Shown: in pieces, positions 1 to 64,000 of the stretch
Layout of the letters: the number at the start of each line of letters is the position of its first letter
How positions within the stretch are numbered: the stretch's first letter is position 1
DNA from: Cyanidioschyzon merolae
Taxonomy: Eukaryota
Reading direction: 5' to 3' (one strand)
Assembly: GCA_000091205.1 (NCBI GenBank)
Contig: AP006501.2
Length of the DNA: 64,000 nt
Position numbers and translations under genes: made by a program
Notes under the pieces: model-generated
Told to the model about the DNA's origin: nothing
Databases searched by the model: none
What the model saw: only the letters and a program-made list of their open reading frames with translations

Positions 1-1444
1 CGACATAGCGTCGAAGCGGACCCAGCGCACCCGTTTGAAAGAGGTAGATCAGGACCGCCAACCCAATAAGGAGCAACAGGCGATCTCGTCCACCATCCTG
101 GCTAAGGAGAATCACCATAAACGTCAGTTTGGAGACCAGTGCCCAGTCAAGTGCCGGCATCCGAACACGAATGGCAATCATCCGAACGGGTATCGCTCCA
201 GCTGCACCAGCACGGAGCATATTTCCCGGAAGCTGGTGACGTTCAGCAGCTTCCAAAGCGCTCCTCGATATCGATGAGCGTGCCGCAGCGCCCGTCCCAT
301 GGCCGCTGGAGGCAGAAAGACCACTCGATTGGCTGTGATTCGCCAGCAGATACGACGGCGGTACCCCGCCTGCCTCATGCGTCGCGTAATACTCTGTTAA
401 GCACCGGTTGTACTCCTCGTATGCTCGAAGCATTCGCGCATATGCCTGTACTAGCTGGAGTGTCTGCTCATCAAGCCGCACATGCAGGCTCGCCTGCTCC
501 GCGTTCGTCGACGCCCTTGCAGCGTCGAGCCTATGCTGCAGATTCCGCGAGTGCTCAGTCCCGTTGTGCTGTTCTTCAGAAGGTTGTCTGGTCTCCTGCT
601 CAGCAGTGGCGTTCGACAGAGCGCGCCACGCTGTCGCTGGAGTTGTTGCGGAGTCTGCATCGAGCGCGCGTTGCTGCTGCGACTGAGGTTGCGACTGACC
701 CTCGTCCAAGGCCCAAGCTTCGTCGAAGAGCGCCGCATCCGAGGATCCCTCCTGTCTACCAGCAGCTACAGCGGAAAGCGCCGGTGAGCGCTCCGCATCA
801 GAAACAGAACCCAGGCGTTCGCGACTAGCGTCGCTAAATGTTAAGACTTCACCAGAGTTTGTGCTTGGCGCAGAATTCACCTCGATGCTAGCAAGGCTCT
901 CCAGCTGTTGCCCGCTAACGACTGCATCCCGCGTTATCCCTGTGGAGCGCTCGGCTGACGTTAGCCCGCGCTCACTAGTCACCACGAGATGAAATACCGC
1001 GAACAGCGGGGGCGAGGCGCTTTCACCGGTCTCCGTACCGTTGCTCCCTACGCAAGAAGATGCTCGGGCGTCGTCGCCAAGCTCCCCGACAACTGCTCGT
1101 GACATACCGACTATTTCTCGAATACACTCTCCGTCCTGCAATAGACGACCTCCGTAAACGAGTCTCTGCTGCTCTGGTGCAGGATGAAAAGGATGCTCCA
1201 GGTGCACTCGACGCTTCAGGTCCCCGACAGTTGACTCGGGCTCAACCGACAATACATAGGAGCGCCCCGCTGCGTCAGATACGATGTTGGGTGTCTTGAG
1301 CAGAACGCGAACTGCACCAGCAGTGCCGTGTGATGCGCTCCGAGCAGTCGAGGAGCACGCTCCGGGTCCCGGTGAGCCTGGTGGTCGCTCCTGATCAGCG
1401 TCGCTCGACTCGGGAGTCCCGCGGGGTACGTCCATCTGGTTCAT
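1..1444 (-). CDS. Partial CDS running off the left window edge: membrane protein with a ubiquitin-like domain, Herp/Usa1-like
   Basis: I translated the minus strand by hand. The frame opens after a stop at plus 1499-1501, has ATGs at minus 1444 and 1435, and stays open to position 1 (at least 480 aa). Residues ~40-115 read ...RVLLKTPNIVSDAAGRSYVLSVEPESTVGDLKRRVHLEHPFHPAPEQQRLVYGGRLLQDGECIREI, which fits a ubiquitin-like fold (QRLI/VYxGxxLxD). A coiled-coil-like middle follows, then hydrophobic segments (LTFMVILLS...LLLLIGLAVLIYLF) near the window edge. It is absent from the ORF track because it is partial. Confidence 0.5.
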   Translation of the reverse strand, partial: MNQMDVPRGTPESSDADQERPPGSPGPGACSSTARSASHGTAGAVRVLLKTPNIVSDAAGRSYVLSVEPESTVGDLKRRVHLEHPFHPAPEQQRLVYGGRLLQDGECIREIVGMSRAVVGELGDDARASSCVGSNGTETGESASPPLFAVFHLVVTSERGLTSAERSTGITRDAVVSGQQLESLASIEVNSAPSTNSGEVLTFSDASRERLGSVSDAERSPALSAVAAGRQEGSSDAALFDEAWALDEGQSQPQSQQQRALDADSATTPATAWRALSNATAEQETRQPSEEQHNGTEHSRNLQHRLDAARASTNAEQASLHVRLDEQTLQLVQAYARMLRAYEEYNRCLTEYYATHEAGGVPPSYLLANHSQSSGLSASSGHGTGAAARSSISRSALEAAERHQLPGNMLRAGAAGAIPVRMIAIRVRMPALDWALVSKLTFMVILLSQDGGRDRLLLLIGLAVLIYLFQTGALGPLRRYV

Positions 1445-2167
1445 CTTATTTGTCAGCGCACAGACGTCGCGCTGTTGCAACTGAAGCTGGTACAGCGGCT
1501 ACTGCTTCCAGGTTCCAGATGCGGTCGTCGCCTCAACTCGGGGGCCAGTGTCTTCTGCCGAAGAGACCTCCCCTTGAACCTGCAGTGCCCTGTTCACAGA
1601 ACTTCTTCACGCAAAGCAGTGTCCAGCAAGTGCCCTTATATAGCCCCGAATGGAAACCTTGATCTGTTTCCGTTGTCGTGCTGGTTGTCCTAGGCGTACA
1701 CCCAGCAAGCTCGAGGCTTCGACTCCAACGCGTCGCAAACAACCGACCGCGTGAGGTGCTGCGGCGTCGATACGCCTGCGAACCGGCTCGCAGTTAGCCT
1801 AGAACGCTGCCGGTTTTCCTGCAGCAGAAACGAGCAGCGCAGGCGCCTTGTAGCGACCAGAGCAGTGGGCATCATCTCTGGATGCCTATTGAAGCTAACG
1901 CTGAGCAAGATTTCAAGACCAGACCAATAGCAGCGTCACTTGGACGGAACGCTTTCGAGTGGTCGTCCAGAGCGGCAGCGCGTGTCCGTACCTGCAGCCG
2001 TTTGCCACAACTGCGTCTGTGCGATCCTCTTTTATACCCAATATAAGGAAGAGGAAAGCGTTTGTGAACGTGGCACCTGCGACCCGTGAGAGCGGTGTGA
2101 GCGCTAAGTTGCAACCCGGTAGCGCTGAGCGTTTTGGAGGCGCACACACGCTTTCCGTTACGGCCTC

Positions 2168-3358
2168 ATGGCTGAGCAGCAGGCGTCCTCTGGATCACAC
2201 AGCGATGAAACCTGGACTCTGGTGGAGCGACGGAAACCTTCCCGACAAGCGGGGACGCGTTTCCCGTTGCTCGCTGGGCACCTGCGCACGAGGCTCGACG
2301 TGGCCTGTGCTGATCAAGAACTCGAGAGCTTCTGGCACTTGTTTACTGCCAAACTGGACCAAGTCACGCAGTTTTCCCGCAAAACCTTTCAAAATTTCAC
2401 GTGCTATAACTTTGAACGCTTTATTGGACTGGGCATCGGGGCCTTTACCAGCGACTGGCGAGCTCAGTGGCAGTTGGCTTGGCTGGTAGCTCTCCAGCGG
2501 TACCTGAAACAGTACACACGAACGGCTGGAGTCGCGAGCGACTGGGTGCTCGTTGAGCCGCAGCTGACAAGTCTGGAAGTAACCTTGGCGAAGAGGCTGG
2601 GGTTTAGGGTTTTTCGTGCCGATCCCAATGCACCCGTGCGTTGTCGTCATTGTCGTCGATCACAGAGCGACGCTGCAGCGCAAGCTGGTGCGCATACCGA
2701 CAGGGTTCCCGCGTCGTCTCGACTCGGTCGATCACAACTACCGCACAGCACCCGTTTCCATGATTATATTAGACCGGACGCGGTGCGAAGACAAAGCAAA
2801 GATTCAGGGAGCGGCTACACCCTGCTATTCATGCCACACTGTGGAATCGGTCTCATAGAACTCGTTTTACAACTTTACTGGGACCAGGATGCACTGAGTC
2901 GACTTCATTTTGTGAGTAGCGATCTTGTCGAGCTGATAACGAGCCACGAACAGCGCTCTGTCGCATTAGCCGCCGAGCGAACGTCATCTGTGCACGGGCG
3001 TGGAAACGCGCTGGTTTCGTGCTCCGACCGGCAACTGCCGCTCGCGAAGGACGCCTCAGGGTCTACGTGCGAAACCAAGGCAGCAGTAGCATCGGCAACT
3101 CAGGAATTACCTTCACTCACTGAACCTTGCTGTATGCTCGCGCTTGCTTCCCAGCACTGTATCCGATGGATCGCTCCAGTAGACCCTGAAGGCTTTAGAA
3201 ATTCCAATGTGCGGCAGGCCGCGTTTCATGGACTCGGGTGGCAATGTATTGAGGATCCGACGACGGCTGCACTGGAAGCGATCCGGCCTGGTGACTGCTC
3301 CACCGATCGTGCGGATCCAGCACAACTCGCGGCCGCGATGCATTACATACCACTTTAG
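2168..3358 (+). CDS. SRR1: SRR1-domain protein
   Basis: True ATG at 2168. It contains ...FIGLGIGAF...QLAWLVAL... and later ...LLFMPHCGIGL...LQLYW, matching the conserved GLG and MPHC blocks of the SRR1 family. Single exon, 396 aa. Confidence 0.55.
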   Translation: MAEQQASSGSHSDETWTLVERRKPSRQAGTRFPLLAGHLRTRLDVACADQELESFWHLFTAKLDQVTQFSRKTFQNFTCYNFERFIGLGIGAFTSDWRAQWQLAWLVALQRYLKQYTRTAGVASDWVLVEPQLTSLEVTLAKRLGFRVFRADPNAPVRCRHCRRSQSDAAAQAGAHTDRVPASSRLGRSQLPHSTRFHDYIRPDAVRRQSKDSGSGYTLLFMPHCGIGLIELVLQLYWDQDALSRLHFVSSDLVELITSHEQRSVALAAERTSSVHGRGNALVSCSDRQLPLAKDASGSTCETKAAVASATQELPSLTEPCCMLALASQHCIRWIAPVDPEGFRNSNVRQAAFHGLGWQCIEDPTTAALEAIRPGDCSTDRADPAQLAAAMHYIPL

Positions 3359-6126
3359 GTGCGAAACGATAGATCAATGGAATTCGTTGTCCATGAAAAG
3401 TACGCTGTCGTGCGTGCGGGGTATACGGCGGCGCTGGAGCGTCGTATGATGCGACACGGTCAACTCGATAGGCAGCATCATTGGGCCGCTTCTCTGGCCG
3501 CTTTACGGAAGCTTTGCTCATGACGCATCGTTTTCGTATGAATGGTGAAAGGAATATGCGGTTATTTCCTTACGATGACGACTCGAGATTTTCAATGAGT
3601 CCACAATCGTGCATGAAAGAATGTCATGTTGGTGCTGGAATGGAGGCTATGACCGGTGCTGTCGGCGTATCGCGGGTTGATAGACTTGGGAATCCGCAAG
3701 AACACCACCGCTGCTGCACAGGGATATTCAGAATGAATGAGATGTAGATGATGGAGGATGTGCTTGTCTCCATGCAGTCATGCATGCGAATTTCATGCGT
3801 GACATGGGAAACAAGGCACGCTTTACTCGGCACGCTCCTGATACCAAGCACATATTTCAGCGCCTCTTCTGGGATACACTGCATGATGAGGACTTGAACC
3901 TTGAGGGATTCCCTTTACCAGCTCGCAGTGAGTCTACATGCAGTTTCGTAGAGCAATCGAATCCGAAACATGACCCAGGGGCGTCTCCCACGTACCTGGA
4001 ATGCCCACGCCCCTGTATCCCATGCTCCATACCAAATTCAGTGTTCTTTCGTGAGCGCGTGCCTGAGACCCGATTATTCTGGTGAAACACGCGCGTTCTC
4101 AAGGGCATTGCACGGTCCATTGACCTTCGAACAATGCTGTCTGGGTCGAGCGACACACGCAGTCTCTAGTGGGGTACGATCTTCACTGCCACCCGAGTGT
4201 TATCCGAACAACGCGTTGGCATCCTCTCGTGCTTATAGTCTTGTGACTCAGTTTCGTTTCGACTCCGCTGCGGCGTACAGCAGGAGACCGAAAGCACGAT
4301 ACCATGTACTGTATAGATTTTAGAAGCATTGCCTGTAGGATATATTGTTTACAAAGCAGCAGAAGGAAGACTGCATTTTCGCTTCAGACAAGTCATACCA
4401 TACTACTCCGATGGTTGAGTAACACTGAAAGAGACATGTAGATGCGTTCCGAGCCAAAAACCGATATTCTCAAGGAATGGTTGCGGTCAATAGTAGAAAG
4501 CGACCCATCGATTACCTTACGTAAACCAAAAGCGACAGCAGTAGCCGCAAGGGGCGTCACTGTTTCTCACCAGCTTATTCTTGCGGTCCTGAAAACACCG
4601 GTATGCGGTCGCAAAAAAACAGCCTTGCTTCACGCATAGTCATCTCGCACCGATATCGAAGCTACGACAGCGTTTCTGGAAAGTCACAATCGGTATGAAG
4701 CACAAGGACGTCGGCTTGTCCTTTTCCAGCCGATGCGACGTCATTCGGACGAAACGGTCGGAGCGTAGAGGGGTATTCGGCGAGCAGGGACTCAGTAGTA
4801 CGTCCGTCCGAACTCGAAGAGAACTGGGATATCAGCATTTGTTCTAGCTGCAGTGGATGCATTTGGCGGCCTCGGTTTGGCTCGAAGATACAGAAACGGA
4901 AGTCGGGGATCCTCGCAAGCTCGGTGCCGCCTGGTGCTGGAGAAAGACGAAAAATCCTCTTCTTCCCGATCATTTAGCGAAGAAGAGCAAGTAACGAAGA
5001 AGAAACAGATGAGGGGAGATGATCGAGAAGAGGTTTTCGCTCGAAAGGACGGTAACGAGACCTTCATGGCACAGCGGGCGTGAATTCAAGGAATCTTGGC
5101 GTTAATGAGTTCAACCAGAGCCAATCAACGCAGCCATCAACATAAGACGATGTCTGGTGCTGCAGACAAGACCCACAGAGCTGACGAGAGCCAGTTTCGT
5201 GTGACAGCCTATCAGCCACGAAAGCTTCTAGGACAAACTAAAACCGATGGCAGACGGTCAGTTAAAAAATGGCTGGGAGGCGTCTGCGAGTGGATAGGTA
5301 TATTTCCCGTCCATGATCATAGGACATTTTGTGATTCTCTGATCGCATATCTTGACAGAGTAGTGCAATAGTCGGCTGGAGTGAGGCGGCTCCTTTTCGC
5401 TCGAGAACCTGCTATGTGCCGGGAGCCGGTTACACTTCAATGATGTAGACACATGCAGCCTGGTACGTTGGGCTGCTTTCTCGAGCCGCGAAATACCCAG
5501 GCACGTTCTGCTGCTTTCGAGCACTGGCGGCAGCGCGGAGAAGCAATCGACATCGCGAAACTGCATTGCGTAGCGGGCCCGAGATGCAAACTGGTCATCT
5601 TCATGGACGACGCTTGTGCGCGATCGGCTCGTCTTGGCATCGAGTCCGTTTACGGCAGACGCTCTTCCGCAGATTTCTGGTCTGGCCTTCATGGCGGGCG
5701 CGCGGTCAAGCCAGTGCTCTGCTTTCGTCTATCAGTGATGCTGCATGAGGCCTGAACGCAGTCACGATTTCGACGGAACTATTTTAATCGCTCAGATGGA
5801 GTCGTGTTCCACATCTCAACCGGGCAGTACATTTGCTTCATCTTGTCAGGTTTGAAACCAGATCACCAACGCGTCTGGTGAAACAGGTCACTAGAGCGTT
5901 CCCCAGCTGTCCCGGATGCAGGCTTGGCGCCACGTGAAAAGCATCCAGCACCAAAGGCTCTGCGATGAGCGGCAAGCACCTGATGATTGCGCATGTGGCT
6001 CGTGATTCCCATAGATACCGATCTGAGGCGTTCGTTGCCCCGCCGGTACGATGCCAGTCGTCAGTGCCGACCATCACATCTCCATGTACCTCGTTGGGGT
6101 CAGGATTCGCAATCTTTGGGATATGC

Positions 6127-7872
6127 TTACGAGAGGCCGTACGTCTCGAGCGGGTGCCGCACTCGGTCAAAGTCGTAGACACGACGTGGATCCGTGATAT
6201 GCCCTGTGATGGCACTAGCAGCGGCAGTATAGGGCGAGGCGAGGAAGACCGCACTCGATTTGTCGCCCATTCGGCCTGGAAAATTCCGATTTGTGGTGCT
6301 CACAACGACCTCGGGCCCGTTCGCACGCCCAAAGGTGTCCTTCGGACCTCCCAGACACGCTGCGCAACTCGGGGCACCCGGCGGAAGGCATCCCGCGTCC
6401 TTGAAAATCTGCATCAGAGTCTTGCCGTTAAGTTTTCTGGTTTCCAGGTCTTCATAGATGCGGCGTGTGGCCGGAACAAGAAACGTAGGAACACGTACCT
6501 GACGCCCGTCGAGAATCCGCGCTGCGGCAACAAAGTCCTCCGTCTTGCCGCCAGTGCAAGAGCCAATGTACACTCGCGTAATCTTCACGTCCTCGCAATT
6601 GCGGGCAAGATCTAAATTATCGGGGCTGTGTGGTTTCGCTACCGCAGGCTCCAGTTTGGATAAGTCGTACTGTCGGTCCGTGTAGAATGAGGCATTCGAG
6701 TCGGTGTGGAACACATCAAACGGCTTCGTTGTTCGTGCTCGGACGTAAGCACACGTAATTTCATCCGGAGGAAAGATGCCGTTCTTACCACCAGCCTCAA
6801 TCGCCATATTACAAAGTGTCATGCGATCGGCAATAGAAAACTGCTCCATCCGATCACTGACAAACTCCATCGCCCGGTAGGTAGCGCCAGCGACACCAAT
6901 ATCGCCTATGATTTGGAGAATGATATCCTTGGCCATGATGTAATCAGGCAGGGTTCCATTCAAGGCAAAGCGCATTGTTGCGGGCACTTTGATGAGGAGC
7001 TTACCGGTGCCCATTATAAAACCTGCATCAGTGTTCCCGATGCCAGTCGCGAACTCGCCGAAAGCTCCTGCAGTACACGTGTGAGAATCTGTCCCGAAAA
7101 GCACCTCACCAGGACGGCAGTGCCCTTCCTGCGCCAGTGCTATGTGGCAGACCCCTTTGTATTCAGGGTTCGCCCGAAAGTCGCTCCGATCGGTGATATC
7201 GTAGAAGTAACGGATGCCTTGTTCGCGAGCAAAATCCCGAATAATATCCACGTTCCTATTCGCTTTCTCATCCGCAGTGAAGATGTAGTGATCGGGGATA
7301 ATGACAATCTTTTCAGGGTCCCAGACAGGTGCATCCGAACCGAACTCGCGTTTGAAGACTGCGATCGTCCCCGGACCACAGACGTCGTGTGTCATGAGCA
7401 CATCAACGTCAACAAAGAGATTCTCTCCTGGTTTCACGAAGCTCCTTCCAGCGGCTTTGGCTATGATCTTCTCTGTTATCGTCTGCGGCGCCTTCACGGC
7501 TACACTCGGAGCTGCCTTCGTTGAGGTCGGCGCAGAGATACCAGACTTTAATTCAGCCAGGGGATTTTTGGGGCCAATTCGTACCCGTCGCTGCTCCTGA
7601 CTGACTCCAGTTCTGGCACTGCAACCTTGTGCTCGGCTATGAAGTGTCACTGGAGAAACGAACATGATATTGTAAACGAGGGAAGACGCACCCGGTATAG
7701 CGTAACTGCTCCAAAGCCTGAAATCATGCGATGGTTCGCGCGCGTTCGTCGCGTGCAGCGTCGCGAGTGCCCTCCGTCGGCATAAAGAGAAATACATCCT
7801 ACTGGATATAAGTGGATACAACGGACACATCCCAGGGGGCGCCCGGGCTGCATCCGGCTTCAATCTAGACAT
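6127..7872 (-). CDS. leuC: 3-isopropylmalate dehydratase large subunit (aconitase-family, LeuC/HACN type) with an N-terminal extension
   Basis: 581-aa ORF with a true ATG at 7872. LeuC-like blocks include TITEKIIAKAAGRSFVKPGE...LMTHDVCGPG, FGTDSHTCTAGAFGEFATGIG, YIGSCTGGKTEDF and VSTTNRNFPGRMG (Fe-S ligands). The ~100-130 aa N-terminal extension is consistent with organellar targeting. The separate-subunit bacterial type is typical of plastid-bearing lineages. Confidence 0.85.
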   Translation of the reverse strand: MSRLKPDAARAPPGMCPLYPLISSRMYFSLCRRRALATLHATNAREPSHDFRLWSSYAIPGASSLVYNIMFVSPVTLHSRAQGCSARTGVSQEQRRVRIGPKNPLAELKSGISAPTSTKAAPSVAVKAPQTITEKIIAKAAGRSFVKPGENLFVDVDVLMTHDVCGPGTIAVFKREFGSDAPVWDPEKIVIIPDHYIFTADEKANRNVDIIRDFAREQGIRYFYDITDRSDFRANPEYKGVCHIALAQEGHCRPGEVLFGTDSHTCTAGAFGEFATGIGNTDAGFIMGTGKLLIKVPATMRFALNGTLPDYIMAKDIILQIIGDIGVAGATYRAMEFVSDRMEQFSIADRMTLCNMAIEAGGKNGIFPPDEITCAYVRARTTKPFDVFHTDSNASFYTDRQYDLSKLEPAVAKPHSPDNLDLARNCEDVKITRVYIGSCTGGKTEDFVAAARILDGRQVRVPTFLVPATRRIYEDLETRKLNGKTLMQIFKDAGCLPPGAPSCAACLGGPKDTFGRANGPEVVVSTTNRNFPGRMGDKSSAVFLASPYTAAASAITGHITDPRRVYDFDRVRHPLETYGLS

Positions 7873-7903
7873 TTCTATATTATTAGGTATTTAAATGTAA
7901 TAT

Positions 7904-8575
7904 ATGGACACACCATGGGGAACGCCCTTGCCAGCAGCCTGGTCGGTTTTCAGCCAAAATCTGAGCAGCGCTCGTCTCTGCTACAGGGAGGCACTTTTGG
8001 CAAACTGCTTCTGTCACAGGCACCAGCTCAGCCCCGGTTGTGGGCACCGGAAACGGTGCATGCCACTTGGCGCCGCTGATAACGATGATCTGGTACCAGC
8101 CGACGCGCCAAGTCGGCAATATCAGGAACACTTGCTGTGGTTGCGCCTCATAAACGCACTCTACGAGTGGTGTGAGGGTGGTGTCGGTGGTGGCTACGAA
8201 AGCGGCACAGAGCCGGAAACGTTCGCGCGCACGCTGGACGGCTCCACACACAAGTCGCTGTCTGCGACAGAGGAGCTCTGGTGCAATTTTCGTTTATGGA
8301 GTGACGATCGGCAACGCGAGAGCCTCACAGGGCAGCGGGATGTGCGGGCACAGGGCGCACTTGAAGAGCGCTGCGCCGCCGTGCTCCGTTGCATGACGAA
8401 CCCGCTTGTATTCGACCTGGGGAAGGATGAGCCCGAACTTTGTCCGAGGCCTCGCCGAGGTTCATCAGCTGATATAGAGGTCAATGCGGATGGTATTGTT
8501 GTGCAGAGTTTTGCGGACAGGCTCCCTGTCAGGTACAGAGATACACGCAAGCTCACAGCGATTCCACCCATGTAA
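7904..8575 (+). CDS. Hypothetical protein, no recognisable domain
   Basis: True ATG at 7904 in divergent orientation to leuC. 223 aa with no motif I recognise. Support is weak. Confidence 0.2.
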   Translation: MDTPWGTPLPAAWSVFSQNLSSARLCYREALLANCFCHRHQLSPGCGHRKRCMPLGAADNDDLVPADAPSRQYQEHLLWLRLINALYEWCEGGVGGGYESGTEPETFARTLDGSTHKSLSATEELWCNFRLWSDDRQRESLTGQRDVRAQGALEERCAAVLRCMTNPLVFDLGKDEPELCPRPRRGSSADIEVNADGIVVQSFADRLPVRYRDTRKLTAIPPM

Positions 8576-10915
8576 GACTAGAATAATACGGCCGCACCAA
8601 ACTAAGTCTTGCGTGCATGCCGCATTTCGGGTCTTTTCCTGCTGCCATCAAGACAAGCCTTTGCAGGATTTTATCTGACAGCTTCCTCTAGATCTCTCTT
8701 ATCTGCGGATCTAAAACGCTGTTCTCTCCTTCCTCTACACCTCCGTTATAAGCAGTCGAATGGTACTCATGGTAGCGGTCAAGTCCCACTTGAGCTGCTT
8801 CCGGTTGTTATCAACTAATTTCGTGTCGAGACAACGGTTGCGATCCGCGATTCGCTTGCCATTTCATCTCGTTTTGGTTACGGCCTTGGTCCATCCTTTG
8901 GCGGCGGTGACACTCGACTGCGGTCAGGCGTTCCCAAACGTCCACCACAGATCCTCGTACGTGCGCGGTCTTTTAGCGCGTGAGCGATTGCTTCACTGCT
9001 CACTGGATGCCCTTGACGTGCACCGGAGGCTCCCTTCGATGTCTGTCCCAGGTTCTGCACCCGGCGCCATAACCCAGGATCACGGGCTTTTTCCGGTCGA
9101 TTCCCTCGTCGAGTACTTTACCTGCCGCACACGCCAGCGTACGCTGTCCCGTTCGACAGAGGAATTGTCGAACGCGATGCTTTCAATGAAGATGCACATG
9201 AAGAAGGAGTCCGGGGACGATATCGGGTTTCCCTCGTCGTTAATCAAGTGGCGCGAATGGCTACGCCCATGAGTTGCACAGGAACAGCATGATTGAAAAC
9301 ATGAAAAATGCAAGATTTGAGCATGCCACCCGTAAGGAACGAGGAAGGGCGGAGGCAAGCACGTATGAACTGGAAAATACGAATATCGCTCATCTTACGA
9401 ATCCCTGGGTGCGGACGTCGCGGGTTGTTTCGATCCTAGTGACGTGACGAATTCCAGCGGCAGTTAGTCATAGAAGCCACACCGAAAAGATGACCGAAAA
9501 TCCTAAAACTACATGTGAACCCGTAGGACCTACTTGCTGCACCTTGAATGTCGGAGATGAATATCTAAACAAGTTCAGAAAAAATCGCAATCCAGGAATA
9601 AAGCGAGCAGGTCAGTGTTCCATTTTAATATGACACTGCGAAAACGATCGCCGTCGCTAGCATTGATCCAGCGGTTCCACCGAACGACGCCATTGGTCGT
9701 CCACAGAAACCAGCGCCGCTTCCGGAGGCGGCCCCGGGAACCTATCCAGTGTGCTAATTACCACCAAGACGCGTCCATTTCCTACGGACAGGGCGCTCTG
9801 ACCCCTGTACACGGAGTCTAGACTCTCGACGCTCTATTCGCGTCGCCAACACCGTCATGAACGTCGGACTACACCATGCAGCACGCACACGACACCATGG
9901 ATCCGCCATGGGGGAGAACCTCGAGCGGCAGCTTCGACGAACGCTGCACAGCAATTATTTTCAGACGCACGCCCTCGTTGGCAGCGGGAAACGCATGCGT
10001 CCGACGTTTGCGTAAAGATCCCGGACACACTTCGAGCGCTTTCTCGTATGACAGGTCACTCAGTTAAACAAGTGATGGGCCCAAACGATTTTTGTGCGAA
10101 ACAGTCACCTGAGCATTCAGTGCGTCTGTTCGCTCTGCTGCGTACATGTGTAAATCTCCTGTTCAGTACGGCGAGCGGGAGCGCAACGGCTTTGTTTCGT
10201 ACGCACAGCTCCGGAGACGCATGGGAACCTGCGATAGGTTTTGAATGTGCTTGCATTATCCAGCGATGAATAAACGCGGCCCTGGAATCCGTGTCCAGGC
10301 ACACCAGTCGGTATTGCGGATCGCGGCGCGCTTGTGGGATTCGCTTTTTAAGAACAGGTCAGATGTAGAACCACATCACATTATCGCGTTATAACAAATC
10401 ACAACTGGGCTTGAATACCGACGTTGAATGCAATCATGGTGATTAATCGACAGCGTGCACCATGCATAGCATCACCGTCGACGTCGCAGCGGAGACCCGC
10501 GCTGTATGCAGCCTGTGTTTGGCCTCGGTGCTGCTCATTGGTCAACACAGCTTCTCGACCGGTGCACAGCTTGGATGTCGGGTCACACTGCGCCAGCTGG
10601 TGCCAGTCCTCGAAGTTTCCTCAGTTCGTAAGAATCCGAGGGCAGCTCGCATTTGCGCACACGCACCGGCTCATAACTGCGAAGCTTGAGGGCAGTGACA
10701 AGGTCTCGCGGGTTCCCCTCGGTTCGCGAGCGTCTGATGACAGTTCGCATTAGCGTACAAGCATCGACTCACAACCGCGAAGCCAGCAGGCGGTACCACC
10801 GCTGTCTCGAGACAACTATGTCGTCTCAGCTGGTCCGTCGCTGTCTTTCGATGCGACGCTCTACAGCGTGGTCCCTGTGGCAACTCGTCTCGATCCAGGC
10901 GAAACGCTACATAGC

Positions 10916-11650
10916 TCAGATGGCATTTTTGCCGTCGCGTGCACGCTCTGGAGGCTCAGCGCGCCTTTGGGACGCTTTGCTCGCGGAGCTCGCTCCCTCG
11001 GTACCGCTCGCGGAGTCGTCTGTGTCAGAATCGAGCGACTGTTGTCGGTAGAGTCGAATCATGCGGTACTCGTTGCTGTACAGACTCCTTCGTTTTTCTT
11101 CGAATTCTTCATGCGACAAACGGCGCCCACTCGTATGAGAACTCGAAGAATCTGTCGACGAGCTTCGAGAGAGAAACGTCATGCCAGCACCGTTGATTTG
11201 GGGAGCATGACGGCCGTCCGCAGATCCGCATTGGGAAGCATGCGTCTGAATGAAACATCCTCGGCCGATGTACTCGGACTCGGATCCTTCGCTTGCGGAA
11301 AGCGAACCCAGCCCTGTATGCGACTCTGCAAACGGTTCGTGATACGGTGTTTTCGGCTCGTCGATGAGCATTCGCTCCACACGCAACCGCTCCGCCTCGT
11401 TTTCCTGCAAGTTGCCCTCGTCGAAGTGGATGTGCTTCCGGTTTCGCGGTTCCCTGTGAGCCTCAGGGTCAGCGTCCGCCTCCACTGGTAAAGGCGCAGT
11501 AGCTAACTCTACCCTGCCACCGATGACGTTATCAACTTCAGCGTCATTCTCATGGTCTGTACTGCACGACACGCAGCTCTTGGAGTCTTTCAGGATCGGT
11601 CTCAGGGACTGCTCACGTTTCACTCCACCGTGCGACTGTACTGCAGGCAT
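10916..11650 (-). CDS. Protein phosphatase 1 inhibitor-2 (IPP-2)
   Basis: The ORF-track start at 11656 is a GTG. The first ATG is at 11650 (MPAVQ...). Blocks RPILKDSKS (KGILK-like), KHIHFDEGNL (KSQKWDEMNIL-like), LIDEPKTPYHEPF (IDEPSTPYH) and EFEEKRRSLYSNEY (EFEMKRKLHYNEG) match the Inhibitor-2 family. Acidic/Ser-rich tail. Confidence 0.65.
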   Translation of the reverse strand: MPAVQSHGGVKREQSLRPILKDSKSCVSCSTDHENDAEVDNVIGGRVELATAPLPVEADADPEAHREPRNRKHIHFDEGNLQENEAERLRVERMLIDEPKTPYHEPFAESHTGLGSLSASEGSESEYIGRGCFIQTHASQCGSADGRHAPQINGAGMTFLSRSSSTDSSSSHTSGRRLSHEEFEEKRRSLYSNEYRMIRLYRQQSLDSDTDDSASGTEGASSASKASQRRAEPPERARDGKNAI

Positions 11651-12148
11651 CAGCACAGGAGAGCCCCTTGCTACTATTCGAACACTTGACGACCAACTCG
11701 ATCAAGCAGGAGATTCCCTGCCACCAGATGCCGTAGACGGCCCGTTCAGTACCCAGTAAATACCTGACTGAAGCTGCCTTGCGTCGTAAACGGATTTCAC
11801 TGAACCAGCGGCAGTTCGGTGCACGAGTTCCGGACGAGATCGCCCGCAGGGCACGGCAGCGGTGACGTTGCCCTGAAAGGATAATCTGGATACATGAGGA
11901 TATAAATGGACATGTCTGTACGCAATTGTAGCGCTTCGCCGCGCCGACGGCGCACCAGCGCACATCATCGGATGCGCGGCAGTAGCCGCGACGCTTATAC
12001 GTCTGAACACCGCGCTCATACTGGCCCGTACTCAGTAACCTAGCCGCTTGGCGGAACCTGCACGCATTAGCAGGAAGACCTGTAGCAGCTTTGTAGGGTG
12101 ATCCGTAGCTATTCTCGCGATACGATTCCGAGGCGAAAGCTGGTAAGA

Positions 12149-12544
12149 ATGCCAACGAAGGTCAAGAAAAACGTGTCTGCGAAGAAAGCAACAACCCGCC
12201 GGTTTGTACTCGACTGCAGTGCACCAGTTGGAGACGCTATCCTTGACACGGCGTCCTTAGAAAAGTTTCTACAGGATCGCATCAAAGTCAATGGAAAGAC
12301 CGGCCAGCTGGGTGATTTTGTTGCTGTGTCCCGCGACGGACGAACGCGAATCGCGGTGGTTACACGAGTGCCGTTCTCGAAGCGATACCTCAAGTACCTC
12401 GCGAAAAAGTACCTGAAAAAGCAGCAGCTCAGAGACTTTCTTCGTGTCGTCGCAACTGGACCTGACACATACGAGTTGAGGTACTTTAGTATTCATGATG
12501 AGGACGTCGAGAAAGATGAGGAGGATATGGAGGAAGATGAGTAA
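12149..12544 (+). CDS. RPL22: 60S ribosomal protein L22e
   Basis: [33 protein letters not shown]...[16 protein letters not shown]...[29 protein letters not shown]...YELRYF plus an acidic tail. Near-diagnostic L22e blocks ([25 protein letters not shown]). True ATG at 12149; the listed ORF start at 12098 is non-ATG. Confidence 0.85.
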
Positions 12545-14799
12545 GTCATAACTCGCATCATCTGACGCACACGGTAGGTTTGCGAGATGGACCCGTCATC
12601 TGCACCGCATCAGCATTGAGTTTCGCGATCTCTTGAGTGATTGGGGCTTGGCGCGAACCGGGCGAAGCCCCGTTGGCAGCGCCCTGCGGACAGATAACGA
12701 GAAACGTTCGACTGCGGCCGCAAGACCCAGAATAGCTGCGTGTTTTCTGCCTAACGCTCGTGGTGCAGTGCGCTCAGAGCGCACTGGACGTGCGCATCGT
12801 GGGAGATGTGTGGTGTGCATTTGGCACCTGGGACGATGTGCCAGAGCCAGGTCGGTTCGCGACGAGAGGATTTGAGGCATTTGCAACGGTTGCGCGATTC
12901 CAAGCAGAAGACAAGTGTGACGGGGTTCAAGTCGTGGCCGCCTGGGAAACTCTTTCTCCATGTGCATCATTTTCAGTATCGATCACATAAGCCGATCATA
13001 CTTGCAAGTTGAGCAGTCCAGTGCGGACCGTCCTCAGGCAACAAATCGGCGCCACAGCTGTCTGCCCGCGAGCCACGCTACCCAGTTCTTGTGGCGCCAG
13101 GCGCTATGCACTCGGCAAGCCTGGGGCCCTCTCTGGCATACCTGAGCGTAGTGGACGTTTTGCGCCCCGAACGAATCGACCCAGAGAGCGAGCGAACGAT
13201 TTACACTTCGCTGGTCATTGTGCAACAGACCGCCGATCGAAAGTGCATGGCAGCAGAGGCGGCAAATGAGTACCCGACGCAAGCGAATCGCCCGTCCAGA
13301 GGATGTAGCGCTGGATGTTGTCGTTTCAGCTGGTCGGGCACGCGCTGGGCAGTCGAGTCCCGAAGCGCTTGGAAACGGTGCTTGGTGCTCGCGAGCGGCA
13401 CGGCGAAAGGGTGCGTTGCTCGGAACCGGTGCGTTCTGGTACCCAACGAATACATCAAGCCTTGGCGGATTGCAGGACACTGACCGATGCCATGCGGATA
13501 AAATCATGCCAGATATCCGAGCCGGCTGCCGATGGCACCCAATTCACTATCCCTGCGCGTCCCGAACTAGTGCACATGCAGTGCGCGCATTCTCCCTGAG
13601 TTGACGAAGAATCACCAAGTGACTTACACCAAATCTACCACGCCTTGCGTTTCTCAAAGACTCCTCCGCTCAAAAAGAACCGCTACCAGAAGAAGTAGTC
13701 TCGGTTGAGTTCACGAACACCAGCAGCGCATGCGCGCTGACGTTCGCTCTGCGCATTACACTGACACGCGTCGATAGCGCACAGCGCCTAACCCGACAAG
13801 CGTGCCCTGCCCGATCCCAGGGGATGCGGCGGCATCTCGGCGAGCGCGCGCGCTTCCACGCACGCACCCATCGACGCGATCTACGACGCGCAGCTGGGGG
13901 CGCGTACGCATCCTCTCGCGGGGCGCTGATGGTAGATGGTACCGCGGAGCGCGCAGGCTATACGCCGCAAACGCTGCCGCGAGCGCCGAACAACCAGGCC
14001 CGATGCCGGACGATACAGGGAACACACACCCGCAGGGGTGCGCTGTTCCACTGTGTCCGTATCCGCCTCCCGATTTTCTCGTGAGCAGGCCGCGACGCTT
14101 CGTGTGTGCATCGCAGGTGCATTCGCACTCGCGCCCCGGGCGGCGAGCATTGATGAATGCAAGCCGCCCGGCGCCGCTCGTTGACACTGCCGAGAGCTTC
14201 CCCGCGCCCACGCAAAGGACCGACAGGCATGCCGAAGCCGCCCGTTGGCCCGAAAGTACTGGCGCGATACGCGCAGCTTTCCGGTAGCGATTCCGCGATT
14301 CAGGAACTGAGTGGCGAATTCGGGGCCGCGTACGCGCCTGTGGTCGTGACGCATGCGTCGATCTGTGACAAGCGATACCTATACGGGCTATATGAAGAAC
14401 ATATGCCGCCGGCCTTGATGCCCGTGTGGGTACTTTGCCGCGGAACCGGCGACACGCATCCATCGGCATATGTGCGCGTACGGAGAGGCTTCGAAACCTG
14501 AACCCGCTCAGCAGCCTTCGCTAATGTATCGCCGGTATGCGTACAGTATATAAAGTCCAGCTTTGCAGATCAGACGATGTCCACAATATACATTTATAGA
14601 CAGTATTGGACAGAGAAGATGTATGCTTTTGCGCAGCGCACTACGCGCCAACAACAATTGCAGCGCTTCCATCCGTGCGAAATGAACTCAGAACAATGAA
14701 CTGCTCACGCAGTTCCTGCTGTTCGACTATGTTCAAAAGTATTTAAAGATATACAGCCTCGACTCGCGATGTTCAGGAATACGGGCATACGGATCGGTA

Positions 14800-15300
14800 C
14801 CGGTTTAAGGATTCTCGGTCATCTATACGAGGTGGCTCCTCCGACGAGTTGCTGCCGAAATTCGTTACGTCACCAGGATTAAGGTGATTGGTGGCGTCTC
14901 CGAAATAGCGTCCATAGAAAAACGGGTATCGTCATCAGGTTCGTATGTACAAGCATCGATTCTACTCCGTGCCTTGCAGATGGAATGCTCAAATCACAGG
15001 TACTTAGTGTGGTCGATCTGTTTCGTGCAAGGCACATCATCGGCGTCCTTTGGAGACTTGCTACCAGTCTCATTCAAAAAAATTAACTTCACTGGACTCG
15101 TCACGTCAAATACTCTTATCCAGTTTAAAGATAAATCCAGATCTCTTTGTGTTCATCCACGAAACGGCACTCGACCACAGCGTGATGCTGCTTCCGGGAC
15201 ACACTCCTAGAGGCCCTGGTCTCTTCTGCCTGCACCTCAACGGTCCCAGACTCGGATTCAAATCATCATGTGAGTCATCATTTTTAGCAGAGTGACACTC
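14800..15300 (+). repeat. Dispersed repeat family, copy A
   Basis: Colinear similarity to 20525-21100. Examples: ggattctcgg...aaattcgttacgtcaccagga at 14807-14878 vs aggattctcga...gaattcgtaacgtcaccgga at 20531-20600; tcacgtcaaa at 15101 vs 20865; ...ggtctcttctgcctgcacctc vs ...cgtctcttctgcttacatg. Translated remnants are also similar (NPDLFVFIHETALDHSVMLL..GLFCLH vs NLDLFLAIEETVCHSSMTFL..RLFCLH). Confidence 0.6.
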
Positions 15301-16460
15301 GTCGCTCTGCGCGAGCCGAGCGTAGATGGATGGATACGGCACCGGGCGCGTAAACGCATGGCATCGAGGTCAGACACGCTCGCCTATGTAGACGTCTTGT
15401 CGATTAAAAAAATCGAGCTCAGACCACTGCACCCGTCCAGAGCATGTTTCGAGCGATGAAGCGAGTGTTTACGGGCCGATGGGCGAAACTCGGTGGAGTT
15501 TTTTCGGATATATCCGAACAACCAGCCGAATCCAAATTTCAGAGCTGCAGAGCGCCCAGCGATGCTGTGTACAAAGAAAATGAAAACGGCGAGCGAAGCG
15601 CAGATCGCAACTTCCGCCTCTTCATGAAAAGCATCGATAGGAGCCGGACGCTGCGAAATCGGCATTTTAACGCGACCACAGACGTCGTTTGCCAGTTGGC
15701 AACGAAGCTAGAAGAACACGAGAGACCGGCGTATTGAAAGCCGTAAATTAGAGAGATGAAAAAAACAAGTCGAAGAAACACCCGCATGGGCTCGAAGCGA
15801 GTACAATGGGTGCAGCAACGAACCAAGCCTCATCCCTTGAAACTTACCAGAAATTCATTAACGAGCCTAGCAGCCTGTTTTCAGTCTGCCTATAACAACG
15901 CAAGAAACAAAATGATCTCCGCTTGCCGTGGCTTTCCTTCCCGCCAAGTCGTTGGGCTCGTTAGTATTCACTTTCCAAGCCAGATATACCTGCATCTATC
16001 TATCGATCTATCTATCATGAGTTTTGAACCGATTCCTGGTTACCAACAAGCCCAAAAGCCCCGACGCTCCATTGCGAGCTATGCCGGTTGACTCGAATGA
16101 GGTCCCGAAACGCTCTGTCGGGTAGCGCAAGCAGGCCCCGTGGATGCATCGCATCTATGGACCAGCCAGCGATCACGGAAACTATCACTGTCGCTGCGAT
16201 GTATAGAGCACGAACTGTGCAGCAACGAAGCAGCAACTTTTCTTGCTCAAGCGAAGATTCTATCCTGTTTCTCATTTTTCCTCGGATCGAACAGAACAGG
16301 TCTGCAGGAAAGCGAGTCATCCCGAATGAGCGCGAATCGAGGATCGTCCCCACAATACCGCCTCAGACTCGCGTGCTGGCCGGTTTGGAACGCGCAAGCC
16401 GGCTGGCGCTCGAATACCGTCGCTCTTGGCTGGGTCTCGCGTGACCTAGAGACATAGCGA

Positions 16461-16889
16461 TCACCTCGATGAGCCAGGAGTCTCTGTTCTATTGTGTCGT
16501 GTTCGGTCATTGGGTCCTTCAAGACCCGTTGGAGGTGACGAGGCGGCGTTTGGAGCGAAGAGCTTCCACTCACGTTTGTGGGCACCACGAATTTCCCGCT
16601 CCTTCTCTTCGGTCACACCTCGCCAGGTGAACCGCCCGTAAGCCTTGAGGCGTGTACCCTCCTTGCGCGCAATAATTCGTGTCAACATCCAGAACGAGTC
16701 GTCACCGTGTCCGTTACGAATCCAGGTCTTTCGTGTAAAACGCTGACCGTAACCATAGTTCGGTAACTTTCGAGCAACTTCAAAGAGTTTCAGACCACGC
16801 GCGGCGAGCAGCACCGAGGTGCTGTGCAGCATGGTGCACGAACAGTGCCCAAACGCCACCGCCCGGTCGAGTCCTAAAGTTTGTTTCAC
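16461..16889 (-). CDS. Small basic protein, possibly a ribosomal (mitochondrial) protein; hypothetical
   Basis: 142-aa basic ORF (...NYGYGQRFTRKTWIRNGHGDDSFWMLTRIIARKEGTRLKAYGRFTWRG...). It is protein-like but I cannot place it in a family. Confidence 0.25.
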   Translation of the reverse strand: MKQTLGLDRAVAFGHCSCTMLHSTSVLLAARGLKLFEVARKLPNYGYGQRFTRKTWIRNGHGDDSFWMLTRIIARKEGTRLKAYGRFTWRGVTEEKEREIRGAHKREWKLFAPNAASSPPTGLEGPNDRTRHNRTETPGSSR

Positions 16890-17099
16890 TGGCCGAGGCT
16901 TGCCTTTTGCACTAGCGGAGGCGTATAGAACCAGTTCAGGTACAATGTACAGCGCGGAGTCGTTTGTAACGAGTTTGGTGGCAGTCTCGTGGTGCTCACA
17001 AGCGCCACTTCGTACTCAGAGGCGAACGCAACGCGCAATTCTGCGCACAGCGCACGAGAGGCCGCGGACAGCAGTTCTGCTGCATAGACGCTTTGCTCG

Positions 17100-17410
17100 A
17101 CGCTATCCGCGTGCTGGAGCTGGAATCGCGGTCTCTCAGATGGCAAGATACTGCAGAGGATCTCCAAATCGACTGCTAGCATGCGATATGGGGCGCAGCG
17201 CATCCTCACAGAAGCTAGGATACGGGCCTGGAGCTCTGCATCGGCAACAAGAGTGCGATGCGGGGTCCAGTGCGTCTTCGCAGATGGCGAGATACCGCAG
17301 AGGATGTCCATCTCAGGTGCTAGGATACGATGCAGAAAGCAATGCATCGTCATCGACTATAGGAAAGCGGTGAGGATCTCTGTATCAGTCGCTAGAGAAT
17401 GATGCAAAAC
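17100..17410 (+). repeat. Degenerate tandem repeats (~70-150-bp periodicity)
   Basis: Recurring motifs include cagatggc(a/g)agatac(t/c)gcagaggat(c/g)tcca (17137, 17281), gctaggatacg... (17212, 17316) and ggatctc(c/t)...tcg.ctgctag (17155, 17372). They produce the repetitive pseudo-ORF at 16819..17373. Confidence 0.6.
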
Positions 17411-17744
17411 GAAATTTATCCAGGGCCTCTGGTGCACCGCCGCTTGGCCCGCTGAAGCGCTTCACCTCAGCGTTCTCGGCGCTTGCTTCGGTGGGCGTTT
17501 ATGGTGCAGCAATCATCAACGCTTGCTTCTTGAATGACGAAATCGTTTCCGAAGAACTTGCTGAAGGAAAACGAAATCGTCGCTCAGTATCGATGGGTAC
17601 CAAACGCCGCTGCACAGCTTGACATAACCGTTTCATAGGGCTTTTCTTTGCCGCAACTGGGCACCGTTGCCGTGTATTGAACAGGGAGCATCCAATGCCG
17701 GCTTGCATTGTGGACAAGAATATCCAGGGACATCAGGCTCTGAA

Positions 17745-19619
17745 TCAGCTGGCCCGACGTGACCGATCAGTGTCAGTAAGTTTCCCTGGCAGAACCTGAA
17801 TCACACCGCAGCGTAGTACATGCCGCATTCCTTTGAAAGCCGGCTGGTGCTCGTTTGCAATGATCAGACGTTCGATGCGAAGACCGCTTAGACTATACGC
17901 GAAGGGTGCAAAAATCAGATCCGCATGGGTCACGGATATAGATTCCCCGAAAGGCACACCATCAGCATGCAGGACGCTTTCCATGTGAGCTACTCGAACG
18001 GTATCCAGCTTCGCAATGCTCCAGCTCAGGCACAAAGATGACACATCCCACGATACCGAACCGATATTACTGTACAATTGATGTGATGCCGGTGCTCTGA
18101 ATGATGAACCGCGCCTTGCGCTCGCAGTGGGCGTCAGCATTCGCAGGTAGACGCGCAACTGCAGATGCTCCAGCGTGACCGAACCCAACATGTGCAGCTT
18201 TATAGAGGCCACGACCCGAATAAAACATCCCTGTTCGGATGTCTGGGTGCCGCCTCGGAGGATCACCTCCAGCGGAAACACACTGCTTGAATCGTTCACC
18301 GCCACATGTGTACCTGAATGCGGGATCAAGCGCCAGAGCCAGTATGACGCTAGCCGAAAGGATCCATCCGGCGGGATGAACGACATGGTCAGCGCAGACC
18401 CCGAGGTGTTTCGCTCCGACCGAAGGGCGCACTCGTGAAACGCCATTTCACGCTCGCCAACCTGGTGGCACTGTAGTTGCATCTCAAGCTGCGGACAACC
18501 CGACAACCGGGACTGGCACTCGAGGGCACCGCGCACCGCCCATTCTACAGGAGTCCCCTGCTCGCCAGACACAGTTGCGGACAGGGTCTCGACAATATCC
18601 ACAAGAAACTCTTCGGTTGCGTGCTGAACTCGAGTAGGTCGCCAGGGAGCCCGCGGTTCGCACTGAGGTGCAATGCCTCGGCGAGTATCCAGCACCGAAG
18701 CATGACCTGCAACGGTATTGGCGCTTTGGCGTTGCGCAGCGGAAGCGCTGCTCTGGATAGCGACAGCATCCGAATGCGTCCCGGAAACTCGCTCGAAGGG
18801 CCTTGGTAGGGAGCGTCTCGCAGAGCTGGTTGTTCGGTATAGATTTTGCCATAGCGTTGACGCTGCCGATGCCATGATCCCAGTCGGACCGGGGCGCTCC
18901 GTTGGCACTGATCGAACCTGCGAAGCGACTGCGCCTCGTAGCGATATAGAATGGTTCATGGACGTCCAGCGATCCAGACCAAGGCGAGTATCCAGGGCGC
19001 CAGCAACGTTCACCATGATCTGTTCGAGGGAACTGGGAAAAGTCACCAGCTGGAGCAATACACTGGGTTCCGTGACTAGCGGCAGACCTCGTGGATGCAT
19101 CTCCTCCAGCAGTTCGTATACTGCGACAAAGTGTTCGCGAAGCCACTGCGCACTCAGATGACCCCTGCTGCACTCCTTGAGGAGCGGAAGGAGGTGGCGA
19201 TCGAGCGAATCCAGAACAAGCGCAGCAGAGAGCCACTCTCGCGCTGAGACCGGAGGGTACTCATCGACACCTGCGAGAAACCACAGGCCGTTGACCTCTC
19301 GGTAGCAGAAGAAACCGCTCGCCCTGCTGCCTGCTTCTCTGAAACCTTTTCGCTCTGACCACGGGAGAGTGCCGGCGGCATCAGAACGCCGCTGGGGTTG
19401 CTCTTGGATGAGCTCCCAGAACTCCTGGATCACGTCGCGAGAGGAACCATTCCACTCGTAAAGAGCACTCCAGCGCTTCTCTACTAACGGAGCTCCCAGC
19501 TCGTTCAAGATGCATAGGTAGCGGAGCATGTAACTGAGCAAACAGAGAAACGTGCTTTCGCTGCTGGACGCTATCCCGCACGCCAGCGGATAAAGGCTCC
19601 AGCACCACCGAAAGTCCAC
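17745..19619 (-). CDS. Adaptor-complex mu-subunit-like protein (longin-like N-terminus plus mu-homology domain), divergent and long
   Basis: The listed start (19619) is GTG; the first ATG is residue 31. N-terminal FFCYREVNGLWFLAGVDEY resembles the adaptin sigma/mu longin fold. C-terminal LTMSFIPPDGSFRLASYWL resembles the mu2 block VSFIPPDGEFELMRYR of the mu-homology domain. At 624 aa it is longer than canonical mu subunits (~430 aa). Confidence 0.45.
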   Translation of the reverse strand: MDFRWCWSLYPLACGIASSSESTFLCLLSYMLRYLCILNELGAPLVEKRWSALYEWNGSSRDVIQEFWELIQEQPQRRSDAAGTLPWSERKGFREAGSRASGFFCYREVNGLWFLAGVDEYPPVSAREWLSAALVLDSLDRHLLPLLKECSRGHLSAQWLREHFVAVYELLEEMHPRGLPLVTEPSVLLQLVTFPSSLEQIMVNVAGALDTRLGLDRWTSMNHSISLRGAVASQVRSVPTERPGPTGIMASAASTLWQNLYRTTSSARRSLPRPFERVSGTHSDAVAIQSSASAAQRQSANTVAGHASVLDTRRGIAPQCEPRAPWRPTRVQHATEEFLVDIVETLSATVSGEQGTPVEWAVRGALECQSRLSGCPQLEMQLQCHQVGEREMAFHECALRSERNTSGSALTMSFIPPDGSFRLASYWLWRLIPHSGTHVAVNDSSSVFPLEVILRGGTQTSEQGCFIRVVASIKLHMLGSVTLEHLQLRVYLRMLTPTASARRGSSFRAPASHQLYSNIGSVSWDVSSLCLSWSIAKLDTVRVAHMESVLHADGVPFGESISVTHADLIFAPFAYSLSGLRIERLIIANEHQPAFKGMRHVLRCGVIQVLPGKLTDTDRSRRAS

Positions 19620-19779
19620 TCTGCGACGAACTTTTAGCCCCCAGGCGCGTTATCGAAAAGGCTACAACAAGCCTGACGCTCCCCCAGTTCGCTCCAACTA
19701 CCCGCCGGTGTCCACGAGGCCCTGCAGTAAAGCCCTTGAAAGCATAATCCATGGAATTGGCGACCTCGATGGTGCAGCA

Positions 19780-20066
19780 ATTTTGGACACACCCTGATCG
19801 GCAACGAAAGCTTCTCTCATCAGCCGGTGCATCGTTGATGCTCAATGAGTGTCAGTAGACGCTCCGAGATACAAAGTTCGGACACGTTCTATCCAGCACT
19901 AACAGCCTCTGTCATCAGCCGGTACATCCTTGATGCTCCATGAGTCTCAATAGACACTCCGAGATACAAAGTTCGGATACGTTCTATCCAGCTATACCAG
20001 CTTCTTTCACCAGCCGGTGCATCCTTGATGCTCCATGAGTCTCAGCAGACGGTCCGAGATACAAGG
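19780..20066 (+). repeat. Tandem repeat, ~94-bp unit x ~2.8
   Basis: Units at 19811-19905, 19906-19999 and 20000-20066 (truncated), each containing tcatcagccggt(g/a)catc(g/c)ttgatgctc(a/c)atgagt...ctccgagatacaaagttcgga(c/t)acgttctatccagc. A diverged partial copy sits upstream. Confidence 0.8.
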
Positions 20067-20524
20067 GCGCCTGCGAATATCCAGCCAATTTTCCTTTGTC
20101 TCCTGCGGACGACTCCCTATGAAAATGTCTGCAGTACGGAATTCCCTATTGGAATCGATGTTTCATGGATCTGGTACTCCACAAGGCAGCCGAGCTAGCC
20201 GCGCCCAGTTGCCTCGGGTCTCGGCGCGTTTCCGCCAACTATCTGTTGAACGGTCGCTTAGACCCTGTCCAGGGTAGCTGGATAGCGGACAAGAGACGCT
20301 GGCGCTCGCTTTGAATCCCTCTCCGGCGTGCGGACGTTCGGCAGGTGCGGAACATCCGTCTCTACGTTGTAGTCAACAGGCGTACGACAGCGTAGCGGTT
20401 CAGAAGAAGTCGAGTCGCATCCGGTATGTTTGGCTCATGCTCGTGCAGGCCCGAAACCTGCTTCGTGCCTCTTGGCCGTTGGACAGGATCTCTCGGGGCA
20501 ATTAATGTCTAGAGGATGCATTCG

Positions 20525-21100
20525 TGATTTAGGATTCTCGATCGTCTTTCCGGAACGGCTTCTATGACGCTCTGCCGCTTGAATTCGTAACGTCACCGGA
20601 ATCAAGACGACTCGAGACGCTCCGGAAAAAAAGGTTGCGTACAAGAACGGATATTATTAGTCTTCAATCCATGAATGCAACCCGTCGCTCTTTTTCCCTT
20701 ACGGGTTCCAAGCTGAAATCGTGTATTCTTCAAGTATCTGCTTTTTCTGCTCCGTGACAACTCGTGGGCGGAGCAATTCTTGCCGTTAGACTAACGAGGA
20801 AAAATAGCAAGGCCGTCCCTTGATGACTTGCTGACGACCACATTCCGAAAGTTCACAGAGCTTGTCACGTCAAAACCTCGATTCCGATCAAATGAAAAAT
20901 CTTGATCTCTTCCTGGCCATCGAAGAAACAGTGTGCCACAGCAGTATGACATTTCTCAGGGCATACGCTCCCGGAGGCTCCCGTCTCTTCTGCTTACATG
21001 AAAAGGAGGCTTGGATGCGGATTCGAGTCATCGCAGCGATCACGTCCAGTGGAGATAGTGTCGATCTTTTGCACGAAGGGAGCGAAGGCGCATCGAACTT
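20525..21100 (+). repeat. Dispersed repeat family, copy B (same orientation, ~70% identity to copy A)
   Basis: See copy A. Insertions or deletions of ~40 bp differ between the copies. Both copies lie in AT-richer intergenic DNA. Confidence 0.6.
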
Positions 21101-21870
21101 TTTTGTTTTCTTCTCCAGCCCGAATTCTCGTTCCGGCACTGGATTTACCATGGATAAGTTCGCGTTTCACAAATCCCGTGTCAAATGGGACAGCTTGCGC
21201 TCGCAAGAGAAGCGGACAGGGTACTCGTGGATGGTGTCGCTTAGATGAAGCCCGTCATCCTTCGGTATAGCAGGGGGCGCGGACGCGGAGGGAGGCATCT
21301 AAGAGAGCCTCCTGTACCCCTCAAGGGTATCCACCGAGCGCTGAAGCCAGCGTTCATGTGCCACAGGGCACCAACCAGACGACATGTGGTGGATCGATGC
21401 GAACGCCTGACTCTACTACATTGTCACTGCTTCAAACGGTACACCCAGGCTATTTACAGAAAAGATGCAACAGGCAAGCGAAGCAAACACCGCAACGACG
21501 GTCTATGCATGAAATTCGTCACGAACAATCGGAAGCAACGAAATCCCGACCTCAACGCCGGAAGCGACATCGTTCGAACGCTGCCTCCGGGGCTAGAGGG
21601 ACATGAGCAATCAGCCTACAGAATACCGGAGATACGACAGAGTGAAAGAAAGCTGTCACAGAAAAGCCCGCAAAAGCTAGTATTCATGATAACTGCAAGA
21701 GACTCGGGCTTTAGTTTGTGCAACAGCGTTGATTCGGTGGAAACCGTTCCTTTTCATTCTCGTGCGAATGTACCAAACTCTACCGCACGTGTGCGTGCTG
21801 CTCGGAATCAGCATGACAAGCTTCATACCACTGCAGACGCTGCCATATTTCACCAGCTCAAAAAAACAGG

Positions 21871-23532
21871 ATGTCTCTCGGGCACAGTGGCTCTCCTCGG
21901 GAATCGAGTGTAGCCCTGTACTCAATGGATACTACAGAATACGCGGGAATCGGGCAGCGCAGCTACAATTTGTACAATGCTGTTTCAGTTGCCAAGGCAG
22001 CTGCGCTCTACGTGTATCCGGACGTGTTCCGCGGGCAACCTTCAGGGATTCTTTACGTTCCTCGTATTCGCGCTATAGAGATGACGAGCCCAGCGCGGGG
22101 AGCAGTTAGGAAGCGACTTCGACGTGCCACAGCACCAGATGAAGCACTGATCGCTCCAAACGACAGTGATCCCCGCGAAGCTGGTACCGAAGCAGTGGCA
22201 AACGCCTGCAGCGATCCGGAGGTTCACGCAAACCAAGTTTGGAAACTTAAGTTTGTCCTAAACGAAGAGGACAACGCTGTGAACGGCGCTTTCTATCAGC
22301 CTTCGTTCACTCATCAAATCTTTCCGAACGAGCGCATCAGGGGCTACCTCGAGCCCAACCTGTACCAGGTCTATGACGCGGTCACGTTGCACTGTTATCT
22401 GAATTTCAAGTACACAGCAGTTGTGAACCCTAGCAAAGAGGTCACACCCGTTATGTCCACGCTTCAATCGCTGCTCGATGAGTGCGGTGGCTACACAACG
22501 GACTACGAGGCGTTTCGACAATGCAGTCGCAATGCGAATGAACCGCTCGAAACAGCTCTGAAAACCATTAGCACGTACGACCTTCACAACGAAACGTTTA
22601 TCATCTCCGAGGGCGTTCTATGTTCAGAAAACAAGTCTCCCGCACAGGCGGCTCTTCGTGCGCTGCATCGCCGTCTGCAGTTCCTAACACTACTCTACAT
22701 CGAAGCTGCCTCGTTCATTGACGATGAGGATCCGCGGTGGATGATTTACCTTTGTCGCTCCAGACGCGATCAGCGGCTTGTAGGGTTTGCGACAGTCTAC
22801 CGCTTCCCCGCAATCGAGAAGCTACAAGAATTTGATCCCCACCGCGAGAAATGGAGACTCGCTCAACTGCTGATTCTGCCGCCCTATCAGAGAGCGGGGC
22901 ACGGTACGCGTTTCTTGCATGCGCTTTACGAACGAGCTCGTTGCGTCTCTGAACAGACCGGTCGCTGCGTTCTCGAAATCAGCATCGAAGATCCAGCGCC
23001 AGCCCTTTGTTGTGTAAGAGATCTGGTGGACTTGGAAAAGCTGCTTACAAGCGATGATGCTTCTCGACAGTGGGCGCAGTCGATTAACGCATCTAGCCCA
23101 GTCCCGAGTCGCTCCGAGCTGAAGACGCTAGCCCAGCGTCTGCGTATTACTGCGGCGCAGGTGCGGCGACTCTATGAAATCCTTCGTTTGCATGCAATGG
23201 TGAGTGCCAGTGCCGCATCTGGAGACGTCGACCCCGAATTGGAGCGGGAATACCGTCTAGTTGTCAAACGGCGTCTATTTCGCGAAAATGAGGAATGTTT
23301 TGGCTTGAAAAACGATGATGAACGAAAGCAAATGCTCGCAGAGATGTATACTTCGCTGATGCAGGAAAGCTACCACCCAGTCATTGCTGCTGCGATGCGC
23401 AGAGGGCTAATTGCACCAACAAGGCTTGAAAGGCGCACGGGTTCCGAATCCGAACTGCATGTACTGGTTTCAGGCTCCAAGGAACTACTACTGCGCAATT
23501 CTGCACAAGTATCAGAGAGCGGCTCTACCTGA
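21871..23532 (+). CDS. HAT1: Histone acetyltransferase type B catalytic subunit (HAT1)
   Basis: FYQPSFTHQIFPNE... (HAT1 N-terminal domain), RWMIYLCRSR...FATVYRFP...LAQLLILPPYQRAGHGTRFL (compare human RWHYFLVFEK...ILTPFQGQGHGAQLL), and VRRLYEILRL (compare ARRVYEILRL). True ATG at 21871, single exon. Confidence 0.85.
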   Translation: MSLGHSGSPRESSVALYSMDTTEYAGIGQRSYNLYNAVSVAKAAALYVYPDVFRGQPSGILYVPRIRAIEMTSPARGAVRKRLRRATAPDEALIAPNDSDPREAGTEAVANACSDPEVHANQVWKLKFVLNEEDNAVNGAFYQPSFTHQIFPNERIRGYLEPNLYQVYDAVTLHCYLNFKYTAVVNPSKEVTPVMSTLQSLLDECGGYTTDYEAFRQCSRNANEPLETALKTISTYDLHNETFIISEGVLCSENKSPAQAALRALHRRLQFLTLLYIEAASFIDDEDPRWMIYLCRSRRDQRLVGFATVYRFPAIEKLQEFDPHREKWRLAQLLILPPYQRAGHGTRFLHALYERARCVSEQTGRCVLEISIEDPAPALCCVRDLVDLEKLLTSDDASRQWAQSINASSPVPSRSELKTLAQRLRITAAQVRRLYEILRLHAMVSASAASGDVDPELEREYRLVVKRRLFRENEECFGLKNDDERKQMLAEMYTSLMQESYHPVIAAAMRRGLIAPTRLERRTGSESELHVLVSGSKELLLRNSAQVSESGST

Positions 23533-23759
23533 TTTGGGCATCGATCCCTAGCCTCTAAACGGAAGCAACGAGTCCCGAGTCTGCGCGATTCGCAAATATC
23601 TGTTCTACGTGATAACAACACAGATGTCGCATCTCTAATCGGCAGCAAGGATGCGTCGTGAACACAGCCTCAGGCGATCGGGAGAGGAAACGCGTTCTGA
23701 TCAGCGCCATGTGCTTGGGCGGAAACCTCGTCGCCCGTGCTCCTGAAACAGCACGACAA

Positions 23760-25013
23760 TCACAAGGGTGACGGATCGTTCGCACGTATGACTGCAGCCA
23801 ACATTTCCGACCAGAACCATTCGGTATCTACCGCAAGTGCGACATACACATTCCGCGGCCGTTGCGTATGACCCCAGACGTCGACCACAATTTTACCGTA
23901 ACAGAGCGTGCCTTCGTGCAACTCAACATCCACCCGATGATGCTCTATCGCAAACTTACCCATTGCTGCACCGTACACCGCTGCGACAGCAAGCGGATCG
24001 TGCAACGGAGGGGCCTCGAACCCGAAAGCTCGTCGATACCGCTCACCATAATAGTTCAGCAATCCAGTCATGAGTCTGCCAAACGGAGACCGAACGCTTT
24101 GTAGCGCGCGCATAACGTGTTCTCCGGCGAGAACGCTGTGGGTGACCTCTAGTGGAATCAGCACGACATGCTGAATACCCGCCGTGGCCACTACATGGAA
24201 CGCTTCTGGATCATGTCGAATATTGAACTCTGCAACAGGTGAAACATTACCCGCGGCAAGCAGCGCTCCACCGAGTACAACGACATCAATTAGCGGAATG
24301 AGCTCCCGATATAACGATACCAGTAGGGCCACGTTTGTTAAAGGGCCACAAGTCACTACTTTTATCCGCCTTCTTATCGAGCATGCATCCTTAGTACCGT
24401 CTGTTTCGCTGGTTGTACCGGAAATAGCACCAGCGGCACACCCTGACTTCAGCGTTTGGACTGTTTGGTTCCGAGTGAGCGGTGCGCTCGGATTCAAGCG
24501 GGCATACTCGTTCCAGATAGCTTCCGCCATGGCCGGTACAGCGGGCTTATGACTCACAAGTTCGTTTCCAAAGCTCCTATCTGGCCAGATTCCATCGGAA
24601 TCGGCAAGTTCCATTCCAGAAGCACCATGAATGTGCTCCGGATGCGGTGCTGGTGCCGAGGATGCCGCTTCGTCTCCACTCGATGGACAGTCATAGTACT
24701 GCTGTCGTCGCAGAAGCGGCCCTGCAGCTCCAGCGTGGACCTGAACACCCAGAACGCCCGCAGCTTTGAGGATGCGGGCTGCGTTCTGAGTTGTATTTTC
24801 TACGCTCCCGTTTCCGTCTACTGTGGATACACCAAGGAGACGCAGGCGAGGGTGATGCGCCCCCAGCACCAGCGCAAACGCGTCATCATGTCCGGGGTCA
24901 CAGTCGATCCACAGCGGAATGGGTTCGTCACGACCAAAACCACTGGAAAGAGCGTCCCAAGCACTGAGATGAACGTGGCGACTATCCCACTGTGCTAACG
25001 CGGGCAGTGGCAT
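23760..25013 (-). CDS. Inosine-uridine preferring nucleoside hydrolase
   Basis: IPLWIDCDPGHDDAFALVLG is the IU-NH aspartate-cluster signature DxDxxxDD. It also has a C-terminal ...LHDPLAVA... block. The ORF track starts at 25130 (TTG); the likely ATG is ~25012 (MPLPALAQW...). Single exon. Confidence 0.8.
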   Translation of the reverse strand: MPLPALAQWDSRHVHLSAWDALSSGFGRDEPIPLWIDCDPGHDDAFALVLGAHHPRLRLLGVSTVDGNGSVENTTQNAARILKAAGVLGVQVHAGAAGPLLRRQQYYDCPSSGDEAASSAPAPHPEHIHGASGMELADSDGIWPDRSFGNELVSHKPAVPAMAEAIWNEYARLNPSAPLTRNQTVQTLKSGCAAGAISGTTSETDGTKDACSIRRRIKVVTCGPLTNVALLVSLYRELIPLIDVVVLGGALLAAGNVSPVAEFNIRHDPEAFHVVATAGIQHVVLIPLEVTHSVLAGEHVMRALQSVRSPFGRLMTGLLNYYGERYRRAFGFEAPPLHDPLAVAAVYGAAMGKFAIEHHRVDVELHEGTLCYGKIVVDVWGHTQRPRNVYVALAVDTEWFWSEMLAAVIRANDPSPL

Positions 25014-26019
25014 GCGCTTCCCTCGAAGAACCCTGTCGGAAGCAGCACTGCAGCTCTCGGGCACTGCACAGCGCAGCGCTGGAGCATCGTCGGCCACCGG
25101 TGCCTCAAGTGACGCGCTCGATGCGGTCAATGCGAATTCTGCTATCTGCGAACTTTATCAGGAAATAAGCAATGTGTTTGGGATGCTGCTTATGAAAGAG
25201 GAAGCAAGGCAAAGCGAGCGGTTCAGGTAGTCGGAGTGGCGTCAGGCGCGTTATTGTGAACGGCGTCGCAGGCACCATACGTTACGTCCTGTGTACAAGC
25301 TGTGACGCCCAGAGCTCGGGTATTCGGGAGCGCGTCCTGGAAATCGCAACCTATCACAAAAATAGATTGTGCAACGTGCGATCACAAATGAACAGCTGCA
25401 CTTTCGGGGCTGCTCCAGGGCTTGCTGCGCAAAGTGGAGAAGCAAGGTTGGCAGCGTTGCAAAAGCAGCCGCCTGCTGTGTGGCTACAGTGGACAAGCGG
25501 AATGCATCAACTGTTTCTGCAACGATATTCGCTATGTTTTCATTAATCAAAAATTACGCATTCCTTCTTCCGATATCGGTGGAGAAGACTTTTGAAGCAG
25601 CGGAGACGGCATGTAGCGTGCACATGAGCACAGCGCATGGTTGCGGTTTACCTTCAGAGAAAACCTTAAAGGCAGGTCGTCACATTTCTGTGCAGGCAGG
25701 GAATAGCAGGGAAGCACGCGAGACGCTTATTCTGGATGCCGCCGTGCCTTTTTCGTTCCGATACTCTCCATGGTAAACGTAAGTACATTCGGCTTCAATT
25801 CTGAATCTGCTTGACGAAAAGGCTCGTTCTGTGAAAGCAAGCGGCGGACGCGCAGGTACCTGCAATAAGAGACCCCGATACCTCGATAGGTTGCACGTTG
25901 GGTTCACGTGAACCGAACTGGACCCCGTTCCCTGCAAGACTCGCTTTTACAGCCGAATGTGTCGGAGCGGCACTCGACACGCGCGCTACTGAGTTGAACC
26001 TGATGCACGCGCTTCCTAT

Positions 26020-26260
26020 GCCAGCGCTAGTGCGTACTGTCCCACGAGGAGCACTGGGAAACTCGAGTTAGAGGTAAGCTACACTCAAGTAGTCACAACG
26101 ATTAACAGGGAACCAAAAGGCTGCCCCGAAACGTCCAGTAGGTGCTTAATGCTCCACCAGGAGCACTGGGGAACTCAAGTTGGAGGTAAGCTACACTCAT
26201 GTAGTCACAGCGATCGGCAGGGAAAACACTGGTTTTGCCTCAAACGTCAGCTCGGACCAA
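26020..26260 (+). repeat. Tandem duplication, ~112-bp unit x 2
   Basis: ccacgaggagcactgggaaactcgagttagaggtaagctacactcaagtagtcacaacgat... at 26042-26120 vs ccaccaggagcactggggaactcaagttggaggtaagctacactcatgtagtcacagcgat... at 26154-26232. Each unit carries a near-consensus 5' splice-site-like GAG|GTAAGC. Confidence 0.75.
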
Positions 26261-26731
26261 CTGTCCGCCCCCGCACTCCCGAATACCTTTCCGCAAAAAC
26301 TCAATCCCTGCCTGTTCCGTTCCAAGCCGTTCGGTAACGTCCACGCCAGCTCATACGTGTCCCGGACGCTGTTCCTTCTCCCCAGAGCGTTGCATGTCCA
26401 CCTGTCGATGGGCAACAGGCAGGCGCGGGCAACTCGACTGGGACAGGTGGCGGCTGCAGCGCTCCAGAGGCATTGCCTGATTTTCAAAATTGGATTGATT
26501 TTCAGAACGCCGGCAGGCAGAGGTTTGCGACGGCTACCAGCGCCAGTCCAGTTACTGGTGCTTGACTCGAGCAGCTTTCAAAGAAACTGAACTTTTGAAC
26601 CTGTTCTTCTTTATCATCGGTATCAGATACGAGACTTTGGGCAGTTTCGTTGGTTCCTGGGCTTGGCTCAGAACGGGACTAGACGCCGGAGCCTGGCACG
26701 ACTGTGAAGGAGCGGGACCCCAGGTGACTCC

Positions 26732-27940
26732 ATGCGACGTGAGTCCGACTTTAGCCGCATTCCCAAGCTTCTTCCTTTACTAGGGCTACACAACAGCAGA
26801 CAATTGAAGTTCATGTTGCCGACAGTTCTTCAGGAGTCTTCGACTGGTCATTCACTGCTGCGTGGTTGGTTTCGCAAATACCACCGGATGTCGACTGGTA
26901 ACTGGAAAGGGATGCGTCTCTGGCTGCTTGTTCTGGCGATGCTCGTCGCACTGTTTTGCGTGTTGCGCATTCCGCCGCAGGTACTTCTCCCCGACTACTG
27001 GAAACCGGAGTGGTTTTACGCGCCGTTGAACTTTAGCTACGAGGTGGAGCTCGCGTCCGCCGTGCCGGTGCAGGAGCCGCCAACCGTCATCCCGAATATT
27101 GTCCACTTTATTCATGGCCTGACGCCAGACTTTGGAAAACGACCTTTTGGGCTCGTCGAATATCTGGCGGTCAAGGCCGCGCATGAGGTGATCAAGCCGA
27201 GATCGATTTACCTCCACTACATGTACAGACCTGAAGGTTATTGGTTTGAAAGAGCCCTTCCCTACGTAACGCTCTCTCCGATAACGGAGCTCCATCCATT
27301 GCCGAATGTGAGCATGCAGCACTTTGCGCATCTAGCCGATGTGCTACGTTTGCTCATCCTTATCCAGCACGGAGGTATCTATCTGGATATGGATGTGCTG
27401 GTACTACGTGATTTCACACCACTGCGGACCCAGTACAAGGTGACGCTCGGACGAGAGCAGGTGCGGAATACCCCATCGGTGCGCTGGCCAGACCCGGGCG
27501 GTGTTGCCAACGCCGTCATTGTTGCTCCCGTTAATGCATCGTTTCTTCATCGCTGGCTTGCTACCTATGCCACATTTCAAGAGAAGGACTGGGCAACCCA
27601 TAGCGTCACCATACCGTACGTGTTGGCTCGTACACACCGTTTCGATGCGGAGCTTCACGTCGAAGGCCCGCGTTCCTTCTACTATCCGACCTGGGCGCCA
27701 GACGATCCAGTGCACGGTCTCCCGCGTCTCTACGCGAGGGCACACCGGCGAGGAGCACGCGAGGCGTATCGTTTCGATGAAGGAAACTATGCGGTCCACT
27801 TGTGGCGAACCAAAGCTGCCGAGGTGTATCCCTCACGTGACCTGTTCTCCGTTGCGCATATCTGTAATCACCGAAATGATCCAGAGTACGCGTTGTCGAC
27901 GTTTCAGCGAGTTGCGCGTGCTATTTACGGCGAGTGCTAG
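26732..27940 (+). CDS. Type-II membrane glycosyltransferase, DXD-motif sugar-binding family (Gb3-synthase/Och1-like fold)
   Basis: N-terminal signal-anchor MRLWLLVLAMLVALFCVL, then HLADVLRLLILIQHGGIYLDMDVLVLRDF, which matches the Gly_transf_sug DXD region. 402 aa, true ATG at 26732. Confidence 0.65.
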   Translation: MRRESDFSRIPKLLPLLGLHNSRQLKFMLPTVLQESSTGHSLLRGWFRKYHRMSTGNWKGMRLWLLVLAMLVALFCVLRIPPQVLLPDYWKPEWFYAPLNFSYEVELASAVPVQEPPTVIPNIVHFIHGLTPDFGKRPFGLVEYLAVKAAHEVIKPRSIYLHYMYRPEGYWFERALPYVTLSPITELHPLPNVSMQHFAHLADVLRLLILIQHGGIYLDMDVLVLRDFTPLRTQYKVTLGREQVRNTPSVRWPDPGGVANAVIVAPVNASFLHRWLATYATFQEKDWATHSVTIPYVLARTHRFDAELHVEGPRSFYYPTWAPDDPVHGLPRLYARAHRRGAREAYRFDEGNYAVHLWRTKAAEVYPSRDLFSVAHICNHRNDPEYALSTFQRVARAIYGEC

Positions 27941-29965
27941 CAATCCTCTGTGCAGCAGCATGAATGCTGGAGCGCGTTTCACTTTTGCAAACCCGTGGTA
28001 CCTCGTCAACAGGCTATGCATTAACGTAAACGTGAGTTTCGAGTGTCAGCGGTGATGGCGACAGCGACACCGCGGATCAGCAACTCGTCTCTGTTCAGTT
28101 GAGCGCTGGTGTTGACCATTGAAGACGTGGAATAGCGCCATTGCCTGGGCTCGGGGGAGGACCACTCGAAACACTCGGAAGCGTTGCTGGGAGCGCATCC
28201 CTGGGCCCAGACCGCACATTTGTCTGAGTGGATGCGGATCGCACACTCAGCAGGTGGCGTTCGAGTTCACGCGGAGGCCGTTCTTCAACTGGATAAGCCG
28301 GGTGGATTCCGGCCCCGCCGTCCTTGTTTCTGCAGCGGCGCAGGGGCCCGACGTCCGCTCTCGCTGCGTGCGATAAAAGCGAATCCTGGGATTAAGAGCC
28401 TCTCTACACGCATACGCCAGTTTCGCATGAGGGGCGCTCATGGCATACATGCGCTTCAGTTGAAAGTATGCTGCCGATAAAACGCGAAGCAGGATGCTTC
28501 GCTAGGCTACTGCGCTCAGCAGGGCAGTCAGATTTCAATAAGTCCCAACAGAACAAGGCTCTTCTCTCAAACGTTGATGGAGGAGTCGCTCTGGAATGCC
28601 ACGAATGTCGGTGCACTGCAGCGCGGTCGCAGATACGTCATAGTACACTGTGCGAGGCGCCATCTCTCGCTCGCAAATACAATGTCCACGGTTTGACAAG
28701 GCGAGTCGCGAGGCCGCTGGCGACCAGTTGTCGTAGAACTCATCTGGCGGGTCGTGGAAGTCGTTCTCGGGAAACGATGCACCAGATCAACACGTATGCC
28801 TAAGTGTCTCCACTTCCTTAATTTGTCCCAAGAATAGAAACAACCAACTTGTTCTTCGCACACGTGACTTGTCTCCGCAAAGCTGTGACCCCGCGTGGAT
28901 GCTCGAATCAGTCGTGAGCATCTTTCCCTGTCGAAGGCATCTCGTAGAAAGGTGCCGTTCCTGACAAAGGTTTCACTCTATTGCCCCCGGCCGCTTCACA
29001 TTTGACAAATGCTGCATGCGTGTGCAAATGCCCCGGTTATCCATCACCGAAGCGCTGTGCTTGCCTTCCTGGTGTCCGGAGCTGTCATGCAGCAGCTGTG
29101 CGTGACGAAATGCGTAGGGCGAGTCCCACTCGAGAGCCAGCGCACCCTTCCCTGGTAAGCAATTCGCTAAAAATCTTGCATTTCATGCACAGAACTGAAT
29201 TCCATACCTGGAATGCAAGTCTCGTTACTGCTTCTAATAGCAGCGCAGTCAAAGAGAACCTGCGTTGACTCTCACGACATTGAATATCTACCGAGCCAAT
29301 GGGGTCAGAAACTCATCTCTGAGTAATACTTGAACGTATACGAGATCCTTGAACATCCAAGCATTTGCACTGGCGAAGGCGCGTGCTCTCCGGAGTTCGT
29401 CAACAGCCTCGTCAAAGTGCAACCACGGGCAATGCCCTGCGCACTGGTAGCGATGCATAGCTACCAGTCCTGATACTCAGAAATAAACCACCTCAGCAAC
29501 ATACATGCATGCTCAATCACTGTTCAAACTACCAAGAAGGCAATGGTTCCGGGAAAGGTGCCACGATTCCCCACGCGTTAGCGTAGCGCGAGGCACCGGG
29601 TGATACGCATCTACCATCGCTGCACCAAGTCAAGCTTCAAGGCTCTCGCATCGAGCCCACGCGTTATATGAGTTTCCTTGACCCTGCTCCCAAACAAGGT
29701 CTCTGATCAACATATCTTCACAAGCAAGCCGGCAAACGAACTACTCCTACTGCAATGAGCGCGGCATCAGCGCTTTTCAGAAGCCAAGAATTCCACGCGC
29801 GTACTTTGCCGCGCGCAAAGCATCTGCGTTGCGACGCCCGCCGGTGCTGGACGCACACGTCACCGCAGCCGGCAAGTGTAGCGCAAAGCTCGTAGAGGGT
29901 CCACTCCAGTCACTAGGGAGCGTTGTCGACGGTGCAAGGTCGTATAGGAACTCGTCAGCGGACGG

Positions 29966-31273
29966 ATGGCACTGCTGTCCCCGAAAATCTTCCTCGCTAC
30001 CTTACACCGGAAAGGACGAGGCCTTGGTTTCGTGTTTCCGTGGAGTTCATCGTTCGCGGGCCGCGCTCCCTGCATCGAATACCCGCGTGGCGGGACACAG
30101 GCGTCAGCGTCTGGGTGCTGGCGGCACGCTGAACGAAGTTTTTCCCAGACGTCGTGGTCTCGACTCCGACGACTCGTCGTTCAGAGTGCGGCTCCAGCGA
30201 ACCAGCGGCGACGTTCATCAAAGCGAGGTGTGCTGTCTGCTGAGCGCGCCGCGGCCTTGTACCGCAGCCTGCAGAGTTTCAGCGCAATGACGTCGCGATC
30301 CATTGGAACACATTCTGGAACTTTTCACTGTGATGAAGCGCTTGCCTGTTACATGCTACGTTTGCTACCTGAGTTTCGTGACGCAAGCATCATCAGAACG
30401 AGGGATCCGGCGCTCCTGGCTACACTGGACTGCGTGGTTGACGTTGGAGCGGAGTATGATCCCGAGCGCTTGCGGTTCGATCACCACCAACGCTCGTTTT
30501 CGGATACGTTCTCGACATCCAAGAAAACCAGGCTTTCTTCGGCAGGCCTGGTCTACAAACACTTTGGAAGGGAGCTGATTCGGCAGATCACCGGCACGAG
30601 TGATGAGAACGTGCTCGAATTGTTGTATACGCGCGTCTACGATGGGTTCATCGAGGCTATCGACGGAAACGACAATGGCATCGATGCAACGAACGAGCGT
30701 CCGCGCTATGTCGACAACACCACCTTACCGATGCGAATTTCAAGACTGAATACTCCGTGGAACGTCGATGAGAGCGAACAGGAGCAGCTTGTACGCTTCG
30801 AACAGGCCATGGAAATGGCGGGTACGGAGTTCGTGGCGTACGTGCGTGGACTCTACGGGCAGTGGTTACCGGCCCGAGCAGTGGTACTCGAGGCGTTCCA
30901 CAAACGCTTTGAGACTCACGCGTCGGGGCGCATGATTTACCTGGAGCGGTGGTGTCCGTGGAAAACGCACCTCTACGATATAGAATCGGAAAATTCAGCG
31001 CTTGGAGAGATATATTTTGTGCTTTACAGGGATCATAGCGGGATGTGGCGCGTTCAAGCAGTGAACAAGCCGGACTCCTTCGAGAACCGAATTTCCCTGC
31101 CGATTGAGTGGCGTGGATTGCAGGACGCTGCGCTTGAAAAGGTTACCGGGATCCGGGGCTGCACTTTTGTGCATGCGTCTGGTTTCATTGGCGGCAACGA
31201 GACGTATGAAGGCGCATTGGCTATGGCTTGTTTGGCCTTGTCGATGAACACAGCTCCCGTGATGCCCACCTAG
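29966..31273 (+). CDS. MYG1: MYG1 / UPF0160-family metal-dependent hydrolase
   Basis: IGTHSGTFHCDEALACYMLRLLPEF...IIRTRDP...LDCVVDVGAEYDPERLRFDHHQRSF is the characteristic MYG1 N-terminal His-rich catalytic region. The ~105-aa Arg/Ser-rich leader before it is a possible mitochondrial presequence. True ATG at 29966. Confidence 0.8.
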   Translation: MALLSPKIFLATLHRKGRGLGFVFPWSSSFAGRAPCIEYPRGGTQASASGCWRHAERSFSQTSWSRLRRLVVQSAAPANQRRRSSKRGVLSAERAAALYRSLQSFSAMTSRSIGTHSGTFHCDEALACYMLRLLPEFRDASIIRTRDPALLATLDCVVDVGAEYDPERLRFDHHQRSFSDTFSTSKKTRLSSAGLVYKHFGRELIRQITGTSDENVLELLYTRVYDGFIEAIDGNDNGIDATNERPRYVDNTTLPMRISRLNTPWNVDESEQEQLVRFEQAMEMAGTEFVAYVRGLYGQWLPARAVVLEAFHKRFETHASGRMIYLERWCPWKTHLYDIESENSALGEIYFVLYRDHSGMWRVQAVNKPDSFENRISLPIEWRGLQDAALEKVTGIRGCTFVHASGFIGGNETYEGALAMACLALSMNTAPVMPT

Positions 31274-32341
31274 TCGGAGGCTGCGCGCGACGGACCCACA
31301 AGAGCGGAGTTTCTGCGAACACACACGCAGACACGAAGTGTGACACCGACTGAGCCACTGACACTCTCCCCCGTGGTTTTGATGTCTCGCGCGATGTTAT
31401 GCGCCGGTTCTCCCGAGAACGTACCGCTGTCAACGATCTGGAGCGTCACTACGCAGGCCTGCACATCGATACGTTGTCGTGTGGTGCCCCCAGATTCAGT
31501 GGGCAGCGCTGCTAGAAAAGCGCACGGCATGTCTTCTTCTGCTGATTCGAGAGACACCAGACGCAGTCAATGGCGATCCAACCCACCCCATCCGTGTTGT
31601 AGACGTGAATATCCCGGATACCCGGAATCCAAGAGCAACAGCGTCTGCGTGCCGCTCGCCAGCGTTGCAACAGTGCGCATTCGATAACCGCGGTCCGCCG
31701 CAGCTAGCGTTCGATGCATGCTCAACATCCGCAGTATCGCTGGATCGACGTAGCTTCAAACCATGGGGAACGCTCTGCTCTTGTGTTTTCGGTATGCCGA
31801 AGCGTCTCTCGAGGGGCCGAAACGCCATCCCAGTCCTCCGGTCGCATTTGCGCATCGGGGAGAAACATTGCTTGGACGCATCCTCATCGCCTCGTGAGCA
31901 TATTGAGAGCCTCGCGCAGGTGTCGGCAGCGTCAGCTCCCGGTAGGCAAGCGATTCCCATGCACCTGCTGGCTGCCCCGAGCTGACGTCTTCAGTGGTAC
32001 AGCAAAGCTGGTCTGTCTTCGTGCTGCGTGCGTACAGGCGCTACTCGTGCACCATTGCGGATGCTCACGACAGGTTCCGCAAGCGATGGATCGTACCAAA
32101 TGACCAGTACGTCAGAGGGAAAGTGCAGTTGGCGGAACATGGAGAAGGAGACACGACCGTTCCTTTTCCGATCGTTGATATATCAAAAGCAGAATCGAGG
32201 ATCCCTGGTCTGTGTAAACGCTCTGTCAAGCAAAAGAAAAATGACGTCGCTGCTGCACCATCCGTGTCGCGCGCACACGCAGATACATGCCTGCGACGCG
32301 CGTTTTCGCAGCACTGGTGGTACCGTTTTTGCCTCTTGCAA

Positions 32342-32486
32342 GACGTCACGCTGGGTAGCGCGTTTTGCAGTATCGGATCCATAGACAATGCACGAGGCAG
32401 ATTGGTACTCATCATGCTCGACGTCTCGGTAGCGCGTTTTGCAGTATCCGATCCATAGACAATGCACGAGGCAGATTGGTACCGCC
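32342..32486 (+). repeat. Tandem duplication, ~75-bp unit x 2, immediately 3' of the LisH/CTLH gene
   Basis: gacgtc(a)cg(ct)ggtagcgcgttttgcagtatc(g/c)gatccatagacaatgcacgaggcagattggtac occurs at 32342-32412 and again at 32419-32486. Confidence 0.8.
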
Positions 32487-32508
32487 AGTTCACAGGTTAT
32501 CTTTTCTT

Positions 32509-33396
32509 TCACAGCGCAGGATCGGGTTGCCGCATATACTCTGAGAAGCTTTTTGCCTCTATTTCTTGCCAGAATACGTTCGCATCGCTGGTTCGCATCT
32601 CTTCATGGAGAGCGCTCATCGCCCATACATGGCGCAACATCCGTTCGAGCGCGCTTCCCAGACCGGTCTGGTTGCGCTCACATGCCACAACCAAAGCATT
32701 CAGTTCATCCGCGATGTCCTTACGTCGTTCAGTTGCCATGAGTTTTCCGAGAGGACTCTTTTCGGGATTCGTAAACGCCAGTAAGACGAGGTGATCCTCG
32801 AGAAGCTCAATCCAGGATCCAGCGTCGGGCTCCGTCTCCGTCGGTAGCAGTTGCTCCCACAGAGCAACGCGCAGGTAATGTCGTGCATATGATATCGCCT
32901 GGGCTGCCTTTCCGTCTCGCAGGTATTCAACGTACTGCTGAAGGCATGCTCGGAAAGCAAACCATGGATGCAGAGATTTAATTGCGACAAACGGCTCCCA
33001 AACAGCAGGAAAAGTCACGGGAAAGCCCATCTGTTCACCAGAGAAGCACACAGCGTGACTGGTGTGCTCAGCGAGCCACATACCAGCCTCCAGTACCGTT
33101 TTATGAATGTCTCCGTCCTCCAGAATACTTGCTGTCCAGCGTCTGCGGTCCGCGAGGCTCTTATAACCAACGTTTTTCACCAAATCTACCTTTGGTGCGT
33201 CGCAGCATCGAACAGAGCTGCAGAGAGCCCGCGCCGAGCGTTCATAACCTCTTTCAATGAGGTACGAAAGAACCAGTGCGCCACGGACCGACTCGTTCGG
33301 AAGCGCCGGTCCAAGGTTCTCAGCTGCAGCCGCTTCGTTTGGCTGTTGGTCGCTATGCTGAGCTCCGAATGCTTCCGAGTTCTTGGTACGTTCCAT
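32509..33396 (-). CDS. LisH/CTLH(/CRA)-type protein (GID8/RanBPM-like)
   Basis: N-terminal LisH-like ALVLSYLIERGYERSARAL, followed by helical CTLH-like sequence. 295 aa. The domain call rests on motif resemblance only. Confidence 0.4.
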   Translation of the reverse strand: MERTKNSEAFGAQHSDQQPNEAAAAENLGPALPNESVRGALVLSYLIERGYERSARALCSSVRCCDAPKVDLVKNVGYKSLADRRRWTASILEDGDIHKTVLEAGMWLAEHTSHAVCFSGEQMGFPVTFPAVWEPFVAIKSLHPWFAFRACLQQYVEYLRDGKAAQAISYARHYLRVALWEQLLPTETEPDAGSWIELLEDHLVLLAFTNPEKSPLGKLMATERRKDIADELNALVVACERNQTGLGSALERMLRHVWAMSALHEEMRTSDANVFWQEIEAKSFSEYMRQPDPAL

Positions 33397-45744: not shown

Positions 45745-47943
45745 CCGAGCGTTCTCCAAGGGCGCTCATGCGACTTGAATCGCTGGAAGCTCGCTGCTCT
45801 GATCCACGAACTTGCACCACAAGTCCTCAGATAGCTTTTAACTTTGCTGAAAACGAAGCAAACGTCTCCAGCACGTAGACGACCGGGAGGTGATATCGAC
45901 CGCTTCGAGCTGTGCGACAGCGCCCTGCAATCTCTAAGCGCCGCAACGGGTTCTGCACAGCTGCAACCTGGCAAGTCGATGTGTTTTGATGTGCAGACAC
46001 GTAAAGCCTCGAGGTTTTGGCCATATTTTACGGATTCAGGAGTGATTTTCATTGTTGAACCAAGTCCTCGTACGAACAAGTCGGCAGCAGTAAGTAAATG
46101 CGCACAACAAGCTAGAGGCACCCAGGGCACCCCTTGCCGGGAAAGAACACGTATTGTGCACCGTCTAGGTCGTCTGCCCTGCCGCAGACCGTGTTGCGCT
46201 GGCTTTTCATGCTGTAACGAGGGATGCGTAGGACTAACCTTCGACTGATATCCGGGAGCCAAGTCGAAAAAGTAGGAATCGAAGCAGCGTGAACCAGCGA
46301 GTTGTTCTGGGGTTCCAGGGTCCTGCAACGAGTCGCTGCTCATCATACTGCCCCGCGTTCCCGTAATTAGCGGTCTCCATCCAGGTTCCTCAAGGCCTGA
46401 AACTCGCTGATATTTTCCGAACTCAGATCCCGGATACTTGAGGTTGAACGGTGGCGTCGGTCAGCAGATAGCTTGCGTTGAACATCATAGACGCAACCCG
46501 CGGCACAAGCGTTTGCCAGTGCGGCAGGCAGCACGTAGAGCTCCCCGTGTGCACAGTGTTCCTGGTGTCCGTACTCCTCTACATGGTGTCTGCGAGTCGC
46601 ATGCGTAAGCACGCCGTCCTGAAAAGTCATGGGATGTATCGCATATCGGATGATATCTCCGTCCGGCGTGTGTGCACAGAGGGATCTTCTACGAGCACCT
46701 AACACGTGCAGTTGCAGAGAACGTTGCGTGCACCTTGGAGCGACGTATTGAAGCACGTGTATCGCTCTAGAACGTGCACTTTCTAGAGGAAGCGTGGGCT
46801 GTTTTGGAACCATGAAGCTCTAATTATGATGGTGCTGATCGACTCTGTCGAGCGACTCAGAGGTAGGCCTCGATTTCGTGCTGGAAACCTGAAACGGATG
46901 ACATCCGCACGGCATCGTAATGATCCAGCTGGTCCGTGGAAGGGTACGGCAAAGCCTTTGTTGTGTCTCCGCACGACACTCGTAGCGGCGTGTTTTGTAG
47001 CCAAACCAGCACCCGCGGTGTGCTCGGCTTTCGAAGAGTCACTGGCTCTACCAGGTCTCTATCCCCAGCGTGGAGACTGGTCTAGAACTAGTGTGAATCG
47101 AAACTATCGGTGAAGGAGCTGAGTTTGCTTTCCCGGTTGCCGGCGTTCAGTACTGGAGCATCCAGGAGGACCTGCTTCGATCCAGCGATGTCACACCATT
47201 ACAAACCGTTTCCTGAATATCAGCTTCGAAGCTATGTGCACCTGCCGCGAACGACTTGCGCTGGAGACCATGGTGTGCGTGATCCGCGTCCAGTTCAGCA
47301 CGGAGCACCGACAAAAGCTGCCGCCACTAGCGTATGCGTTCCAGCGTCAATCATCGTCGATGACGTTCTTTTCGGAAGCATTGCAACGATAAAATAGGCT
47401 TGGCGTCGTCTGATTCGGCGCTTCCTGCAAAAGCTCATCGTCGCTTGAGGCGACCAGCATCCCGTGATGCACTGGAATCCTTGTATGCGTCACTGCAAGC
47501 ACTGGACACTTCATAGGAATCCGCTTGAACAGGGTCAGCCGATTCCGCGTTCCACTGAGCTCCTGAGCAAGGTTGCGAGTCGGTTTACAGATCTCTAAAA
47601 GACGAAGCATACCAAGCCGTGGTCACAAGAGCTCTACAATACAGCAAGAATCTCCGTGGCTCCTGTCCTTCTATGCAATGATACCAAACGAAACATCGAA
47701 AAGGCCGTTGCCACGGAGCGAACGCAAAGCTGCGGCGGGCGCTCGCCACGCAAGATCCGCTCAGGTGCCTTGACTCGTTTGGAGGCGCCCTCTGACGCCT
47801 GTTCCAACTAACGGCGCTGTCCAGCCAGCATCGTTCCATCTCCATTTTTGGGTCGATCACAACTGCACGCGAGATCAGCCAGGCCTGAAGGCATGACAAC
47901 CGCGTGTCCACAATAATCGTGCCCGTGTAGCCCATGGGCACGT

Positions 47944-48894
47944 TCAAAGGATTGCCGATTTGCAGACCGGGCACCGCGCTTTTTGCCGAAGCCAGGGATC
48001 AATGCACTGCTGATGATACTGATGAAGGCACGGTAATACTCGAATCCGTTCCTCAGGTAGAAAGAAATCTAAACAAACAACACAAACTGATGTGGTATCA
48101 TCTGGTTCGGTTCGCTCCTCCTCGGACTGCAGTTTGCAACTCGATGAAGCTGGCTTGTTCGCGTCCGAGTCCGCGGTCTCGGCGGGCTTCAGGAGCGATG
48201 CCGTGTCGGTTTGTGTGGCGGCGGGTTCAGCGTGAGCCCCTGCCGTCGTCGGCTCCGTCGGTGACGCCGCTTCCGTCCGTGTTGTCAGGTTCTCATGATT
48301 GTCCATTAGTTTGGAGCGCTTGCTCTCGGATGTGGCACTTCCCCGTTGCATCCATTCCTTATACGTAAAACAAGGAAGTAGGTCTATGGCATCTTGGGGC
48401 GCCCCGTGCAAAAACTCTTGCATAGCCGCTGCACCGGAGTCCAGTTCTAGGAGCAATTCGTAGTCTTGTGGAGTGAAATCACGGTCTACGAGTGACAGGC
48501 GCTGCATGATCTGGATGTACCTTAACTCCTGGGGAGACAAGAGGTGACGCGGCGGCGTCTCCAGGGCGACACGCCAACGCCAGCCGTTCGCTTGTCGCCG
48601 TGCTGTGCGCGCTCGTCGTCGCACCGCGCTGCTGGTGCCCCAACGCCCGCTCCCAGGGCCCCTGTAGCTCGCGTAAAAACGCACAAGCGCGCCGGCCAGA
48701 AAAATGACGAGTCCCAAGAGCGCCGTCAGCTGCACGTCACGGTCTAAGAATATCGGTATAAACGAGAGCGCTGCCAGCACCAGGAAAATACCCGACACCA
48801 GCAAGCGAGCCTTTCTCACCTGATCCACGAGGAGGCTGTACTCATCTACCACGGTGCCGTGTAACGCCAGCAACGTGCAGTGGCTCTGACTCAC
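47944..48894 (-). CDS. Membrane-anchored RING-H2 E3 ubiquitin ligase
   Basis: C-terminal CVVCLDFFLPEERIRVLPCLHQYHQQCIDPWLRQKARCPVCKSAI is a C3H2C3 RING-H2. There are two N-terminal hydrophobic helices (LLVSGIFLVLAALSFIPIFL; LTALLGLVIFLAGALV). The listed start (48894) is GTG. There is no in-frame ATG upstream of the TM helices, so the true 5' end is uncertain. An upstream ORF (MDDVG..., 49042) in another frame could be a first exon. Confidence 0.7.
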   Translation of the reverse strand: MSQSHCTLLALHGTVVDEYSLLVDQVRKARLLVSGIFLVLAALSFIPIFLDRDVQLTALLGLVIFLAGALVRFYASYRGPGSGRWGTSSAVRRRARTARRQANGWRWRVALETPPRHLLSPQELRYIQIMQRLSLVDRDFTPQDYELLLELDSGAAAMQEFLHGAPQDAIDLLPCFTYKEWMQRGSATSESKRSKLMDNHENLTTRTEAASPTEPTTAGAHAEPAATQTDTASLLKPAETADSDANKPASSSCKLQSEEERTEPDDTTSVCVVCLDFFLPEERIRVLPCLHQYHQQCIDPWLRQKARCPVCKSAIL

Positions 48895-50695
48895 GCCTCG
48901 CCGTCAGCTGGTGTGCGTAGCCGTTGCCGCTTAGGCCCCAACGGTTCGCCCGTGCGTTGTCCACAAAAGGTCCCCAGTCACCGCCGTTTCCAAGCTGGCC
49001 GTTCTGCCAACGATTTCGCTCTGTGCCGACATCATCCATCTTTGACGAAGGTGAAGCGATACTCCACGCTGCGCAATACAACTGCTCGCCCCGTCAGCCG
49101 CAACCTTCGGGAGACACGCACGCACACCCCCCCAACTGACGCCTACACACGCACGCTCGAACGGAATCGAGATCATCATGCGTGCCGGTGTGCGCAGCAG
49201 CAGCCGGCGCGCGATGCCTTGTCCGAATCACCCAGGCGTCAGCGACGCTTCCGCCTTCGCCGCCTGCTGATCAGCGCAAATGGCGCTTGGCAATGTGGCG
49301 AGGGGGCGGCAGCGGCGCTGTTTTTGCGCCCCTGTGCAGTAGCGCGCTCCTGCCTGGGCGCAACCGCTCAACGGATCGCGGTGTACGCCAGCGCGTGCAC
49401 GATGATACGGAGCGCGCTTCTCGCCTTTCAACTCAATGACGTTCCACATCAAGGTACGTGTCGTCAAATGCTTTTCGCAGTTTGCAGCAGGTGTGTTCGA
49501 AGTATGTTCAACTAAAGCAATAAAAATTCAAGTGGGGGTTATGGGCATGGTAGTTAGGGGTTTCGGAGAGCTCTCCATGCCACGTCCGATGAAAACAAAT
49601 CAAAAAAATTTTCTTCTTGCTGATCATCGGGCGAACGAAAGCAAGTGATGAAGAAGCAGAAGACGAGGAGATATGGGCGAGAAAAGGAGTTTGCCCGACG
49701 AGACAATGCCGAGGTTGTATTGATACAGAGGGCGTGAGTAAGAGGAATGCTTGCATTGTTGACTTCCGCCAGCGGCAATGTACGCGAGGAGCTTATGAAA
49801 CGAGAGTTCAATGCTGGTATCAGTATAAGATGAATTGTGTTGCTGGAGACGGAACCCGAGGCGCTGACGCGAGCCGCCTTTGTAAGGTAACCTCTCAGCG
49901 TCGAAGTGTGCCTGGATAAACTGTAGCGGATACCAGGCAGTCGGTCAAAAAAGGCTGGGAGGCGTCGAAAAGTGGGTGAATAGATATACCCCCATGGTCG
50001 TGACACATTGTTCGTTGTGCTCACCACGTATGTAGATGCTGGTGCGAGCACCGTATGCTATGGCAACAGGGTAATGCTTTCCTATGAGAACGGGCCCTGG
50101 GTCCTTTGGCTCCGATGCCGTCTCGTGCATGCCCGTATGCATCGCATCACGCTCGGCAGCGTGATCGACGAGCCCGTTTGGAGCATGTCACACGTGTGTC
50201 TCGGTGCGGTATAATTTCGGAACTCTCGAATCACCGGTAGAGTCTTTATTGTACTAGAGCTCGCTTTAGCGGCACGACAGACTCGAATGCGTGACGCGTT
50301 GGCGGCCGTCAGAGCGCCACTAAGGGCTGTGGTGGCTCGGCTATCTTGCCCCGGCACATGGACATATTATTCCGTTTCCCCATCATAATCACCAGAGCCG
50401 CATGTTCCATGTCCATCCATACTGCCTGCTCAGATTGCTGCTCAACCGACTACGCTTGTATGGCATACGCATTAGGCCATCGAAGCCAATAGGCGCTTGA
50501 GACTAGAACGCAACAGCTGCAGCCATGCATAGTTGCCTCCTCGTGCGGCTGGCGCCCGCTAATGTTTGCGTTTGCGCAGTCTCATACAAGCGCGGCCTTC
50601 GTCACGTCAACAAAATGAGTCTTATTCGGCACCAGGTGGCGTAGTCGAGCGGTCTCCATCTGAGCATGCGATCGCCACGCACACCTGCAACGACC

Positions 50696-50912
50696 GCCGC
50701 TGTATCGATGGCGAGCTTAGTTTTCCTGGTTCAATGCATCCATCCGACACCATCTAAAACAACCAGCACCGCTGTATCGATAGCGAGCTTAGTTTTCCTG
50801 GCTCAATGCATCTATCCTACACCATCTAAAGCGATCAACACCGCTGGATCGATGGCGACTTTGGATTTCCTGGCTCAATGCATCTATCCGACACCATATA
50901 TGGCGAGCAACG
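50696..50912 (+). repeat. Tandem repeat, 72-73-bp unit x 3 (minisatellite)
   Basis: Units start at 50696, 50769 and 50841: ccgctgtatcgat(g/a)gcgagcttagttttcctgg(t/c)tcaatgcatc(c/t)atcc(g/t)acaccat... This generates the repetitive ORF at 50666..50956, which is probably non-coding. Confidence 0.8.
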
Positions 50913-51210
50913 CCTCTGCATACCTGGAGTCTCTAGCAGTGTACACGCTTCCCTGAAGCAGGCTCATCGCGTGAGCCGGCCCCGACCAGCACCCAGTCCA
51001 GACAACGCGATCGTCGAAACGGATGATAGCTGCAGCTGTAGCAGTGGCAGTAGCAGCTGTGCGTTCGCGTAACCAGCTGCCCTATCCCGGAGCGGCCGCT
51101 CGTAGACGCGAACACACGCGCTGCCGTCGATGCCCGGCGGCGGGGCTGCGCTGGGCAGCGCGTATCGACAACGACGGACGCTTTTGTCGAGCGTCTTTAG
51201 CTATAGTGCG

Positions 51211-51258
51211 ACTACTACTACTGTTGCTGCTGCTGCTGCCGCTGGTGGTGGTGGTGCT
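51211..51258 (+). repeat. Trinucleotide repeat array: (ACT)4(GCT)n(GGT)n
   Basis: actactactactgttgctgctgctgctgccgctggtggtggtggtgct, just upstream of the ATP sulfurylase start (51321). Confidence 0.85.
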
Positions 51259-51320
51259 ATCATACACAGGTTGTTGAGCTACTGGTTGAGCTTGTTGCTA
51301 CGCAACGAACAGCGTTTATC

Positions 51321-52787
51321 ATGAGAGACGCATTGTACCTCGCTTTCGTAGCGCCTTTTCTACAAAAACAGTCGACGCGTAGGTTTACCGGCTTGAAGGT
51401 CAACGGTGCGTCGTCCGCGAATCAAATGTGGACCTGGAGCCGAACCACGGGACTAGAAGGACCTTCCTGCAGAGGCCAGCAAGCCTTGCCGTTTCAAATG
51501 ACAACCGCGCCTGAGACGTCCAAGGTTTCCACGCGCAGTGTTCCGGGTTGGACTGTGAGCGGGTCTACAGACGACGTCATCGAGTTACTCGTTCCTGAGG
51601 CAATGCGCCCTGAACTCGAGGCCGAAGCACGAACGTTGCCGCGCGTTGTGCTGACCGAGGAGACCGACCTGCAGTGGCTTCACGTACTGAGCGAGGGCTG
51701 GGCATCGCCCCTGCGCGGCTATATGCGCGAAGAGGAGTATCTGCAGTGCCTTCATTTCAATTGCTTGCGTTCTACGAGCGGAACTCTATACAACCAGTCT
51801 GTGGCAATTGTGCTCACGGTAGACGATGCCCAGCGACAGGCCATTGAAGCCAGCGGGCGGAACGCTATTTGCATTACATGGCACGAACGGCCTGAGGAGC
51901 CCCTTGCTATTCTCCGGAACCCAGAGTTCTACGTTCACAACAAGGAGGAGCGCTGCGCGCGACAACTCGGGACGACGCACCCCAAACATCCCTATGCAGA
52001 AGTCATCTATCGTTCAGGAAACTGGCTCGTAGGCGGTGACTTGCAAGTCCTCAAGCGCATCAAGTACAACGATGGTCTGGATGCATACCGCTTGACTCCG
52101 AAAGAACTTCGTCGTGAGTTCCACAAACGCGGTGCCGACGCTGTTTTTGTGTTTCAGCTGCGGAACCCGATCCATAATGGACACGCGCTGCTCATGACGA
52201 GCTGCCGTGAAGACCTCCTGCGTCGTGGCTACCGCAACCCGATTCTACTGGTGCACCAGATTGGTGGTCGCGTCAAGGCCGACGACGTACCGCTTCGAGA
52301 ACGCATCCTACAGAACCAGGAAGTGATCGCCGAGGGCATTCTTGATCCAGAATCCACCATGCTCGGGATTTTCCCTAGTCCTATGATGTACGCAGGCCCA
52401 ACCGAGGTGCAATGGCACGCCAAAGCTCGCATGAATGCAGGTTGCCAGTTTTACATCGTTGGTCGGGACCCAGCTGGGGTCAAGCACCCTGATGGCGATC
52501 GCGACCTCTACGATCCATGGCACGGGAAGAAAGTGCTCCTGAGCGCGCTCGGGCTCGAACGACTCGAGATCCTCCCGTTTCGAGTGGCGGCCTACGACAA
52601 AAAGATCGGGAAAATGGCGTTTTTCGATCCATCGAGAGCAGACGACTTTCTGTTCATCTCGGGTACTAAAATGCGGGCGTTTGCCGCACGCGGGGAATCA
52701 CCACCTGACGGATTCATGGGTGTGCGTGCGTGGAAGGTGCTCGAAAACTATTACGCACAAAAACGAGAAGCGCAGGGGTCCTCTTGA
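51321..52787 (+). CDS. ATP sulfurylase (sulfate adenylyltransferase), plant/plastid type
   Basis: QLRNPIHNGHALLM (the conserved RNP(V/I)HNGH motif), ...YIVGRDPAG..., and PUA-like N-domain blocks. 488 aa with a ~60-aa N-terminal leader. True ATG at 51321. No APS-kinase-like C-domain, which a fungal type would have. Confidence 0.9.
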   Translation: MRDALYLAFVAPFLQKQSTRRFTGLKVNGASSANQMWTWSRTTGLEGPSCRGQQALPFQMTTAPETSKVSTRSVPGWTVSGSTDDVIELLVPEAMRPELEAEARTLPRVVLTEETDLQWLHVLSEGWASPLRGYMREEEYLQCLHFNCLRSTSGTLYNQSVAIVLTVDDAQRQAIEASGRNAICITWHERPEEPLAILRNPEFYVHNKEERCARQLGTTHPKHPYAEVIYRSGNWLVGGDLQVLKRIKYNDGLDAYRLTPKELRREFHKRGADAVFVFQLRNPIHNGHALLMTSCREDLLRRGYRNPILLVHQIGGRVKADDVPLRERILQNQEVIAEGILDPESTMLGIFPSPMMYAGPTEVQWHAKARMNAGCQFYIVGRDPAGVKHPDGDRDLYDPWHGKKVLLSALGLERLEILPFRVAAYDKKIGKMAFFDPSRADDFLFISGTKMRAFAARGESPPDGFMGVRAWKVLENYYAQKREAQGSS

Positions 52788-52913
52788 CAAATCAAAAGCC
52801 CTTAGAGACCTCTTGTTAGGCACTTGGCAACGCCTTTTCGAACCAACAGTTAGTATCCGCAGCTCGGGGAACGTTCATGCACGCTGTGGGTCGGATATGA
52901 GCAACGAAATAGC

Positions 52914-52975
52914 GCTGCTTCTGCTGCGGGTGCTTCTGCTGCGGGTGCTTCTGCTGCGGGTGCTTCTGCTGCTCC
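52914..52975 (+). repeat. 15-bp microsatellite (ctgctgcgggtgctt) x ~4, just 3' of the ATP sulfurylase stop
   Basis: Perfect units at 52921, 52936 and 52951, with partial flanking units. Confidence 0.85.
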
Positions 52976-55325
52976 ATCGTAGCCTTGCTAAGCGTCTGTG
53001 CATATGCACTCAGGGGAAAAAATTCGGCTGGCAACGTGCTCCCTCAAACGTGAATCTGCCGTCCAGAGCTTTGCTGGTCGCCTAACAGCATTAGGCAAGA
53101 ATGTTGCTTTATTTGAGAGCATATCGATGGTGAGAACCCTCGACTCGACGATAGGCTCTTCAAGATGAGGTCGTCCAGCGCAACATAGCGCCATAGCGCG
53201 CACGCCAGCGTTCGTACCCGATCAGGAGTACCTCGAAAGGCCCTGGCGCTCCCCGAAAAGAATGACCGAATAACGCGTACTAGCGCTGGTTGGCCGTATC
53301 GATCGCACGGGAGTGAACCGTTTGCGTCGTAAGCCCCTGGTGCATCGCAGTCGCGAGCCTGACGGGCACAAGTCCCTTGCGAACACCGGTGGCAGATAGT
53401 CGAGGCACCAGCTCCGTCGACGAAGGCGCTAGCAGCGAAGCAGGACCAGGGGTTTCCTGGTTAAGTTCATCGGTTCTGGACCATGAAAAAGCAAAGCAGC
53501 AGGGTAAACTGGCTATCGCGGAATCCCGCCATACTTTACTCAGTGACGGCTAGGCTACCCAACGCAACATCTTTCGCCAAGACGCGGTCTCACAACGCGG
53601 TGCGCTCTGCAAGCACATCCTGCAGGTCTCGCTCCGAGTCCGTGCTTAGACTGTTATTGCACCCAAACTTTTCAGTGACTCTATCCTTAGGTGCTGAATT
53701 TACGGCAAGCATCCCCGTGACGCAGTGCGTTGCCCCCGACCGCGACACAGGCGCGGTGGCTGGCCAGTGAACAGTCAGCTAGTACCAAAACTTCGCTGAG
53801 TACTCGACATCACCCGCGTTAGAACGAAATGGTTCGGGTCGACTCGGCGAACTCACGTGTAAACAGTAGAATGTGCATTCCTTCCTACTGTCATCAACAC
53901 CAGGCCTTGCGTACGTTTTCTCGTATTGCTTTCTTTTCCTCTCTCTTTCATTCCCGTCTTTAGATACGCCCGTTGGCCCGTCTCTCAAGCTCTGTTGTCA
54001 GGAGTCATAGGATGTTCGTGACAGCTTCCAACTGCCATTTTCATAGCTTGTGGCTGTTGTCGATGCATTGCATGCCATGCTGTACATAGCCATCTATGCT
54101 TCACTTGCAATTTTTACCTTATTGCGGACAGTGTCGGTGCTTCCCTCGATGCGGTTACACTCGACAGCTTTCAGATGCACCGATATATCCACAAAATCAT
54201 CTGTTCTGATTACCGCCCTGTGCCGCATAAGCGTTTGCTTCAGCGCTCTCTTCATAGCCTTGATGGCTGCAGAAGTTTTTTTCAATACCCTCCTCCGTTC
54301 CCGCGCCCAATACCGTAGCGTTATATCACGAAAGCGTTCCGGGCGATCACTCGTCGAGTGTTCTGTTCGCTCTGCAGGCACACGTGCGTTGTTCCATTTG
54401 AGGAAGGATTTGTGGAACGCGATGTTGATCATGATGAAATAAGTACTGTATTGGAAATCCAGAGTGGAGATCAAGGTGAGTAACTTCGATCCGTCTATGC
54501 TCGCTTCTTGTAGAGTGCTGACGAACGCTTCACAGGAGGCAATCGCTCGGATGACTTGAGTCCGAACCCAAGACCATTCGCCATGCAAACATAAAAGACG
54601 TGTGCCTCCAGAGCATATCCGGTAGAAATTATCACGCTTCTGTCAAATAATGCTTCCACAATGGTCACAAGGAGAGGAGGATTTGTGTTTAGACCGGACT
54701 CGATAATTTGATGCGAAAGATTCAGTGCTCTTCCTGTATGACATTAAGAAGAAATCTTCAAGGAACGAGGAGCAGTCTTTTTCGCATCAATCCAGCGGCG
54801 CGAATTCCAGCGCCACGAATTGCCTCAGAAACATCGAGAACATGGCTAGAGTGTGATTTGAGCAAACTCCTCGTAATGAATGATGAAGCTTGGAGGCTTG
54901 TTCGTATCAGTTGGACGATCAAATCGGTTACACTACGAATCCTTGTTCAAATACATCGCGAGTTATTTGGATCCAGGTGGCGTAATGATGTCAACGGCAA
55001 AGAGTCAAAGAAGCGACGCCCAAAAGGTGACCCAGAATCCCCAAGCTACATATAAGTGCTATAGTCCGCATTGCAGCAAGTTGAATCTCGAGACTCTACA
55101 CCTAAAAAGAGTTCGGCAAATGTCGAAATGCAAGAGCAGATCGAGTACTTCAGTGTTCCATTTCGACCCGACACGGGTGTGGAATCCATCACGCACAGCG
55201 AATGCCGCAAACCTACTCCACGCTGCACATGTAGACCGCTACCACCAACCTCAGTACGAGGCCTACGTGCGCCCTCTTTCAACGGCATATCCATAATCCG
55301 CTCAGGACGGTTTCATCCGCGCTTT

Positions 55326-56912
55326 CTACACGGCCTGCTCGTTTATCTCACCAAGATGATCGATGCAACTGATTCGCAGCGTCGACGTTGGTTTCTGGAT
55401 GCGGCAACGTCGGCGTATGTCGTCCAGAGCGATCTGAAAATATTCCACCGGACGAGCGGAATCTAGAAACTCATCGTGATCGGCTACATCTCCGTCAACA
55501 TAGTACCCGATATGACCAATGCCATTTGGTGCAAATATGTGCACGAATCCATTGGCGTCTAGTGTTATGCGCGGTGAACGGCCCACTGCATGTAGTGGAT
55601 GACTCGGGCGTTCACTGGCGGAGGCGCCGTTAGTAACAGGTAGCATACGAGTGACCGAAGCGTGTGGTGCATTCGCAACCTGATAAGGAACACGCGCATC
55701 ATGCTCTAGTCGCTCGGGTGATGGTAGTGGTGATGCGGCTGGTTGCGCAGTGAACGAGGCCCAGTCCGGCTCTATCTGCTCTACAACAGCAAGTGCACCA
55801 ACAAAGTGCCGATGGAAATGCAAGCGGCAAGCAGCACTCCTATCCCAGTGCGGTTCGTGTGCCTCCCGCTCTGGATCTGGGTCTTGCACCGTGAAAAGAC
55901 GGTAGAAATAGTCAAAGCCGCGGGCCATGATACCACCACCGCGGCACGGATGCGGAAGCGACAGACAGTGACCCAGTTCATGCAGCATCGCGCCAATTGT
56001 TGTGGAGGCCAAGGCCCAGCGTTCACCGCGACCGGCGCTATCATCGAAGAAGTTAATTGAGTCTACGCGTCTCCGATCACTAAAGCGCTTTGGCACTTCT
56101 GAGAGCGTCTGTGGCCATGCGTACATACCACTGGAGCCAAAGAGCGCTAACGTGCCTCCACCAAGTGCTGTGTGTCCATACACACGGCCTGTGCTCGCAT
56201 CTTTTGACGTGAAAGACATGACAGCCACGTCGATACACTGCTGGCGGTTAGATATGTTCGAGAGCTCCTCAGCAATCATACCCCAGAGCGCGTCACCCGA
56301 AAGTGCATGCAGCTCGGCTCGTGTCCGCGACAGACGCCTTACATGAACAGGTACATCATAGGCGCAGTGAATCTCTTCGATATTCCCTGGCAACGGAGTC
56401 GCACACGCAGCGCTCATACGTTCAATGCAAAAGCTCAAATGACCGAGGCCTTGCTCATGAAGCAACTCTGCGGCAGCTGTTTGCATGAGTCGTAACGCTA
56501 ACGCGAAACGGCGCACGGCGCTCGCAAGCATACAGTCTTCGTCGGGCGGAGCTTGGAAACGCACCTCCACGGCGTCTCGCGGCACGACGTAGACTGCTCG
56601 GACTACATAGTCCCAGGGGACGTCCAGATAGTGAACGCGAAACTGCAGTTTCGCTGGCCCGCTCAGCGGACCCGCAGCGACAAGGTTTACCCCTGGTTGC
56701 AGCCAGACTAACGCTCGAAACCTACCATCGCAGTTGCGCACAGGCCAAGGCGTTCGTTGCTGTTCAGCAACCAAACTACCTGGTTGAGCATTTGCCAAGT
56801 AAACGACGACGCACGTGAGGTGCTCATTGAGCGGCACCTGACCGCATATCAGAAGCAACGGAAACGTTACAGCTTCGTCTGGTCGGAGGTTCTCAACCCG
56901 CCATCGCACCAT
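55326..56912 (-). CDS. Zinc metallopeptidase (HEXXH), putative peptidase family resembling yeast YIL108W
   Basis: True ATG at 56912, 528 aa. GAMLHELGHCLSLPHPCRGGGIMARGFDYFYR contains an HExxH zinc-binding motif with a downstream GL.H-type third-ligand context. Confidence 0.6.
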   Translation of the reverse strand: MVRWRVENLRPDEAVTFPLLLICGQVPLNEHLTCVVVYLANAQPGSLVAEQQRTPWPVRNCDGRFRALVWLQPGVNLVAAGPLSGPAKLQFRVHYLDVPWDYVVRAVYVVPRDAVEVRFQAPPDEDCMLASAVRRFALALRLMQTAAAELLHEQGLGHLSFCIERMSAACATPLPGNIEEIHCAYDVPVHVRRLSRTRAELHALSGDALWGMIAEELSNISNRQQCIDVAVMSFTSKDASTGRVYGHTALGGGTLALFGSSGMYAWPQTLSEVPKRFSDRRRVDSINFFDDSAGRGERWALASTTIGAMLHELGHCLSLPHPCRGGGIMARGFDYFYRLFTVQDPDPEREAHEPHWDRSAACRLHFHRHFVGALAVVEQIEPDWASFTAQPAASPLPSPERLEHDARVPYQVANAPHASVTRMLPVTNGASASERPSHPLHAVGRSPRITLDANGFVHIFAPNGIGHIGYYVDGDVADHDEFLDSARPVEYFQIALDDIRRRCRIQKPTSTLRISCIDHLGEINEQAV

Positions 56913-56920
56913 TCACGCCG

Positions 56921-56943
56921 TTCGAAAGTCGAACGACGCGAAC
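56921..56943 (-). other. Strong RNA hairpin in the 59-nt spacer between the Fanzor stop and the metallopeptidase ATG
   Basis: Minus-strand cgtcgttcga-CUU-tcgaacggcg forms a 10-bp stem (one G-U) with a 3-nt loop. Its core cgttcgaaagtcgaacg (plus 56919-56935) is a perfect 7-bp palindrome. No U-run follows it. Confidence 0.4.
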
Positions 56944-56971
56944 GGTGTACAGTAGTGGCGGCAACCGCGCC

Positions 56972-59185
56972 CTAGACGAAACGTATACAACTGACGTTCA
57001 GACGCCTTCCAGCCTTTTTGGACCGGCCACCCACTACTGCTTCCAACTTTTTCGCATATAGTTCGACTTTGAGGGGTTGCCTAACAACATTCTCTCGTGT
57101 CAACTCCGGAGGTCTCTTCTCCAGCACCGCGCATTTCCTTAGATTGATGGCGGCATTAAAATCTCGATTCACGAATTCCATCCGTTTCTTGCCATCACTG
57201 GCTGTATTCACTAATGCGAGTAATCCTCGCACTTTTGCCCTCCTTTCCATTTGCTCCCCCGTCAGCGGCCCATACTTTTTTATATCCTCAGGGCACCTCT
57301 GGCACTTTTCCATCTCGACCCTCTGAAGTGTACACCCCAGTTCAGGGTGTATATAGGACGTCCGGAACTCATCTATAGGTATCGTAACGAAACGCCGTGC
57401 ACACTCCTTGTATATTCTTGTCGTTGGAGCAGGCGTAGTTCCTTTTTGGGTCTTCCAACACCCTGCCCCATACGCTACGAAGAGCCTCTGACCTTCATCC
57501 TCCTTCAAGGCGCTCAACTGATTGGAAAAAATTCGCGAACGCCCGCTGCCTCCCACCGTATACATTCATACGCACTCGAATCCACCGAGGCTTGGTATAC
57601 TCCTCCCACAGCGCATCCCAATGAGCAACACGAACTTCCATCAATTTCAGAAAAGCCTGAAAGTCCGCATTCCGGCTCGTCACCTCACTCATAGCTTCCA
57701 GGCGATCCTTCATTCCTTCGTTCCATGTCTCAATTTTCTTCCTTGCATTCATTATACCGGATTCCCGATAATATCTTGCTCTCGAGAACCCCAAAGTTCG
57801 CATGTCTTTCTGACGTAAGCTACCGTCAATGACATCTTCCGCACGCTTGGGTGCTGCGATGGTAATGATATTCGTATTCCCAGGGTCCGCGCCAACGACA
57901 AAGTCGTTATCCTCTACCTGCTGCGTCGCTGGATCCTCCTTCTCCTTTTCTCCATGCTTCGTCACGGGCTCAGCCGAAGGCAGGACTGGACGATCTGTCT
58001 TGAACCGCCCATAGTGTACACACATGGCTACTCTATCGGATTCCATCATCCTCTTGAATACCTTTTGTTTACTCATTTTGAGACGTTTGAAATCTAAGAT
58101 ATCCTTCCAGTACGTCTCCCGGTTTTCGCCGGTGAAGTCCTCCCTGCTAGCATCAAACTCGGGATTGATATCCCTCATGATGCCGTTATGGACGCCGAAG
58201 TCGATACTCACAAAATGTGACTTGATGTTGCACAACGGAACGCCGTTGAAGCGCTTTCCCGTTAGGAAAGCCTTCCGTCTCTCCCACTCTTCATTTTTTT
58301 CCCCACTCAGCTTCATCTCTGCCTTGCGTTCGAGCTCTCGGTCCAGAAACACAAAATAGCGCAGGATGAGGCCATGATATCTTTCCTTACCGTTTTTCAA
58401 CTCTGATATCTTTTCTGCTAGATTCGCCAGCCCCAAGTCTGCGCGGCGCTCTTGAATAGCCGCACGGATTACAGAAGCTTCATTCGTGCTCTCGTTTGAC
58501 GCCTTCTTGTCGACGAATTCGATCTCATCTTCACGCTTGCGATCTTTCGTGATGCCGTCGATAATCGCCCATTTTCCATTGCGAGACAGACCCGGGTAGA
58601 GTGCAGCCACGCGCGTATCATGAAACGTTCGAGGTTCATGTTCAAATGGTTCTTCAGATTCGTGAGGTACTTCATAGCCCCATAGTCGTAAATATCCCGG
58701 TCACCCTTGTATCGAGTACCCTCGAAGCAGAATTTCGCGAAGTTTTCGTGGAGGACGTGCACCCGCTCATTTTCCCTCCATGTTTCCTCTGTACCAAGCA
58801 TCAGCTGACGAACAAAGGTCTTATCGAAAAACTCGTCCGGAATCTCGACCATTTCCACGTGCGTCACGTCGCGATACATCTCCCTCACCAAATGCATCAG
58901 TCCTGATGACGCCTTGACAATACTCTTGGAGTACGAATCGACACGGTTCCTAATGGCCTCTCGCAACTTTTGTTTGTGAGGATCCTTGTTATGTTTAAGA
59001 AGACAGGTTTTCACCACCATCTCGTCGTACTGTCTTCTTTCTCGCAGCCTTGGACGTGCGGCCTCCTGCCTTTGCTTCTTCTGCCCTTCCTGTTCTTCTT
59101 CGCCCCGCCATGTTTTTCGTGTTTCTCCACCAACCGGCGACACAGGGCCCCAGGATCCTCCGCTTCCACTTCCATAACTTTCCAT
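56972..59185 (-). CDS. Fanzor (eukaryotic TnpB-like RNA-guided RuvC endonuclease), interrupted: three ORF segments joined by a 46-nt intron and one unresolved frameshift/intron
   Basis: Segment A (59185 down to ~58700, starting [10 protein letters not shown]... at a true ATG) carries a basic stretch [17 protein letters not shown] (NLS-like). Segment B (~58700-57564) carries RuvC-I ...[19 protein letters not shown] (Asp codon at 57887..57885) and the TnpB/Fanzor bridge region ...[15 protein letters not shown]. Segment C (57517-56972) carries ...[20 protein letters not shown]..., RuvC-II ...[19 protein letters not shown]..., Cys-x-Cys spacing (EKCQRC), and RuvC-III ...[17 protein letters not shown] (RD.NAA.N, the TnpB hallmark). 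Total ~720 aa, consistent with Fanzor1-class length. Confidence 0.75.
57518..57563 (-). other. 46-nt spliceosomal mini-intron inside the Fanzor gene
   Basis: Minus-strand sequence: aat|GTATACGGTGGGAGGCAGCGGGCGTTCGCGAATTTTTTCCAATCAG|ttg. It has a GTATAC donor, a pyrimidine tract and a CAG acceptor. Removing it joins ...RVRMN exactly in frame to [21 protein letters not shown]..., which restores the expected TnpB/Fanzor domain order. Without splicing, a stop (57568..57566) separates the frames. Confidence 0.6.
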
Positions 59186-60335
59186 TTTTAATTTTTTATA
59201 ACGCTCTCTGAACGCTTCTGCTCCAAACAGCGAAAAATCACTTGAATACACTTGCTTGAGTGTTGAAACACAATTGAACTGAATAATATACGTTGCTACG
59301 ACTTTAATGAAAATAAAATTTGCCGGGTAGAACAACACGCTACAGATTAGGATTCCATTCCTCTTCAACGGCGACATGCGCGTCGTGTCTCGTGACCACC
59401 TGATCCGGAGGTGCGCGTACCGACCGCGCTATACAAACGAAGAGCAAAAATGAATCATTAAATAGCGACGAGGTAACAATGTCTTTCTTCCTCTACGAGA
59501 AACGTAAAAAGGATGAAAGTTTTTCGTATTGTGGAAAAGTTTACCTTACAGGCGGAGGGTCCTGCGAGCTGGACGATTCTGCTAGGCTGGTGCTCGGTGT
59601 GCCTCTAAAGTGGCGGATGCTGTAGCGAGACCTGCGCAGCTCGTCCGCAACGCAGTTTTTTGGGACTAGGGGCAACAAAGCCGCGTCTGGGCGTCGCCCT
59701 GTTGCGGTGGTCTCCTAGTATATCGTTTCGCGCTGCCGCAGAAAGTACGTCCGTCAGCGCAGCTTGCAGACTCTCAGAACTATTATGTACTCCGAGACGA
59801 TGCCAGGTGCACCACGCCTCGAGCCGACGCCCTCAGTAGTATGGCAAAGCCGTTCTGTCTCCGTGCAGCATCCGCACCAGCGGTAGGCGCTACATCTGGT
59901 GCTGACGCCAGGCACTTGCTGCACGATAGAATGTACGAGACAACCTGTATATCCTCGAGGAAGTATAAGAAATGAAGCTTGAAGGTAAGTGCATCATAGT
60001 GGACGCTTTCCCGAAAGCAAATATCCATCCCGCAATCTGGGATCCATGGTCAATATAAACGTCTTGTCATCGAAATATGCCTCCCGACTGGGGGACGCGT
60101 CAGCGTCGCAGCGCATCGCTGCTGGCGACCCGACGGCTGGACACGTTTCCTCTGCGTATCTGTGCCGCACGGCGCTGCAGTGCCTGGAGACTCCAAGAAG
60201 TGGGGTGTGCGTTTTGTTTGACGGATCGGTAGTGGTTGGGTGTGCTACAGTTCCACGAAGCAAACCGTTCTGCTTAGTTGTGTTCTCTCTAGAGTTCTTT
60301 CCGCGGAGGCCTGAGACTTAGCGAATTTATTTGTT

Positions 60336-60773
60336 ATGAGCAAGAAAGGCGGAGACGTCCCCGAGTACGTGTACGAGCCATACCAAGGTGACGGGTACGC
60401 ACCTCCTCCTCCGGCAGCGAACTCTAGTAGCGTGTATAGGTACCAGACAGGTACGAATGCTGTGCCGCCGCCGCCGCCTCCGACGCAGAACGGCGTCGCT
60501 TATGCTTACAGTCCTGCGGGGGCGCCGCCGCCACCGCCACCCCCAAACTTTTCTTATGCCTACAGCGAGGCCCTGCCGGACGGCACCTCCCGACACTATT
60601 ATTACGCCCAGCGGACCTACTCGAACGCGCATGGGCGGTATCAGAACACGAACTTTGACCAGAACGACCAGCTTGCGCGGGGGTGTCTCTACGCCTGCTG
60701 CGAAGGTATGGCGGCTGGTCTGTGTGCGGCGCTGACCTTCGAGTGTTGCCTCGGTTTGTGCGGTTTCTGGTAA
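60336..60773 (+). CDS. CYSTM (cysteine-rich transmembrane module) family protein
   Basis: True ATG at 60336. Pro/Tyr-rich N-terminus (PPPPPPTQNG, PPPPPPPNFSYAY) and a C-terminal Cys-rich hydrophobic module CLYACCEGMAAGLCAALTFECCLGLCGFW, typical of CYSTM proteins. 145 aa. Confidence 0.6.
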   Translation: MSKKGGDVPEYVYEPYQGDGYAPPPPAANSSSVYRYQTGTNAVPPPPPPTQNGVAYAYSPAGAPPPPPPPNFSYAYSEALPDGTSRHYYYAQRTYSNAHGRYQNTNFDQNDQLARGCLYACCEGMAAGLCAALTFECCLGLCGFW

Positions 60774-63700
60774 GCAATTGGTCAGGGGTGTGCCATGCGT
60801 CTCGTGGCTCGATCAATAGACAGCTCACACCATCATGGACGATGTGGCCGAACTTGGAGTATCATATGGTTTGCGCCCCGTAGCGGGCAGCTCTGTGCTG
60901 CGTAGACAGGTCTCTCCGAACCGTTGCATATGTCATCCAGGATTTTGCATGTTATATATGAAGAACCCCTCCTGCAGATCGAGGAAAATCACCGTCTTCG
61001 GAACGCGAGTAGTAACCGGTCTGTTCCAGCTGTATGCGGATTGTCAGCCCGAGGTTTACTGGCAATAAATCTGGTGCTTTTCGGAAAATAGATTGAGCAT
61101 CTCGAAGGGTACATCGTAAATGCTGTATTTTCTGCATAAAGTTACATCAAAAACATGCCAAGTATCAGAGGCATAGCTCACGCCCCGGACCGTCTCAGTC
61201 TTAGCGGGATCTGCACCGGACCCTATCAGAAAGTTACTACGCACACTGGTGTATGCGTTGTCCGAAATTCGCCAACTCTACTTCCATAGTGCCGTACGGT
61301 GTAGAGGCGCGAAGCGTCCAATGAACCTGTGTGCGACAAGTCCAGCTCGGCCAATTTTCTGTGGCGCTGGGTACGTATCCACGCTTGTCGTACGTCGAAG
61401 GGCGGCTTTGCGATGCTTTCATTGATGTCGGCCCGAGGGATCGAGCACTCTGCCCCGTGCGACGTCATACTGAAGAGGGATCGTGTGGCTGGACGCATAG
61501 CGTTTCCGTCTTTGACATCATCACTCGTGTGACAGTTTTCAATAAACTCGAGACAGCTGATCTTCAGCATGCCTGGTTACTAGGACGCACCAAGCAACAC
61601 GTATGCCGTACCATTAAGAGACTGCCTTACAAAGCAGCAAGAAGCAGAAGCAAAACGCAGCCATACAGAAGGGTGGCGCTAGCGCTGGCAGTCCACAACA
61701 AACTTGGATGCTTCCAGCGAACTCAAACGGGTTACGCCTCCATTCTTCTCCGCGCACACAAGCAGCTAGCAGGGACAGTACGAAAGCTCCCGTTCCACGC
61801 GCGAAATAGACTACAAAAGGTTCTGCTTTATGATTATGATACTTGTTCTTGCCTTTATATGGAGCCGGCCGCTGCCGAATAAAAACTATCTACCGACAAG
61901 AGAACAGACTCTGCCAAGCTAATTCCAACTTCGGATGCACGTACTTGCCAACTGCGTTCAAGGGTTTTTCTGAAGACTGCACGTTGCGACTGCGGAGCCC
62001 GGCACCGCATCAGTACGCCAACTAGCGTTTTCATGGTGCAGAATCGATGAATATAGCTAGGCCAATGTCAAACTTCAATGCAACTGGTCCACGTACCGAC
62101 TTTGGGCGAAGAATCTAAAGCCTCGGCCTCATCCAATGTCATCAACGCCAGCATTTACGTATTTTTGCTGCGACTGGTCCCATTTTCTCCTTTTTTCTGG
62201 ATTACGATACGCTGGTCCCTCCTTTTGCTCAAGTTCCATTGTCAGTAGCCGAAAGACCTAGATGACGGCATTATATTTCCTTTTTCACCATTTTTGGAAG
62301 TTGCCCATACAATTCATGCACAGGCGGCGGTTGCGACATGCGCGTCGTTTGCGATAAGGGAATCGTCTTGGCATACGGTCGCGCTGTACCCGCTGCAGGG
62401 GTGACACTTGAGACTGGTCAGGCGTTCCCTCAGATGCACACGAGCTCCCCGTCATCCTCCTCTTCCTCCAAGGGCCGCCCCACGGTACCTGAACGCTCCC
62501 CTCACCACCCGGTACATGCCCATGACGGGTGCAGAGTGCCCCCATGGGTGCCCGACTCCGTTGCGCGCTGTGCGCTACGTTTGCGTGCTTGTTCTGGGCG
62601 ATCCCCTAGGAGCGGACGTCGTACGCTCGACGTGCAAGCGCACCATGTTCCATTCGACAGAGCCTGTATGGAATGCAACGTTGTCCGTGGTGTAACGAGT
62701 GGCCGACGGAAAACCCAGGCTGGAGATTTGTTCGAGAAATTTGGATTTATGTTCACTCATTTCGTGCTAAGCTGCGACGCGTCCTCTACAGGAAGCGATC
62801 GCTACGATCGCTCAAGTTCGAGTCCATAACCGTATTCCGTGCAAAGAGAACAGACAGGAGCCTCTAAGGCATATTCCGTGGGACTTGTGATGCTTCATTC
62901 GAATGGAGCTTCCCTGATGTCCACAATAGGGGACGATTTGTCTTCGGAACGGAACCGATCATCGGACCTGAATCGGGCGGTGGTCTTTCAGCATGAGCTT
63001 GTGGGCACGTCGCCAAGGGACGACGCGGGCTACTACGTGCTCTCGTCGATCCATCGGCGCAAGTCGCTGTGCCCAACGAGCATCCTTGCAACAAAATAAG
63101 CGAAACCCCGGGAAGTCGGTGATTTGAGCACACTCCTGGCTGTCCAATTTGACAAGTAGAGGCTTGAACGTAAGCGTTGGATAATGGCATGTATTGATTT
63201 ACGAAAACTTGCTCTAAAGCGTCCTGAAAATGGCGATTTCGGTAACGTAACAAATTCCGGCGGCAGAGCGTCGTGTTTGCAAGTCCCAGAGGAAAACAAC
63301 GCAACCTTAAGCTACGGTGTAATCCTTACGCCCTCACTGCTTGAATTCGAGTGTGCAGGCTGTACACCTGGGAAGGGTTCGCAAAAAATCGCTAGCCAGG
63401 TACAGGGCGGGCGTTCAGTCTTGTACTTTAATCTGATACAGGCGCAGCATCGCAGCCGGGCGTGCTGTCGCCCTGATATGAACGCTCCTATACAGCCATC
63501 TGCTCGCGCTAGTTGCAGATTCCTCATCGTCGGGGAAGGTGCTCTTCTTCCAGGGAGCGGTCGATGCCTGCTGCAAATTCACTACGCCACACAGTTCCTC
63601 AAACGAAGACCAGCCATCCCTTACGCCCTCAATAATCGGGTTACTGACCCTACTCGCCAATGTGACCCTGAGCGGGCGCCATTCTGAGCGAGACCCGAGC

Positions 63701-64000
63701 GCTGCGTCTTCCGATCATGCGTGGGACAAACTCTCCCCACAGTTGTCCGTCGAGTGCCTGCCTGGGGCGCCACGATAACAATCGCTCGTGATGGCCCCAC
63801 CTCGGGATCGATGCTGCGCGTCATGGCACGCGTTTTACGTAGTGGCTGCCCCGGCGGCATCCCTGGGCTCACAGGATGACGCATGCACCCGCATGCACAA
63901 AGTCAGGCTCTGCACTAGAGGCTGAGATATCCGTATCCTCGCGTGGCCGGTTCAAAATACACGTATGTGCGCAGCGGTTACATGCGAGTGCCGCTTCGTG

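Follow-up and report, generated by a model that had tools for sequence, protein, structure and literature searches.

[quoted passage not shown] We addressed this question in a window of 64,000 nucleotides from contig AP006501.2, in which a first-pass annotation had proposed an omega-RNA at the 3' end of a Fanzor gene. Our preferred reading, to which we assign a probability of about 65%, is that a minus-strand module, which starts near the Fanzor stop codon or perhaps already at ~57008 and ends at 56907, forms the right end of a CMe-1A element and encodes the omega-RNA scaffold.

The Fanzor1 gene and its CMe-1A element

The nuclease gene and the element that carries it occupy the following positions:

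56907..60072, minus strand: whole CMe-1A-type Fanzor1 element, from end-to-end alignment to the consensus with the right end extended by 9 nt
56972..59185, minus strand: Fanzor1 gene, in three overlapping reading frames with two frameshifts

Positions 1-3169 of the published CMe-1A consensus (3,169 bp; Bao & Jurka 2013, PMC3627910, Additional file 2) align with window positions 60072-56916 at 86.2% identity with 16 gaps. The agreement extends to the other properties of the family. The published protein has 734 aa and that of the window, once corrected for frameshifts, 735 aa; copies are ~80% alike and devoid of inverted repeats in both descriptions; and the 5' ~640 bp are also found alone, similar to TE-N2_CMe (PMC3627910). 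The family is abundant: C. merolae is reported to carry ~150 copies, and a handful of hot-spring metagenomes yielded 375 related stretches.

The corrected translation contains the RuvC D/E/D motifs GADPGNT, IDEFRTS, and NRDFNAA (NRDFNAAIN), corresponding to the Fanzor1 patterns DPG, DE.[RK]TS, and NRD..A, the last two being separated by a Zn-ribbon region. A profile built from 17 family members had a sole match among PDB entries, SpuFz1 (8GKH, E = 2.7e-7, profile positions 274-657), in which the RuvC motifs aligned with the corresponding SpuFz1 residues. The single window sequence used as a query returned no match, and neither did a Pfam search with the three ORF fragments. The window copy lacks an intact ORF: it has lost 1 nt near 58611 and gained 1 nt near 57524, changes that none of 14 other copies shares, and any RNA made here would therefore need protein from another, intact copy. 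Such intact relatives exist, for example P0001 (752 aa). Three further decayed Fanzor fragments are found within the window; a search of these with the covariance model described below did not find the right-end module.

We also compared the left and right ends of five full copies, in direct and inverted orientation. The scores (11-16) were no better than those of shuffled sequences (mean ~12, maximum 18-22), and direct or imperfect inverted end repeats were consequently dropped as candidates. The left-end flanks share a loose [C/G]AT ahead of a T-rich start.

The right end of the element

On the minus strand, the Fanzor stop codon TAG is located at 56974-56972 and is followed by a 59-nt spacer (56971-56913) and by the ATG of the next gene, exactly as the first-pass annotation had it. 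The features beyond the spacer are:

56910..56912, minus strand: ATG, start of a PF12044 metallopeptidase ORF (55326-56912), within the terminal hairpin's 3' arm
56890..56906, minus strand: host flank and putative guide template, CGAUGGCGGGUUGAGAA, metallopeptidase codons 3-8

We searched for the position at which family members cease to resemble each other. Among 80 related loci from hot-spring metagenomes, homology in blastn alignments ended mostly at 56915-56917; smaller groups ended at 56905-56907 or, where the copy is truncated at its 3' end, at 56927-56951. Identity per column was 0.64-0.83 over 56971-56914, 0.40 at 56913-56907, and 0.26-0.28 over the next 22 nt. Since the likeness among copies ends at 56916-56907, where flank identity drops to 0.27, this is the right end of the element. 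The homology does not enter the peptidase gene, as it would have done if the end lay elsewhere. The independent flanks beyond it are random, all 42 being different at the DNA level.

The exact terminus is most likely 56907. A GGTG occurs within 18 nt of the apical stem in 24 of 42 independent flanks, and a TGGTG in 17 of them; the offset of the GGTG follows the length of the 5' arm of the hairpin. The 9 nt between 56916 and 56907 are missing in ~40% of copies and absent from the published consensus, which ends ...GAAAGGCG, equivalent to window position 56916. The CMe-1A right end would thus extend 9 nt or more beyond the published consensus end, reaching (U)GGUG, and our analysis corrects the consensus accordingly. 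The scaffold, which had been predicted to end at ~56920, most likely ends at 56907 instead, inside the ATG-GTG of the peptidase. With this end, the guide template would be 56906 to ~56890, where the peptidase has its first codons. We recovered no insertion-free site: the Cyanidiococcus orthologue could not serve as an insertion-free reference because it is too diverged, and a look-up of the exact peptidase sequence gave no match.

A conserved terminal hairpin

The dominant structure of the right end is a single long hairpin:

56907..56947, minus strand: terminal 19-bp hairpin, CACCGUUCGCGUCGUUCGA / CUU / UCGAACGGCGUGAAUGGUG, the proposed guide-adjacent omega-RNA stem-loop
56916..56938, minus strand: 10-bp stem with 3-nt loop recognized in the first pass, the apex of the 19-bp hairpin

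The shorter stem, cgtcgttcga-ctt-tcgaacggcg, is present as described, with one G·U among its ten pairs. What had been overlooked is that the stem extends outward to 19 pairs, overlapping the ATG of the next ORF, and that the full hairpin (56947-56907) reaches -30.8 kcal/mol. Folding of the 59-nt spacer RNA gave -26.1 kcal/mol (z = -2.97, with 2 of 200 shuffles equally good), and folding of the 94 nt from 56990 to 56897 gave -44.0 kcal/mol (z = -4.12, 0 of 200). The 23 nt at 56940-56918, which hold most of the short stem, fold marginally (z = -1.9).

RNAalifold, applied to a plain MAFFT alignment of 44 right ends, yielded a near-zero consensus of -0.64 kcal/mol. Two apex forms occur among copies, UCGUUCGA-CUU-UCGAACGG and ACGUUUUUC-UUUU-GAAAGGCGU; both pair, but three columns out of register, and we therefore turned to per-copy folding and a covariance model. 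Structural conservation is specific to the sense strand. In 46 of 47 independent copies the sense strand folds better than the antisense strand (mean -18.4 versus -11.7 kcal/mol), and against dinucleotide shuffles the mean z is -3.07 for sense and -1.21 for antisense, with sense favoured in 44 of the 47. G·U accounts for 20% of terminal-hairpin pairs among copies, and the two arms vary in length jointly. Compensatory changes were also evident: 16 pairs were altered on both sides versus 8.8 ± 1.7 in shuffles, none of 500 shuffles reaching 16, and 83% of cells were paired versus 30-56% when partners were slid, all counted on an alignment fitted to the structure and hence leaning towards it. Two of the three outcomes named in advance as fatal to the first-pass proposal were examined, and neither occurred: homology among copies stops short of the peptidase gene, and the hairpin is maintained with compensatory changes among copies. 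An Rfam 15 scan recovered no family at the gathering score; two sub-threshold microRNA-precursor matches to the hairpin scored 18.5 and 15.7 bits, with cut-offs of 60 and 79.

A hairpin placed exactly at an element terminus could act at the DNA level only, as an end signal recognized in single-stranded form, as in Helitrons, IS200/IS605, and Replitrons, with no guide-RNA role. HUH-type transposons typically have a hairpin at their right end (PMC10288648, PMC3627910), CMe-1A has neither inverted repeats nor target duplications (PMC3627910), in line with our end comparison, and the strand bias is compatible with this explanation because single-stranded DNA tolerates G·T pairs. However, we saw no recombinase of the HUH, tyrosine, or serine type either within the loci or next to them; the only transposases found near relatives are of the DDE_3, Tc1/mariner type, which act on double-stranded ends; and visual inspection of the alignment showed no equally conserved hairpin at the left end. 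We consider a pure DNA signal unlikely. Moreover, such a signal would not exclude an omega-RNA, because the end DNA of TnpB and Fanzor elements doubles as the guide-RNA template.

The module could also be an inert relic at this particular locus, a dead copy that inherited a perfect stem and retains no function as RNA or DNA. The two frameshifts found in the window copy alone, the company of other decayed fragments, and the age of the family, whose copies are only ~80% identical (PMC3627910), would all fit a relic. Yet no other copy has as perfect a hairpin as the window (19/19 pairs, with the top model score of 95.9 bits), a 99%-identical contig from a second sample carries the same insertion with the hairpin intact, and the frameshifts, located in short homopolymers or simple runs, could be artefacts of assembly. 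We therefore judge decay into a functionless remnant to be improbable, to about the same degree as the DNA signal.

The linker, the GC stem, and the 5' limit of the module

Three features lie between the Fanzor coding sequence and the terminal hairpin:

56948..56956, minus strand: unpaired conserved linker ACUACUGUA, near-invariant in alignments A2 and A4
56957..56971, minus strand: small GC stem-loop (GGCG..CGCC base), directly 3' of the stop codon
56972..57008, minus strand: stop codon and last ~12 codons, a possible 5' part of the scaffold with an uncertain boundary

Conservation in the 3' untranslated region is highest at 56956-56946, around the linker (identity 0.83). A second, weak GC stem had been proposed in the spacer. 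The corresponding string, ggcgcggttgccgcc, is indeed present at 56971-56957, but it is 82% paired without covariation beyond that of shuffles, and the same holds for a 7-bp stem (GGCGUCU/AGACGUC) within the tail of the ORF. In the window copy the GC stem forms four to five pairs only; its four basal pairs are near-invariant, and two inner pairs form in about half of the copies, the window not among them.

Linker conservation bears on another explanation of the hairpin, as a stability or termination element at the 3' end of the Fanzor mRNA with no guide function. A stable, sense-specific hairpin shortly after a stop codon is what such an element would look like. Nevertheless, the host is a eukaryote, and our terminator and promoter scan returned nothing relevant, with no terminator-like site found because no U run follows the stem. 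An mRNA-end role would also account neither for the exact coincidence of the structure's end with the transposon boundary nor for the conservation of the linker and the terminal UGGUG. Of all the explanations weighed here, we find this one the hardest to credit.

The scaffold had been proposed to start at roughly 57060, a limit that we found unsupported; the available hints place the start between ~57008 and 56971, though the position is uncertain. In the last 15 codons, the conservation pattern by codon position is lost (identity 0.76/0.79/0.74 at positions 1/2/3), and the homology of one ORF-less module relic starts at ~57008. In the window, the minimum-energy fold pairs CAGUAGUGG in the ORF (~57037) with CCACUACUG in the linker, a pairing that we rejected because variants in other copies (alignment A2) mostly break it. 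We also set aside a parallel to the 'ghost' elements of the SpuFz1 type: ORF-less modules upstream of three Fanzor elements carry little weight, because a common host gene fragment marks them as one orthologous locus in three lineages.

The metallopeptidase start codon

The flanking peptidase is a conserved host gene, with 67% identity to its closest named red-algal orthologue, from Cyanidiococcus yangmingshanensis. Its N-terminus reads MVRWRVENL here versus MFEQRGWRVENL / MIEHNGWRIENL in orthologues. An in-frame TGA immediately precedes the ATG, and the next Met is at about residue 128. The transposon end overlaps the peptidase start codon at this locus and is probably its source. If the element does supply this ATG, the peptidase mRNA must begin inside the Fanzor element or read through it, and Fanzor action on the module could therefore control peptidase translation. 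The peptidase ATG would be buried in a hairpin of -30 kcal/mol, the predicted guide would be the peptidase's own first codons, and binding or processing of the omega-RNA module by Fanzor could regulate the AUGGUG from which the peptidase starts. This would amount to regulatory co-option instead of mere selfish maintenance, a scenario that we regard as very improbable.

A proposed omega-RNA and its significance

Taken together, these results favour an omega-RNA encoded by the right end of the element. The putative template lies at the gene's 3' end and in its orientation, and stops at the right end of the element; at the DNA level, a conserved scaffold is followed by a variable, flank-derived putative guide; and that guide is adjoined by a stem-loop kept in 47 copies, sense-specific, and with compensatory changes as counted on the structure-fitted alignment. 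The original proposal of an omega-RNA region agrees with experimentally defined Fanzor1 omega-RNAs in position, strand, and architecture (PMC10432273; 10.1101/2023.08.09.552727), while its limits need correction. In the predicted architecture, a short GC stem is followed by a conserved unpaired linker and then by a long terminal hairpin with UGGUG at its end. The guide would be transcribed from the next ~15-20 nt of host DNA (56906 to ~56890), a length that we infer from those of SpuFz1 (14-15 nt, PMC10432273) and SfAV Fanzor1 (~20 nt, 10.1101/2023.08.09.552727). By analogy with SpuFz1 and TnpB, the Fanzor protein would bind the scaffold, and the guide would direct cutting at the matching insertion-free site beside a short motif, favouring persistence of the element.

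Experimentally defined Fanzor guide RNAs come from few families, and we found none from red algae in the literature searched. The CMe-1A family has practical appeal: it is abundant, resides in organisms of high temperature and low pH, and includes some intact nuclease genes, and its apparent scaffold need is compact (~65-100 nt, with one hairpin dominant). These properties make it a testable candidate for a heat-tolerant eukaryotic RNA-guided nuclease.

Comparison with known systems

The 2013 description of CMe-1A predates guide RNAs and reports no RNA or hairpin for the family (PMC3627910), and Cyanidioschyzon does not appear in the supplements of Saito et al. The closest parallel is SpuFz1 of Spizellomyces punctatus (Saito et al. 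2023, PMC10432273), which, like the window element, belongs to the Fanzor1 family, is a nuclease-only element, has variable flanks beyond its end, and occurs in many copies at ~80% identity. Its omega-RNA has a ~75-nt scaffold after the stop codon and a stem-loop adjoining the guide. SpuFz1 elements differ in having inverted repeats of 30 nt and a left end preceded by a conserved CA, neither of which is detectable here, and in the window scaffold a single long hairpin dominates. The SpuFz1 RNA was shown experimentally, whereas the window module is known from DNA sequence.

Guide-flanking stem-loops are conserved in Fanzor and TnpB RNAs (10.1101/2023.08.09.552727). In the omega-RNA (reRNA) of TnpB from IS200/IS605 and IS607 elements and in that of GtFz1, as we propose here, the nuclease gene's 3' end together with the right end of the element serves as the template, the guide comes from flanking DNA, and a stem-loop adjoins it (10.1101/2023.08.09.552727). 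The GtFz1 omega-RNA overlaps the last 17 aa (PMC10432273), and an overlap with the last codons is possible in the window. TnpB scaffolds overlap the ORF by at least ~100 nt and contain a pseudoknot, neither of which is supported here, and the TnpA partner of TnpB elements is absent.

A hairpin at the Fanzor 3′ end

The Fanzor stop codon (TAG, 56974-56972, minus strand) is separated by 59 nt from an ATG at 56912-56910 (minus strand), and the hairpin cgtcgttcga-ctt-tcgaacggcg lies in this spacer at 56938-56916 (minus strand), all as the first-pass annotation had described. A second GC stem had also been proposed; its sequence, ggcgcggttgccgcc, is present at 56971-56957, but its two inner pairs are not formed in the window. 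As RNA, the 59-nt spacer is predicted to fold at -26.1 kcal/mol (z = -2.97; 2/200 shuffles equally good), and 56990-56897, the spacer with slight flanks, at -44.0 kcal/mol (z = -4.12; 0/200 shuffles). The 10-bp stem noted originally forms just the tip of a longer hairpin, whose arms make 19 pairs:

56947-56907, minus strand: full terminal hairpin CACCGUUCGCGUCGUUCGA-CUU-UCGAACGGCGUGAAUGGUG, 19 pairs, -30.8 kcal/mol

The CMe-1A element and related sequences

CMe-1A was described in Cyanidioschyzon merolae as a ~3 kb transposon with ~150 copies at ~80% identity to the consensus (Bao & Jurka 2013, PMC3627910). Over its whole length, the published 3,169-bp consensus matches window 60072-56916 (86.2% identity), identifying the element, by sequence, as a CMe-1A member. 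Its Fanzor gene, upstream of the spacer, is spread across three overlapping frames: a 1-nt deletion near 58611 (minus strand; CGCG-CGTG versus CGCGCCGTG) and a 1-nt insertion near 57524 (minus strand; TTTTTTCC versus TTTTTT-C), both absent from 14 other copies, frameshift the middle 362 codons. This copy is therefore a pseudogene, unless the indels, which fall in short runs, are assembly errors. The frameshift-corrected product has 735 aa and contains GADPGNT, IDEFRTS, and NRDFNAA; the sole match in a family profile search was the Spizellomyces Fanzor1 structure 8GKH (E = 2.7e-7).

Just ahead of the first RuvC aspartate lies a ~75-nt unit (57887-57966, minus strand; ~25 aa, ...KEA.PATQ.V.DNDLVV), which is single in the window and present as two to four tandem copies in many relatives (loci L001, L002, L003, L028, and others), resulting in nucleases of differing length. 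The element's 5′-most ~640 nt (60072-59430, minus strand) also occur away from the Fanzor gene, sometimes inverted (for example, L037:9427-9901 and L069:3857-4468), and one such copy is followed by a DDE_3 gene (L037:10215-11089). These separate copies fit the published TE-N2_CMe relationship.

The window holds further relics:

4304-4867, plus strand: decayed DDE_3 (Tc1/mariner-type) transposase fragment
5127-5267, plus strand: decayed Fanzor C-terminal fragment, with the DDE_3 fragment directly upstream
40283-40375, plus strand: Fanzor relic
49728-49974, plus strand: Fanzor relic, 68% identical to CMe-1A consensus 2840-3081, with stop codons

Neither of the last two has a recognisable right-end hairpin. 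The transposase-then-Fanzor order recurs in the distant Fanzor1 relatives L084-L088 and at locus L070. Four copies of one such relative (39% identity; L084-L087, positions 3601-3783) are alike for ~183 nt past the stop, a 3′ module much longer than that of CMe-1A, and lose similarity immediately past ...CATGAGTATA, a TA-flanked end of the kind typical for Tc1/mariner.

The right end and the metallopeptidase start

A single scan of metagenome contigs yielded 375 related stretches, from which 80 loci were taken for comparison. As the first-pass annotation had suggested, we located the point at which copies stop being homologous: most blastn alignments of the window to these loci stop at 56915-56917, with smaller groups at 56905-56907 and 3′-truncated copies at 56927-56951. 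The published consensus ends (...GAAAGGCG) at window 56916. Per-column identity across 46 non-redundant copies is 0.72 in the GC stem, 0.83 in the linker region, and 0.64-0.68 in the hairpin, dropping to 0.40 at 56913-56907 and to 0.26-0.28 past 56907. In 24/42 independent flanks, the apical stem has a GGTG motif no more than 18 nt away (TGGTG in 17/42); this motif pairs with a conserved CAC(C/U)G on the upstream side of the stem. The offset of GGTG follows 5′-arm length: in L001 and L014 both arms are 3 nt shorter, and in L065, L073, and L079 a longer 5′ arm is accompanied by 7-10 additional nt ahead of GGTG. The true right end is thus probably 56907, though not certainly, since the final 2-9 nt are missing from ~40% of copies. 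The terminal hairpin and GGTG motif make this a likelier end than the ~56920 first proposed for the scaffold.

This end overlaps the start of a conserved PF12044 metallopeptidase, which shares 67% identity with a protein of Cyanidiococcus yangmingshanensis. Both genomes share the order 134-aa gene, peptidase, ATP sulfurylase, and RING protein, and that of C. yangmingshanensis lacks the element at the corresponding place. The window thus belongs to a cyanidiophycean red alga related to, but distinct from, that species. The ATG at 56912 is predicted to be the sole start yielding a full-length peptidase (ORF 55326-56912), as an in-frame TGA precedes it and the next Met is at about residue 128. 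It lies within the element's terminal AUGGUG (56907-56912, minus strand), inside the 19-bp hairpin. The N-terminus reads MV|RW in the window versus MFEQRGW or MIEHNGW in orthologues, and no in-frame start is recovered when the two element flanks are joined. Apparently, the peptidase gene lost its original first codons to the element and gained a new ATG from it; this arrangement recurs in a second sample, whose peptidase is 99% identical. The peptidase–ATP sulfurylase spacer (52784-55326) is ~2.5 kb in the window versus ~0.9 kb in C. yangmingshanensis (L083).

Structural conservation of the hairpin

Conservation among copies had been set as a test of the hairpin, and the structure is kept in 47 independent copies. 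Their terminal segments average -18.4 kcal/mol when folded in sense and -11.7 kcal/mol in antisense (sense better in 46/47). Scored against dinucleotide shuffles, sense folds average z = -3.07 (29/47 below -2) and antisense folds z = -1.21, with sense winning in 44/47; G·U makes up 20% of pairs. These folding predictions thus assign the structure to the strand transcribed with Fanzor. Two apex versions of differing sequence occupy one position: UCGUUCGA-CUU-UCGAACGG and ACGUUUUUC-UUUU-GAAAGGCGU.

A 71-nt covariance model, from the stop codon to UGGUG, found one true match in the window, its top score overall (95.9 bits), and also recovered the right ends of related loci. In the model-derived alignment, which is fitted to the structure and thus somewhat inflates these numbers, 83.3% of cells pair (30-56% with partners slid), 16/25 pairs changed on both sides (8.8 ± 1.7 in shuffles; 0/500 reach 16), and the covariation score is 0.153 versus 0.120. 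RNAalifold on an unfitted alignment failed to recover the structure, owing to register shift.

The GC stem, directly after the stop, has four near-invariant pairs and two inner pairs confined to roughly half the copies; covariation in this stem and in a possible 7-bp ORF-tail stem did not exceed shuffles. No stretch of the right-end region is more conserved than the one containing the linker ACUACUGUA. Over most of the Fanzor ORF, third-codon-position identity is ~0.70 versus ~0.87 at the first and second; over the final 15 codons the three positions level out (0.76/0.79/0.74). Several otherwise intact Fanzor proteins stop short of this tail, and homology of an ORF-less module relic starts at about window 57008. 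Based on these clues, the functional unit has its 5′ boundary somewhere between ~57008 and 56971, leaving the scaffold start proposed at 57060 unsupported. The copies of this relic (L068:3552-3623, L018:1266-1341, and L063:1074-1129) lie ~30 nt upstream of a full Fanzor element's left end and adjoin a protochlorophyllide-reductase-like gene fragment; being ~80% alike throughout, the three loci probably represent one old locus in three lineages.

A putative CMe-1A omega-RNA

Since CMe-1A has no inverted repeats, either here or in the original description (which left its target duplication undetermined; PMC3627910), a purely DNA-level end hairpin serving an unknown single-strand transposase is plausible, but we saw no such transposase, and related Fanzors adjoin DDE_3 transposases instead. 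The structure could also be an mRNA 3′ hairpin, but our search for a terminator-like site found none. A third possibility is that, at this one locus, it is an inert remnant.

The Fanzor protein family, the CMe-1A transposon, and Fanzor guide RNAs are already known; we found no description of a CMe-1A family RNA in the searchable literature, and an Rfam search gave no match. We propose that the module is probably the template of a CMe-1A omega-RNA. Transcription of this RNA, its binding by a Fanzor protein, and guided cleavage would be expected by analogy, and positions 56906 to ~56890, directly past the module, would supply the guide. In Guillardia, the Fanzor omega-RNA takes in the final 17 codons (PMC10432273 section 7), and a guide-adjacent stem-loop is a conserved feature (10.1101/2023.08.09.552727). 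This reading rests on the likeness of the CMe-1A module to known Fanzor omega-RNAs in position, strand, and size, in its conserved-then-variable pattern, and in its guide-adjacent stem-loop.

Follow-up and report, generated by a model that had tools for sequence, protein, structure and literature searches.

A dead CMe-1A-type Fanzor1 element directly upstream of a zinc metallopeptidase gene of Cyanidioschyzon merolae, and a start codon that probably lies in its terminal stem-loop

Fanzors are known as programmable nucleases. In the 64,000-nucleotide stretch of DNA analysed here (the window), which comes from Cyanidioschyzon merolae 10D, the stop codon of a Fanzor (TAG, 56974-56972) and the ATG of a zinc metallopeptidase gene (56912-56910) lie on the minus strand with exactly 59 nt between them (56971-56913). 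This arrangement, a Fanzor stop 59 nt upstream of a co-oriented peptidase gene, had been described in an earlier note on the same DNA, and its coordinates and strand were confirmed from the open reading frames (ORFs). The question raised by the locus is how the two genes came to be adjacent: by insertion of the Fanzor element in front of a host gene, by transport of the peptidase as its cargo, or in a layout in which the first codons of the peptidase are the guide of an omega-RNA, the three readings proposed in that note. The features of the locus are collected in Table 1.

Table 1. Features around the junction of the Fanzor element and the peptidase gene (positions in the window).
Feature	Position	Strand	Remarks
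PF12044 zinc metallopeptidase gene	55326..56912	-	intact, 528 aa, ATG 56912-56910
Putative omega-RNA guide site	56885..56904	-	first ~20 nt past the right end = peptidase codons 3-9; proposed by analogy
Terminal 19-bp stem-loop	56907..56947	-	5' arm 56947-56929, loop 56928-56926, 3' arm 56925-56907
First post-stop hairpin	56957..56971	-	GGCGCGGTTGCCGCC; conserved in copies
Fanzor1 pseudogene	56972..59184	-	~737 codons once repaired; two frameshifts
5' module	59430..60075	-	~645 bp, begins ...TTT/CGATGACAAGACGTTTATATTGACCATGGATCCCAGATTGCGGGATGG; resembles the described TE-N2_CMe-like 5' 635 bp of CMe-1A
Host intergenic remnant	60076..60335		~260 nt, from the neighbour's ATG to the left end of the element, where inter-copy homology begins (~60075); presumably the former divergent promoter region
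Divergent neighbour gene	60336..60773	+	145-aa Pro-rich, Cys-rich product; conserved left-hand neighbour of the peptidase in relatives

By Pfam search the downstream gene was assigned to PF12044 (YIL108W-like; E 5.3e-68, 230 bits where 27 is the cut-off), and its product is 100% identical to XP_005538771.1 of C. merolae 10D. The HEXXH motif is HELGH (residues 311-315) and was invariant across the alignment of homologues. An in-frame TGA (56915-56913) directly abuts the ATG, so the ORF has no possible earlier start. The Fanzor, which the note had read as a single ORF, consists of three overlapping frames on the minus strand (59377-58469, 58610-57495, and 57565-56972) and is therefore a pseudogene with two frameshifts, which had been overlooked: a C is missing between 58611 and 58610 (-1), and an extra C is found at 57525/57524, after a run of six T (+1). 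Both indels are private to this locus and recur in L033, L036, and L039 (three independent assemblies, 0 gaps; four assemblies overall). The Fanzor gene of this copy is dead.

Pfam and PDB sequence searches with the Fanzor gave no match, and only the fold search succeeded. It was possible to find 44 homologues, and the AlphaFold model of the homologue P0099 (752 aa, 67% identical, pLDDT 67.6), which is one of the intact family members, was matched by Foldseek to SpuFz (9cez, 8gkh; E 1.6e-15), PpFz (1e-13), GtFz (2.6e-12), and TnpB (5e-3). The repaired translation of the window copy contains the Fanzor1 RuvC-like motif set that was used, D-X(125-275)-[TS][TS]-X-X-Zn finger-X(5-50)-RD, with GADPGNTN and CQRC among its readable parts; the zinc finger is HCCC, and its last Cys is missing from many other copies. 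Judging from the modelled fold, the coding relic belongs to Fanzor1, the eukaryotic TnpB-like RNA-guided nucleases.

The element that carries this relic covers ~3.17 kb (3171 bp, ~60075-56905, minus strand) and is a Fanzor1 element of the CMe-1A type. At least 13 copies are homologous to it up to 60075, and others begin at 59390-59438 or have the 5' module inverted; on the right, inter-copy homology ceases at 56915-56905, the ends being drawn from more than 30 copies. Neither TIRs nor TSDs were seen in the end alignments of the copies. The left flanks of all copies share a T-rich motif (..TTTTTTC), which was not seen upstream of C. merolae start codons in general (19 window genes), and a candidate left-end hairpin (ATCCC..GGGAT) with its T-rich flank was spotted by eye, the termini being approximate. 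No nested insertions were present among the fetched loci. The remaining Fanzor relics in the window come from a separate and more distant family and were of no use for placing the element ends. There is no Y1 HUH transposase (TnpA) in the element, whose sole long ORF is the Fanzor and whose 5' module holds short ORFs without Pfam match; we know of no transposase for CMe-1A. In C. merolae, CMe-1A has been described as an element of ~3 kb with a single Fanzor1 ORF and no TIRs or TSDs; its 5' ~635 bp are shared with TE-N2_CMe, which also occurs separately, and about 150 copies were reported, many of them ~80% identical and some intact (Bao & Jurka 2013, PMC3627910). TE-N2_CMe itself has ~70 copies in the 10D genome. 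Set beside the published description of CMe-1A, the window element matches CMe-1A/TE-N2_CMe in host, size, ORF, ends, and 5' part. The description makes no mention of a terminal stem-loop, of a position 5' of co-oriented genes, or of the window locus.

Orthologous loci were then compared. In Cyanidiococcus yangmingshanensis and in a second relative the peptidase again stands between ATP-sulfurylase and the divergent small gene; an orthologue of the small gene, whose product matched no Pfam family, adjoins the peptidase in L001/L002 (79% aa) and L005. The distance from ATG to ATG between peptidase and divergent gene is 687 nt in L001 and 1265 nt in L005 against 3423 nt in the window, and no Fanzor similarity was detected in L001-L005, even at E 10. 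This synteny supports the first reading, insertion upstream of a host gene. That the peptidase is instead the passenger of a larger Fanzor-bearing mobile element seems extremely improbable. Co-orientation and adjacency would agree with such cargo in the window only, but among 80 Fanzor loci the peptidase is found at one locus (L033/L036/L039/L006), none of the 75 further Fanzor 3' ends that are followed by at least 2 kb of sequence is accompanied by it, inter-copy homology ends at the right end given above, and in the relatives, which have no Fanzor there, the gene has the same syntenic neighbours. The cargo reading of the earlier note is thus refuted by the copy-number check, and the peptidase is an ordinary host gene. 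No empty allele of the window locus was present among the fetched loci. When the left flank was aligned with the intergenic DNA of the relatives, the scores were 24 and 36, and the highest values among 200 shuffles were 35 and 38, the score for L005 being above the shuffle 95th percentile of 31; considering that these scores are within the range of the shuffles, no orthology was taken from them. Joins of the left and right flanks at several plausible boundaries all stay in frame and thus single out no ancestral start region.

The 59 nt after the Fanzor stop had been taken as a spacer. They are conserved in more than 30 other copies, with conservation extending 59-67 nt past the stop, and are therefore element sequence and not intergenic; the ATG itself also appears to belong to the right end, since it lies within the 3' arm of the terminal stem. 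In the first post-stop hairpin the inner pair is swapped between CG and GC among copies (12 and 11 sequences). The 3' end of the element folds with a z-score of -3.8. Global RNAalifold of this region gave a poor consensus owing to hairpin indels, and per-copy folding with tail swapping was used instead. The window's own tail ranks best of 31: it adds -16.6 kcal/mol to the fold, whereas tails taken from other copies add -6.4 and far-flank sequence adds -3.2. Across the family, the fold gains more stability from tails than from far flank (-8.6 versus -5.0 kcal/mol, p 3e-4), and folding is stronger on the sense strand than on the antisense (-19.2 versus -12.9, p 7e-6). Own tails had no significant advantage over swapped ones family-wide (p 0.30), and the tail is therefore a generic complement of the conserved arm. 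Copies differ from each other by compensatory changes in the stems; at one stem position the window has C-G and L013 has G-U, copy-specific covariation of this kind resting on few copies. An Rfam search of 55000-60500 gave no match. By conservation and predicted folding, the right end has the features of a structured, omega-RNA-like scaffold region at the 3' end of the Fanzor.

Host homology of the peptidase begins at TGG (56903), codon 4 (Trp), and in the alignment the N-terminus is MVR-W in the window versus MIEHNG-W and MFEQRG-W in relatives. From the sequence, codons 1 to 2-3 (M-V-R) appear to fall within the element, whose 3' end would then include TGATGGTG. Alternatively, the element could stop at the hairpin (...AACGGCGT, 56915), with its insertion point 2-3 nt before the original ATG; the pre-insertion site would already have been ...ATGGTGCGATGG..., with the junction ATGGTGCG native, and the next 10 nt would resemble other copies through target-site preference and not as element sequence. 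It is consistent with this possibility that blastn homology halts at 56915 in 28 copies, that the left flank ...CATATTTC plus GAATGGTGCGA puts exactly 18 nt in front of TGG, the spacing of the orthologues, and that the ATG of the relative L001 is immediately preceded by GTTTTCT, which resembles the T-rich left flanks of family members. The resemblance of CATATTT to C ATG TTC of L005 points the same way and weighs little, because all copies have a T-rich left flank. We regard a native ATG as unlikely, however: all 10 nt of GUGAAUGGUG find a partner in CACCGUUCGC inside the element (10/10 pairs, 2 G-U), no other tail of the 31 fits the window fold as well as its own, and L013 and L008, the two nearest relatives, have ATGGTG[CT]G at the same offset beside unrelated flanks.

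The insertion of the element in a head-to-head intergenic region, its approximate boundaries, the dead Fanzor, the terminal stem, and the host nature of the peptidase are shown by these comparisons, and we consider it probable that the peptidase ATG lies within the stem. A CMe-1A-type Fanzor1 element has entered the DNA between the small conserved gene and the PF12044 gene, and its right end is an omega-RNA-scaffold-like non-coding segment that closes with the 19-bp stem-loop. With the ATG in the 3' arm of the element, it follows that the first 2-3 codons, the whole 5'UTR, and any present promoter would be element sequence. The element 3' end may act as an outward promoter and 5'UTR for the peptidase, or as a passage for read-through; we infer that promoter and 5'UTR are supplied by it. 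It speaks against this explanation that translation from an AUG enclosed by a 19-bp stem would be difficult if transcription did not begin inside or after the 5' arm. Polymorphic sites were 2 in the peptidase versus 19 in the element; since the non-coding flanks had 0 differences, the lower polymorphism of the peptidase may reflect cross-talk between paralogous copies rather than selection. As to how the element moved, the subterminal hairpins (a candidate one on the left), the lack of TIRs and TSDs, and the T-rich left flank suggest a single-strand mechanism like that of IS200/IS605 or Helitrons, supplied in trans.

In TnpB and Fanzor systems the sequence that flanks the omega-RNA scaffold on its 3' side serves as the guide (PMC10432273). 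Taking into account that the right end (56907-56905) overlaps the ATG, the first flanking bases are codons 3-9, and the predicted guide would start from about codon 3; by this analogy an omega-RNA from the window copy would have peptidase codons 3-9 as guide. The geometry of the third reading, in which the first codons of the peptidase form the guide, thus stood, and the idea of a special link did not, the layout being generic for TnpB and Fanzor and the local Fanzor dead. It is very unlikely that omega-RNA together with Fanzor protein from intact copies binds or cuts the start of the peptidase and so controls the gene. The predicted guide position, the structured and conserved 3' region, and the existence of intact members such as P0099 would fit such regulation; yet in TnpB and Fanzor systems the guide is always the flanking sequence, and its target is the empty site beside the TAM (PMC10432273); where the site is occupied, element sequence and not the T-rich left-flank motif stands before the guide match. 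Nor can the guide pair with the peptidase mRNA, because both have the same sense.

The arrangement is typical of the whole family, which the earlier note had missed. Counting on ORFs called here on metagenome contigs, and not on an annotated genome, a co-oriented host gene follows shortly after the right end in 25/30 independent copies, at a median distance of about 40 nt (22 genes called at >=120 aa), and a same-strand ORF of at least 200 aa starts within 200 nt of the right end in 19/30 copies, versus 11% at random positions. All ten downstream ORFs examined by Pfam (10/10) are housekeeping genes, and the host genes downstream of copies include eL43, SUMO, and FtsZ. Insertion would then be orientation-specific at gene 5' ends across the family. 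A wider proposal, which we hold as tentative and rather unlikely, is that CMe-1A is a gene-start-targeting family that integrates in one orientation tens of nt from start codons (possibly into ssDNA at active promoters or 5' R-loops), capturing the host promoter for Fanzor and omega-RNA, while its terminal stem-loop becomes the host gene's new promoter or 5'UTR and here even its start codon. If this were true, the guide of each copy would correspond to the opening bases of a host gene, in many cases an essential gene, and loss of the element would therefore expose a Fanzor target there.

By comparison with known systems, the IS200/IS605 elements with TnpB (ISDra2) are alike in having a TnpB-type nuclease gene, a structured RNA region that overlaps the 3' end of the ORF and extends to the right end, and neither TIRs nor TSDs. 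The hairpin at the right end is clear, and the candidate left-end hairpin, the short left-flank motif, and a guide taken from the right flank would be further parallels; unlike them, the window family is eukaryotic, has no TnpA (Y1) in any copy examined, and shows the Fanzor1 fold with a long N-terminal region. SpuFz1 of Spizellomyces punctatus (8GKH, 9CEZ) is the best structural match and has its omega-RNA encoded at the 3' end of the locus, but it has only ~16% sequence identity to the window family, and its element carries 33-bp TIRs and TA TSDs (PMC3627910), neither of which the family has. Helitron2 with Fanzor1 in Chlamydomonas (PMC3627910, PMC10530073) likewise carries Fanzor1 as a passenger, has hairpins close to its ends, and includes non-autonomous copies; its short TSDs and asymmetric terminal inverted repeats were not seen here. 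The position of the element in front of a co-oriented, intact host gene recalls transposons from which adjacent host genes obtain promoters, 5'UTRs, or start codons (bacterial IS elements with outward promoters, LTR promoters), and the family-wide bias recalls elements that target gene 5' ends (P element, Tf1). The locus differs from both in that the start codon is inside the terminal hairpin of a Fanzor carrier, and the promoter role is putative.

Taken singly, the locus is a modest finding, since a dead transposon has been inserted ahead of a host gene. For the annotation of C. merolae it means that some genes may own transposon-derived 5'UTRs or start codons. The right end of a Fanzor element may act as an outward promoter. 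For copies placed like the 25/30, the predicted guide would be the 5' end of a known host gene, and the ~150 copies of C. merolae (PMC3627910) are a natural data set for inferring TAM and guide and for studying by what route and for what reason these elements come to lie at gene starts.

The upstream Fanzor-frame stop and the start of the 528-residue peptidase ORF are separated by exactly 59 nt on the same strand, as the earlier note had stated, and this ORF encodes a zinc metallopeptidase of family PF12044 (E 5.3e-68) with the motif HELGH. A TGA in frame lies immediately 5′ of the ATG, so no start further upstream is possible. The Fanzor side is not the single ORF that had been described, since it is spread over three overlapping frames.

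The peptidase matches XP_005538771.1/BAM82735.1 of Cyanidioschyzon merolae 10D at 100% identity; its orthologues, P0003 of Cyanidiococcus yangmingshanensis and P0002 of a second relative, are each 67% identical. In their loci, L005 and L001/L002, the order ATP-sulfurylase, peptidase, and divergent small gene (the orthologue of window 60336-60773) was kept, and no Fanzor similarity was detected even at E 10. The start codons of the divergent pair are 3423 nt apart in the window, but 687 nt (L001) and 1265 nt (L005) in the relatives. Considering the same gene order, the shorter gap, and the lack of Fanzor in the relatives, the element was inserted into a head-to-head intergenic region. Thus, the comparison of synteny supported the reading of a Fanzor insertion before a host gene. 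It had also been considered that the peptidase could be cargo of a larger element and accompany every Fanzor copy. Among 80 Fanzor loci (of 269 matches in a scan of metagenome contigs) it was found at L033, L036, and L039 alone, plus the separately fetched L006, and all four are the same locus as the window. It was absent from 75 other Fanzor 3′ ends (62 loci), each with at least 2 kb downstream, which refutes the cargo reading.

Both ends of the element were located by comparison of copies with the window (left end ...TTT followed by CGATGACAAGACG...), which makes it about 3171 bp long. It agrees in its features with the CMe-1A family of C. merolae described by Bao and Jurka (PMC3627910): the same host, a size of about 3 kb with a single Fanzor1 ORF, no terminal inverted repeats (TIRs) or target-site duplications (TSDs), many ~80%-identical copies, and a ~645-bp 5′ module that is missing or inverted in some of them. 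This module was seen in both orientations relative to the Fanzor core and may be a separate element (TE-N2_CMe) inserting beside it. After mending both frame breaks, the translation is a protein of ~737 aa in which the RuvC motifs GADPG, DEFRTS, and NRDFNAAIN are legible. Sequence profile searches gave no match; 44 homologues of the repaired protein were found, nearly all in hot-spring metagenomes. The predicted model of an intact homologue, P0099, matches the solved Fanzor1 structures SpuFz (E 1.6e-15), PpFz (E 1e-13), and GtFz (E 2.6e-12), with TnpB at E 5e-3. Directly preceding the RuvC-I motif, the window has a single 25-aa unit (~75 nt; ..QKVQDNDLVVDA.KHEE..), of which other copies (P0099, P0105, and P0108) have 2-4 in tandem. 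Three more Fanzor-like C-terminal relics in the window belong to a different, more distant family (30-52% amino acid identity to the window copy or to the homologue P0137), and none of them has an intact ORF.

The window copy is dead. In comparison with all other copies, one C is missing where the others read CGCGCCGTG, and one additional C follows a T6 run. The three independent metagenome assemblies of this locus (L033, L036, L039) are 99.7-99.8% identical to the window with zero gaps, so the frameshifts are real and common to them, not sequencing errors. In L006, a 2.4-kb contig, 11/212 nt differ in the Fanzor 3′ end (positions 1-212, window 57124-56913) but merely 7/1587 nt in the peptidase part, a contrast pointing to gene conversion between Fanzor copies or to a chimeric assembly; a C to G change at 56940 disrupts one terminal-stem pair. 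At the other end, the left-end junction is spanned by an 89-aa open frame that extends from host DNA into element sequence (..AAMRCDADASPSREA before and YFDDKTF.. after the junction). Given boundaries at 60079 and 56905, an ATG at 60116 would be in the peptidase frame, which may be due to chance.

Coordinates of the features at the Fanzor-peptidase locus and in related copies
Feature	Position	Strand	Remark
Element left end	~60075	-	comparison of copies
Element right end	56915-56905	-	comparison of copies
Fanzor frames, overlapping	59377-58469, 58610-57495, 57565-56972	-	ORF calls
Missing C	between 58611 and 58610	-
Additional C	57525/57524	-
25-aa unit	57887-57961	-
Fanzor-frame stop	56974-56972	-	TAG
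Small hairpin	56971-56957	-	CG/GC swap between copies
Terminal stem, 19 bp	5′ arm 56947-56929, loop 56928-56926, 3′ arm 56925-56907	-	folding
In-frame TGA	56915-56913	-
Peptidase ATG	56912-56910	-
89-aa open frame	59994-60263	-
Fanzor-like relics	49726-49974, 5066-5267, 39985-40584	+
Short in-frame repeat downstream of ATP-sulfurylase gene	52816-53085	both	LLLRV x3 / QQKHP x3
Left ends, long-form copies	L015, L017, L026, L028, L030, L043, L044, L045, L065, window 60076-60335
Example right ends	L013 ~8261+39, L068 ~8178+41, L041 ~1997+39		co-oriented host gene just downstream
Adjoining family copies	L031 ~3500-3700, L043 ~5575-5596, L049 ~1080-1137

The 59 nt after the Fanzor stop are kept in more than 30 copies and contain two hairpins. 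In the core of the terminal hairpin compensatory changes were seen between copies (CGTTCGA/TCGAACG, CGTTTTTC/GAAAGACG, TCTA/TAGA, GTCCT/AGGAC), and in each copy the core is followed by a G/T-rich tail of 10-16 nt, which pairs with a conserved segment immediately 5′ of the core. In the window the terminal stem is perfect, and the peptidase ATG lies inside its 3′ arm. In a tail swap with 30 other copies, the window's own tail ranked first of 31: it contributed -16.6 kcal/mol, whereas the foreign tails averaged -6.4 and the far flank gave -3.2. Family-wide, the fold was stabilised more by tails than by far flank (-8.6 versus -5.0 kcal/mol, p 3e-4). The antisense strand folded worse than the sense strand (-12.9 versus -19.2, p 7e-6), a signature of G-U pairs, and thus the structure was probably under selection as RNA; the terminal stem folds as DNA too (-22.5 kcal/mol).

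The two nearest copies, L013 and L008, have ATGGTG[CT]G at the same offset beside unrelated flanks, and the tail difference between the window and L013 is matched by its 5′-arm partner (C-G versus G-U). Host homology to the orthologues runs from TGG (56903) onward, and the peptidase N-terminus is MVR-W in the window and MIEHNG-W and MFEQRG-W in the relatives. Element sequence quite probably makes up the peptidase start codon and its first two to three codons; against this counts that, family-wide, own tails were not better than swapped ones (p 0.30). There was no empty allele among the fetched loci, and in-frame joins result from several choices of boundary, which precludes a reconstruction of the ancestral start region.

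TnpB and Fanzor use as their guide the sequence just beyond the omega-RNA scaffold, which ends at the right end of the element (PMC10432273). For a right end at 56907-56905, the guide would occupy about 56904-56885, that is, peptidase codons 3-9. The proposed geometry, with the guide at the first peptidase codons, therefore holds, but it is the generic layout of TnpB/Fanzor elements. A special regulatory role is disfavoured because the local nuclease gene is dead, guide and mRNA are of the same sense, and the match in the occupied site is preceded by element sequence, not by the T-rich left-flank motif. No evidence of guide regulation was seen at the peptidase.

Family placement was evaluated on 30 independent right ends of CMe-1A copies (from L007-L086), with 703 random positions in the same loci as controls. 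Of the right ends, 19/30 are followed within 200 nt by the start of an ORF of 200 aa or more on the same strand, versus 11% of random positions (binomial probability about 1e-11). With ORFs of at least 120 aa, the nearest downstream gene was co-oriented in 22 cases and opposite in 7; three more co-oriented small genes were recognized by Pfam (eL43, SUMO, and Tim10), and the total was 25/30 (one-sided binomial probability 1.6e-4). The hairpin-to-ATG distance for the 22 genes had a median of about 40 nt (range 2-424 nt). The downstream ORFs tested were all ordinary housekeeping genes (10/10): ribosomal L37ae (eL43), SUMO, Tim10, glutaredoxin (Grx), polyprenyl synthase (GGPPS), FtsZ, M18 aminopeptidase, AhpC/TSA, RCC1, and phosphoglucomutase (PGM). 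Judging from their identity several are very likely essential, so the element 3′ end would have to carry promoter activity or otherwise permit expression. Upstream of the left end, the nearest gene was divergent in 10/11 long-form copies, 49-2013 nt away, some of these "genes" being themselves Fanzor copies in a head-to-head arrangement. The elements thus lie in intergenic regions between head-to-head genes, and the window layout of divergent gene, short promoter region, element, and host gene is typical. Adjoining family copies were also seen, as a left end 50 nt after a right end or as head-to-head pairs. The elements have subterminal hairpins and a T-rich left flank but lack TIRs and TSDs, a combination reminiscent of single-strand insertion of the IS200/IS605 or Helitron type; no transposase is encoded in the element copies. 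We found no description of this positional bias of Fanzor copies at gene starts in the open-access literature.

The window case is a dead transposon inserted before a host gene, which is an ordinary event. What goes beyond ordinary insertion is that a host start codon forms part of the element's terminal stem and that most copies of this CMe-1A-type family are located at gene heads, co-oriented with the gene.

What the first reader, a model, noticed from the sequence alone, without database searches (positions are those of the whole stretch)
56972..59185. Fanzor (eukaryotic TnpB-like RNA-guided RuvC nuclease) locus
Three minus-strand ORFs in different frames carry the full TnpB/Fanzor catalytic set in the canonical order. 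These are RuvC-I ([13 protein letters not shown]), the arginine-rich bridge (...[10 protein letters not shown]), the FVAYGAGCW...TPAPT block, RuvC-II (IPIDEFRTS), Cys spacing ([14 protein letters not shown]), and RuvC-III ([10 protein letters not shown]). TnpB-family nucleases are rare in eukaryotes, and Fanzors were only recently shown to be programmable RNA-guided endonucleases. The copy has eukaryotic adaptations: a basic NLS-like stretch ([17 protein letters not shown]), a spliceosomal mini-intron and AT-rich flanks. It looks largely intact, so it may be an active or recently active OMEGA-type system in an alga-like genome.
Basis: partly seen in the sequence, partly recalled or inferred. 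Interest (0 to 1): 0.92.

Follow-up and report, generated by a model that had tools for sequence, protein, structure and literature searches.

The report
Decayed copy of known Fanzor transposon

Summary
The window comes from Cyanidioschyzon merolae 10D. A profile of the family matches solved Fanzor1 proteins (E = 1.3e-18). An AlphaFold model of an intact paralogue matches Fanzor1 structures in its seven best PDB hits.

The locus is not new. The published CMe-1A consensus (3169 bp, Bao & Jurka 2013) aligns end to end with window 60072-56916 at 86% identity. The frame-repaired protein is 81% identical to the published CMe-1 Fanzor1 protein, with no gaps.

The locus is not intact. The three ORFs arise from a 1-nt deletion (58612/58611) and a 1-nt insertion (57525), not from an intron. 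Both indels are absent from 11-13 paralogues. Both are present in all 11 independently assembled orthologous copies from hot-spring metagenomes. Those orthologues differ by 25 non-synonymous and 10 synonymous changes, roughly what I would expect without selection on the protein (my estimate, not computed here).

I also mapped a modular 5' end (TE-N2-like, 60072-59438), a structured 3' end with a terminal hairpin (a candidate omega-RNA, with weak covariation), and the loss of the C4 zinc ribbon in this clade.

Verdict: already known, low interest.

The parts
56916..60072 (-). Full-length copy of the CMe-1A Fanzor1 transposable element, within the limits of the published consensus
   Evidence: The 3169-bp CMe-1A consensus from Bao & Jurka 2013 Additional file 2 aligns over its positions 1-3169 to window 60072-56916, at 86.2% identity with 16 gap columns. 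blastn against metagenome loci (89 contigs, about 50 distinct copies) places homology ends at 56905-56917 and 60070-60086.
59438..60072 (-). 5' module that matches the 635-bp TE-N2_CMe-like part of CMe-1A
   Evidence: Bao & Jurka report that the 5' 635 bp of CMe-1A equals TE-N2_CMe. Many metagenome copies begin at 59389-59438 instead and carry other 5' modules. Solo copies of this module also exist.
59186..59437 (-). Leader of the Fanzor core upstream of the ATG, locally AT-rich
   Evidence: This stretch is conserved at 70-75% in copies that lack the TE-N2-like module. The sequence was read.
58612..59185 (-). Coding segment A, codons 1-192: basic N-terminus and first REC helices
   Evidence: tblastn of the repaired protein gives 100% identity over residues 1-192. 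Aligned to homologues.
58611..58612 (-). Frameshift 1: one base deleted between these two positions
   Evidence: Eleven paralogues read cgcgCcgtg or a similar sequence where the window reads cgcg-cgtg. The 11 orthologous metagenome contigs have no indel here relative to the window, so they share this deletion.
57526..58611 (-). Coding segment B: REC/WED, the RuvC-I motif and the bridge-helix-like [10 protein letters not shown]
   Evidence: The RuvC-I Asp codon is at 57885-57887 within [13 protein letters not shown]. This Asp is invariant in 123 family members.
57524..57525 (-). Frameshift 2: one extra C after a run of six T
   Evidence: Thirteen paralogues read tttttt-caat where the window reads ttttttCcaat. 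The 11 orthologous metagenome contigs have no indel here relative to the window, so they share this insertion.
56972..57524 (-). Coding segment C: the RuvC-II strand without Glu (FVAYGAG), the relocated Glu (IPIDEFRTS), a degenerate TNB region, RuvC-III ([10 protein letters not shown]) and the stop codon
   Evidence: The Glu codon is at 57368-57370 and the Asp codon at 57161-57163. Both residues are invariant in the 123-sequence alignment and align to DEFRTS and NRD of Parasitella Fanzor1.
56916..57045 (-). Conserved, structured 3' end that overlaps the end of the ORF; candidate omega-RNA scaffold (inferred)
   Evidence: RNA folding gives z = -3.8 for the window copy and z = -3.5 for the intact paralogue L001, with the same helices. 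On 33 copies, 75% of cells are paired against 35-53% when partners are slid. Eighteen pairs change on both sides against 10.5 +/- 1.9 in shuffles, but the covariation score is only marginal (34/500).
56907..56947 (-). Terminal hairpin: 19-nt arms, 3-nt loop, with G.T/G.U at the three non-Watson-Crick positions
   Evidence: Inverted repeat I1, also present in the fold. The 7-bp core CGTTCGA/TCGAACG is conserved in one subfamily of copies. A second subfamily has ACAACG...CGTTGT. The outer part of the stem shows no significant copy-specific covariation.

Best explanation
Window 60072-56916 (minus strand) is one full-length but inactivated copy of CMe-1A, the Fanzor1-carrying transposable element family of Cyanidioschyzon merolae.

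When intact, the family encodes a protein of about 735 aa that is a TnpB-type, omega-RNA-guided RuvC endonuclease. It has the RuvC-I Asp, the Fanzor-type relocated RuvC-II Glu in DEFRTS, and the RuvC-III Asp in NRD. By analogy with characterised Fanzor1 systems, the guide RNA would come from the conserved, structured 3' end of the element, which overlaps the end of the ORF and reads out into the flank.

This copy carries a 1-nt deletion and a 1-nt insertion that split the ORF into three pieces, so it cannot make the nuclease. It is an old insertion carried by all 11 sampled environmental relatives, and its coding sequence shows no sign of purifying selection.

Shown here: identity with CMe-1A, the Fanzor1 fold and motifs, the two indels, and their presence in independent assemblies. 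Inferred: RNA-guided cleavage by intact family members, and the omega-RNA role of the 3' end.
For: Origin: three window proteins are identical to C. merolae 10D proteins.

Identity with the known family:
- The published CMe-1A consensus aligns end to end at 86.2% identity.
- The repaired protein is 81% identical over 725 residues, with no gaps, to the consensus Fanzor1 protein translated from that published CMe-1A sequence (734 aa; it matches the CMe-1 protein in Additional file 3).
- The family is described in PMC3627910 as about 150 copies of about 3 kb, without TIRs.

Fanzor1 membership:
- A 123-sequence profile hits Parasitella Fanzor1 (9cf0) at E = 1.3e-18 and Guillardia Fanzor1 (9cer) at E = 9.5e-4.
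- The AlphaFold model of the intact paralogue P0001 has pLDDT 84 and pTM 0.82.
- Its seven best Foldseek PDB hits are all Fanzor1 structures. The best is SpuFz1 9cez, E = 1.6e-16, TM-score 0.72 normalised to the target. Cas12, Fanzor2 and TnpB follow.
- The Asp, Glu and Asp are invariant across the family.

Inactivation:
- Single-nucleotide indels relative to 11-13 paralogues.
- The same copy occurs in 11 metagenome contigs (several sequencing projects) at 99.5-99.9% identity with no gap at either site.
- The 35 coding polymorphisms split into 25 non-synonymous and 10 synonymous.
- Substitutions at nearly invariant positions.
Against: The catalytic residues are all still present, and the copy has no in-frame stop once the two indels are repaired. 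The decay is therefore modest, and expression of the RNA or of protein fragments cannot be excluded. No transcript data could be examined. The 3' RNA structure has only modest covariation support. No omega-RNA has been shown for this family.
Confidence: 0.9

Rival explanations
1. One reading: an intact, active or recently active Fanzor gene whose three ORFs are joined by splicing of a mini-intron, or by programmed recoding.
For: All catalytic motifs are present in the canonical order. The second frame change lies next to a run of six T that could in principle slip.
Against: Homology to the consensus protein crosses both junctions with no gaps once one base is restored at the first and one removed at the second. 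This leaves no room for an intron. Paralogues lack both indels. The first site has no slippery sequence. Two independent recoding events would be needed. The 25:10 ratio of non-synonymous to synonymous changes in the population gives no sign of selection on the protein. Nearly invariant residues are replaced.
Confidence: 0.03
2. The frameshifts are errors in the reference assembly, and the real gene is intact.
For: Both indels sit in short homopolymer or dinucleotide contexts.
Against: Eleven metagenome contigs from several JGI and ENA projects carry the same copy at 99.5-99.9% identity, with no gap at either position.
Confidence: 0.01
3. The copy is dead as a nuclease gene but has been co-opted. 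Its 3' end would serve as promoter or 5' UTR for the zinc-metalloprotease gene that starts 3 nt after the element. Alternatively, it would supply an omega-RNA in trans to Fanzor protein made by intact copies.
For: The metalloprotease ATG (56912-56910) lies 3 nt beyond the published element end and on the same strand. This arrangement is retained in all sampled environmental relatives. The 3' end folds stably.
Against: No expression data are available. Retention could be simple hitch-hiking of a neutral insertion. The 3' region of this copy is no more conserved than the rest of the element among the orthologous copies.
Confidence: 0.1

Closest known systems
CMe-1A / CMe-1 Fanzor1 element of Cyanidioschyzon merolae (Bao & Jurka 2013, Mob DNA 4:12; PMC3627910)
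   Same: Same genome. There is an end-to-end alignment to the 3169-bp consensus at 86% identity. The protein is 81% identical with no gaps. The 5' 635-bp TE-N2-like module is the same. No TIRs are present.
   Different: This individual copy has two frameshifts and is about 14% diverged from the consensus. Its 3' hairpin is of the CGTTCGA/TCGAACG type, whereas the consensus has the GCAGCG...GAAAGGCG type.
Structurally characterised Fanzor1 nucleases: SpuFz1 (8GKH, 9CEU-9CEZ), PpFz1 (9CF0-3) and GtFz1 (9CER-T)
   Same: The overall fold matches (TM-score 0.72 to SpuFz1 normalised to the target; the seven best PDB hits are all Fanzor1). The DPG, DE[FY][RK]T and NRD catalytic motifs are shared. The RuvC-II strand lacks the canonical Glu.
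   Different: Sequence identity is only 12-15%. The CxxC...CxxC zinc ribbon of the TNB domain, which is visible in the SpuFz1 and PpFz1 sequences, is not conserved in this clade. The transposon context also differs: SpuFz1 sits between 33-bp TIRs with TA duplications, and here there are no TIRs. No activity, TAM or omega-RNA is known for this family.
CRe-1/2/3 Fanzor1 elements in Helitron2 transposons of Chlamydomonas reinhardtii (Bao & Jurka 2013; CrFNuc in PMC10530073)
   Same: Both are algal Fanzor1 elements without TIRs. Both have a conserved 3' end with a hairpin, variable or truncated 5' ends, and T-rich sequence at the insertion boundaries. The more distant relatives retrieved include two named green-algal proteins, from Tetrabaena and Chlamydomonas.
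   Different: No Helitron2 hallmarks could be established here. I found no convincing asymmetric terminal inverted repeats, no target-site duplications and no RepHel partner. The published authors left CMe-1A unclassified.
Bacterial TnpB with omega-RNA (IS200/IS605, e.g. ISDra2; 8H1J)
   Same: Both have a RuvC nuclease core. In both, an RNA is encoded at the 3' end of the element and overlaps the end of the ORF. The fold match has probability 1.0.
   Different: The match covers only the RuvC/TNB core (about 270 columns, TM-score 0.29 to the target). The eukaryotic protein has a much larger REC/WED part, a relocated Glu and no TnpA partner.

Membership tests
CMe-1A transposable element family (C. 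merolae) | Nucleotide homology to the family consensus over its full length | tested here: met
   Consensus positions 1-3169 align to window 60072-56916 at 86.2% identity. The family is described as about 80% identical to its consensus.
CMe-1A transposable element family (C. merolae) | Encodes the CMe-1 Fanzor1 protein (734 aa, single exon) | tested here: met
   586 of 725 residues are identical, with no gaps, after repair of the two single-base indels. As it stands, the ORF is broken.
CMe-1A transposable element family (C. merolae) | No terminal inverted repeats; the 5' 635 bp equals TE-N2_CMe | tested here: met
   No inverted repeat links the two ends. A module boundary at about 59438 is seen in many copies. 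TE-N2_CMe itself was not available for comparison.
Fanzor1 | TnpB/Cas12-type RuvC fold with the bilobed Fanzor1 architecture | tested here: met
   Tested on the intact paralogue P0001, which is 66-74% identical to the window protein. The seven best Foldseek PDB hits are Fanzor1 structures, E = 1.6e-16 to 1.6e-13. The family profile matches PpFz1 at E = 1.3e-18.
Fanzor1 | Catalytic Asp (RuvC-I), relocated Glu (DE[FY]RT) and Asp (RuvC-III, NRD) | tested here: met
   D434, E606 and D675 of the repaired protein are invariant in alignments of 12 and 123 sequences. They align to the corresponding PpFz1 motifs. The canonical RuvC-II strand reads AYGAG, without an acidic residue, as described for Fanzors. 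The three-dimensional geometry of the triad was not measured.
Fanzor1 | C4 zinc ribbon between [TS][TS] and RD (motif of Bao & Jurka 2013; Pfam PF07282) | tested here: not met
   The window copy has only C-x10-C-x2-C. The third Cys is absent from the consensus, and distant members have none of these cysteines. The Pfam TNB match is below threshold (E = 0.22). A minority of relatives do carry PF07282.
Fanzor1 | Associated omega-RNA encoded at the 3' end, with the guide reading into the flank | tested here: inconclusive
   The 3' end is conserved and structured (z = -3.8 and -3.5). Covariation is modest and RNAalifold gives only a weak consensus. There are no RNA data.
Fanzor1 | RNA-guided, TAM-dependent cleavage of double-stranded DNA | not testable with these tools
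   This needs biochemistry with an intact family member.
Helitron2 non-autonomous element (considered, not adopted) | 5' and 3' hairpins, asymmetric terminal inverted repeats, insertion at T-runs | tested here: inconclusive
   A 3' hairpin is present. Flanks are T-rich on the 5' side and begin with TT on the 3' side in 24 of 26 copies. However, the T-runs may belong to the element, and no convincing ATIR was found. A RepHel partner could not be sought, because the genome is not in the searchable collections.

The most novel reading that the evidence does not exclude
The conserved 3'-terminal 130-160 nt of the CMe-1A core (window 57045-56905: helices overlapping the ORF end plus the terminal hairpin) would be the omega-RNA of a still-active Fanzor1 lineage. 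At least one uninterrupted ORF survives in hot-spring populations (P0001 on L001). Intact members would then be naturally heat- and acid-adapted RNA-guided nucleases that lack the usual zinc ribbon. The core would be mobilised with interchangeable 5' modules by a rolling-circle-like mechanism that targets T-runs. None of this concerns the window copy itself, which would remain a dead relic.
Probability: 0.2. Interest if true: 0.45.

Novelty: already known. Interest (0 to 1): 0.12.

Why it matters
The finding has little value as a discovery, because the family, its Fanzor1 protein and its presence in this genome were published in 2013. Its value is as a calibration case. A motif-level reading correctly recognised a Fanzor, but it mistook two frameshifts for splicing and mistook a decayed copy for an active system.

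Three minor additions could help anyone who wants to test a thermoacidophile Fanzor1:
- Most metagenome copies are broken. Only one of about 50 distinct copies has an uninterrupted ORF.
- The Fanzor core occurs with different 5' modules.
- The 3' end carries a conserved hairpin and folded region that is the obvious place to look for the guide RNA.

Tried and rejected
- Pfam on the separate ORFs and on the repaired protein gave only a sub-threshold TNB hit. Searches of the PDB with the single sequence and with a 12-sequence profile gave only weak Fanzor1 hits (E = 0.2 and 0.08). A 123-sequence profile was needed.
- The repaired protein could not be submitted for structure prediction, so the intact paralogue P0001 was modelled instead.
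- An exact look-up of the neighbouring protease in the contig index failed. The organism was identified through cluster members instead.
- No tRNA genes or Rfam matches were found in the window.
- RNAalifold on 33 copies of the 3' end recovered only two short helices with no compensatory changes.
- I tested whether the outer part of the terminal hairpin covaries copy by copy. It does not: self versus cross pairing is 8.0 versus 7.7, permutation p about 0.08. Only the core hairpin is therefore claimed.
- A search for terminal inverted repeats between the two element ends was negative.
- Target-site preference could not be settled. T-rich boundary sequence may be part of the element, since several copies share a further roughly 14 nt upstream of the published 5' end.
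- I considered a Helitron2 classification and did not adopt it.
Full report
**What is there.** The minus strand of window 56972-59377 carries three ORFs of 302, 371 and 197 codons. The first and third are in the same frame and the second is in another. The stretch from the ATG at 59185 to the stop at 56972 matches the coordinates given. GC content of the region is 0.48-0.51, against about 0.55 for the window, and the plus strand has a strongly negative GC skew.

**Where the window comes from.** Exact look-ups of three neighbouring ORFs return Cyanidioschyzon merolae strain 10D proteins on a 1,282,939-bp record. These are a MYG1-family protein (BAM82727), sulfate adenylyltransferase (BAM82734) and a zinc metalloprotease (BAM82735). 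The host is therefore a unicellular red alga from acidic hot springs. Its genome is compact, and most of the large ORFs in the window carry recognisable eukaryotic domains.

**Is it a Fanzor?** Direct searches were weak.
- Pfam gave only a sub-threshold Cas12f1-like TNB hit.
- A single-sequence PDB search gave SpuFz1 at E = 0.2.
- A 12-sequence profile gave GtFz1 at E = 0.08.

The protein database returned 44 close relatives, almost all from JGI hot-spring metagenomes, plus a few at 28-40% identity. A second search seeded with the distant ones opened a large family that includes two named green-algal proteins, from Tetrabaena and Chlamydomonas. The database labels most of these only with Pfam DUF8286, and a few with PF07282.

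A 123-sequence profile then gave clear results.
- It matches Parasitella parasitica Fanzor1 (9cf0) at E = 1.3e-18 and Guillardia theta Fanzor1 (9cer) at E = 9.5e-4. The DPG, DEFRT and NRD motifs are aligned.
- The same profile finds 6191 clusters at 50% identity in the representative library.
- An AlphaFold model of the intact paralogue P0001 has mean pLDDT 84 and pTM 0.82.
- Its seven best Foldseek hits in the PDB are all Fanzor1 structures. The best is SpuFz1, E = 1.6e-16, TM-score 0.72 normalised to the target. Cas12 variants, Fanzor2 and TnpB follow.

The Asp of FVVGADPG, the Glu of IDEFRTS and the Asp of NRDFNAA are invariant across the family. The strand FVAYGAG occupies the place of the canonical RuvC-II strand and has no acidic residue. 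This is the relocated-glutamate arrangement reported for Fanzors (PMC10530073). The identification as Fanzor1 is therefore correct.

**It is already described.** Bao & Jurka (2013, PMC3627910) list one Fanzor1 family in C. merolae, CMe-1A. They describe about 150 copies, each about 80% identical to a consensus of about 3 kb. The family has no TIRs, and its target-site duplications are undetermined. Its 5' 635 bp are 95% identical to a second repeat, TE-N2_CMe, and some copies are still intact. Their supplementary files give the 3169-bp consensus and a 734-aa protein. The consensus aligns over its whole length to window 60072-56916 on the minus strand, at 86.2% identity with 16 gap columns. The frame-repaired window protein is 81% identical to the consensus protein over 725 residues with no gaps. 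The finding is thus one full-length copy of a published family.

**It is not intact, and there is no intron.** I aligned the two junctions with 11-13 paralogous copies. The window has lost one base between 58612 and 58611, and has gained one C at 57525 after a run of six T. With those two corrections the reading frame is open from 59185 to 56972. It is collinear with the consensus protein without a single gap, so an intron would have nothing to remove.

The indels are not assembly errors. The same copy sits in the same genomic context (upstream of the metalloprotease gene) in 11 contigs from several independent metagenome assemblies. These are 99.5-99.9% identical to the window and have no gap at either site. 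One of them has a further 1-nt insertion.

Across those orthologous copies, the 35 polymorphisms inside the repaired ORF are 25 non-synonymous and 10 synonymous. That is roughly what I would expect without selection on the protein (my estimate; a neutral expectation was not computed). The copy also departs from the family at nearly invariant positions, reading FKRMMESDR where the consensus is FTGTIxTDG. Among about 50 distinct copies recovered from metagenomes, only one (L001, protein P0001) has an uninterrupted ORF running from the N-terminal motif to RuvC-III.

**Anatomy of the element.** blastn against the metagenome loci (89 contigs, about 50 distinct copies) places the 3' ends of homology at 56905-56917. 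The 5' ends fall either at 60070-60086 or at 59389-59438.
- The segment 60072-59438 (635 bp) corresponds to the TE-N2-like module.
- Copies that start near 59438 carry at least two other unrelated 5' modules or unique sequence. One of those modules contains the palindrome GGACACGTGTCC.
- Solo copies of the TE-N2-like module also occur.

The Fanzor core of about 2.5 kb therefore has a constant 3' end and interchangeable 5' ends. No inverted repeat joins the two termini, in agreement with the published description.

**The 3' end.** The strongest inverted repeat in the element is a terminal hairpin at 56907-56947 with 19-nt arms. The three non-complementary positions are all G.T, which would be G.U in RNA of this strand. 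The last roughly 130 nt fold with z = -3.8 in the window copy and z = -3.5 in the intact paralogue. Both show the same set of helices, including a long-range stem between GCAGTAGTGG inside the ORF and CCACTACTGT after the stop.

I tested that structure on 33 copies.
- 75% of cells are paired, against 35-53% when the partners are slid.
- 18 pairs show changes on both sides, against 10.5 +/- 1.9 in shuffles.
- The covariation score is only marginally above shuffles (34 of 500).
- RNAalifold alone recovers little.
- The outer part of the terminal stem does not covary copy by copy.

I therefore regard this region as a plausible omega-RNA scaffold, by analogy with characterised Fanzor and TnpB loci in which the guide RNA overlaps the ORF end and reads into the flank (PMC10530073; PMC11423790). 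It is not demonstrated.

**How this clade differs from textbook Fanzor1.** The C4 zinc ribbon in the 2013 motif definition is not conserved here. The window copy has three cysteines, one of which is private to it, and distant members have none at those positions. Several paralogues have expanded a unit of about 23 aa, just before RuvC-I, into 2-5 tandem copies. These are disordered in the model.

**Verdict.** The claims of intactness, splicing and novelty are not supported. The locus is a decayed member of a known family, and interest is low.

Noticed in passing
window 56905-56916 and 55326-56912 (minus strand): The zinc-metalloprotease gene (BAM82735, Pfam Metallopep, E = 5e-68) begins with an ATG at 56912-56910. 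That is only 3 nt after the published 3' end of the CMe-1A copy, and inside the 3' arm of its terminal hairpin. The gene's promoter and 5' UTR must therefore lie within the transposon, or the gene is co-transcribed with it. The arrangement is kept in all 11 orthologous metagenome contigs recovered.
   Followed up: partly
window 49728-49966 (+), 5124-5267 (+), 40283-40357 (+): Three further short relics of Fanzor1 elements, all from the 3' part of the gene (residues about 600-731). They are 48-56% identical at the protein level, and the first is 68% identical to the CMe-1A consensus in DNA. This fits a family whose fragments are mostly 3' ends.
   Followed up: partly
loci L069, L037, L085, L056, L020, L081, L029, L084 (about 160 nt upstream of the position matching window 59438); also L011/L018: The Fanzor core is joined to at least two other 5' modules in place of the TE-N2-like one. 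One of them contains the perfect 12-nt palindrome GGACACGTGTCC. The published description mentions only the TE-N2_CMe relationship.
   Followed up: partly
L001 11226-11374; proteins P0001, P0007, P0010; window 57890-57966: A unit of about 69-78 nt (about 23 aa, ...DNDLVVDA.KHEE.KEA...Q.VQ) lies immediately before the RuvC-I motif. It is tandemly expanded to 2-5 copies in some paralogues and predicted disordered (P0001 residues 375-469). The window copy has a single unit.
   Followed up: no
flanks of about 14 (5') and 26 (3') non-redundant copies in L010-L089 and the window: Relative to the published consensus ends, the 5' flank is T-rich (T at 8-12 of 14 copies at each of positions -6 to -1). 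The 3' flank starts with TT in 24 of 26 copies, often followed by GTTGGTG. Either the consensus is about 10 nt short at both ends, or the family inserts into T-runs, as reported for Chlamydomonas Helitron2 elements.
   Followed up: partly
protein family (alignment A3; P0141-P0381): The database labels these Fanzor1 proteins mainly with Pfam PF26935 (DUF8286), a domain of unknown function. The TnpB-type TNB model PF07282 is called on only a few. The family profile finds 6191 clusters at 50% identity, so a large Fanzor1 clade appears to be annotated only as a DUF.
   Followed up: no

Follow-up and report, generated by a model that had tools for sequence, protein, structure and literature searches.

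The minus strand of the 64,000-nucleotide stretch of Cyanidioschyzon merolae DNA analysed here (the window) carries a full copy of the transposable element CMe-1A, whose single gene, coding for a Fanzor1 protein, is broken by three single-base indels (Table 1). CMe-1A is a Fanzor1 family of the C. merolae genome with about 150 copies of ~3 kb at ~80% identity to the consensus, some of them intact, and it possesses neither terminal inverted repeats nor a clear target-site duplication (Bao and Jurka 2013, Mob DNA 4:12, PMC3627910). The CMe-1 consensus protein is listed in the supplement table of that study as 734 amino acids encoded by one exon. When 60072-56916 was compared with the whole CMe-1A consensus (PMC3627910 supplement), the two aligned end to end, including both termini, at 86.6% identity with only small indels. 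Similarity to paralogous copies was limited by ~60075 at the start and ~56910 at the end, and the repaired protein matched the CMe-1 consensus with 81% identity over 725 residues without a gap. An ATP sulfurylase ORF at 51321-52784 of the window was identical in 488 of 488 residues to XP_005538770.1 of strain 10D, which identifies the host as 10D or a strain nearly identical to it.

Table 1. Features of the CMe-1A copy, its reading frames and its three single-base lesions (window coordinates).
Feature	Position	Strand	Details
Complete CMe-1A element copy	56916..60072	minus	3157 bp; consensus 3169 bp
Fanzor1 (CMe-1) coding region	56972..59185	minus	two indels repaired: 737 codons + stop 56974-56972
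Segment A ORF	58469..59185	minus	residues 1-192 native (59185-58611), then 47-residue out-of-frame tail
Segment B open frame	57495..58700	minus	native part 58610-57526 = residues 193-554; RuvC-I Asp434 57887-57885
Segment C	56972..57523	minus	residues 555-737; RuvC-II Glu606 57370-57368; RuvC-III Asp675 57163-57161
Frame A	open 59398 to 58472	minus	ATG 59185; stop 58471-58469
Frame B	open 58700 to 57498	minus	preceded by stop 58703-58701
Frame C	open 57565-56975	minus	same frame as A
Lesion 0	59150/59149	minus	1-nt deletion; CCTGG_GGCCC vs consensus CCTGGAGGCCC; A missing
Lesion 1 (A-to-B frame change)	58611/58610 (58610..58612)	minus	1-nt deletion; Ala192 codon
Lesion 2 (B-to-C frame change)	57524..57525	minus	1-nt insertion, duplicated C; from paralogues and consensus
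Conserved 3' element end, candidate omega-RNA scaffold	56916..57040	minus	last codons + 56 nt non-coding + terminal palindrome

Elsewhere in the window we noted five heavily decayed remnants of related Fanzor elements, at 49728-49974, 5124-5267 and 40283-40357 (all on the plus strand), 31974-32043 and 4885-4954. Three of them are C-terminal or 3'-end fragments that contain stops and retain 48-56% amino-acid identity, and the other two match the element's 5' non-coding region over a short length.

Frame coordinates were checked by three-frame translation of the minus strand from 59400 to 56900. The translation bore out the initial annotation, which had described frames A and B as both open across 58469-58700 and bounded by the stops given in Table 1, except that the native N-terminal part in frame A comprises 192 residues, and not the ~160 proposed there. 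The 232-nt overlap in which both frames are open is unremarkable, since 30 + 47 open codons are expected with p ~0.11 at a stop-codon frequency of 0.028 (2.8% of codons in all six frames of the window). Segment B is offset from the frame shared by A and C because it is flanked by a −1 lesion and a +1 lesion. Read as encoded from ATG 59185, the gene specifies 192 native and 47 nonsense residues and ends at 58469. This stop lies upstream of all three RuvC motifs, so that the nuclease cannot be made from this copy. The repaired frames contained no in-frame stop in 737 codons, and segment C closes with a C-terminal extension that ends in RFV directly before the stop codon.

Segments A, B and C were joined where the protein sequence suggested, and the joined sequence was used as a search query. 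The search returned 44 relatives, and the 14 that were aligned (28-76% identity) read through both junctions without a break, as ..NLERF(M/L)xR(A/S)VxALYPGLS.. at junction 1 and ..QRAFANFFN(Q/E)LSALKEDE.. at junction 2. One such unbroken relative, P0001, is a 752-aa ORF at 5001-7259 of the metagenome locus L001. Genes on the metagenome contigs that carry these relatives were called prokaryote-style as plain ORFs, and the relatives are therefore uninterrupted. About 80 paralogous loci from metagenomes were then aligned at the DNA level.

The alignment with other copies that the initial annotation had called for displayed one uninterrupted frame across this site in those copies and located a 1-nt indel at the A-to-B change. 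In each of the 67 paralogue alignments that span the change there is one base more at 58610-58613. Where the consensus reads ATA CGC GCC GTG, the window has ATA CGC GC_ GTG, and at ATACGCGC-GTGG the missing base is T in L001, C in a second paralogue (L002) and C in the CMe-1A consensus. Downstream of 58610, mismatches to the paralogues peaked at third positions of the frame B codons (917, versus 585 and 565 at the other two), and this excess places the switch of coding frame at 58610. The junction between residues 192 and 193 falls inside a long helix (residues 163-196) that is predicted with confidence in the structural model described below.

At the B-to-C change the window reads AAT TTT TTC [C] AAT CAG, which returns frame B to the frame of A. 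DNA alignment to the paralogues revealed just one surplus base in AATTTTTTC[C]AATCAG, and the base at 57524/57525 was missing from 79 of 80 paralogue alignments, in agreement with the consensus. The adjoining T6 run was considered as the origin of this lesion and rejected: the paralogues have the same T6 run followed by a single C, which identifies the extra base as C. Around lesions 1 and 2 there were no further length differences relative to the intact paralogues and the published consensus.

The third lesion, near the 5' end of the gene, lies nine codons past the consensus start codon (ATG 59175-59173), and the reading frame that begins there ends at 59013-59011. An upstream ATG at 59185-59183, absent from the consensus, happens to be in frame A; starting from it swaps the first 9 residues for 12 unrelated ones. 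Owing to this upstream ATG, frame A appeared complete in the initial annotation.

We then took a census of reading frames by tblastn in 83 loci. A frame change at 192/193 and at 554/555 was found only in contigs that represent the same locus as the window, and other CMe-1A copies had frameshifts of their own at other places. Nearly all of the 59 near-full-length paralogous copies contained frameshifts or stops; only about three were intact, and a long ORF with all three motifs was kept by L001, L007 and L004 only. Several seemingly different loci in the series L025-L071 (counted without de-replication of loci) shift frame at shared query positions, near residues 264, 297 and 325. This pattern reflects either duplication or mobilisation of decayed copies after the frameshift, or repeated sampling of the same loci across metagenomes. 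The stretch that separates RuvC-I from the N-terminal region (alignment columns ~440-570; window 57880-57960) also varies among the paralogues, in its number of tandem units of ~25 residues (..QEVEDNDLVVDAxKHEExKEA..). A single unit is present in the window copy, and blastn coverage at the units reached up to 195-fold against ~80-fold elsewhere.

Fanzor1 proteins are TnpB-like, RuvC-type RNA-guided endonucleases. The identification of the window gene as a Fanzor, made initially from the sequence alone, was supported by both family profile and fold match. In the repaired frames the catalytic D-E-D triad is intact, with D434 in GADPG, E606 in IDEFRTS and D675 in NRDFNAAIN, and the RuvC-I, -II and -III motifs align to those of Spizellomyces punctatus Fanzor1 (SpuFz1) as DPG, DE(F/Y)(R/K)T and NRD. 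The repaired protein alone gave no match in a Pfam scan and no relevant match in a single-sequence search of the PDB, and PF07282 was touched by only 3 of the 14 relatives. A profile built from the 14 family members matched SpuFz1 (8gkh) across the RuvC region with E=2.7e-8 and GtFz1 (9cer) with E=0.015. An AlphaFold2 model of the repaired protein had a mean pLDDT of 69. When this model was compared with the PDB by Foldseek, the top seven matches were SpuFz, PpFz and GtFz structures (E 1.5e-17 to 9e-13), with Cas12 and TnpB far behind. The repaired protein is thus predicted to adopt the Fanzor1 fold. By motifs, profile and predicted fold we class the copy as a member of Fanzor1, and by its open reading frame, which is interrupted by three 1-nt indels and stops before RuvC-I, we file it as a pseudogene.

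SpuFz1 (PDB 8gkh, 9ceu-9cez) is a biochemically characterised RNA-guided endonuclease. The predicted fold of the repaired protein matches it over ~700 alignment columns (E=1.5e-17, TM about 0.5), whereas the sequence identity is only 16-17% and the window copy is frameshifted. To our knowledge no activity, omega-RNA or target-adjacent motif has been described for CMe-1. The TnpB proteins of IS200/IS605 elements, such as ISDra2 TnpB, resemble the CMe-1 system in their RuvC-type nuclease core, in the many decayed copies and in a 3' end that is conserved, predicted to be structured and reaches into the ORF. In contrast, the structural match to ISDra2 TnpB (PDB 8h1j) is far weaker (E=1.4e-2), the N-terminal helical region of CMe-1 is far larger than that of bacterial TnpB, the host is a eukaryote and there is no TnpA partner. 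With CMe-1A itself the window copy shares the host, the C-terminal extension (RFV), the match to the consensus and a single-exon protein, and it differs solely by its three private 1-nt indels, which remove it from the intact copies of the family.

In the paralogue alignment of 56908-57060, conservation ran past the stop codon to a sharp boundary. The element terminates in the palindrome CGTCGTTCGA-CTT-TCGAACGGCG at 56938-56916 on the minus strand. The RNA of the 3' end was predicted to fold with −66.8 kcal/mol (z=-4.8) into a long stem, CAGTAGTGG / CCACTACTG, and a terminal hairpin. Over 39 copies, 74% of alignment cells were paired in this structure, which was derived from the window sequence, compared with 35-53% in slid controls. 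The RNAalifold consensus of the 3' end was weak (−2.97 kcal/mol) and Rfam gave no match in 56700-60300; the omega-RNA idea for this reason stays a lead. The element ends at 56916, and the ATG (56912) of a 528-aa PF12044 metallopeptidase ORF on the same strand follows 4 nt downstream; a look-up of the exact product of this ORF returned no record. Given this spacing, the 5' UTR or promoter of the metallopeptidase must be situated within the element, or else be read through it.

Contigs that represent the window locus and also span its flanking host genes come from five JGI metagenomes (L020, which is the L084 contig, L021, L022, L085 and L086). They are 99.7-99.9% identical to the window, from which they differ by 12-37 SNPs over 8-12 kb, all without a gap inside the element. 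The exact junction strings of all three lesions recur in each of the five. Since the lesions recur in five independent assemblies, sequencing error is excluded as their origin. Between the window and three of the metagenome alleles, 11 non-synonymous and 7 synonymous SNPs fell in the coding region, where 78% non-synonymous changes are expected under neutrality. The resulting allelic pN/pS of ~0.43 does not depart significantly from neutrality with 18 SNPs, yet is not clearly neutral. Among the SNPs are G199D and R368H, which change positions that are conserved or invariant, and the pattern is consistent with relaxed constraint, as far as this small sample goes. SNPs between 10D and the metagenomes were denser in the element than in its flanks (window 53975-62185 versus L020-L022); for L020, 9 of 15 differences lay inside 2.7 kb of the 8.2 kb compared.

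Measured in the repaired frames against intact paralogues, dN/dS was 0.36-0.42, and 0.21 for segment C. Together with the lack of in-frame stops, these values indicate that the repaired frames are ancestral and that the decay is probably recent, the lineage having been under selection until a short time ago. The return to the original frame by a −1 and a +1 shift and the absence of in-frame stops fit a young pseudogene; they would also be expected of a copy still under some constraint.

Taking these data together, we conclude with high confidence that the window copy is a pseudogene of the known CMe-1A Fanzor1 transposon, inactivated by three real 1-nt indels. A CMe-1A copy carrying a single-exon Fanzor1 gene has gained a −1 change at 59150/59149, a −1 change at 58611/58610 and a +1 change at 57525/57524. 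The second of these is the A-to-B frame change and leads to a truncated product and no nuclease. The locus is a pseudogene, probably a young one, in a lineage under purifying selection until recently, with its lesions fixed in natural populations. A literature search for Fanzor genes with a frameshift or described as pseudogenes returned nothing specific.

The initial annotation had set two explanations of the A-to-B change side by side without choosing, a 1-nt indel that inactivates a transposon-borne Fanzor copy and an unusual splicing event. The former proved correct, in the shape of the deletion at 58611/58610, and the latter fell. A short or non-canonical spliceosomal intron in 58469-58703 would join A to B in a functional Fanzor mRNA, and suitable intervals do exist: when all GT-AG, GC-AG and AT-AC intervals of length 2 mod 3 in the overlap were enumerated, 103 were obtained, among them 19 phase-correct GT-AG intervals of 11 to 182 nt. 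The 19-nt GT..AG candidate that had been put forward, gtacctcacgaatctgaag, does occur at 58670-58652, out of phase as noted then, its length being 1 mod 3 where 2 mod 3 is needed. However, the copy is base-for-base collinear with the intact intronless paralogues and the single-exon CMe-1 consensus, and differs from them in length by 1 nt only; as it contains no extra sequence, an intron is excluded, and we put its chance at practically nil. Every candidate interval would moreover lose or change residues that the paralogues conserve, or would retain out-of-frame ones, frame B is under coding constraint downstream of 58610, and introns occur in only 0.5% of C. merolae genes (PMC1955436). The wording 'second unusual intron' had implied that the B-to-C change is an intron as well, whereas it is the duplicated C at 57525/57524. 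An error of sequencing or assembly in a gene that is really intact had also been raised. Such errors often take the form of single-base indels, and lesion 2 adjoins a T6 run, but the reference of C. merolae 10D is a finished Sanger genome, and the recurrence of identical junction strings in the same-locus metagenome assemblies, at a distance of 12-37 SNPs from the window, refutes this option and leaves it a negligible probability.

Programmed recoding, in which site 1 is passed by a −1 ribosomal frameshift or by transcriptional slippage and site 2 by a +1 shift, would yield a full-length nuclease from the lesioned gene. The shifts are opposite in sign and regain the original frame, UUU UUC C at site 2 makes slippage physically possible, and in-frame stops have not built up. 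Against this, site 1 (CGC GCG UGG) lacks a slippery X XXY YYZ heptamer as read from the sequence, neither shift exists in the consensus or in any of the ~80 paralogous loci, each of which stays in a single frame at both sites, and two independent low-efficiency events would be needed. Lesions that are private to the locus and a non-slippery site 1 argue against programmed frameshifting, which we regard as barely credible. By these arguments the copy is probably rescued neither at the RNA level nor at the level of translation. A further explanation is compatible with a pseudogene: the protein gene would be dead and the locus would serve a non-coding role, as donor of an omega-RNA or as promoter or 5' UTR of the metallopeptidase. 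The sharply conserved and well-folding 3' end, the element boundary directly before the metallopeptidase ATG on the same strand and the existence of intact paralogues as a source of Fanzor protein speak for such a role; the modest covariation support, for a structure taken from the window sequence itself, and the weak RNAalifold consensus speak against it, and we consider it unlikely. There is a slim chance that the copy is in this sense not fully dead, either donating an omega-RNA to the Fanzor of intact CMe-1A copies or having its 3' end co-opted as promoter or 5' UTR of the metallopeptidase. The mutually compensating −1 and +1 lesions, the lack of in-frame stops and the conserved, strongly folding 3' end could point this way. 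Among the forms that such residual function could take, a functional nuclease made by double recoding is the least likely.

The pseudogene reading settles the question of whether this copy encodes a functional nuclease: none is made from it, and there is no call for unusual splicing in a nearly intronless organism. The 2013 study had already described the family, with its copy number and the decay of most copies; the frame change is an ordinary one, and the wider significance is little. For annotation, both frame changes are to be recorded as lesions of a CMe-1A pseudogene rather than as introns. Where a C. merolae Fanzor1 adapted to heat and acid is wanted, the few intact paralogues or the consensus should be used, and not this locus.
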